Shown here in pieces: positions 1-36,078 of a stretch of DNA of 36,078 bases; positions within the stretch are counted from its first letter, which is position 1, and every line of letters begins with the position of its first letter. Where the stretch lies: the NCBI GenBank assembly GCA_913052275.1, contig CAJXDX010000003.1:1-36078 (forward strand), written 5' to 3'. Under the pieces are notes generated by a model. It made no database searches and was not told the DNA's origin. It saw only the letters and a program-made list of their open reading frames with translations. The DNA is from an uncultured Pseudomonadota bacterium. Lineage in GTDB: Bacteria; SAR324; NAC60-12. A program made the position numbers and the translations under genes.

Positions 1-1
1 G

Positions 2-850
2 CTGATATTTTTTGCCAGTATGGCTTTTCTCTTAGCAGGTTGTCCTCCAAAAGAACCACCTGCACCCGATCCTACTCCGCCTGAACCTGCATGTGAGGGA
101 GAAGAATGTCCATGTGAAGGAATGGAATGTGATGAAGAAGAAGAGGAGAAGGAGAAGGTTGAAGACAAGAAGGATGATCCACCTGATCCTCCACCTCCGC
201 CACCACCTGGACCTCTTCCTTGTGATGAAGATCCAAACAGAGACGAAAGGGAGGAATGTAAGGTTGAAGACAAGGAGGATGATCCACCAAAAGGTGATGG
301 ACTAGCATTTGTAAATAGAAATGAGGCTCAACCTGTGGAAGAAGAACCTAAACAAAAAGGTGATGGACTAGCATTTGTAAAGAGAAATAAAGCTCAAGCT
401 ATAGAACAGAAAAAAGAAGAAGAGCTAATTATAGAAGAAAAAGACGCAGATGAAAGTGTCCAACCACCGAAAGCTGAAGAAATCATGATCTTGCCTCCTG
501 AAGAATCAGATGCAGCCTTCAGTGAAATGGGAATGGTTTATTTTGCCTATGACAAGAGTGAAATAACTGCCGATTTTGAGGAAGTTATCCAGAAAAATTA
601 TGAATGGATCTATCAAAATCCAGATGTCCAGATTCAACTGGAAGGCCACTGTGATGAAAGAGGTACAAACGAATACAATCTGGCTTTAGGTGAACGGAGA
701 GCAAAAGCAGTCTTTGACTACCTTGTCAGCCTCGGAGCCAATCCTTCACAGTTTACAATAGTGAGTTTTGGTGAAGAAAGGCCAGTGGCTTATGGCAGCA
801 ACGAAGCTTCCTGGCGTCAAAATCGCAGAGTAGAGTTCACCCAATTGTAA
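2..850 (+). CDS. pal: Peptidoglycan-associated lipoprotein Pal (OmpA-like C-terminal domain) with long Pro/Glu/Cys-rich N-terminal linker; probably 5'-truncated by the window edge
   Basis: Lipobox LLAG-C. C-terminal VYFAYDKS, LEGHCDERGTNEYNLALGERRAKAV, SFGEERP and NRRVEF are classic Pal motifs. The frame is open from position 2 (LIFFASMAFLLAGC), so the true start probably lies upstream. Adjacent to tolQ/tolR. Confidence 0.92.
   Translation: MIFFASMAFLLAGCPPKEPPAPDPTPPEPACEGEECPCEGMECDEEEEEKEKVEDKKDDPPDPPPPPPPGPLPCDEDPNRDEREECKVEDKEDDPPKGDGLAFVNRNEAQPVEEEPKQKGDGLAFVKRNKAQAIEQKKEEELIIEEKDADESVQPPKAEEIMILPPEESDAAFSEMGMVYFAYDKSEITADFEEVIQKNYEWIYQNPDVQIQLEGHCDERGTNEYNLALGERRAKAVFDYLVSLGANPSQFTIVSFGEERPVAYGSNEASWRQNRRVEFTQL
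155..381 (+). repeat. Two pairs of in-frame direct repeats inside the pal linker
   Basis: AAGGTTGAAGACAAG(A/G)AGGATGATCCACC at 155-183 and 260-288 (KVEDK[K/E]DDPP). AAAAGGTGATGGACTAGCATTTGTAAA at 289-315 and 355-381 (KGDGLAFV), 66 bp apart. Confidence 0.9.
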
Positions 851-893
851 ATACTTTGGAGCTACATCAGTAACTTTGATAACCCCTTGAATC

Positions 894-1622
894 ATGCTCA
901 CCGAATGGCTAGGCGAAACGAGCATAGTCGGACTGGTACTTGGTGGAAGTTTCATCGCGAAACTGGTGTTGTTCATTTTGGCTTTAATGTCGGCCCTTTC
1001 CTGGGCCGTCATAATTATAAAGGCCCTTCAGTATTTTAGTATCCGCAAACAGGATCAGAAATTCTACCGGCTTTACCTCAACGAATCCAACCTTAATCAA
1101 ATCAAAAATATATCAGCAGAATATCCCTATTCTGCTTTCTCATTCATGTTTACTGCAACCTATAAGGAAGCAGCCAGAATGATTCAGCGAATACAGCGAT
1201 CTTCCCCTGATATTTCTGAAAGCAACTCAATGCTTCCTCATCTCAGCACACAGTTGCAGCGAGTGATAGAGCAGAGTATCAATGAAAGATACTCCTTGAT
1301 TGAAAACAGATTGAATATTCTAGCAACAATATCCAGTGCTGCTCCATTTGTAGGGCTCTTTGGAACTGTCCTTGGAATTATCAACTCCTTTCAGAGCATA
1401 GGAACTACTGGCGTGACGAGCTTAGCTGCTGTTGCTCCGGGAATTTCGGAGGCACTGGTTGCCACCGCTGCAGGCTTGCTGGCCGCAATACCTGCACTTA
1501 TGGGCTACAATTATTTTCGGAATCAGTCTCGTGTCTTAACTAATACCATGCGGAATTATGGCATGGAACTTACTAATCGATTTGAATGGATTGTACATGG
1601 GAGGCTCCTGGGAAGAGAATGA
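894..1622 (+). CDS. tolQ: TolQ (MotA/TolQ/ExbB proton channel protein)
   Basis: LATISSAAPFVGLFGTVLGIINSF and SLAAVAPGISEALVATAAGLLAAIPA motifs; three TM segments; next to pal and tolR. Confidence 0.92.
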   Translation: MLTEWLGETSIVGLVLGGSFIAKLVLFILALMSALSWAVIIIKALQYFSIRKQDQKFYRLYLNESNLNQIKNISAEYPYSAFSFMFTATYKEAARMIQRIQRSSPDISESNSMLPHLSTQLQRVIEQSINERYSLIENRLNILATISSAAPFVGLFGTVLGIINSFQSIGTTGVTSLAAVAPGISEALVATAAGLLAAIPALMGYNYFRNQSRVLTNTMRNYGMELTNRFEWIVHGRLLGRE

Positions 1623-2031
1623 ACCTCTGAGTGAAATCAATGTGACGCCTTTCGTTGACGTCCTGTTGGTGCTATTAATCATCTTCATGGTAACTGCACC
1701 AATTGTCAACCATGTGATTCAAGTGGACCTCCCCGAAGACAGTTACAACAAGGACGTAATGAAACCTCTGCAGGAGCCCCTTAAATTGGTGATAGACAAA
1801 TCTGGAGTATTATATATTGGAAAAACGCGTATTGGAGATAGTGCCGAAGAAGAAAGTCAAATTGTGCTGAAGGATAGAGTACAACAATGGACCAGAGGAA
1901 AGAAACAGCCCTGGCTAGTTGATGTGGAAGCTGATGAAAAAGTTGATTACGGATCTATTGTTCCGGTAATTGCCAGGCTTAAAGAATTGGATGTAAGCAT
2001 GAACCTGGTTATTCGCCCAAAACCCAAATAA
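1597..2031 (+). CDS. tolR: TolR (ExbD/TolR family)
   Basis: SEINVTPFVDVLLVLLIIFMVTAP with the conserved Asp; later ADEKVDYG motif. The ATG at 1597 (MGGSWEENE) is more plausible than 1558 and overlaps the tolQ 3' end by 26 nt. Confidence 0.9.
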   Translation: MGGSWEENEPLSEINVTPFVDVLLVLLIIFMVTAPIVNHVIQVDLPEDSYNKDVMKPLQEPLKLVIDKSGVLYIGKTRIGDSAEEESQIVLKDRVQQWTRGKKQPWLVDVEADEKVDYGSIVPVIARLKELDVSMNLVIRPKPK

Positions 2032-2046
2032 ATCTATCTTTTCTTT

Positions 2047-2286
2047 TCAGCTGTTTTCTTTATTCGCTATAGTGGAATCTTCCTTGATAACGGTATTATC
2101 TTCTGCGTTTGCAGCAGAATTATCATCTATTTTAACCTTCTCTTCTTTATTTTTCTTCGTTGCTTTTTTGAAATTGGTTATCATTCCACCAAGTCCTTCG
2201 CCAATCAGGGGCAAGCGTTTTGCTCCAAATAAAACTACTACGATTGCTAAAACGATTAAAAGTTCCCAAACACCCAAACCAAACAT
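2047..2286 (-). CDS. tatA: Sec-independent translocase subunit TatA/TatE
   Basis: MFGLGVWELLIVLAIVVVLFGAKRLP, then G..G.....FKK amphipathic helix and a charged tail. Confidence 0.93.
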   Translation of the reverse strand: MFGLGVWELLIVLAIVVVLFGAKRLPLIGEGLGGMITNFKKATKKNKEEKVKIDDNSAANAEDNTVIKEDSTIANKENS

Positions 2287-2365
2287 TTTGAACGCTCCAT
2301 CTTTTTTTGTAATTTGTTATAAAAATATAGTAAAGTACAATAATATTACAGTCAAACTTAACCGC

Positions 2366-2397
2366 GAGATGATTGCATGATTATCATCTCATGTCAA
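2366..2397. promoter_or_regulatory. Inverted-repeat operator candidate overlapping a minus-strand TTGACA between divergent tatA and fliN
   Basis: GAGATGAT-N9-ATCATCTC (2366-2390), overlapping ATGATTATCAT (2377-2387; Fur-box-core-like); TGTCAA (= TTGACA on the minus strand) at 2392-2397. Confidence 0.4.
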
Positions 2398-2431
2398 CTT
2401 CTAAAATTCAGTTATCTTTAATATTGGAAAT

Positions 2432-2722
2432 ATGAGTGCCGAATCTTCAATACAGAACTCTTTACAGCACAAGCTGGATTTTTTGGCAGACGCACCACAA
2501 GTGATGCAGGCTGAAATTGCACGCTCTCAGGTTTCACTTTATGATGTTATGCTCTGGAAACAAGGCACCGTTGTGAAATTTGACAAAATAGTAGGCTCAA
2601 CGATTGATGTGTTAATAGGGGACCGTCTGATTGCCAGGGGAGAAGTTGTTGTTGTTAACGACCGCTATGGTGTGAGGATCAACGAAATAACTCATCCGGA
2701 TGAAAAACCTCATACAGAATGA
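2432..2722 (+). CDS. fliN: FliN/FliM C-terminal (SpoA) domain protein, flagellar switch FliN-like
   Basis: GTVVKFDKIVGSTIDVLIGDRLIARGEVVVVNDRYGVRINEI matches the FliN C-terminal signature (IARGEVVVV..yGVRI). Confidence 0.85.
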   Translation: MSAESSIQNSLQHKLDFLADAPQVMQAEIARSQVSLYDVMLWKQGTVVKFDKIVGSTIDVLIGDRLIARGEVVVVNDRYGVRINEITHPDEKPHTE

Positions 2723-2782
2723 AAATAATTCTTTGCTTTTTAAGATCAGTTTTAGGTCAAATTATCAACTCGAAAAAATTTG

Positions 2783-4063
2783 CTAGTCTTTAAAAGCCTT
2801 TCTGAACGCTGAGGCAGTTCTTTCCAGATCTTCATCTGAATGTGCAGTTGAAATAAAAAGGGATTCAAAAGCTGATGGTGGTAAATAAATGCCCTGCTTC
2901 AGCATATTCTGGAAAAATCTAGTAAACTTTTCCGTATCAGAATTAAGTGCTTCCTGGAAATTACGCACTGCATTTTCTGCAAAAAAATACCCAAACATAC
3001 CACCGATTGACTGTGTCTGAATTTGAATTCCGGCAGTCTCAGCTGCTGTTGTCAGCTCTTCACAAAGCCATGCTGTTTTTTGGCCAAGCTCAGGATATGG
3101 ATTCTGCTCTTTCAGTATTTCCAAAGTTGTTAAACCTGCTGTTACCGCAAGTGGATTTCCAGACAAAGTTCCTGCCTGATATATTGGTCCTGAAGGTGCA
3201 ACCTGAAGCATAATATCCTGGCGTCCACCGTATGCTCCTACAGGCAGACCTCCACCAATAACCTTTCCAAAAATACTTAAGTCTGGAACAATGCCAAACA
3301 GTGATTGTGCTCCTCCAAAATCAATACGAAAACCACTCATCACCTCATCAAATATCAGCAAAATTCCTTCACGATCGCATAAATCACGCAGACCTTGCAG
3401 AAATCCATGTTCCGGAGGTATCATGCCCATATTCCCTGCTACAGGTTCAAGAATAATGGCGGCGATATCCTGAGAGTTTTCTTCTGTAATTCTGATAACA
3501 GAGTCCAGATCGTTGAATTTAGCCTGAAGTGTATGTTCGACAAAAGAAACTGGAACTCCCGGAGAGTCTGGAATTCCTAATGTCATTGCTCCGGAACCTG
3601 CCTTTACAAGAAGAGGGTCAACGCTGCCGTGATAGCAGCCCTCAAATTTAATTATTTTATCACGTTTAGTATAACCGCGAGCCAAACGCAGAACTGCCAT
3701 TGCTGCTTCTGAACCGGAATTTACCAGGCGAATCATTTCCACACTGGGTACAGCTTCACATATCATTTCAGCTAACAAAATCTCACCTTCAGTTGGCGCA
3801 CCAAAAGAAGTGCCATTGTCCAGAGTTTCTTTAAGTTTGCTGACTACTTCCGGGTTGGCGTGTCCAAGAATCATTGGCCCCCACGAACCCACGTAGTCAA
3901 TATATTCGTTTCCATCCTTGTCAAAGAGTTTTGATCCCTGGCCCCTTGTAATGAATAAGGGAGTCATATTCACAGATTTAAAAGCACGGACAGGACTGTT
4001 TACTCCTCCAGGAAGTCTTTGCTGGGCTAGAGAAAATAACTTTGTAGATTGTGTGATCTGCAT
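2783..4063 (-). CDS. hemL: Glutamate-1-semialdehyde 2,1-aminomutase
   Basis: PGGVNSPVRAF, YIDYVGSWGPMILGH, FDEVMSGFR, GKVIGGGLPVGAYGG (PLP Lys), YQAGTLSGNP; 426 aa. Confidence 0.97.
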   Translation of the reverse strand: MQITQSTKLFSLAQQRLPGGVNSPVRAFKSVNMTPLFITRGQGSKLFDKDGNEYIDYVGSWGPMILGHANPEVVSKLKETLDNGTSFGAPTEGEILLAEMICEAVPSVEMIRLVNSGSEAAMAVLRLARGYTKRDKIIKFEGCYHGSVDPLLVKAGSGAMTLGIPDSPGVPVSFVEHTLQAKFNDLDSVIRITEENSQDIAAIILEPVAGNMGMIPPEHGFLQGLRDLCDREGILLIFDEVMSGFRIDFGGAQSLFGIVPDLSIFGKVIGGGLPVGAYGGRQDIMLQVAPSGPIYQAGTLSGNPLAVTAGLTTLEILKEQNPYPELGQKTAWLCEELTTAAETAGIQIQTQSIGGMFGYFFAENAVRNFQEALNSDTEKFTRFFQNMLKQGIYLPPSAFESLFISTAHSDEDLERTASAFRKAFKD

Positions 4064-4192
4064 GAAGGTTGCACTTATTGTAAAGAAGAGTTTTTCAAGA
4101 GTTGATTAATTTTGTTGTATAAATGAGGCTTTCTTAAACTGGTAGTTTGTAGAACGAGCAGAATGTTGTCAAGACTTCACTAAAGAAAATTA

Positions 4193-4510
4193 ATGCGCAG
4201 CATACTTCTTTTAATTCTGTTTAGCTTAATTTTGATCATAGGCTGTGCCACGGTTCAGCAGAACTACCAAACATTTTATGATCCTGAATACAAGGTAATA
4301 GATCGTGGGGAGCTTGATGTCAAAGTATTAAGCCGTGCATGTTCAGGCACATTTGAGGACGCGTTGTCTGCAGCAAAGAATAACGGGAAATTTCACCTGC
4401 GCAGTGTTGTTGGGAATCAAAACCATAGGATAAAATATAAGGAAGTTCGCAGCTACAACAAACAGGACAAAATCTGTGTGGAAATGAGTGCATCATCTTT
4501 TCCTCCTTAA
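4193..4510 (+). CDS. Small hypothetical lipoprotein
   Basis: Signal peptide MRSILLLILFSLILIIG-C (lipobox IIGC); two further Cys; 105 aa. Confidence 0.7.
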   Translation: MRSILLLILFSLILIIGCATVQQNYQTFYDPEYKVIDRGELDVKVLSRACSGTFEDALSAAKNNGKFHLRSVVGNQNHRIKYKEVRSYNKQDKICVEMSASSFPP

Positions 4511-4597
4511 TATCAAAATCTAATACCAGGGAAGCTGATCTTTGATTTCTTGATTTTTTGTAAAGTCATCGATAAAGTAAAATATCATTCTCTGAAC

Positions 4598-4614
4598 TTG
4601 GCAGTTTTCTTGTT
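4598..4614 (+). promoter_or_regulatory. Sigma54-like -24/-12 element upstream of lon
   Basis: TTGGCAG-TTTTC-TTGTT: GG-N10-GT spacing (the canonical -12 is GC), about 95 nt upstream of the lon ATG. Confidence 0.3.
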
Positions 4615-4709
4615 TATGTAATAATATTACAAAAAGCAGGCATTTTCATTTTGATCACAGTACAAGAATTATCATTTTCTTAAACACATAGTCAAATTCA
4701 AGGTAGTTC

Positions 4710-7172
4710 ATGCCCGGAGAAGTCCAAGACAAATCTACTGCTCCAAAACAGTTAGCTCTTCCAATGTTGCCAATGAGAGATATTGTGGTGTTCCCCCACA
4801 TGACTGCACCATTTTTCATTGGGCGTACACTCTCAATAGCCTCTCTGGAAAAAGCCCTTGCGGGAGACAGGCAAATTTTTGTTGTTGCTCAAGAGGATCC
4901 ACTGGTTGAAGAGCCTGAAGCAAAGGATTTGTTTCGTGTAGGCACTATTGGCCAGGTCCTGCAGATCATGCGACTCCACAATGGAACCATTAAAGCTTTG
5001 TTTGAGGCAAAAACAAGGGGACGTCTGATTGAGGCGCATATGGAAGAACCACATTTTGCCGCAGTTGTGGAACCAATTCCTGAAAATGTTTCAAGGGCAC
5101 CCGAATTGATTGCTCTCAGCAAAAATGTTCGTACCGAGTTCAAGCGTTATCTTAAGGACGTCAAGCGCCGTACTGAGGGAATTGAAAAATTGTCCATAGA
5201 CTCAGACGAACCGCTTATCCTTGCCGACAGAATTGCTCCGCTTTTAAACATGGAATTGAGAAAGAAGCAGGATTTGCTGGAAAATGCTGATCCAAAAAAA
5301 CGTCTGGAAATAGTCTACGGACGAATGCTTGAGGAAAAAGAATTTAAAAAAGTAGAAAGGAAACTGAAGGAAAGAGTTCAGGGACAGATTGGAAGGACTC
5401 AAAAAGAATATTACCTCAATGAACAAGTCAAGGCTATTCAAAAAGAGTTGGGGCATGGGGAAGACGGCAAAGCAGAAATGGAAGAGTATGCTAAAAAGAT
5501 TGAGGAGGTTAAGCTTTCAGCTGAAGCCAAAGAAATGGCGGAAAAAGAACTGAAAAAACTCAAAATGATGCCTTCCATGTCATCTGAAGCAAACGTGGTA
5601 CGCAACTATCTTGACTGGTTGATTTGTATGCCATGGGACGAAAAGACTGAAGATAATTTTGACTTGGGAAAAGCCGAAAAAGTTTTGGATGCGCGGCATT
5701 ATGGTTTGGAAAAAGTAAAAGAACGTATTATTGAGTATCTTGCAGTCGCACAGCAGGTGGGGAAAATGAAAGGACCGATTATTTGTCTGGTAGGACCGCC
5801 TGGTGTAGGCAAAACATCTCTTGCTCGCTCTGTTGCAGAAGCGTTAGGAAGAAAATTTGCCCATGTAAGTCTTGGAGGGGTACGTGACGAAGCTGAAATC
5901 AGAGGACACCGCAGAACTTACATTGGTGCTATGCCCGGGAAAGTGATTCAGTCTCTGCGCAAAGTGAAATATAAAAATCCACTGCTGCTCTTTGATGAAA
6001 TTGACAAAATGACTTATGGGGTGATGGGAGACCCAGCTGCAGCCCTGCTTGAAGTACTTGACCCTGAACAAAACCACACTTTCATGGATCATTATTTAGA
6101 AGTAGAGTTTGATGTCTCGGATGTACTGTTTTTTTGCACTGCAAATGTTGCGCAGAACATTCCACCAGCGCTAAAAGATCGAATGGAAGTTATCATGCTT
6201 TCAGGCTACACAGAGTTGGAAAAAGAACATATTGCTCGTGAACATCTGCTTCCAAAACAAATGGATGAAAATGGTCTCACAGTTAAAAAGATTCAGTTTC
6301 AGCAAAAAGCTATCCTTGACATTATTCGCAGTTATACCAGAGAAGCCGGAGTCAGGAACCTGGAAAGGGAGATCGCAAAAACATGTCGTAAGGTTGCAAC
6401 ACAACTGGTTAAGAAGACAAATCTCAGCAAAGTAGTGGTTACATCAAAACGTGTACAGAAATTCTTGGGAGTACCACGTTACAAACATGCAAAAGCTGAA
6501 GAACAAAACGAAATTGGCACTACATGTGGATTGGCATGGACACAGGCAGGCGGGGAACTCCTTGTTACCGAAGTGAATATCATGAAAGGTACGGGAAAGT
6601 TACAGTTGACCGGAAAGCTTGGAGATGTGATGAAAGAATCAGCACAGGCTGCGCTGAGTTATGTGCGAACGAATGCAAACAGGCTGGGAATTTTTTCTTC
6701 AGTATTTGAAAAAACAGATATTCACATTCACGTACCGGCAGGAGCTGTACCCAAAGACGGTCCCTCTGCCGGGGTTACAATAGCGACTTCTTTGGTCAGT
6801 GCATTTACCAGTATCCCGGTTAGGAATGAAGTTGCTATGACCGGAGAAACAACTTTGCGGGGCAAGGTACTGGCAATAGGAGGATTAAAAGAAAAACTTC
6901 TTGCTGCAAAACGAGGTGTCATTTCCACTGTAATTATTCCGGATAAAAACAAGAAAGATCTTAGTGAAATTCCGGAAGAAATCCAGAATGGGCTGGAAAT
7001 AATCCCGGTAAATACAGTGGAAGAAGTATTAAATATATCACTTGAGCGTTTCCCCAGCCCGGTAATTGATCCTGTATCTGAAGATGAAGAAGGTTCCAAT
7101 AAAGAAAGTCCGGGAGCAACCATCTTACCTGAAACTGAATCCTCAGATTCCCCCAGAACTTATGATGCATAA
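4710..7172 (+). CDS. lon: ATP-dependent protease La (LonA)
   Basis: N-domain LPMRDIVVFP, Walker A GPPGVGKTS, RRTYIGAMPG, Walker B LLFDEIDK, catalytic PKDGPSAG Ser and IGGLKEK Lys. Confidence 0.98.
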   Translation: MPGEVQDKSTAPKQLALPMLPMRDIVVFPHMTAPFFIGRTLSIASLEKALAGDRQIFVVAQEDPLVEEPEAKDLFRVGTIGQVLQIMRLHNGTIKALFEAKTRGRLIEAHMEEPHFAAVVEPIPENVSRAPELIALSKNVRTEFKRYLKDVKRRTEGIEKLSIDSDEPLILADRIAPLLNMELRKKQDLLENADPKKRLEIVYGRMLEEKEFKKVERKLKERVQGQIGRTQKEYYLNEQVKAIQKELGHGEDGKAEMEEYAKKIEEVKLSAEAKEMAEKELKKLKMMPSMSSEANVVRNYLDWLICMPWDEKTEDNFDLGKAEKVLDARHYGLEKVKERIIEYLAVAQQVGKMKGPIICLVGPPGVGKTSLARSVAEALGRKFAHVSLGGVRDEAEIRGHRRTYIGAMPGKVIQSLRKVKYKNPLLLFDEIDKMTYGVMGDPAAALLEVLDPEQNHTFMDHYLEVEFDVSDVLFFCTANVAQNIPPALKDRMEVIMLSGYTELEKEHIAREHLLPKQMDENGLTVKKIQFQQKAILDIIRSYTREAGVRNLEREIAKTCRKVATQLVKKTNLSKVVVTSKRVQKFLGVPRYKHAKAEEQNEIGTTCGLAWTQAGGELLVTEVNIMKGTGKLQLTGKLGDVMKESAQAALSYVRTNANRLGIFSSVFEKTDIHIHVPAGAVPKDGPSAGVTIATSLVSAFTSIPVRNEVAMTGETTLRGKVLAIGGLKEKLLAAKRGVISTVIIPDKNKKDLSEIPEEIQNGLEIIPVNTVEEVLNISLERFPSPVIDPVSEDEEGSNKESPGATILPETESSDSPRTYDA

Positions 7173-7296
7173 AGTTGATGCAGCAGGTTTGACAGATGAA
7201 TCTCAGTTATTCCTGCCGACATCACAAGTAAAATTATGTTGGAGTGTAAAACTGCTGACTTATGCATGCAGTTTTAACTGCAAAGTTATTTAAAAA

Positions 7297-7749
7297 ATGC
7301 CCGTGTTTGATGATATGGAATTGAGCAGTTCTGATGTGGAACTGATTGCTGAGATTAATGATGCACTTGTGCGATTTGTCAAATCTGAAGAGACTCATCT
7401 GCAACTGGAACCTATGAATTCATTTCGCAGACGAATGGTTCATAAAATAGGTACAAAATACAAACTAACTTCTGAATCAACAGGAGAAGGAATAAATCGT
7501 TCAGTTAGTCTGAGGAAAACAGAACTTACAGAAATCCCGGAAAATATAATACAAAATAATGTTATTGATCGGGGAATAGAAATATTTTACGCAAAGCCGG
7601 GGACAGAAATTGTTTTGAGAAAAGACGGCAGCTTCGGTATAGCGCTTAATGAGCGGGAACCCCGGATTCTGGACAGACGTCCTGTTGAAGATGGAGAATT
7701 CCGCATACGTCAAAATAAAATTGTATGCAGGCATGACAGCAACTGGTAA
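7297..7749 (+). CDS. R3H-domain single-stranded nucleic-acid-binding protein with an unrecognised C-terminal domain
   Basis: LEPMNSFRRRMVHKIG..YKLTSESTGEG..RSV is the R3H signature (RxxxH). Confidence 0.8.
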   Translation: MPVFDDMELSSSDVELIAEINDALVRFVKSEETHLQLEPMNSFRRRMVHKIGTKYKLTSESTGEGINRSVSLRKTELTEIPENIIQNNVIDRGIEIFYAKPGTEIVLRKDGSFGIALNEREPRILDRRPVEDGEFRIRQNKIVCRHDSNW

Positions 7750-7988
7750 GAACCGGGGATTCTTTCCAAATTGTATCTTTCCTTAATCTAACGTACTCCT
7801 TCCTTCCAAATGTAAATATTAGATTTTGTGAATGATTGTCCATTTGCGAATTACATAAAAAATTCACATAACTTCTGAAAAACATTAAATAGCTGATTTT
7901 AAATTCAGACTGTTCAAAACTGCTTATGTTAATAATCATTTGAATGTCTGAACTTTGAAAAAACTTAAATAAAGTACTTTAACCGGTC

Positions 7989-8258
7989 ATGATTTGGACA
8001 TTCGCTGTAATTGTTATCTTGGGGTCAGTAGGAGTGATCTCTTATCCACTGTTCAGGAGCAAACTCCAGAAATATGAGATTCCTGAAAATTATCAACTGG
8101 ATTCCAGTCAAGCTGATTTTTGCCTGACCGCGTTATCTGATTTGGAGGATGATTATGCTCTTGGGCGTTTGTCTGAATCAGATTATCATCAGCAAAAAAT
8201 TTTTCTTCAAAGAAACTATCTTAAACTGCAGAAAAAAGAAGCAGTGAATGAAGATTGA
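7989..8258 (+). CDS. Small membrane-anchored hypothetical protein (CcmI/CycH N-terminal-like motif)
   Basis: N-terminal TM ending in YPLFR, then LSDLEDDYALGRLSESDY, resembling the L.eLe.d...G.i...ey motif. Confidence 0.55.
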   Translation: MIWTFAVIVILGSVGVISYPLFRSKLQKYEIPENYQLDSSQADFCLTALSDLEDDYALGRLSESDYHQQKIFLQRNYLKLQKKEAVNED

Positions 8259-8268
8259 CAGTTATTTT

Positions 8269-11200
8269 TCAGTTTTTGATTTGGTTATAAAGTTTTAGAG
8301 AATTGTAGCTGAGATTTTTTCCATAATCGGTTGCCGCTAATGATTTCGCAAAATACATTGTCCCCTCCACAGTAGTGAAATAAGGCAGGTTGTGAAGCAA
8401 AGCGACTCGCCTGATATGTGTTGCATCAACTATGCGTTTCCTCCTGCGGGTAGTGTTCACAATCAGAGATACCTCATTTCTTGCAAGCGATTCAAATATG
8501 TTGTCCGGAACATTCCGGTCCAGACTTGTTTTTTCAATTTTTGTGACACCGGCATTTTTTAATACTTTAAATGTTCCGTCAGTTGCCAGGATTTTCATTC
8601 CGGCCTTCTCAAATTCTTTTGCGGCTGGAATCATACCTTCTTTGTCCTGATCAGTAACACCCATGAACACATGCCCTTGTTTAATTTCTGCTTGATATGC
8701 AGCAAACTGAGATTTCATGAAAGCTTCTTCCAGGTTTTCACCGCATCCCATTACTTCGCCTGTTGATTTCATTTCAGGCCCAAGTTCTGTATCCGCACCA
8801 GAAAAACTTACAAAAGGAAAGACTGTTTCTTTTACAGATACCGTATTCGGTGTCTGATAGATAAATCCGATTTCACTCAATTGCTCTCCCAGCATTAACC
8901 AGGTGGCATATTTTGCCAGAGGATGGCTTATAGATTTACTGACAAACGGAATTGTCCTGGAGGCACGGGGATTGACTTCAATCAGAAAAATCTCATCATC
9001 TTGAACAGCGAACTGTATGTTGATTAAGCCTTTAACTTGAAGTTCTTCTGCCAGTACTTTCCCCTGTGCTTCTAATTTTTCCAGTGTATCAGAATGAAGA
9101 TTTTGCGGAGGTAAAATGCATGCACTGTCACCGGAGTGTATTCCTGCACGTTCCACATGTTCCATAATTCCTCCCAACTCAGATTGATTACCATCACTGA
9201 GCAAATCCATATCTATTTCAACTGCCCCTTTCAGAAACTGATCGATCAATACGGGATGCTCCTTCGAGACTTCCACTGCTTCCTTAAAGTATTCAGCAAG
9301 TTGTTCTTTTGATTCTGCAATCATCATAGCTTGTCCTCCCAGCACATAGGAGGGACGTACTAAAAGAGGATATCCAAGTTTTTCGGCAATTTTTTCTGCA
9401 TCATTTAGAGAACGGGCTGTACCATTTTGAGGTTGCCTGAGATTTAATTTTTTTAACATTGCGGCAAACTGTTCTCGATCTTCTGCACGGTCAATACTTT
9501 TGTATGGTGTTCCCAGGATTCTTACACCAGCTTCATGAAGCTGTTTAGCCAGTTTAAGAGGGGTTTGTCCGCCGAGCTGTACTATCACTCCAAGAGGGCA
9601 TTCTAAGTCGATTACATGCATAACATCTTCAAACGTTACGGGCTCAAAATACAGCCGATCTGAAGTATCATAGTCAGTACTAACTGTTTCTGGATTACAG
9701 TTGAGGATTATTGCTTCAAAACCACGTTCTCTTACAGCCCATGAGGCATGAACGCAACAATAATCAAATTCAATTCCCTGACCGATACGATTAGGGCCGG
9801 AGCCCAGAATTAGTACTTTTGCTGTTTCTGTAGGAATAGACTCATTCTCCTCATCGTAAGTTGAATAAAAATAAGGAGTTTCAGATTCAAATTCTGCGGC
9901 ACATGTATCAACCTGTTTGAACACAGGCAGTATATTCCACTCATAACGGAGGTTCTTGATATGGTTTTCGCTTACATTCAATAATTCCGAAATACGCATG
10001 TCAGAAAATCCAAGTCGTTTCCAATTTCTCAATTTAATTGGAGTTATTTCCGACAACTCACTTTTCATGATGACTTTTTCTTCTTCAATCAGGCTTCTGA
10101 TTTGCCGTAGAAACCAGAAATCTATTCCAGTTTGTTCATATAGAGCTTCATCGGACCATCCTCGCCTGACAGCGTCTGCAACATACCAAATACGTTTGCT
10201 GCTTACTGTTTGAAGTTCATGATCCAGGATTTCTTCCGGAGTTTTGTCAGCAGCAGAGTAATCAGGAGGGTTGAGTCCGGAATGTCCTGTTTCCAATGAT
10301 CTGAGAGCTTTTTGAAAAGATTCCCTGAATGTTCTTCCTATTGCCATGACTTCTCCTACTGATTGCATCTGTGTGCCAAGATGGTCATCAGTAAGAGGGA
10401 ATTTTTCAAAGGCAAACCTTGGTATTTTGGTTACTACATAATCAATGGATGGTTCAAAACAGGCAGGAATTTTTTTTGTGATATCATTAGGTATTTCGTC
10501 CAGCGTATAACCAACAGCTAACTTTGTGGCAATTTTTGCAATAGGGAATCCAGTAGCTTTGGAAGCAAGTGCGGAACTTCTTGAAACTCGTGGGTTCATT
10601 TCAATTACTAGAATTTTTCCATCATCTGGGTTAATGGCAAACTGAACATTTGAACCTCCAGTATCAACACCAATTTCCCGCATGATTTTGATCGACAAAT
10701 CCCTCATATTTTGATATTCAAAATCAGTCAGTGTCTGTGCGGGTGCAACAGTAATACTGTCGCCGGTGTGTATTCCCATAGGATCAAGATTTTCTATTGA
10801 ACATACGATGACTGTGTTATCTTTATGATCTCGCATCACTTCAAGTTCATATTCCTTCCAGCCTATAACGGACTGCTCAACCAATACTTCATTCGAAGGT
10901 GATAAGGCCAGTCCATGGGAAACAATTTGTTTTAATTCCTTTTCATTGTGAGCGATTCCTCCTCCGGCACCTCCAAGAGTGAAAGATGGCCTGATAATAT
11001 AAGGAAAAGGAGTTGTTTCGGTAAAAGCTAATGCTTCTTCTACTGAATGCACAATAATGCTTGATGGCATTTCAATGCCGATTTTTGCCATAGTGTTTCG
11101 GAAAAGCTCTCGGTTTTCTGCTTTATTTATTGCTTCAATTGAAGCACCGATCAGCTCTACACCATTACTTTTAAGCACACCTCTTTCGTTAAGTTTAATT

Positions 11201-11496
11201 GCCATATTGAGTGCTGTCTGTCCACCCATCGTTGGCAAAATAACCTCCGGCTTTTCCATACTGATGACAGATTCAAGAGTATTTATGGTGATTGGCTCTA
11301 TATAAGTTGCATCGACCAGTCCTGGGTCTGTCATAATGGTGGCAGGATTACTGTTGATCAAAACCACCCTGTACCCTTCTTCTTTGAGAGCTTTACAAGC
11401 CTGAGTTCCGCTGTAATCAAATTCACAGGCTTGACCAATCACAATTGGACCGGACCCGATGATAAGAACTGTCTGAAAATCAGTGCGTTTAGGCAT
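8269..11496 (-). CDS. carB: Carbamoyl-phosphate synthase large subunit
   Basis: [32 protein letters not shown], duplicated ATP-grasp halves ([19 protein letters not shown]), C-terminal MGS domain; 1075 aa. Confidence 0.98.
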
Positions 11497-11517
11497 AACT
11501 TTATTATCGTGTGATTA

Positions 11518-12267
11518 TCAGATTCGATTTGAGTATTTGTAAGACAGGAGCCCTAAATATTCATGCACAATGGTCTGGAGGCGATTAAAATTTGCCCAGT
11601 CAAAGTAACGCCACCAGGGGATTGTTGTTTTTAGATAAGACTGGTTTGCTGCATATGCATAGGCCTCAATACCCAGTTTTTTAAAAACAGAAACAAGGCG
11701 CAACAAATGATAATCATGTGATACAAGAAGCACAGTTTTCAATTTTAAACGCTCAAGTATTTTGGCGGTCTCTATTCCATTCTTGTATGTGTCTGCAGAG
11801 CGATTTTCGATGATAATGTCATGTGAAGGTACTCCCATGCCTTGTAGAATGATGGCAATACCTTTGATGTTTACCGGGTGAAGATATGGTTCAGTAACAC
11901 CGCCGGTTATAATTACAATCGGAGCCAGTCCTTCTAAATATAATTTTGCAGCCGCATGTGCTCTCAGGGTTGAACCTGGTGTTGGAGCACCTGACTTGTG
12001 TACACCAGCAGAAGCTACAACAATCGCATCACTTGGATGTTTTGTACTTTCTGGAGTCAAATATTTTAATGGATATGAAACGAGCTGGAAAAACAGTGTG
12101 TTGCTGCCAAGCATAAGAACAACCCAACTTCCTAAAAGTGTTCTGAATGAAATTTTTGAGTTTTTCCTTTGCTTGAACATCAACAGGAGGGTGCATGTCA
12201 ATAACGTTAAAAGAAACAATGGTCCAAATACAATGTCTTCAAGTATGAATTTTAATGGGCGTTCCAT
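11518..12267 (-). CDS. YdcF/ElyC/SanA (DUF218) family membrane protein
   Basis: Two N-terminal TMs, DAIVV, IIITGG, IIIENRSADTYKN, LLVSHDYHLLR, HEYLGLLSY. Confidence 0.85.
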   Translation of the reverse strand: MERPLKFILEDIVFGPLFLLTLLTCTLLLMFKQRKNSKISFRTLLGSWVVLMLGSNTLFFQLVSYPLKYLTPESTKHPSDAIVVASAGVHKSGAPTPGSTLRAHAAAKLYLEGLAPIVIITGGVTEPYLHPVNIKGIAIILQGMGVPSHDIIIENRSADTYKNGIETAKILERLKLKTVLLVSHDYHLLRLVSVFKKLGIEAYAYAANQSYLKTTIPWWRYFDWANFNRLQTIVHEYLGLLSYKYSNRI

Positions 12268-12829
12268 TGTATGTTCTGTATCGGCAGGTTGCTAAAGTAT
12301 TTTTTAGCTTTTAACTGTTTATAAATTCTCATATCAGTTAAACATAGAAAAATTAAATCTTAAAATTACAGTCATTCCAGACTGAGAAAACAATTTTTTG
12401 CATTATAATCGGGAATTTTCTGTGATTTTTCGGTTAAAATCAAACTGCATCGTTTCACCTACTCATTAAAGCACTTTAAGATTAGAATCATTGGATGAAC
12501 TAATTTCTTAAGTGTTCTTTTATTTTTCTATTTCAGTTTCGCAATTTCTTAACTATTTAAAGGATTTTTTTATGCTCCTTTACAGCATGGCACATAGTTT
12601 TTGCTATCTTTACTGTGATTCGGTCCAATTTAAAAATTAATTTATAAGGACAAATGATGTTAAAGCAAACCCAATAATTATTTTTATTCATTTATTAGTC
12701 TACAGTAGTTCTTTACAAAGAAAATGTTCATCTTGAACGTTGAAGGTCTTTTCCTTAGTATAAATTAGTTTTTTCCCTGTTTCCCTCAATTTTCCCCCTG
12801 TAAAAAATGTACTTTCTGTTTGCCGTTTT

Positions 12830-13345
12830 ATGCTGAAACTTTTTATCGCAGTTGTCGCTGTGGCCCTGATATACTGGATTTGGACAAAAAAAAATCAAAT
12901 TTTGCCAAAAAGAAACGATGAATCAGAACCCTTCATCACAACAATTGAGGCAATTGAACTGAAAACGTTTTTAGATTGGGACACACCAGTGTCTTGCCTT
13001 GAAAGTGATGGAACACGTTATGGCCGGCAATTTAAGCAAAAAACGCCTCCTGAATTACCACATGAGCAAGGTTGCAGATGTGAAACCACAAAGTTATTTT
13101 ATACCTCTGAGGATGTTTTTCAAGGAACTTCACCTGTTACAAAACACAAGTCAGCATTGGGGGATCTTTGTTCAAAAGACGCTTTGTTGCTTAAAAACAT
13201 ATTGCTGGAAATTAAGAAAGAATCTTCGAATGGGAGTTTCGCGGAATTGATGGATAAATTTGAGGTAAATGACTTTTCTGATGAGATACGTACCAAGGCA
13301 ATTTCGCTGGCAGAACAAGCATACCAGCAATCGCAAAGTAAGTGA
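12830..13345 (+). CDS. Membrane-anchored hypothetical protein with a C-x(21)-H-x3-CRC putative metal-binding motif
   Basis: N-terminal TM; DWDTPVSCLESDG...PELPHEQGCRC; helical C-terminus; 171 aa. Confidence 0.75.
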   Translation: MLKLFIAVVAVALIYWIWTKKNQILPKRNDESEPFITTIEAIELKTFLDWDTPVSCLESDGTRYGRQFKQKTPPELPHEQGCRCETTKLFYTSEDVFQGTSPVTKHKSALGDLCSKDALLLKNILLEIKKESSNGSFAELMDKFEVNDFSDEIRTKAISLAEQAYQQSQSK

Positions 13346-13443
13346 TAATTTTTTTGTCCATCAAATAAATTCATCAGAAAGTGGAAATATTCTTTTGCAG
13401 AATTTTGGTTAATGTGACCTGAATCTATCGGGAAAAGAAAGTA

Positions 13444-15828
13444 ATGAAAATACTGGCAGGGTTTTTCAAAGCGATATTCTGGATACTGGTAATAACTGGA
13501 GTTGTTTCCGGAACAGCTCTTGGAGTTTATCTGTATGAACTGAGTAAAACGTTGCCTCAAAATCTTGAAGATGAGCTCCACAAACGTAATGACGTTTTAC
13601 CTACTGTTCTGTATGATCGCGAAGGAAATCAAATTTATGAACTGTTTATTCAACGAAGAATTGTAATTCCGTATGAACAGTTCCCGCCTCATCTGGTGCA
13701 TGCTTTAATTTCCAGTGAAGATGCACGATTTTTCTCTCACCTCGGAATTGATCCGCTGAGAATACCCAAAGCATTTATGGCAAATCTGAGGGCAGGAAGA
13801 ATAGTTCAAGGTGCAAGCACACTCACTCAGCAAACAGCAAGGCTGTTTTTGTTGAGCAGGGAAAAACAGATTGTTAGAAAGCTTAAAGAAATGCTTCTTG
13901 CTTTTCGTATGGAAATGCAGTTTTCCAAGCAGGATATACTTTCGCTTTATCTAAACAAAGTATTTTTGGGAAATGGTGAAGGTGTTGAGGCTGCGGCTCA
14001 GGGTTATTTTGGAAAACATGCCTCGGAGCTGAATCTTGCAGAAAGTGCTCTTTTAGTCGGTATACTTCCGGCGCCATCACGTTACGCTCCTCATATTAAT
14101 CCTGAATTTGCCAAGCAAAGACGGAATGTTGTTTTACGAAGAATGAGAGAAGAAGGTTTTATATCGGAGCAGGAATTACAGGATACAATTGTCAAGCCAA
14201 TCAGCCTTATTCGTGTCCATGATTCAACCACCGAAGCCACATCATATTATGTGGAACATGTACGTCGTTACCTGATAAAGAAATATGGTTCGAAAGTTCT
14301 ATATCAGGGTGGCTTGAAAGTTTATTTGGCAATGGACCTGAATTTTCAGACAAATGCCCATGAAGCACTGAGAAAAGGAATTTTGGAGTTAACAAAACGT
14401 CAGGGTTACCGGGGTGCACAAAATCAGGATATTCCTGATAACAACAGTTTGATGAAAGAAACAGTTGATGAAAATTTATTACAGTTTGATTCAATGTTTC
14501 TGGAGAACATTGTTTCTGGTGTTGTAAATGAAGTCAGTGATGAAAAAGTGACAGTGAAACTGGGGGATTCTGTCGGAATACTTGAATGGAGCAATATAAG
14601 TACCTGGAAAAATGGTGAGCTAATAAAAAATGAAAGACCTACACCCATTACCAATCCGTCAGAAATATTTGCCAAAGGCGATAAAATTCTAGTAAGGCTG
14701 GAAGATTTTGATGCAAAAAGAAATTACTTTCGTCTGCAGCTATATCAGGAGCCTTTAGTTAATGGAGCTTTGCTTGCTATGGATCCAAAGACAGGTGAGG
14801 TATTTTCAATGTCAGGCGGTTATCGTTTTGGAGAAAGTGAGTTCAACAGAGCAATACAGGCTCGAAGACAACCAGGGTCATCGTTCAAACCAATAGTCTA
14901 CTCAGCTGCCCTTGATGCAGGATTTACACTCAGCAGTGAGTTAATAGACAGCCCTAGAGCTTATGCTACTGGCACACAGACTGCAGGAGATGCAGAAATA
15001 TGGACACCAAAAAATTATGGAGACAAGGTAATTGGAAAAGTGACCTTTCGTACGGCACTCGTTAAAAGTTTAAACCTGCCTACAATTGGGCTTTGTGAAG
15101 AGTTAAAACCGGAGCAGGTTATATCATACAGCAGACGATTTGGAATCTCAGCTGAGATGATGCAAAATTTAACAACTTGTCTTGGATCGTTGTCTGTCAC
15201 ATTGCAGGAAATGTTAAGCGCATACGGAGTATTTGCAAACCAGGGACGTTTAGTTAAACCAATCTACGTTTTGAAAGTTGAAGATCAAGATGGAAATATT
15301 TTGGAATCAAGTGTTCCGGAGTTACAGCAAGTTACGTCAGAAGAAACAGCATTTCTTATGAGCAATTTATTACAAGATGTAGTTCAGCGTGGAACAGGAC
15401 GGCGGGCACGGGCAATTGGACGACCCTCAGCAGGTAAAACCGGGACTACCAATGACAGCGTAGATGCATGGTACATAGGTTATATACCGCAATTGCTAAC
15501 TGGTGTTTACGTTGGCTTTGACCAACCAAGAAATATGGGGAAATCAGAAACTGGCTCAAGAGCTGCAGCTCCGATCTGGATCAGCTTCATGAAAAATGCT
15601 GTTGCAAATTTACCAACGGAACAGTTTCCGCAACCACCCGGAATCACAACAATAAAAATTCACAAGTCCGGAAGAAGGGCTACTGCTTGTGACAATAATG
15701 ATGATATTTTTGAAGAACATTACAAATCCGGAACAGAACCTGTTTTGGATCTATCAGTTTCCGGAAATTGCATGATGGCTGTAAAGTCAGCCGAGGAGGT
15801 AAAAGAGGAAAGTGAAACTGAGCTATGA
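13444..15828 (+). CDS. mrcA: Penicillin-binding protein 1A (bifunctional transglycosylase/transpeptidase)
   Basis: Transglycosylase motifs EDARF, GASTLTQQ, RKLKE; OB-like insert; transpeptidase motifs SSFK, SLN, KTGT. Confidence 0.95.
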   Translation: MKILAGFFKAIFWILVITGVVSGTALGVYLYELSKTLPQNLEDELHKRNDVLPTVLYDREGNQIYELFIQRRIVIPYEQFPPHLVHALISSEDARFFSHLGIDPLRIPKAFMANLRAGRIVQGASTLTQQTARLFLLSREKQIVRKLKEMLLAFRMEMQFSKQDILSLYLNKVFLGNGEGVEAAAQGYFGKHASELNLAESALLVGILPAPSRYAPHINPEFAKQRRNVVLRRMREEGFISEQELQDTIVKPISLIRVHDSTTEATSYYVEHVRRYLIKKYGSKVLYQGGLKVYLAMDLNFQTNAHEALRKGILELTKRQGYRGAQNQDIPDNNSLMKETVDENLLQFDSMFLENIVSGVVNEVSDEKVTVKLGDSVGILEWSNISTWKNGELIKNERPTPITNPSEIFAKGDKILVRLEDFDAKRNYFRLQLYQEPLVNGALLAMDPKTGEVFSMSGGYRFGESEFNRAIQARRQPGSSFKPIVYSAALDAGFTLSSELIDSPRAYATGTQTAGDAEIWTPKNYGDKVIGKVTFRTALVKSLNLPTIGLCEELKPEQVISYSRRFGISAEMMQNLTTCLGSLSVTLQEMLSAYGVFANQGRLVKPIYVLKVEDQDGNILESSVPELQQVTSEETAFLMSNLLQDVVQRGTGRRARAIGRPSAGKTGTTNDSVDAWYIGYIPQLLTGVYVGFDQPRNMGKSETGSRAAAPIWISFMKNAVANLPTEQFPQPPGITTIKIHKSGRRATACDNNDDIFEEHYKSGTEPVLDLSVSGNCMMAVKSAEEVKEESETEL

Positions 15829-15852
15829 AGTTAAGTTTAGATGAACTCATGC

Positions 15853-15897
15853 TGCAAGGTTCAAGGCAGAATTAATGTTAAAACCTTGAACCCTGCA
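15853..15897. terminator. Hairpin between convergent mrcA and hup (probable terminator)
   Basis: TGCAAGGTTCAAGG (15853-15866) and CCTTGAACCCTGCA (15884-15897) form a 14-bp stem with one mismatch. Confidence 0.65.
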
Positions 15898-15907
15898 AAT
15901 CTCCTTT

Positions 15908-16183
15908 TTAGTTTAAAGCTTTTTTCAATGCGCTGCCTGCTTTGAATTTAGCACTTTTCGATGCAGGAATGTTGATAACTTGAGATGGGTTTTGGGGATT
16001 ACGTCCTGTACGTGCAGCACGGTTAGAAACTGAGAATGTGCCAAAACCAATCAATGTGAGAGAATCACCCCTTTTAAGAGCTTTTTCAACATTGGATGTG
16101 AATGATTTTAAAAAACGGTCTGCATCAGCCTTTGTCAGGCCGGTATCTGCTGCGAGAGCATCAATAAGGTCAGCTTTTGTCAT
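15908..16183 (-). CDS. hup: DNA-binding protein HU
   Basis: MTKADLID..LIGFGTFSV..RAARTGRNPQ..INIPAS..KFKAGSALK. Confidence 0.96.
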   Translation of the reverse strand: MTKADLIDALAADTGLTKADADRFLKSFTSNVEKALKRGDSLTLIGFGTFSVSNRAARTGRNPQNPSQVINIPASKSAKFKAGSALKKALN

Positions 16184-16329
16184 TGTATTTTCCCTATTTA
16201 AAGATTAGCAAACAGATAGTTTGTCCGGTAAGACATAACTATCAGCAAAATTTCGAACTCTGAGATGCTGAGTGCAACTCAGTTACTATCAATGATTTGC
16301 CAACAAAATTTATCATCGACGCTACAAGA

Positions 16330-16356
16330 ATTATAATCATTTGAAAAATTTGTCAA
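16330..16356 (-). promoter_or_regulatory. Sigma70-type promoter candidate for hup
   Basis: Minus-strand TTGACA (16356-16351) and TATAAT (16335-16330), though the spacer is only 15 nt. Confidence 0.4.
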
Positions 16357-16374
16357 GGTACTAAAAGAAAAAAA

Positions 16375-17619
16375 ATGAATTTTTTTCAATATATAAGAAA
16401 TATAGTAGGTTTTCGAAGTCATCCAGCAGTTTTGGCTAATTCTTCAGGAAATCTCAGCATTTTGGAAAAACTGCTTTTTTTTCATGATCAAGGAATTTTT
16501 TCATTGCTGTTTGTTGGCTCCTTGTTGCTGCATGTAATGCTGGTGATAATGGTTGGCATTCTCTCTGAGTTTTTGAAGCCTGAACCGCCTCCTATTCGAG
16601 CAAAAATTGGTGTACGCTATGCCGAGCTGCCAGCTAAGCCCACTCCAGTTATTAATGCTAAAACTGAGATTCAGAAGCCGGTATTGCAAAAACTTGAGTC
16701 CAAACCCCTTGAAAAGTTGATAACACCTGAACCAAAACAACCAGTGCTGAAAAAACCAATCCTTCAAGATACAATTAAAAATTCAGTACTTTCAAAACCA
16801 GCTTTGCCTCAGCCGGAAGCACCACGCCTGAAAATGCCTCAACCAAATAAGATCCCTTTGTTGAGCGAAGGGAAGAAACCTGATTTTAAAAAAACACAAA
16901 TTATAAAGATTCCTGAGAAACCACTATTGTCTACTCCTGATTTACCAACCTCGATACCGAAACTACCGAAAGTTAAAAATGACCCAGTGTCACTAACTCC
17001 TTTGACTTCAAAGAAATCCAGGCTTTCACCTAGCCAGATTGATTTACCGAAGATCGAAGTGAAAAATATGCTGCCAAAAAAATTAAGCACTCCAGAATTT
17101 TCCAAGCCCAAAGATCCTGATTTTGAGAAGTTGCTAAAAATTTTAACTCCCTCATCATCCGAGGTGCCTGGAATTAAACCGGATCAACCTGCAGAGAAGC
17201 CTGAATCTTTGTTGGAGGAAATGCCTGCGGATCAAATGAAAATTGATGATGACCTTCCAGAAATAGGAATTTTTGAGCAGACTGAAGATCAGGAATTAAA
17301 TCAAATCCCCAATATGAGTTATTTGCAGCGAAAAAAGTTAGCTCAACTTGCCGGAGAGGAATATAATCTGCACATCAGAACACGTATTAATCCGAAATTT
17401 GGCAGCAATTCACCAAATTTGTTTGTCAGAATCCTGCTCAAAATTAATGAGGCAGGTGAAATAGTTTACCATGAAATAAAAGACTCCAGTGGATCTACCG
17501 CATTTGATAAGGCTGCTGAACTGGCTGTGCGCAATGCAGTCCTCGATCCCCTACCAAAAGCATTGGCTGAGAATCCCCCTTATATTGTTTTGATCAGGAT
17601 TCAGTCTCCGCAAAATTGA
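16375..17619 (+). CDS. tolA: TolA/TonB-family energy transducer (Pro/Lys-rich linker, TonB-C-like domain)
   Basis: TM with S-x3-H motif (SLLLHV), long Pro/Lys-rich region, C-terminal INEAGEI...SSGSTAFDKAAELAV...LDPLP; directly upstream of tolB. Confidence 0.8.
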   Translation: MNFFQYIRNIVGFRSHPAVLANSSGNLSILEKLLFFHDQGIFSLLFVGSLLLHVMLVIMVGILSEFLKPEPPPIRAKIGVRYAELPAKPTPVINAKTEIQKPVLQKLESKPLEKLITPEPKQPVLKKPILQDTIKNSVLSKPALPQPEAPRLKMPQPNKIPLLSEGKKPDFKKTQIIKIPEKPLLSTPDLPTSIPKLPKVKNDPVSLTPLTSKKSRLSPSQIDLPKIEVKNMLPKKLSTPEFSKPKDPDFEKLLKILTPSSSEVPGIKPDQPAEKPESLLEEMPADQMKIDDDLPEIGIFEQTEDQELNQIPNMSYLQRKKLAQLAGEEYNLHIRTRINPKFGSNSPNLFVRILLKINEAGEIVYHEIKDSSGSTAFDKAAELAVRNAVLDPLPKALAENPPYIVLIRIQSPQN

Positions 17620-17641
17620 GTTGAGGATGCTAAATTAGCAC

Positions 17642-18991
17642 ATGCCTTTTTTTATAAAATTGTTTGTAGTTCGATCGCTTCGTTTTTTCTTACCTGTATT
17701 CATATTTTTTGTCTCTTCTGATACAAGAGCGCAAACATACTCCAGTGAGGAAATAGTTATAAGTGGATTGGGTTTCGCGAGATTTAGTGTAAGTTTGATT
17801 GCCGAAGACAGCTTCTCTGAACACCCAGCGGCAAGTCGATGGCTAAGAATTTTTGATCGAAACCTTTGTTGGAGTGGTGTTTTCATGGTGACTGATTCAA
17901 GATACCGGAGTTGTCGAACAACAGGCGGGGCTGATGTGGATATGAAAATTATCCTTAAGATTAATCAAAGTAAAACAAACTCAGGCAAATTAATCTCAAA
18001 ACAGCTGATGTTGATAGTTGCTGATAACAACGGAGTTCCGCTGTTTCCTCTTGCACTGAGCCTGCGTAAAGGCCGTTTCCGTGAATCAGACTTGATGGAG
18101 TTAATTAACGATTTGTCTGCTCAGCTGACCGGACTAGAAGGAGTTATGGGCAGTACAATCGCTTTTACACTTAAACAACCCAAGCGTCGGAAAATTATTG
18201 CAAGAGTTAATACCCATGGAAAGAAACTTGCCGCAATATCCCGTAATCCTAATATCAGTTTACTGCCTAAATGGAATCCTCAAGGTGATGCGATAGTCTA
18301 CACTACATTAAGCCGAAGAGGGACATCTATCATTTACGATGATCTTAATCTAAAGAAACAACCTGTAGTATTGCTAACTTCAAACAACTCAGGAGCTCGT
18401 GTTTCAAGTAATTTTCTAAGTGTAAGCGGGGGTTCATGGTATTCCAGTGGCCAAAAGCTGATTGTGACGCTCAGTCGGAAAGGCAACACCGATTTGTATA
18501 TCTTTGACAGACATAATAGAAAGGAATACCGGCTGACATCTCACAAGGCTATTGACACAGTTCCAGATTTATCACCTGACAATCAGAATTTGATTTTTGT
18601 TTCTGACCGCTCAGGTAATGAACAAATATATTTTTTAAAGCTGGGCACAAAAATCCCCTTCCAGCTTACATTTGGAAGAGGCAGCAACAGTGATCCTGTC
18701 TGGTCTCCAGACGGGACCCTGATAGCTTATTCCAGATTCAGATATGGTATTAGTCAAATACATTTGATGGATCCGTTTACTGGTGAAGATCATGCTTTAA
18801 CTCGTGGGCGCTATAATTCCGAACAACCTGCATGGTCTCCTGATGGACGTCAAATCGTTTATGTTTCTTCTCCAACAGGAATTAATAAATTATATGTAAT
18901 GTTTGTTGATGGAACTGGACGCAGGCGTTTGACACGTACACCAAAAGATTTTGAAGAAGGTTCCCCCAGCTGGACACCTAGAAAGTTTTAA
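17642..18991 (+). CDS. tolB: TolB periplasmic beta-propeller protein
   Basis: Signal peptide, repeated PD40 motifs (PKWNPQG, PDLSPDN..FVSDRSG, PVWSPDG, PAWSPDGRQIVY, PSWTP). Confidence 0.88.
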   Translation: MPFFIKLFVVRSLRFFLPVFIFFVSSDTRAQTYSSEEIVISGLGFARFSVSLIAEDSFSEHPAASRWLRIFDRNLCWSGVFMVTDSRYRSCRTTGGADVDMKIILKINQSKTNSGKLISKQLMLIVADNNGVPLFPLALSLRKGRFRESDLMELINDLSAQLTGLEGVMGSTIAFTLKQPKRRKIIARVNTHGKKLAAISRNPNISLLPKWNPQGDAIVYTTLSRRGTSIIYDDLNLKKQPVVLLTSNNSGARVSSNFLSVSGGSWYSSGQKLIVTLSRKGNTDLYIFDRHNRKEYRLTSHKAIDTVPDLSPDNQNLIFVSDRSGNEQIYFLKLGTKIPFQLTFGRGSNSDPVWSPDGTLIAYSRFRYGISQIHLMDPFTGEDHALTRGRYNSEQPAWSPDGRQIVYVSSPTGINKLYVMFVDGTGRRRLTRTPKDFEEGSPSWTPRKF

Positions 18992-19287
18992 TGCAAATTG
19001 AAGATTGGCATTCGGAAGCTGACCAGCAAATAATCCGACGAGAAAAACAGAAAGCCAGAGAACTCCGTCAATCCCAATGGTGGAAAAACAGAAGAGCCTG
19101 TAACATTTGTTATTACTGTAAAACTGACACTCCTGCCAGAAAACTTACAATGGATCATGTTGTACCTCTGGCTCGCGGCGGTCGCAGTATAAAATCGAAC
19201 TTAGTCCCCTGTTGCAAGTCCTGCAATAATCTGAAAAAAAATTTACTCCCTGTAGAGTGGGAAAAATTTTTAAATAATTTCAGATAA
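18991..19287 (+). CDS. Small HNH endonuclease (Zn-binding, McrA/HNH_5-like)
   Basis: CYYC...LTMDHVVPLARGG...NLVPCCKSCNNLK; start overlaps the tolB stop (TAATG). Confidence 0.88.
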   Translation: MQIEDWHSEADQQIIRREKQKARELRQSQWWKNRRACNICYYCKTDTPARKLTMDHVVPLARGGRSIKSNLVPCCKSCNNLKKNLLPVEWEKFLNNFR

Positions 19288-19378
19288 AACTGAGCTAACA
19301 TATTGAATTAACGTACATAATTATAATTTAGTTACAAGAAGTAAATTAATATGATATTCATCACCCTGTAATTTTTTC

Positions 19379-19407
19379 TTTACAAAATCAGCAATTCCTG
19401 ATAGTAT
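19379..19407 (+). promoter_or_regulatory. Sigma70-type promoter with extended -10 for the 102-aa gene
   Basis: TTTACA-17 nt-TAGTAT with TG at the extended -10 position. Confidence 0.55.
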
Positions 19408-19424
19408 ATCCGCCGAAATAATAA

Positions 19425-19454
19425 GATTAATTATAGGAGGATTAATTATAGGAG
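19425..19454 (+). repeat. Exact 15-bp tandem duplication containing the Shine-Dalgarno
   Basis: GATTAATTATAGGAG x2 (19425-19439, 19440-19454), 4 nt before the ATG at 19459. Confidence 0.9.
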
Positions 19455-19458
19455 TGAG

Positions 19459-19767
19459 ATGAATAAAACATTTAATAGACAAAGTAACCGTTTTGGATCA
19501 GGCGGTAAAATCAAAGGTAAGAGTGGTAAAAATTCGTCCAAAGGACTTCCGACAAGCGAGGATATTGAACTTGCCACAAAGGCATTCCTTGCAAAAGGAG
19601 GTGAAATTGAAAAGTATTCACAAAATGCTGAAAATGCTCATAAAGATGTCTTTCGGGCGAACGTAGAACCTGACTCCCGTCTAGGTATGGGGTCATTGGT
19701 GGACGATTCATGGGATTGCTGGGAAAACAAGGATTACGAAACTAATCCTGGTGGATCAGTGTCCTGA
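19459..19767 (+). CDS. Small hypothetical protein, SutA-like RNA-polymerase-binding motif candidate
   Basis: Strong RBS and promoter; central helix EDIELATKAFLAKGGEIEKY; basic N-terminus and acidic C-terminus. Confidence 0.7.
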   Translation: MNKTFNRQSNRFGSGGKIKGKSGKNSSKGLPTSEDIELATKAFLAKGGEIEKYSQNAENAHKDVFRANVEPDSRLGMGSLVDDSWDCWENKDYETNPGGSVS

Positions 19768-20457
19768 TTAGAGAAAAATTTTTACTTTCAAATGTCAGGA
19801 ACCTTCTGAGGTTCATATGCTATGAGGAGCAGAATTCAGAGGTATAATTTAAGCAATGTTTTTTCTTGTTTAGATTAAAGCTTAGTTCGTGTTTTATCGG
19901 CAGAGTTTTAAGAATCCCTTTGTTTCTTGGTTCATTTCAAAAAATTAATTACTGATCCATCAGTAACGTGCCGTAATATTTGTGAAGATACCTCTGGCAT
20001 CCAATAATTGCCTCCTCATAATTTGTTTAAGCAAAGTGGAAATATGTTTTGCATTTATTTCCAATTGAAATTCCCCCCAGACCTGCCCATTAACTAAGAA
20101 GTTTTTTCTGGAAATAATTTAATTGCTGGAACTTATTAGATAATGATAATTTCCAAAAAAACAACCGTCCTTCTAAAAACTGACCTGATTTTCAACTAGC
20201 TGTGAAGTAATATGCTGGCTTATCTCAGAACAAGTCTGACTCACACCTGCTCAATAATTACCAAGAGAGATTACTTCTTGAAAACCTCAAAGTTGGTTAA
20301 TAAATTTAACATAAAAACTCTCATAAAAAATTTTAATTATCCGGACTTCTTGACAACTAAATATTTTCCTGTCCCCCCACCCTTTTAATACCTTAATACT
20401 TCTTTTTCAGATTTCATATAGTTCTCCATCAGGGCTGTTTTCAGTTGAATAAACAAC

Positions 20458-20473
20458 TGGCACAGTTTTTGTT
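20458..20473 (+). promoter_or_regulatory. Sigma54-like promoter upstream of the LysM/amidase pair
   Basis: TGGCAC-AGTTT-TTGTT, one base off the TGGCAC-N5-TTGCW consensus, about 105 nt upstream of the ATG at 20577. Confidence 0.5.
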
Positions 20474-20576
20474 GTAAATAGAGTAATTACTTCTTTATAT
20501 AACAAAGACTTAATTTACAGATGTTGTAAGGGACACACCAGAATTTAAATATTACAACGCGATATCCGCTGATACT

Positions 20577-21581
20577 ATGTTAGTTAAAAAATACCTAGCT
20601 GCAATTACAGGATCCTTTTTGCTATTAAACTTCCATGGTTTTTCAACCATTCAGTCTGCAGAATTTAATCAGGCACAAATAGAGATTCTTCCGCTGACAT
20701 CATTTTTATTCGCTAACCGAGATCCTATGAGGGCAGGGTGGCATCGAGAGCCCATCAGCAAAGGTGTTAAAAATCTAAAATCAGTCACTGAAAAACCTGT
20801 GGGATCTTTATTTGTACAGCTCAAGCCCAGACTGAATGAAGGGGAATATCAGCTGGCTTTGCGTGTTTTGAGGGACGGTTCTCATCAATTCCTGCGGCTA
20901 CGTGAATTTACTGGCGGGAAACCACTTAATCATAAAGTTTACTTAACAATCCCATTTGAATTTTTGATTGGTGTTATTCAGGGTGAGGCAATTCGCTCTC
21001 TTTTCCCAAATGATCGTGTTGAAGCAGGGGGTTGGTTGCATCAAGTCACCTATGCCTGGGAAACTCCGGAATTACTTGAAAAAGTTTTTACCACTTCCGG
21101 AAATAACACTTTCCATCAGGAAGCTTTTAAACAAGGGGTACAATTTACTATTCCATGGAACAGTTTGAGTTCTGATCTGGAACTTGAACCATTAGCCGTC
21201 CGTGACCCACTTGTTATCAGAAAAGACGATTCAGGTCTGCGTTACGCTTTTTATCAAATTAAACCCGGAGACACATTATATTCTTCAGTGGTAATACGTT
21301 TTATTGGTGAAACAAAGCACTATGCACGAAGTCAAAATGCAAGTGATTTACTGGTCTTGAATGGACTCGCTGATGCACGGCACCTTTCACCCGGTCAATA
21401 CATAAAAATACCTTTGGAATGGATAAGACCAGAATATTTATACCATGTGCCGAGTATTTATCGATCTTCTGAGGAATTCAATTCTGAAAAAAAAGTGAAA
21501 TCCCAACAGTACTTGCCATACCACATTCTCCAGCCTGAATCTGGTAATTCTAACGGCATAGATATCATTAGTCAGCGTTAA
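20577..21581 (+). CDS. Exported LysM-domain protein, non-catalytic paralogue of the N-terminal half of the downstream amidase
   Basis: Signal peptide; YQIKPGDTLYS...LLVLNGLADARHLSPGQYIKIP LysM; collinear similarity to 21586..23430. Confidence 0.82.
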   Translation: MLVKKYLAAITGSFLLLNFHGFSTIQSAEFNQAQIEILPLTSFLFANRDPMRAGWHREPISKGVKNLKSVTEKPVGSLFVQLKPRLNEGEYQLALRVLRDGSHQFLRLREFTGGKPLNHKVYLTIPFEFLIGVIQGEAIRSLFPNDRVEAGGWLHQVTYAWETPELLEKVFTTSGNNTFHQEAFKQGVQFTIPWNSLSSDLELEPLAVRDPLVIRKDDSGLRYAFYQIKPGDTLYSSVVIRFIGETKHYARSQNASDLLVLNGLADARHLSPGQYIKIPLEWIRPEYLYHVPSIYRSSEEFNSEKKVKSQQYLPYHILQPESGNSNGIDIISQR

Positions 21582-21585
21582 AAAT

Positions 21586-23430
21586 ATGAAATTAAAATTC
21601 ATAATATTCTCAATTTTGCTGCTTTGTTTAACAGCTCTTGCAGATAATGGTGCTGCAAAATCTGAGAAAAAATCGAATTGGAAAAGCTTTAGTTTACCCG
21701 ACCAAACTTCCAGACAGTCAAAGATGCTGGTTGGCTGGAATGGAAGTCGATTGGTGGTAAAACTTAAGCCGCAAGCAGGAGAGGGTGGTTATAGTCTGGC
21801 TAAAAGAGTTCTTGTACCTGAATATCGTAGCCTGAAAACCATAAGGAAATACAGTAAAACCCGCAGTTTATACCAGCACAGATACATTACTTTCCCGCTT
21901 AAGGTTATTAATGGAAATATCCGCAGTTCAGCTCTCAAGGCCTCATTTTTCAATGATAAAGCTACAAATAAATACTGGCAGCACCATGTTACTTATAACT
22001 GGGAAACAACCAGCATGATTGCAGGCCTTTTTACAAAAAAAGGAATCAAGGCAGGCAATTTAGTGCGTTTCAATAAAATGCGCAAGAATGGGAACGTTCT
22101 CCAAATTGGTGACATTATTAAAATTCCCTGGAAGTGGATCAGTCCTGAATTGAAACTTCGGAAGTTTGCAGTCAAACCACCTTTGAAACTTATCCAGGAC
22201 AAATCAGGGAACCTGTTTGCACAATACCAGATGCAAACTGGAGATACGTTATACTCTTCAGTTGTAATCCAATTTACAGGACGTCTATTAAATGATGAAG
22301 TCAACCAGATTGCAAATGAATTGCTGAAATTGAACAATATTTCTGAGGCCAGACTTATTCAAAATCGCCAGAAGATTAAAATTCCTCTGGAGTTGTTGAG
22401 CGAAGAGTATATTGGAAGTCGGAAAAAAAAGAATATTCCAAGGAACATATCCAGTACCCCCAAAAATGCTGAGAAAATTGAGGCACAAAAAATCAATTCT
22501 TTAAAATCCGTTTCCAATGCTAAGAAAGATAAAAAAATAAAGAAAAAGCAGAATACCATCACAAAGAAATCAAATTCTTCTGATAAAAAAAATGTTCATA
22601 AAATACATGTTATTCTTGATTCAGGTCATGGAGGTGGTGACCCTGGAGCAACTGCAGGAACTAAAAAAAATAAGGATCTGATTTACGAAGATGAAGTGGT
22701 TTACGATATTAGTAGACGAGTAACCGAATTACTGAAAAATCATGGGATAATTGTACATAATACACTGGCAGATCCTAATCAAAAAAAGCCGATTCGATTT
22801 CTTTCACATAAGCATGATCAGGATGAACAACTCCTTGTTACTCCCAGATATTTGAATCGCAATTCCCGTACTGGGGCAAATATGCGCGTTTATCTTGTAA
22901 ACCATATATTTCATAAATTGAAAAAGAAAAAAGTACCTAAGAAAAATATCTTATTCATCAGTTTGCATGGTGATGCGCTTCATTCTTCTTTAAGAGGAGC
23001 AATGGTATATTATCCAGACCGACGTTTGCGAAGAGGCATGTTTGGATTAAAAAATAAAATATATCGCCAGCGAAAGGAGTATAATCCCAGTTTAACTTTC
23101 AAACCAAGTGATAACCTGTATTCTGAAAAACTCAGTAAATCTTTTGGCAAAATAGTTATCAATGAATTTCGCAAATTAAAGCTGCCCACACACCGGGTTT
23201 CTTCAGCAGTCAGAGGTTATCTGTATCGAAAAGGCAGAAAAACTCTTCCTGCTGTTTTACGCTACAGTAAGGTGCCTACATCGGTTTTAGTGGAAATAGC
23301 AAATCTTAACAATAAACATGACAGACGTAGTCTTTTAAAGTCAAAATCTCGTCAGCAAATAGCTCTCGCAATATCTAATTCAGTAGTTGCTAACTTTGGT
23401 CGAACAAGCGGTCTTGTGGCGAAGCTGTAA
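21586..23430 (+). CDS. N-acetylmuramoyl-L-alanine amidase (Amidase_3) with N-terminal LysM-like domains
   Basis: Signal peptide; LysM YQMQTGDTLYS..LNNI..QKIKIP; catalytic VILDSGHGGGDPGA, YEDEV, FISLHGDA, LPAVLR...PTSVLVEIANL. Confidence 0.9.
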   Translation: MKLKFIIFSILLLCLTALADNGAAKSEKKSNWKSFSLPDQTSRQSKMLVGWNGSRLVVKLKPQAGEGGYSLAKRVLVPEYRSLKTIRKYSKTRSLYQHRYITFPLKVINGNIRSSALKASFFNDKATNKYWQHHVTYNWETTSMIAGLFTKKGIKAGNLVRFNKMRKNGNVLQIGDIIKIPWKWISPELKLRKFAVKPPLKLIQDKSGNLFAQYQMQTGDTLYSSVVIQFTGRLLNDEVNQIANELLKLNNISEARLIQNRQKIKIPLELLSEEYIGSRKKKNIPRNISSTPKNAEKIEAQKINSLKSVSNAKKDKKIKKKQNTITKKSNSSDKKNVHKIHVILDSGHGGGDPGATAGTKKNKDLIYEDEVVYDISRRVTELLKNHGIIVHNTLADPNQKKPIRFLSHKHDQDEQLLVTPRYLNRNSRTGANMRVYLVNHIFHKLKKKKVPKKNILFISLHGDALHSSLRGAMVYYPDRRLRRGMFGLKNKIYRQRKEYNPSLTFKPSDNLYSEKLSKSFGKIVINEFRKLKLPTHRVSSAVRGYLYRKGRKTLPAVLRYSKVPTSVLVEIANLNNKHDRRSLLKSKSRQQIALAISNSVVANFGRTSGLVAKL

Positions 23431-23446
23431 TCAAAAGATTAATTTA

Positions 23447-24055
23447 ATGATTCAGATCAATTCTGTTGTTTTTGACCTTGGTAACGTACTGATAGACTGG
23501 GATCCTCGTTATCTATATCGCAAATTATTTCAGACTGAAGCAGAAGTTGAATGGTTTTTGGAGAATATTTGTGATCATGACTGGAACCTAAAACATGATT
23601 CTGGCCAACTTTTTTCCAAAGGTATTTTGGAGAAATCTAAAAAATATCCAGAGTACAGTGAGCTTATTAATGCCTGGTATCAGCGCTGGGAAGAAATGCT
23701 TGGAGGTCCAATAGATGAATCAGTAGAGGTGTTATCTGAATTGAAAGAAAAAGGAGTGTTATTATATATACTAAGCAATTGGTCTGCGGAAACATATCCA
23801 ATCGCAGAAGAACGGTTTGATTTTCTAAGCTGGTTTGATGGCAAAATTATTTCTGGAGAAGCAGGAATTGTAAAACCTGATCTGGAAATATATAAATTAC
23901 TGATGAACAGGTATGAGGTCAAACCGCAACACACAGTATTTATCGACGATAAGGAAGAGAATATCAAAGCAGCAGAATTGTTAGGAATCCATGGGATTCA
24001 TTTTCAGAATGCCTCAAAACTCAGGAAAGATTTACAGATGCTGAAATTACTCTGA
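23447..24055 (+). CDS. HAD-superfamily phosphatase, subfamily IA (YihX-like)
   Basis: VVFDLGNVLID, ILSNW, KPD, FIDDKEENI..A..LGI; ATG at 23447 preferred over 23387. Confidence 0.88.
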   Translation: MIQINSVVFDLGNVLIDWDPRYLYRKLFQTEAEVEWFLENICDHDWNLKHDSGQLFSKGILEKSKKYPEYSELINAWYQRWEEMLGGPIDESVEVLSELKEKGVLLYILSNWSAETYPIAEERFDFLSWFDGKIISGEAGIVKPDLEIYKLLMNRYEVKPQHTVFIDDKEENIKAAELLGIHGIHFQNASKLRKDLQMLKLL

Positions 24056-24115
24056 AGATATTAACTACCTCAAAATGTGTTTTCTGCACTTATGATCTAA
24101 TCCTTTTTCAAATTC

Positions 24116-24135
24116 AAGCATTTCCTGAAATGCTT
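24116..24135. promoter_or_regulatory. Perfect palindromic operator candidate
   Basis: AAGCATTTC-CT-GAAATGCTT, 28 nt upstream of the TTG start at 24164. Confidence 0.45.
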
Positions 24136-24163
24136 TAAAACAGTTGATTTATATCCGAAATCT

Positions 24164-24541
24164 TTGCGAAAACTTGTTGTTTTAAGCTGTGTTTTTTTAA
24201 TACTTTCCGGCATAATGCTAGCTTATCCGGAAATTTTTCCATGGGCTGAAGAATCTACAGCGGCGTCTTTACTGCATATTTGGGCCGGAATATTTTTTAT
24301 AGTCATTTTTCCTATATATTCCTGGGATCATATTAGAGGGCATTCGAATCGTCTGAAGAAAATTTCTGTAGTAACTGCAACAGGCATACTTCAGTTTTTT
24401 TCCGGCATGGGATTGATTTTTTCAGGAATCCCTTTGCTTCTTTACAGTGCAGATGTTCTTGATTTTCCCCGTGAAATTCATTTGATTCTGACGTTTGTTT
24501 TAGCCTTAAGTCTTATTTTACACAAAATATCCGAAAAGTAG
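24164..24541 (+). CDS. Small 4-TM membrane protein with intramembrane His residues (DUF4405/cytochrome-b-like)
   Basis: Two repeats of TM-SG...H-TM-H (ILSG..LHIWAG..DH; IFSG..IHLIL..LH); TTG start. Confidence 0.65.
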   Translation: MRKLVVLSCVFLILSGIMLAYPEIFPWAEESTAASLLHIWAGIFFIVIFPIYSWDHIRGHSNRLKKISVVTATGILQFFSGMGLIFSGIPLLLYSADVLDFPREIHLILTFVLALSLILHKISEK

Positions 24542-24582
24542 TTTGTTAGAACTTTCTTATTTAGTCCATTTAATCCAGCATC

Positions 24583-26127
24583 ATGCCTGCTTTAAAAAAT
24601 AAAGTTCAGTTAATGGATACCACTCTGAGGGATGGTGAACAAACTCAGGGCGTTTCATTTACTCCCCCCGAAAAGGCCAATATAGCAAAATCTCTTTTGA
24701 AAAAGCTTCGTGTTGATCGCATTGAAGTAACCTCAGCTAGAATCTCAGAGGGTGAATTAAGTTCTGTACAAAACATTTCAGGTTGGGCCAGTGAAAATGG
24801 GTATTTGGACTCAATCGAAGTTCTGGGATTTATTGACCACAAAAAGAGTGTTGACTGGATAAAGGAAGCAGGCTGCAAGGTGATGAATTTATTGACCAAA
24901 GGCAGTGAGAACCACTGCAGGAATCAATTGCGTAAAACACTTAAAGAGCATGTTGCTGATATAAGGAAAACCATTAAATATGCTAATTCCAGGAATGTTA
25001 ATGTAAATGTCTATCTGGAAGACTGGTCAAACGGGTATCAAAACAGTCCCAAATATGTATTCCAGATGATGGATGCTTTAAAAGATGAAGGCATAAATCA
25101 TTTCATGCTTCCTGACACTCTAGGCGTTTTGTCTCCGGATCAGGTGTATTCCATGCTTAAAGACATGATAAAAAGGTTCCCCTGGGCAACTTTTGATTTT
25201 CATCCGCACAACGATTATGGCCTGGGAGTGGCTAATGTGCTGTATGCCGTCAAGGCCGGGGTAAGGAACGTACACTGCACAATGAATTGTCTTGGGGAAA
25301 GGGCAGGTAATGTTTCTCTTGCAGAAATTGCGGTAGCTCTGCATGACAAACTTGGCATGGAGCTTTCTATTGATGAGTCTAATCTTGCCCCGGTAAGTGA
25401 AATGGTAGAAAGCTTTTCAGGGAAAAGGCTCCCGGATAATGCCCCGATTGTTGGAGAAAATGTTTTTACTCAGACCAGCGGGATCCATGCCGATGGAGAT
25501 AAGAAGGCAAATTTATATCATAATCCAATTGTTCCAGAGCGTTTTGGTCGCAAAAGAAGCTATGCACTCGGCAAAATGAGCGGCAAAGCTTCACTCGCAA
25601 AAAACCTTGAGACACTGGGAATTCAGCTTGTTGAAGAAAATTTGAACAAAGTACTGAAACGTGTTGTTGAACTGGGCGACACAAAAAAATCAATGACAGC
25701 AGCTGACTTGCCCTTCATCATTACAGATGTTCTGGAAACAAGCGAAACTCAACGAATTGAGCTCCTGAATTGTTCTATTTCCAGTGGACTGAACCTGAAG
25801 GCAACTGCCACAATACACCTGAAAATTGATTCAAAGGAGTATCGTGAAGCTGGAAGCGGAAATGGAGGATATGACGCATTTATGAGTGCAGTTAACAAAA
25901 TATTGAAAAAGCTTAATCTTGAGTCACCTGAATTAGTTGATTATCAAATCAGGATACCAAGAGGCGGAAAAACAAATGCTCTGACAGAAGCAATTATCAC
26001 ATGGCAGGTGAATGGGAAACGTCTTCAGACAATCGGAATTGATTCTGATCAAGTTCTTGCTGCAGTGAACGCAACCCTTAAACTGCTGAATTTGCAATTG
26101 TTGCAAAAGGATGTTCAACAACAATAA
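24583..26127 (+). CDS. cimA: (R)-citramalate synthase / 2-isopropylmalate synthase family (Leptospira/Bacteroidetes CimA type)
   Basis: MDTTLRDGEQTQGVSF, VYLEDWSNG, LPDTLG, FHPHNDYGL, GERAGN, FTQTSGIHADGDKK, C-terminal LeuA-type regulatory domain. Confidence 0.82.
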   Translation: MPALKNKVQLMDTTLRDGEQTQGVSFTPPEKANIAKSLLKKLRVDRIEVTSARISEGELSSVQNISGWASENGYLDSIEVLGFIDHKKSVDWIKEAGCKVMNLLTKGSENHCRNQLRKTLKEHVADIRKTIKYANSRNVNVNVYLEDWSNGYQNSPKYVFQMMDALKDEGINHFMLPDTLGVLSPDQVYSMLKDMIKRFPWATFDFHPHNDYGLGVANVLYAVKAGVRNVHCTMNCLGERAGNVSLAEIAVALHDKLGMELSIDESNLAPVSEMVESFSGKRLPDNAPIVGENVFTQTSGIHADGDKKANLYHNPIVPERFGRKRSYALGKMSGKASLAKNLETLGIQLVEENLNKVLKRVVELGDTKKSMTAADLPFIITDVLETSETQRIELLNCSISSGLNLKATATIHLKIDSKEYREAGSGNGGYDAFMSAVNKILKKLNLESPELVDYQIRIPRGGKTNALTEAIITWQVNGKRLQTIGIDSDQVLAAVNATLKLLNLQLLQKDVQQQ

Positions 26128-26218
26128 TATGAATTTACAATGTGGAATTTGGGTTTAAGCCCACTATGCATGAATTCAACACCAGCAGGTTCTTTTGTGC
26201 TGGGGAGAATTAATATAA

Positions 26219-27520
26219 ATGCGCCTCTCAACTGCTGAAGGTAACCTGTCCGAAATTTATTTCCCCTTGACAGCAAACCCGGCGGGGTATAACCATTTGT
26301 TGCTGGCAGAAAGTGTTCTTTGGCAATTCCCGGAAACACAATCATTAGTATTCATACTTTCCAACGGCAGACATCCCGACCCATTTAAAACCGTCCAAAT
26401 TCCTCACGCCTCTTTACGTTATGAAATTTTAAGAAGCGCTCTATTAGACTGGTCTGATCCTGAAAATTCGCTTCCGGCCAGATATGCTGATGAATCCGGA
26501 GTTTTGCTTAAATTAGGAAGGAATAACTGTACTATTTCCAGGTGGGAATTATCGTTCAGCCGGCCTTTACGTCTTGCTGATCACGTTCAATATTTTTCAA
26601 CAGAACAAAAAATCGCTTTGATTGTAGGTGCAGATTTGATTCAGCGCATGCTAGATCCAAGAATTTTCACAGATACCGATTTAGCTCAAATAGAAAGTGG
26701 CTGTCTACTGATTGCTGCACCCCGTAATGATATTGATTTAAAACACACTTTACAGCTGATTAAACAAAAAAGAGGTGTGAAATTAACTGTCCTCCAAATC
26801 ACTCCAAGTGTGCTTCCGAAAAAACTGCAAAAATTTTATCAAATTTCATCCACACATATTCGCAAAGCAACACAGGCAGGACATTCGCTGGAGACATTTT
26901 TGCCAGCAAATGCCGCCAGGCATATTTCACAAAACTGTTTATATAACAGGCGGGAACAAATCACTGATTCATATTATTCACATTTAAATGAACACCAGCA
27001 TAGTTGTTTTGAATTGAAGGAACAACTGGAAGCAGCAGCCATGAAACTTCAAAAACATCTTGCACAACGAGCAAAAAACGGACAACCTCACCGCTTTTCT
27101 GTTTTGGAAACAAGCACAGGAGGACAAATTGCTCAAACCTTCACAAGTCTTCCCGGAGCTTCAGAGCACTTTCTTGACGGCAGAATTATCTATGGTCAGG
27201 AGGCTCAAAAGCAATTTTTAGCTGTTCAAGAATTTGAAGATTCAAGCGTATCTCAAACAAGAGCGCAGAATCTTGCCAGAGCAATGCAAAGACATTCTGG
27301 TGCAGATTGGGCTCTTGCAGAAACTGGTATGGCAGGCCCTCCATCAAAAGACAGACACAGCAGGAAAAACGGACAATGTTATCTTGGTCTGGTAATATCA
27401 ACTGAAGTAAGGTATAAGTTTCTTGAGTTTAATCCTTTTCTTACGCGAAAAGAGCATCAGCTGATGTTTGCGATCGAAGCATTGGCTTGGGCGGAAAAGG
27501 AACTACAAATAAAGCGCTGA
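26219..27520 (+). CDS. Fusion of a NadD-like nucleotidyltransferase (aa ~12-242) and a CinA-C/PncC-like domain (aa ~270-430)
   Basis: TANPAGYNHL, IVGADL, ISSTHIR, ISQNCLY (NadD-like); ETSTGG.IA...PGAS.HF..G.IIY, ETGMAGP (PncC-like). Confidence 0.8.
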   Translation: MRLSTAEGNLSEIYFPLTANPAGYNHLLLAESVLWQFPETQSLVFILSNGRHPDPFKTVQIPHASLRYEILRSALLDWSDPENSLPARYADESGVLLKLGRNNCTISRWELSFSRPLRLADHVQYFSTEQKIALIVGADLIQRMLDPRIFTDTDLAQIESGCLLIAAPRNDIDLKHTLQLIKQKRGVKLTVLQITPSVLPKKLQKFYQISSTHIRKATQAGHSLETFLPANAARHISQNCLYNRREQITDSYYSHLNEHQHSCFELKEQLEAAAMKLQKHLAQRAKNGQPHRFSVLETSTGGQIAQTFTSLPGASEHFLDGRIIYGQEAQKQFLAVQEFEDSSVSQTRAQNLARAMQRHSGADWALAETGMAGPPSKDRHSRKNGQCYLGLVISTEVRYKFLEFNPFLTRKEHQLMFAIEALAWAEKELQIKR

Positions 27521-27529
27521 TTTAAAAAA

Positions 27530-28552
27530 ATGAAAGAATTACTGCAAAAATTGCTGGCATCAGAAGCGCTCAGCTTTGAAGAAGCACGAGATATGATACT
27601 ATGGATCATGAGTGAAGAAGCTGTGTCTGTTCAGGCGGCAGCACTTTTAGCTTTGCTGCAGGCTAAAGGAGTTACTGTTGAAGAAATGGCTGGAGCGGCT
27701 CTGGCCATGAGGGAACGCGCTTCTGGAATAAAAGCACCTGAAAATGCTATTGACACTTGCAGCACAGGAGGAAATGGAATCAGCACCTTCAACATTTCAA
27801 CATGTGCCGCAATAATCGCTGCCGGTGCCGGTGCGGTTGTAGCAAAACACGGCAACCGCAGCAACACAAGAAAAAGCGGGAGCGCCGAAGCACTGGAAGC
27901 GTTAGGAGTGAATATAACTTTGGAACTTGATGAAGTTGAAAAATGCCTTAAGGATTTGGATATTTGTTTTTGTTACGCGATCAATCACCATCCAGCCATG
28001 CGCTTTGCCGGACCAATACGCAAGGACTTGGGGGTTCCCACTGTATTTAATCTGCTGGGTCCCTTAACAAATCCTGCCGGTGCAAAAAGTCAGTTGATTG
28101 GAGTTCCAAATGTTGAGCTGACTTCGAAAATAGCTCAGGTCCTAAAGCGATTAGGCAGCGAACGTGTACTGGTAGTTCATGGACATGACGGTCTGTGTGA
28201 GCTGACAGTCACTTCCCCTACACATGTGGCAGAACTTAGAGAAGGCAATATCAAAGAATATGAAATAACTCCTAAGCAGCTTGGTCTCAAGACGGGAAAA
28301 TTGGAGGAGATAAGCATAGATACTCCTGAAGAAAGTGCCAGGATAATTGAGCGTATTTTTTCTGGAGATGAGAAAGGCACTGCACGTGAAATTGCTCTGG
28401 CAAATGCCGCCGGTGCGTTAGTCGTATCAGGTCAGGTTGAGAATTTGGAAGAAGGTGTAGATCTGGCAGCTAAGACAGTTGACAATGGAAAAGCAGCAGA
28501 AAAACTTAATGATTTAATCAAGTTTTCATGGGCAAACCATCAGGCTTCGTAA
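27530..28552 (+). CDS. trpD: Anthranilate phosphoribosyltransferase (TrpD family) with variant motifs
   Basis: TFNIST, AKHGNRS, GSAEALEALG, HHPAMR, TVFNLLGPLTNP; variant STGGN and DGLCE motifs. Confidence 0.9.
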   Translation: MKELLQKLLASEALSFEEARDMILWIMSEEAVSVQAAALLALLQAKGVTVEEMAGAALAMRERASGIKAPENAIDTCSTGGNGISTFNISTCAAIIAAGAGAVVAKHGNRSNTRKSGSAEALEALGVNITLELDEVEKCLKDLDICFCYAINHHPAMRFAGPIRKDLGVPTVFNLLGPLTNPAGAKSQLIGVPNVELTSKIAQVLKRLGSERVLVVHGHDGLCELTVTSPTHVAELREGNIKEYEITPKQLGLKTGKLEEISIDTPEESARIIERIFSGDEKGTAREIALANAAGALVVSGQVENLEEGVDLAAKTVDNGKAAEKLNDLIKFSWANHQAS

Positions 28553-28625
28553 ACCAAGATTTTGTTAAACTAATATTCAGGTCCGTAGACTATTGATTTA
28601 TATCAAAAGCAGATGCTCTTAATAG

Positions 28626-29429
28626 TCATACATTACTTTTCAATTTCCGCAAAACTTTCCACATAAGTTCAGGCTCATCAGTGATGATCCCTGTAACCCC
28701 CCATTGAGCCAGCTGCTCAATACGTTTTTCATCATTAATCGTGTAAGCAATTGTTCTGAAACGGTTTGCTTTGAGGATTTCTATAAGAGAAGGAGTTACG
28801 AATCTTTCATCAGGGTGGAAAGAATATGCTTCTGTACCTTTACAGAGTTTTAGAACATTTTCTTCAGAAAATTCTGTTTCCTGGAGTGGGGCGGTTCTGA
28901 GTGAAGTTTGGTTGTTATGTTTGCTGTGCCACAATTTGATTCTGGGAAAGAAGGAGTGCTCAAAACTTGAAATCAGCACAGATTCAGCCATTCCAAACTT
29001 TTCAACCATTATGCATATCTGTTTTTCGATTGCATCGGCAGGACCAGCTGATTCATAGCTTTCCGGTTTGATTTCGATGTTAACTAAAATTTTACCTCTG
29101 ATTTGCAAAAGGATCTCCTCAAGAGTGGGAATTGATTCTCCTTTAAATTCTGGACTGAACCAGCTTCCGGCATCCAGCTTTTTTAATTCTGAGAGTGTGA
29201 CTTCAGACACCAGTCCATGACCGTCAGTAGTTCTTTCCAGGGTTTGATCATGGATTACAACAGGTACACGGTCTTTTGTCAGGCATACATCTAATTCAAT
29301 CATGTCTGCACCTGCTTCTATTGCAGCCTCAAAAGCTGAAACAGTATTTTCAGGATATCTCCCACTATATCCCCTGTGCGCAACTACCCACGGACGTTTT
29401 ATTTTTTCCAGTTTATTTATATTTTCCAT
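28626..29429 (-). CDS. Glycerophosphodiester phosphodiesterase (GDPD, UgpQ-like)
   Basis: VAHRGYSG..PENT..AF, IELDV..TKD..PVVIHD..LERTT, LDAGSWF, NIEIK, ISSF, GIITDEP. Confidence 0.93.
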   Translation of the reverse strand: MENINKLEKIKRPWVVAHRGYSGRYPENTVSAFEAAIEAGADMIELDVCLTKDRVPVVIHDQTLERTTDGHGLVSEVTLSELKKLDAGSWFSPEFKGESIPTLEEILLQIRGKILVNIEIKPESYESAGPADAIEKQICIMVEKFGMAESVLISSFEHSFFPRIKLWHSKHNNQTSLRTAPLQETEFSEENVLKLCKGTEAYSFHPDERFVTPSLIEILKANRFRTIAYTINDEKRIEQLAQWGVTGIITDEPELMWKVLRKLKSNV

Positions 29430-29432
29430 AGA

Positions 29433-29461
29433 TTGACAGGTTATGACGGTTGATATAGTAT
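29433..29461 (+). promoter_or_regulatory. Sigma70-type promoter for the 140-aa gene
   Basis: TTGACA-17 nt-TAGTAT (same -10 hexamer as at 19402). Confidence 0.55.
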
Positions 29462-29543
29462 CAATTGAGATTTTTTCGATACATAAAAACTGCTCATGGA
29501 TGCTTTAAAATATTTCATTTAGTTTTGTAATGTCTGACTTTTT

Positions 29544-29966
29544 ATGTCATCTTCTACAAAAACTGGTTCAACTGACTTTGTAAAATCAAATTTTGAGAAT
29601 GAGGTTGAGTTTTCACAAGTGGTCAAAGATGGAAGACGCATTCTTGAAATTGAAGTTGAATATCAGACTGAGGAATGGGCCTGGACTGGTGATTTAGATG
29701 ATGCAGGAATTTTTATCTTTAGCTATCTATTATATGACTACAAGAAAAAAATTCTGTCTTTACGGCGCTTGAAAGAAAGCGTCTATACTTTGAACCTTTT
29801 ACGGCAAAAGATGATTCCTTCACATGAAAAAACGGGGCTTCCTCTGCTGGAAGATTTTCAGGTTATATTCACCCTTTATGAGAAACTGAAGCATGAAGAA
29901 ATGTCCTGGGAAGATTGTGAAGAATATGTCATGGAGCAAATTTCAGCACATCGCAGGTCCAACTAA
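29544..29966 (+). CDS. Hypothetical acidic cytoplasmic protein
   Basis: 140-aa ORF filling the gap between the GDPD gene and plsX, with its own promoter candidate; no motif recognised. Confidence 0.7.
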   Translation: MSSSTKTGSTDFVKSNFENEVEFSQVVKDGRRILEIEVEYQTEEWAWTGDLDDAGIFIFSYLLYDYKKKILSLRRLKESVYTLNLLRQKMIPSHEKTGLPLLEDFQVIFTLYEKLKHEEMSWEDCEEYVMEQISAHRRSN

Positions 29967-29971
29967 CATCT

Positions 29972-31009
29972 TCACACTTTTTCGACCAGTCTTTTTGCCT
30001 GATTGATGACATCCAGGTTTTCTGATACCTCAAGCGATATTTTTTCATTCAGTTTTTGTTCAGCACATTCCTGTGCGTGTTTAATTGCATTGCGGATTGT
30101 ATGTACTCTGGAGCTTCCGTGACAGATAATTACAATACCGTTTACTCCCAGCAAAGGAGCCCCACCTACTTCAGAGTAGTCAGCTCTTTGACGCAAAGCC
30201 CTGAATGGTCCTCTCATAGCCTGATATCCTATTTTGGCAAGCAAAGTGTTGTCAACTTCTTCTCGAAGAACACTGCGTACAAAATCGAAAGTTCCTTCTG
30301 CAACTTTAAGTGCAATATTCCCGATAAAACCATCACAAACTACTACATCCACAATATCCTTGAACATCGACTTTCCTTCAATGTTGCCTGTAAAGTTAAG
30401 TGTGCTTTGCTTCAGTAAATCATAAGTTTCTTTGAGTTGCAGATAACCTTTGCCTTCCTCCTCACCATTGTTTAGCAAGGCAACCCTGGGATTATCCAGA
30501 TGAAGCGAAGTGCGGGCGTAAGCATCTCCCATAAGTGCAAATTGAAAAAGGTACAGCGGTTTGCAGTCTGTGTTTGCACCTATGTCCAATAGGACGAAGG
30601 GGTGATTCCGATGAATGGAAGGCATGAGAGTGGCAATTGCAGGGCGCTCAATTCCTTCAACAGATTTAAGCACAAATTTCGCGGTGGCCATCGCTGCTCC
30701 AGTATTACCGGCACTTACTACAGCATCTGCTTCGCCTGTTGCAAGAAGATCTACTGCTACTTTGATGGAAGAATTTTTCTTTTGACGTAATGCCGTGGTA
30801 GGAGATTCGTTCATCTCCACTGTTTCAGTGGAATTTACGATGCGTAATTTGTTTTGATCGAAGCTGTGTTGTTTCAGTACTTCTTTGATTTGGTCTTCTG
30901 CTCCAACTAAAACAACTTCTGTACCCAGTTCAGATATTGCCTGCAGAGCAGCTTCAATTTGTACTGTTAAGGGGCTATCTCCTCCCATTGCGTCAACCGC
31001 AATTGCCAT
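29972..31009 (-). CDS. plsX: Phosphate acyltransferase PlsX
   Basis: IAVDAMGGD, VSAGNTGA, IERPAI, LDIGAN, NGEEEGKG, VCDGFIGNIALK, GGAPLLGVNG..ICHGSS. Confidence 0.97.
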   Translation of the reverse strand: MAIAVDAMGGDSPLTVQIEAALQAISELGTEVVLVGAEDQIKEVLKQHSFDQNKLRIVNSTETVEMNESPTTALRQKKNSSIKVAVDLLATGEADAVVSAGNTGAAMATAKFVLKSVEGIERPAIATLMPSIHRNHPFVLLDIGANTDCKPLYLFQFALMGDAYARTSLHLDNPRVALLNNGEEEGKGYLQLKETYDLLKQSTLNFTGNIEGKSMFKDIVDVVVCDGFIGNIALKVAEGTFDFVRSVLREEVDNTLLAKIGYQAMRGPFRALRQRADYSEVGGAPLLGVNGIVIICHGSSRVHTIRNAIKHAQECAEQKLNEKISLEVSENLDVINQAKRLVEKV

Positions 31010-31057
31010 ACTTTATCCTGGTTTGCTGTTGATGATTGAAAGAGCAGAAAAAACAGC

Positions 31058-31240
31058 TCAGGTTGCTGCTACTTCGATGACTTCAACACCCTTGTAAAAT
31101 CCACATTCGGGACATACGCGGTGAGGTCTGATCAATGCGTGACAATTGGTGCATTCAGATAGAGCAGTTTCCGGGATTTTGATATGTCCTCTCCTGTGGT
31201 CTCGTTGACTGCGTGATATTTTCCTTCTTGGTACAGCCAT
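31058..31240 (-). CDS. rpmF: 50S ribosomal protein L32 (Zn-ribbon form)
   Basis: MAVPRRKISRSQRDHRR, CTNC...PHRVCPECGFYKG; upstream of plsX. Confidence 0.97.
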   Translation of the reverse strand: MAVPRRKISRSQRDHRRGHIKIPETALSECTNCHALIRPHRVCPECGFYKGVEVIEVAAT

Positions 31241-31377
31241 GGGTAGTTTTTGTAAGTCTTATAAAAAGTTATGAAATGTTATGTGAATTTAATTCTCTTA
31301 ATGTATAAAAATTATTTTTTTGTCAGCTTGCGCATTTATTAATTTTGAAAAATATAGTTTTTTACTGAATAAGATGG

Positions 31378-31689
31378 TTAACCTTCAGCAGCTTGTATTT
31401 CCTCAAGTGTGCGTGCTGTTGGGAGAGGATCTTTTGCTTCCAGAATGACCGGATATTCCTCACATTTTTCAGCATTTAACGGTGTATAATATTCCCATTT
31501 TTCAGGCACATCCACATCTGCGTAAATTGCCTCTACTGGACATTCCTCGACACAGGCATTGCAATCAATGCAGGTTTCCGGATGTATGTAAAGCATATCC
31601 GGACCCTCGTGAAATGCTTCCACCGGACATACTTCCACACAGTCAGTATATTTACATTTTTCGCAGTTTGCGGTTACAGTATAAGTCAT
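31378..31689 (-). CDS. fdxA: 7Fe ferredoxin (FdxA/Azotobacter FdI type)
   Basis: CEKCKYTDCVEVCPV and IHPETCIDCNACVEECPVEAI, plus the C-terminal extension typical of this family. Confidence 0.9.
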   Translation of the reverse strand: MTYTVTANCEKCKYTDCVEVCPVEAFHEGPDMLYIHPETCIDCNACVEECPVEAIYADVDVPEKWEYYTPLNAEKCEEYPVILEAKDPLPTARTLEEIQAAEG

Positions 31690-31826
31690 TTAAAGTTCTC
31701 TCTTGAATTTCAGTCTAAAATTTTTTAATTCACTTAGGATTTTCTACAGCAAATAATAACCTTTAATACTCACTTATTAACCCTTTAAATTCAAGCTTTT
31801 TATAGTACAAGAAAAATTCTAACGAA

Positions 31827-33116
31827 TTACTCATAACGCAGAGGGTCTACAGGATTGAGCCTTGATGCTTTTGTGGATGGATAAAGTGTAACCAGCATAC
31901 AAATTACAAAAGATGCCAGTGTAGTTAGAGCGACATCAAACCAGTCAATAAGAACTGGGATTCTGTTTCCTCCGGGATAAACACCGGGCGGAATGTCAAT
32001 AATTTCAAAGTTCATTAAAACCCAGCAGATAGCCAAACCCAGCAGTACTCCGCCGATTGTACCAAGTGACCCGATCACTAGTCCCTGAAAAAAAAAGATT
32101 TTCCTGATTCCTGAATCATTTGCACCAAGAGCCTTAAGGATTGCAATTTCTCTGGATTTCTCCAATACAAGCATGATAAGTGAACTGACAATATTGAACG
32201 CAGCCACAACAATTATCAGTGTGAGGATCAGAAAAAGACCGATTTTTTCAAGTTTCATTACCTGAAAGATACTTTTATTTTCGTCTGCCCAGTTGCCGAC
32301 AATATATTCATCACTGAACTCAGCAAATTCATGAGCAATTTCAGGGGCATTTTCAGGATTGCTTATTCGCACACCCAAACCTGTAATATGCTCATTCATG
32401 CGATAAATTTTCTGCAGGAGCCGGTAATCGATAAAGGCAAGCACTTCATCATATCCGGAAATTCCGGATTCAAAAACTCCGATCACCTCCAGTTTTTTAA
32501 TGCGTGGAACATCACCAATTGGAGTCATTCTCTGTTCTGAGGATACCAGTTTTACAGAATCACCCACGCTTGCTTCTAATTGCCTGGCCAGTTTTGCTCC
32601 CAGAATGATTCCGTCTTTGAGTTTTTTCCCCCGAGCTTCCCGGTGTGAGAGCCGCTTCAGAAGTTTTTCCGAAATCAGAGCCTGGTTTTTCTCGGTTGGT
32701 GTAAAACCGTAAACTTCTTCCCGCAGAAATGAAGATATATTTGTAACGCCTGGTTCCTGCTCAGGATCAATACCGCGGAGAAGTGCTCCTTTTGGCTGCT
32801 TTTTCCCTGTGAGCATTACCTGCTTATATATATATGGTGCAACTCCTTCTACTTTTGGATTATCCTCCAATCTTTCTTTCAGTCTGGAATAATCTTTCAT
32901 GCCATCATCCCAGGCAAAAATTGTGATGTGAGGCAACGAACCGGTTACTGCATTTTGTAAATTTGTTCGGAAACCGTTCATGACCGAAGTAGAAACAATC
33001 AGGGCAATCACTCCCAGTGCCACACCTCCTATGGAAATCCAGGTGATGACTGAAATGGAACGATCCTGACGTGGCGAAAACAGGTAGCGCTTGCCAATGA
33101 AAGTTTCGTATCCCAT
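31827..33116 (-). CDS. lolE: Lipoprotein-releasing ABC transporter permease LolC/LolE
   Basis: ISIGGVALGVIALIVSTSVMNGF, LIIVVAAFNIVSSLIMLVLEKSREIAILKALGA, TLYPSTKASRLNPVDPLRYE. Confidence 0.9.
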   Translation of the reverse strand: MGYETFIGKRYLFSPRQDRSISVITWISIGGVALGVIALIVSTSVMNGFRTNLQNAVTGSLPHITIFAWDDGMKDYSRLKERLEDNPKVEGVAPYIYKQVMLTGKKQPKGALLRGIDPEQEPGVTNISSFLREEVYGFTPTEKNQALISEKLLKRLSHREARGKKLKDGIILGAKLARQLEASVGDSVKLVSSEQRMTPIGDVPRIKKLEVIGVFESGISGYDEVLAFIDYRLLQKIYRMNEHITGLGVRISNPENAPEIAHEFAEFSDEYIVGNWADENKSIFQVMKLEKIGLFLILTLIIVVAAFNIVSSLIMLVLEKSREIAILKALGANDSGIRKIFFFQGLVIGSLGTIGGVLLGLAICWVLMNFEIIDIPPGVYPGGNRIPVLIDWFDVALTTLASFVICMLVTLYPSTKASRLNPVDPLRYE

Positions 33117-33119
33117 CAG

Positions 33120-35768
33120 TTAATTTGCCAGTTTTTCACGCACAATTTTCGTTGCCGCTGCTAATGCACCGGGAAGCTTTTCCGGTGCTTTGATACCTGC
33201 TTGTGCCATATTTGACTTACCTCCGCCTCGTCCATCCGCAAGCTGTGCAACCTCATTCACCATATCACCAGCCTTAATTCCCCGCTTAATCAGGTCATCT
33301 GAAACAACACAAAGCAAGGTGCTTTTCTCGTCCATCGTTGCAGCCAGCCAGGCAATCCCTGAAGAAATTTGTTCCCGAACAGAATGACCTATATTCCGGA
33401 GAGTGTCTGCAGAATCTGCCTCAATTTCCTTTGCAAGCACGGACACCCCTTCAACTTTTTCAGCCTGCGCCACCAGTTCTGATACGCCTGCAAGGGCGGC
33501 CTTGCTCCTCAAGGATTGAACTTCTTTTTCCAGCAGTCTTTTTTCTTCTGCAAGCTTTTCTGCCATTTCCGGAATTTGTGCCTCAGGAACATTCAGCAGT
33601 TGGCGCAGTGCACGAGCAACTCTGCCCTGCTCCTGAGCCATCAATTCTGCCTGTTTTCCAGTTACAGCAACAACCCTCCTGATTCCGGCGGCAATTCCCT
33701 CTTCAGAAACTATACGGAACTGTCCAATCTGTCCTGTAGCTTTTACATGGCAGCCTCCGCAAAGTTCTTCTGAAAAATCAGAGATTTTTACTACTCTGAC
33801 AACATCTCCGTATTTTTCACCAAACAATGCTATTATTCCGGAACTGATTGCCTCGTCAAAAGGTGTTTCATAAATGTCTGTGGTAATGTTCTGGCGGATG
33901 ACCAAATTGACTATGTTCTCAATTTCTTCCAGCTGTGTGTCACTCACTTTTTCAAAATGTGTAAAGTCAAACCTTACGATTTCCGGATTGACCAGAGAAC
34001 CCGCCTGAGTCACGTGTTCGCCTAATACCTGCCGCAGTGCTTCATGCATCAGGTGTGCGGCAGTATGATTGTTTGTTGTTGATAAGCGTGATTTTTCATC
34101 TACTGATGCAGTAATTATTGAATTATCAGGGACAATGTTTTTTAAGTTTTTATTTTCAACCTCACAGATATGAATAATTGAATCGCCCATTTTCTGAACA
34201 TCTACCACCTTCCAGGTATTATCATTCTGCTGCAGAATGCCATGGTCACCAACCTGACCGCCTGATTCTGCATAAAATGGAGTTGTGTCCAAAATAAACT
34301 GCCATTGCCCGGATTCATTTTGTGAAAAGCGACGCAGTTTAGATTCTGTTATGAAAGTATCATAGCCCACAAATTTTGAATCCGGGCCTTCAGAAATTTC
34401 ACTCCATTTGTCTGGAATTGTCTTAAACTTGCCAGCTTCGCGTGCCCGTTCCTGTTGCTCTTTCATCAATTTTTCAAAACCCTTTTCATCAACTTCAAAT
34501 CCATGTTCCTTGCTCATCAGGCGGGTCAGATCAACAGGGAAACCATAAGTGTCATAAAGCTTAAAAGCATCTTCACCTGAAATCATCTTTGAAGATTTTG
34601 TTTCAGAGCTTGAAACCATTTTCTGAAAAATTTCCAATCCGCGGTCCAGGGTCGAACCGAAACTGGTCTCTTCTGCCTGAATAACGTTTTGCACATGTTT
34701 CTGCTGTTTATTGATTTCCGGGAAAGCATTACCCATTACTTCTGCCAGAGTGGGAACCAGTTTATAAATAAAGGGCTCATGCATGTTTAAAACTCTTCCG
34801 AATCTCGTAGCACGCCGCAACATTCTACGCAGCACATAGCCTCGACCTTCATTTGAAGGCAGCGCTCCGTCCGCAACGGCAAAACTCAGTGAACGCAAAT
34901 GATCAGCAATAACTCGAAAAGCAACACTGGCATCGCCCCCTGAATCTGCCTGTCCAGTCACTTCACTGATTTTATCCATAATTGGTACAAAAAGATCTGT
35001 GCTGTAATTTGAATCAACTTCCTGAAGAACTCGGCAAATTCGCTCCAGTCCCATTCCAGTATCTACATGCTGAGCTGTAAGCTCTTCCAGATGTCCGTCC
35101 GCAAAACGCTGATATTGCATGAAAACCAGATTCCAAAGCTCTACAAACCGCCAGCATCCTTCAAGGTTGACTGCACACTCATGCTTGTCTGAGAGTGGGC
35201 ATGTGCCCTGTCCCAGATCAATATGCAGCTCAGAACAAGGACCGCACGGACCTACTTCACCCATTTCCCAGAAGTTGTCATGTTTGTCGAAACGCAGAAC
35301 CTGTTCTGAAGCAATATCTGTACAGGTCTTCCAGATGTTCTCAGCATCTTCATCAGCTTCAACACCATCTCCTCCAGCAAAAACCGTGGCCCACATTTTT
35401 TCTTTGGGCAGCCCCCATTCTTCAGTCATTAATTCCCATGCCCATTCTATGGCCTCTTTTTTAAAATAGTCCCCGAAAGACCAGTTGCCAAGCATCTCAA
35501 AAAATGTATGGTGGTAATTGTCATATCCCACATCCTCCAGATCATTGTGCTTGCCGCTGGCCCTTATGCATTTTTGCGAATTAACCGCACGGTTGTAATC
35601 CCGTATTCCAGTTCCTAAAAACACATCTTTAAACTGTGCCATTCCGGAATTTGAAAAAAGCAGAGTTGGGTCGTCATTTGGAACAACAGGGGCACTGCGG
35701 ACAAAACGATGACCGCGTTTTTCAAAAAAAGAGATGAATTCCTGTCGTATTTGCTTTGAATTTTTCAT
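33120..35768 (-). CDS. alaS: Alanine--tRNA ligase
   Basis: DPTLLF.NSGM.QFK, HHTFFEMLGNWSFGDYFK, DTGMGLER, NEGRGYVLRR, editing HTAAH and ELCGGCH, DHHA1 GRGGGK. Confidence 0.98.
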   Translation of the reverse strand: MKNSKQIRQEFISFFEKRGHRFVRSAPVVPNDDPTLLFSNSGMAQFKDVFLGTGIRDYNRAVNSQKCIRASGKHNDLEDVGYDNYHHTFFEMLGNWSFGDYFKKEAIEWAWELMTEEWGLPKEKMWATVFAGGDGVEADEDAENIWKTCTDIASEQVLRFDKHDNFWEMGEVGPCGPCSELHIDLGQGTCPLSDKHECAVNLEGCWRFVELWNLVFMQYQRFADGHLEELTAQHVDTGMGLERICRVLQEVDSNYSTDLFVPIMDKISEVTGQADSGGDASVAFRVIADHLRSLSFAVADGALPSNEGRGYVLRRMLRRATRFGRVLNMHEPFIYKLVPTLAEVMGNAFPEINKQQKHVQNVIQAEETSFGSTLDRGLEIFQKMVSSSETKSSKMISGEDAFKLYDTYGFPVDLTRLMSKEHGFEVDEKGFEKLMKEQQERAREAGKFKTIPDKWSEISEGPDSKFVGYDTFITESKLRRFSQNESGQWQFILDTTPFYAESGGQVGDHGILQQNDNTWKVVDVQKMGDSIIHICEVENKNLKNIVPDNSIITASVDEKSRLSTTNNHTAAHLMHEALRQVLGEHVTQAGSLVNPEIVRFDFTHFEKVSDTQLEEIENIVNLVIRQNITTDIYETPFDEAISSGIIALFGEKYGDVVRVVKISDFSEELCGGCHVKATGQIGQFRIVSEEGIAAGIRRVVAVTGKQAELMAQEQGRVARALRQLLNVPEAQIPEMAEKLAEEKRLLEKEVQSLRSKAALAGVSELVAQAEKVEGVSVLAKEIEADSADTLRNIGHSVREQISSGIAWLAATMDEKSTLLCVVSDDLIKRGIKAGDMVNEVAQLADGRGGGKSNMAQAGIKAPEKLPGALAAATKIVREKLAN

Positions 35769-35855
35769 GCAGTGATTATTAATAAAGCGGTATATGTATT
35801 CTATGAACAGATGCCCAGGGGCAGGAGGAGGGACTGGTCTTTTAAGCCAGCATTT

Positions 35856-35887
35856 ACTGCCGAATTATGGCTATGGCATCCGGCAGT
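35856..35887 (-). terminator. Hairpin downstream of rpsD and upstream of alaS
   Basis: Minus-strand ACUGCCGGAU...AUUCGGCAGU 10-bp stem (one G-U pair) 14 nt after the rpsD stop; no U-tract, so termination is uncertain. Confidence 0.4.
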
Positions 35888-35901
35888 CTATTGTTCAAGA
35901 A

Positions 35902-36078
35902 TCAACGGGCCATGAATTCCACAACAAGGTGATCTTCAACATCAATTGGAATTTCCTCTCGTTCAGGTACCTCCACAAGTGTACCGGAAAATTTTTTGCT
36001 GTCTCGCTGAATATAAGCTAATGTTTGCTCAAAGAAATTGAACCAATCCTTGTATCGGTCCACTTTTTGACTTTTCTC
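35902..36078 (-). CDS. rpsD: 30S ribosomal protein S4, C-terminal 58 aa (gene runs off the window)
   Basis: My translation of the minus strand from 36078 gives EKSQKVDRYKDWFNFFEQTLAYIQRDSKKFSGTLVEVPEREEIPIDVEDHLVVEFMAR*, matching the S4 C-terminus (G....PeReei...v.e.LvVEfysr). Confidence 0.85.
   Translation of the reverse strand, partial: EKSQKVDRYKDWFNFFEQTLAYIQRDSKKFSGTLVEVPEREEIPIDVEDHLVVEFMAR

Follow-up and report, generated by a model that had tools for sequence, protein, structure and literature searches.

A NadD/NMNAT-like and PncC-like fusion protein of a SAR324 order is a candidate for direct NAD formation from NMN

To our knowledge, the synthesis of NAD through NadD and NadE is regarded as nearly universal in bacteria. 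The usual partner of a PncC domain is the COG1058 ADP-ribose pyrophosphatase domain, as set out in the available part of PMC3680494 and in agreement with the first-pass annotation of this DNA, which had named the ADP-ribose pyrophosphatase domain of CinA. In the extracts available of PMC3855486, the CinA fold includes paralogues without deamidase activity, and the CinA domain is said to be "occasionally fused with other domains", such fusions being excluded from the analysis of that paper. Residue roles have been assigned in T. thermophilus CinA for Ser-269, Lys-301 and the phosphate-binding blocks (PMC4246079, available sections), and the A. tumefaciens enzyme was inactive when mutated to S31A or K63A, with no detectable activity for K63A (PMC5384747, available sections). 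The catalytic Ser is equivalent to S31 in A. tumefaciens and S29 in E. coli, and the Lys to K63 in A. tumefaciens and K301 in T. thermophilus. Our literature search retrieved no paper on a fusion of NMNAT or NadD with PncC, or on NAD metabolism in SAR324.

We analysed a window of 36,078 nucleotides from an uncultured deep-sea bacterium of SAR324, which source names and run labels identify as a marine clade. An ORF on its forward strand (26219..27520, +, from the ATG start to the stop codon inclusive) encodes a protein of 433 aa, with a NadD/NMNAT-like half followed by a PncC-like half. Foldseek, the family profile and hhalign assign the N-half (aa 1-250; 26219..26968, +) to the NadD/NMNAT nucleotidyltransferase fold, and PF02464, fold matches and the family profile assign the C-half (aa 277-428; 27047..27502, +) to the CinA/PncC fold; a long helix (aa 258-286 by DSSP of the AlphaFold2 model; 26990..27076, +) enters the C-half. 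The full-length AlphaFold2 model has a pLDDT of 90.2 and a pTM of 0.88, and both of its halves have fold matches, to NMNAT/NadD and to PncC/CinA, respectively. With HMM, fold and profile evidence for each half, the fusion of a NadD-family with a PncC-family domain proposed in the first-pass annotation is real. Neither HMM nor fold comparisons found a COG1058/MoCF ADP-ribose pyrophosphatase domain in the fusion, the N-half being NadD/NMNAT-like instead, and HMM scans of the 433-aa protein found no output or DNA-binding domain. The reading that we favour, and to which we give about an even chance, is that of an NMN adenylyltransferase making NAD directly, with a non-deamidating, mononucleotide-binding PncC-like module, both activities being predicted from the evidence presented here.

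Among the Pfam families expected for the two halves, CinA was found in the window's own protein, but CTP_transf_like (PF01467) was not, nor did its N-half have any other Pfam match; a precomputed PF01467 match is present in some orthologues. The NCBIfam NadD model TIGR00482 matched the window protein with an E-value of 3.3e-13 and 50.1 bits, not reaching its cut-off of 112.45, and no meaningful match was obtained when only the first 64 residues of the N-half were compared with PDB sequences. Foldseek matched the N-half of the model to human NMNAT3 (1nup; E 5.8e-9, TM 0.76) and to bacterial NadD chains (TM 0.70-0.80), and the best match of the family profile in the PDB was human NMNAT1 (1kqn; E 2e-12), with E. 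coli NadD behind at about 1e-8. In addition, hhalign of the family N-half against canonical NadDs gave a probability of 99.5%, and the ESM Atlas returned "CTP_transf_like / NadD-family" for aa 1-250. The closest proteins outside the fusion family were TIGR00482 members in 10 of the 10 cases scanned, and scored 66 bits or less as compared with 195-328 bits for the listed full-length members of the family (414-508 aa).

The (H/T)xGH site of the N-half reads GYNH (aa 23-26; 26285..26296, +). In the hhalign columns G23 corresponds to the first His of HxGH, N25 to the Gly and H26 to the second His, and the family is uniform at both ends of the motif, with Gly at the first and His at the last position in 41/41 sequences. 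Human NMNAT1 likewise lacks the Gly of HxGH, carrying T-x-x-H. The GxD motif of NadD/NMNAT is present as GAD (aa 137-139; 26627..26635, +), with G and D invariant, and aligns with GADLL of human NMNAT1 and GxD of NadD; the SxTxxR motif is present as ISSTHIR (aa 209-215; 26843..26863, +), identified by conservation and by alignment with NMNAT1 and NadD. By translation of the ORF, GYNH lies where the first-pass annotation had put it, and the GAD and ISSTxIR landmarks named there are present. A family-specific motif, SNGRHPDPFK (aa 48-57; 26360..26389, +), has S, G, H, D, P and K invariant, and its K57 aligns with a conserved Lys of canonical NadD.

Altogether, H26, K57, R67, E110, G137/D139, R169 and S210-S211-T212..R215 align in hhalign with invariant or conserved NadD columns, and F150 falls in a gapped stretch holding the invariant Trp of NadD; all of these residues are invariant in the family except for S210, T212 and E110, of which T212 and E110 are nearly so. 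Left unmatched are the column of the first HxGH His and a glycine-rich stretch that precedes it. The altered HxGH described earlier is thus present, but the N-half is less altered than had been implied, because only the first His of that motif is lost. From its sequence, the N-half probably belongs to the NadD/NMNAT family, diverged but still equipped for catalysis; loss of the first His could cripple catalysis. The motifs, together with the missing alternative enzymes (see below), suggest adenylyl transfer to NMN or NaMN; preference between the two is not readable from the sequence, and we infer the use of NMN. The first-pass annotation had also considered a pseudo-enzyme that senses NAD precursors; more broadly, the protein might be a non-catalytic sensor or scaffold for them. 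At least one departure from the catalytic signature in each half, and curated NadD and PncC_domain cut-offs that are not reached, would agree with this, and the idea suits the C-half in part; it is a poor fit for the N-half, with its otherwise matched NadD columns, and the protein lacks an output or DNA-binding domain. As it would also leave 19 genomes (see below) with no NAD route whatsoever, we consider it very improbable that both halves are inactive.

The C-half exceeded the cut-off of the Pfam CinA family (PF02464, aa 277-428; E 1.1e-24, 87.3 bits versus 23.5), but did not reach that of the narrower TIGR00199 PncC_domain model (55.4 bits versus 68.9). Its fold matched the PncC/CinA chains 2a9s, 5v01 and 6l19 with TM 0.8-0.89, and the family profile matched T. 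thermophilus CinA with an E-value of 6.8e-18; the Pfam score and the fold bear out the PncC landmarks previously recognized in this half. The site of block P-I, ESCTGG, reads ETSTGG (aa 297-302; 27107..27124, +), and that of block P-III, YxNxxK, reads YGQEAQ (aa 325-330; 27191..27208, +), both positions agreeing between the first-pass annotation, the ORF translation and the CinA alignment. In the alignment with T. thermophilus CinA, T298 falls on Ser-269, the proposed nucleophile, and Q330 on Lys-301, the general base, with the Tyr of the block retained as Y325. Across the family the catalytic-Ser position holds T, S, A, N or a gap, with Thr in the window, and this Thr might, as judged from sequence, still serve as a nucleophile. 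The general-base position holds Gln in 15/41 and Lys in 26/41 sequences; in genus g1, to which the window belongs, it is Gln in 9/9 aligned sequences, with a non-conserved residue (K or T) next to it. Only four sequences, all from g10, retain the Asn of YxNxxK. Of the substitutions on which the first-pass annotation had relied, the Gly for the first His of the N-half is conserved throughout, but the Gln is restricted to part of the family and the T298 position is varied.

The binding blocks are better preserved. Block P-II, to which a role in phosphate binding is given in the available parts of PMC4246079 and PMC5384747, is retained as GAS (aa 313-315; 27155..27163, +), with S invariant and G nearly so, and block P-VI as ETGMAGP (aa 368-374; 27320..27340, +), with a family-invariant E368 before its Thr. 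Near the canonical RxxVR lies the family-specific RKEHQ (aa 410-414; 27446..27460, +), with an invariant H413. Position 410 is R or K across the family and beyond the reach of any alignment with a solved chain; R410 may correspond to the Arg with which block P-VIII binds phosphate (A. tumefaciens R145). In sum, the phosphate- and ribose-binding positions G313, S315, Y325 and T369-P374 are retained (with little or no variation at G313, S315, Y325 and G370-P374), while the catalytic positions differ between family members, the Thr position being T, S, N or A.

Several residues absent from canonical PncC are invariant (E368, H413, G385 and F417) or nearly so (S381, K383, E412 and Q414). The family-specific residues E368, K383 and H413 look like catalytic equipment beyond what binding needs, which counts against a C-half that only binds. 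They could instead belong to an active hydrolase or isomerase, with E368, K383 and E412/H413 as new catalytic residues, that acts on another amide-bearing or related nucleotide whose product, or the substrate itself, is adenylylated by the N-half. The nucleotide served by the fusion, pyridine or other, would in that case not be NMN. Selection is equally strong on both halves, and paralogues that are not deamidases do exist on the CinA fold (PMC3855486, available extracts). However, what is kept is exactly the set of positions binding the phosphate and ribose of NMN, the neighbouring genes do not suggest a different substrate, and 19 genomes still need a NAD-maker, nothing else having been found; we thus regard this alternative as unlikely, if the least so of those considered.

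Our survey comprised 64 SAR324 genomes, all of them metagenome-assembled and 83-97% complete (82.8% for the window's genome), and the family alignment 41 sequences. The fusion was found in 42/43 genomes of one SAR324 order and in 0/21 of the other SAR324 genomes. SAR324 families outside the order contain canonical CinA proteins (419-474 aa, CinA domain 145-184 bits), two of which carry ESCTGG and YSN(E/Q)(A/S)K. Values of dN/dS between 0.02 and 0.31 in both halves indicate purifying selection, with medians of 0.19 and 0.20 for the two halves in genus g1 and values of 0.02-0.10 in g8 and g12. In a quick tree, in which G022, G005 and G002 have long and uncertain branches, the sequences of g1, g11 and g3 formed a Gln clade with 96% support. 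In two of the ten g1 assemblies the gene is broken, by an in-frame TGA in G015 and by the loss of about 40 C-half residues in G011, as might be expected of a decaying gene or a chance fusion whose substitutions reflect degeneration. This explanation is hardly credible, because it is contradicted by the distribution, the dN/dS values and the tree, as well as by the confident full-length model; the 41-sequence alignment indicates that the substitutions are clade-wide and conserved among homologues, not sporadic.

Gene context was not informative on function. The upstream neighbour (24583..26127, +) resembles citramalate/isopropylmalate synthases, scoring 681 bits with NF042433 CimA and not reaching the cut-off of 950. 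In 24/41 loci a homologue lies inside the region compared (±1.5 to 4 kb), and it is next but one or nearer in 10/22 representative loci; we saw no functional link between this conserved neighbour and the fusion. Downstream, 9 bases past the stop codon, lies trpD (27530..28552, +; TIGR01245, 384.7 bits), which adjoins the fusion in 9/41 loci, all from genus g1. Other flanks include purC in g2, g4, g5 and g9, and a D-Ala-D-Ala carboxypeptidase gene plus recJ in family f2. The flanks are housekeeping genes and no NAD-linked neighbour recurs among the 41 loci, so that gene context provides no functional clue. Parts of the gene are represented by contigs in four RNA libraries from as many studies, one contig bridging its stop codon and the start of trpD; these contigs lend weak support to transcription, since DNA carry-over is possible and contigs are no proof.

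The NAD gene complement was more telling. Searches of the window's genome found no separate canonical nadD or pncC, which the first-pass annotation had left to be checked, and likewise no NadE, NadC or PncB/NadV. Nor was another NMNAT found there, the PF01467 matches being only CoaD, RfaE-II, HldE and RibF, a four-match pattern that recurs, as judged by size, in 5 further genomes. The fusion seems to be the sole NAD-forming enzyme that can be recognized in the window's genome, and apparently the last one remaining in its lineage. Among the 64 SAR324 genomes, searches failed to find canonical NadD in 20 and NadE in 19; both are missing in 19, and all 19 keep the fusion (g1, 10/10; g8, 3/3, these 96-97% complete; g12, 3/3; g3, 1/1; and g11, 2/3). 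In those 19 genomes we found no NadC besides one 93-aa fragment, and a NAPRTase-family gene of NadV-like size in only two. The fusion and canonical NadD occur together in 22/42 fusion-bearing genomes, and this co-existence with canonical NadD and NadE speaks for a non-redundant role.

These data bear on the salvage route put forward in the first-pass annotation, a two-step recycler in which the C-half converts NMN to NaMN and the N-half NaMN to NaAD, which NadE would then use. The order of activities fits entry into the Preiss-Handler pathway, the Thr at the Ser position could still be the nucleophile, and the Lys is kept in 26/41 sequences, 20 of them from NadE-bearing genomes (19 of these also with canonical NadD); two-step recycling may be the ancestral function. 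In genus g1, however, the Lys has given way to Gln in all nine aligned sequences, with only K or T following, and NadE was not found in 10/10 genomes, so NaAD would be a dead end yielding no NAD. The near-complete loss of the YxNxxK Asn and the PncC_domain score also speak against it. The proposal is thus not supported for the window's organism, and we judge it improbable as an explanation of the fusion; two-step salvage is possible in relatives keeping both the Lys and NadE. A simple coupling between loss of the Lys and loss of NadE was considered and rejected, as g8 and g12 keep the Lys without NadE and, conversely, G027, G005 and G039 have NadE yet carry Gln.

A source of NMN was also sought. 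The transporter family PnuC (PF04973) gave three weak matches in the 64 genomes, all with internal stops, and none above the cut-off in the 19 genomes without NadD and NadE; for a riboside kinase, AAA_28 matches were weak and generic, with no clear candidate. In most of the 19 genomes these searches thus revealed no source of NMN, which speaks against the favoured pathway, direct NAD formation from NMN, as it would need such an input.

Under this favoured reading, the fusion gene would encode a lineage-specific, two-domain NAD-salvage enzyme. Its N-half would convert NMN and ATP directly to NAD, and would have to use these substrates because no NadD, NadE, NadC or PncB/NadV was found. In genus g1, the C-half would be non-deamidating, because the general-base Lys is lost, and its most likely ligand is NMN or a closely related compound; it might capture the substrate, pass it on to the N-half or act in regulation. 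Our observations concern the identity of the domains, the correspondence of their motifs, their conservation and purifying selection, and the gene content of the genomes; from these we infer that the N-half is active and accepts NMN, and that the C-half binds without deamidating.

More tentatively, and with rather less confidence, several SAR324 genera may have discarded the NadD-NadE route, de novo synthesis and nicotinate salvage, forming all of their NAD via a Gly-for-His NMNAT with a repurposed PncC module. The loss of NadD and NadE in five SAR324 genera, with the fusion remaining, points to a minimal, amidated NAD route. If this is true, these cells would depend on imported amidated pyridine precursors (NMN, nicotinamide riboside or nicotinamide), a suggested vitamin-B3-type dependency that would shape both the lifestyle and the cultivation of these uncultured organisms. 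It would also imply an NMNAT working without the first His/Thr of its signature motif, and a deamidase fold seemingly converted into a binding or differently catalytic module: the PncC-derived part would have turned from deamidase to NMN receptor, or into a new catalyst supplying or gating NMN. The current gene names, "CinA family protein" and "PncC family amidohydrolase", hide what is possibly an essential NAD-forming step.

Compared with described enzymes, the N-half has its best profile and fold matches in human NMNAT1 and NMNAT3 (1kqn and 1nup), and in alignment shares with NMNAT1 GADL(L/I), (I/L)SSTxIRRA and an aromatic residue after GxD. In the fusion family Gly stands in for the His or Thr of NMNATs and, unlike eukaryote-type NMNATs, the family possesses SNGxHPDPxK, an insertion of approximately 23 residues and the fused PncC-like domain. 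It shares its fold and most invariant columns with NadD (TIGR00482; E. coli 1k4k, B. anthracis 3e27), whereas both the first His of HxGH and the preceding GG are replaced, the NadD cut-off is not reached, and the fusion persists where NadE, the user of NadD's product, is absent. The fold of the C-half is that of PncC (A. tumefaciens 2a9s, T. thermophilus CinA 4ct8, E. coli YgaD), from which it keeps P-II (GAS), the Tyr of P-III and P-VI (TGxAGP), but the C-half differs in having Thr or varied residues at the Ser position, in lacking the Asn and, in genus g1, in carrying Gln for the Lys; moreover, an RRSxKNGQ insertion and the KEHQ motif are added, and it is joined to an adenylyltransferase instead of a COG1058 domain. 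The inactive PncC paralogues of the E. coli YdeJ/YfaY lineages likewise depart from the catalytic blocks on a retained fold, and block P-IV of the fusion, S-S-V-S, is close to the S/T-A-V-S of YdeJ homologues; YdeJ-type proteins, however, lack the phosphate-binding blocks and the Tyr, both of which the fusion family keeps (PMC3855486, as far as the available extracts describe these proteins). Like the fusion, CinA (COG1058 plus PncC) and NadM-Nudix (NMNAT plus ADP-ribose pyrophosphatase) join two NAD-recycling modules in one chain, according to the available part of PMC3680494. The modules of the fusion correspond to two alternative NMN-consuming branches, adenylylation and deamidation, and, unlike in CinA and NadM-Nudix, neither of them is an ADP-ribose pyrophosphatase.

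The 433-aa ORF at positions 26219–27520 (+ strand) was confirmed as a real reading frame, and its translation carries GYNH (aa 23–26), ETSTGG (aa 297–302) and YGQEAQ (aa 325–330) at the residues given by the first-pass annotation, which had read it as a NadD-like N-half fused to a PncC-like C-half, with altered catalytic positions in both. Pfam recognised the C-half alone (CinA, PF02464, aa 277–428, 87.3 bits), and the NCBIfam matches were under their cut-offs for both the N-half (NadD TIGR00482, aa 102–242, 50.1 bits, cut-off 112.45) and the C-half (PncC_domain, 55.4 bits, cut-off 68.9). An AlphaFold2 model, built from 27 homologues, was confident overall (pLDDT 90.2, pTM 0.88); its C-half superposes with PncC/CinA chains 2a9s, 5v01 and 6l19 (TM 0.8–0.89), and its N-half with human NMNAT3 (1nup, E 5.8e-9) and with NadD of Bacillus, Mycobacterium and E. 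coli (TM 0.70–0.80). The proposed pairing had been made dependent on such HMM or structural matches and, as both halves have them, it survives. RNA-library contigs span parts of the gene, which is not proof of expression.

A word-indexed search returned 131 homologues, and the 120 listed are mostly 380–508 aa, with seven shorter. Among the matches listed, names include 'CinA family protein [SAR324 cluster bacterium]', 'PncC family amidohydrolase' and 'nicotinamide-nucleotide amidase', and three JGI records read 'NMN deamidase PncC/nicotinic acid mononucleotide adenylyltransferase', so that automatic annotation already notes both domains in a few records. Across 64 SAR324 genomes, the whole-length fusion occurs in 42 of the 43 from the window's order (33/33 in family f1, which includes the window's genome, and 9/10 in family f2) and in none of the 21 from other SAR324 families, where only the C-half yields partial matches. 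At E <= 1e-30, an exhaustive search with an N-half profile gave 33 representative clusters; full-length proteins among them have 414–508 aa, and the shorter ones resemble fragments. Full-length members scored 195–328 bits, short fragments trailed below them, and ordinary proteins of roughly 200 aa reached at most 66 bits; all ten of the latter that were scanned were TIGR00482 NadDs. By this sequence measure, the N-half forms a separate and strongly diverged offshoot of NadD/NMNAT. None of the 150 matches listed had a full-length N-half (about 250 aa) without the C-half. The best-matching model for the upstream gene (24583–26127) is that of the Leptospira-type (R)-citramalate synthase CimA (681 bits, under the 950 cut-off); of 41 fetched loci (±1.5 to 4 kb), 24 contain a homologue, and in some genera purC sits between the two genes.

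Purifying selection acts on both halves alike, with median dN/dS in the window's genus, g1, of 0.19 for the N-half and 0.20 for the C-half (28 pairs; 25 and 27 usable, respectively) and values of 0.02–0.10 in close pairs of genera g8 and g12. Simple decay, to which substituted motifs and two damaged copies might point, is thus extremely improbable. Two orthologues are irregular. That of G015 (L010, C88:8684–9967) has one in-frame TGA in the inter-half linker, at about aa 237–240, leaving open frames of 252 and 192 aa on either side. Faulty assembly, pseudogenisation or a naturally split gene could account for this stop codon, because of which the sequence was excluded from all alignments. That of G011 (L015, C4:13394–14536) lacks a C-half stretch including window aa 366–386, with a second piece matching separately, likely from a deletion or frameshift in the assembly; because of this gap it was excluded from the dN/dS test. 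Three fusions (G037, G027 and G038; L048, L054 and L055) have an additional ~20–30 residues in the N-half, following aa ~125, and the protein search returned them as two pieces inside one open frame of 474–494 aa.

Column equivalences for the N-half were obtained by profile–profile alignment of 41 N-halves with ten canonical NadDs (99.5% probability), which places the fusion's T-G/A-N-P-x-G-x-[NH]-H onto s-F-[ND]-P-x-H-x-G-H of NadD. In HxGH, Gly replaces the first His in 41/41 sequences and Asn or His replaces the Gly; the second His (H26) never varies. Also matched are K57, R67, E110, GxD (G137, D139), R169 and SSTxxR, and F150 falls in a gapped stretch containing the invariant Trp of NadD. 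Among solved structures the family profile best matched human NMNAT1 (E 2e-12), with GADLL and ISSTKIRRA aligned, and E. coli NadD ranked behind (about 1e-8). Eukaryotic NMNATs have T-x-x-H instead of HxGH, and human NMNAT1 has been inactivated by mutating the last His of the motif. By that comparison the family would differ from working NMNATs at one motif position, and the N-half therefore looks equipped for catalysis. A full pseudo-enzyme, with both halves inactive, would accommodate the altered motifs and sits poorly with these retained columns; we hold it to be very unlikely.

Residue roles in the C-half were assigned by alignment to T. thermophilus CinA and from PMC4246079, PMC3855486 and PMC5384747. 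The phosphate-binding G313 and S315 of block P-II, together with Y325 of block P-III and the TGxAGP stretch (T369–P374), are retained and (near-)invariant family-wide. Positions assigned to catalysis in PncC are not conserved. At the Ser position the window has Thr, and other members have T, S, A, N or a gap; only four g10 sequences keep Asn in YxNxxK; the TGxAGP Thr is replaced by N in four g10 sequences and by A in g3; and, of 41 sequences, 15 have Gln and 26 have Lys at the general-base position. A quick tree groups the Gln-bearing sequences of g1, g11 and g3 in a single clade (96% support), with Gln arising again in g7 and g16. K331, next to the Gln, is not a conserved Lys substitute, as this residue is K or T within g1. 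Table 1 of PMC5384747 gives undetectable activity for the A. tumefaciens S31A and K63A mutants. Retained binding positions alongside variable catalytic ones are, in sequence terms, what a derivative specialised for ligand binding would show. Other invariant C-half features are peculiar to the family (E368, which directly precedes the Thr, an inserted RRSxKNGQ and a KEHQ close to the C-terminus) and leave room for a new catalytic role; that the C-half acts on another nucleotide is, set against this pattern, an unlikely alternative.

Other CinA-domain proteins occur in SAR324. Families without the fusion encode a high-scoring CinA domain (145–184 bits) in proteins of 419–474 aa, two of which read ESCTGG, GAS and YSN(E/Q)(A/S)K. 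No such protein was found in the fusion-bearing order, where some genomes have only lower-scoring CinA-like genes. Five f2 genomes (G007, G003, G004, G010 and G001; L065–L069) encode stand-alone CinA-domain proteins of ~180 aa (134–143 bits) with AESS[AST]GG, GAS and YTxx[AS]R, where Arg replaces the catalytic Lys; their ETG motif resembles that of the fusion.

The most informative test is the complement of NAD genes. All compared genomes are metagenome-assembled, and the argument from gene absence rests on consistency over 19 genomes, not on any one. In the window's assembly (82.8% complete), searched for the separate nadD or pncC whose presence the first-pass annotation had left to be checked, the fusion ORF is the sole NadD-like and CinA-like match. 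PF01467 otherwise matches CoaD, RfaE domain II, HldE and RibF, PF02540 matches GuaA alone, and the NAPRTase family gives nothing. Canonical NadD (80–158 bits, open frames of 171–349 aa) was not found in 20 of the 64 genomes and NadE in 19, all of which also lack NadD; the twentieth NadD-less genome, G035, has NadE. The 19 comprise g1 (10/10), g3 (1/1), g8 (3/3, 96–97% complete), g12 (3/3) and g11 (2/3), and every genome outside these genera is among the 45 with NadE. All 19 retain the fusion; across its 42 bearers, NadD occurs in 22 and NadE in 23. NadC is absent from the 19, save a 93-aa fragment in G017, and a strong NAPRTase-family gene occurs in G011 and G022 only, matching NF006629, which we take to be of the NadV/Nampt type. 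In five of these genomes PF01467 gives the same four matches as in the window's genome (identified by size only), and thus no NadM or NadR was found there. Searches gave no PnuC above the cut-off except one stop-containing match, no clear riboside kinase candidate and, in most of the 19, nothing recognisable by which NMN, nicotinamide riboside or nicotinamide could enter.

Within the Gln clade, G039 (L020) alone has NadD and NadE, whose genes are adjacent on C69 (nadD 9821–10396, +; nadE 10475–11200, -). Its NadE is a short form (~280 aa, 228 bits), and those of other f1 genomes are ~680 aa (71–89 bits); the pair looks re-acquired.

With NadE missing, NaAD cannot be turned into NAD, and the lack of NadC and PncB removes any supply of NaMN. 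In g1 the sole chemistry yielding NAD would then be NMN + ATP -> NAD + PPi, with the N-half as its only candidate catalyst. Loss of the Lys fits, because deamidation by the attached domain would consume NMN, the N-half's substrate. For these reasons our leading, evenly balanced reading is that the fusion may be an NMN adenylyltransferase carrying a mononucleotide-binding module derived from PncC, in which the C-half could serve in capture, hand-over, allostery or a new reaction. A two-step deamidase–adenylyltransferase making NaAD from NMN, as first proposed, would suit the domain pairing and, lacking NadE and the Lys, is quite improbable for the window's gene. Where relatives retain the Lys as well as NadD and NadE, the fusion may still act as such a two-step enzyme or may recycle NMN directly, in parallel with the deamidated pathway; the Figure 1 legend of PMC3680494 offers a parallel in one species with both NadD and NadM.

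Known NAD-recycling fusions named in PMC3680494 are COG1058–PncC (CinA) and NadM–Nudix, and PMC3855486 mentions other CinA fusions and leaves them aside. The literature searched yielded no description of a NadD/NMNAT–PncC architecture or of SAR324 NAD metabolism. Both folds and the pathway logic are known; the domain pairing, the motif variant and the unexpected pathway context are new.
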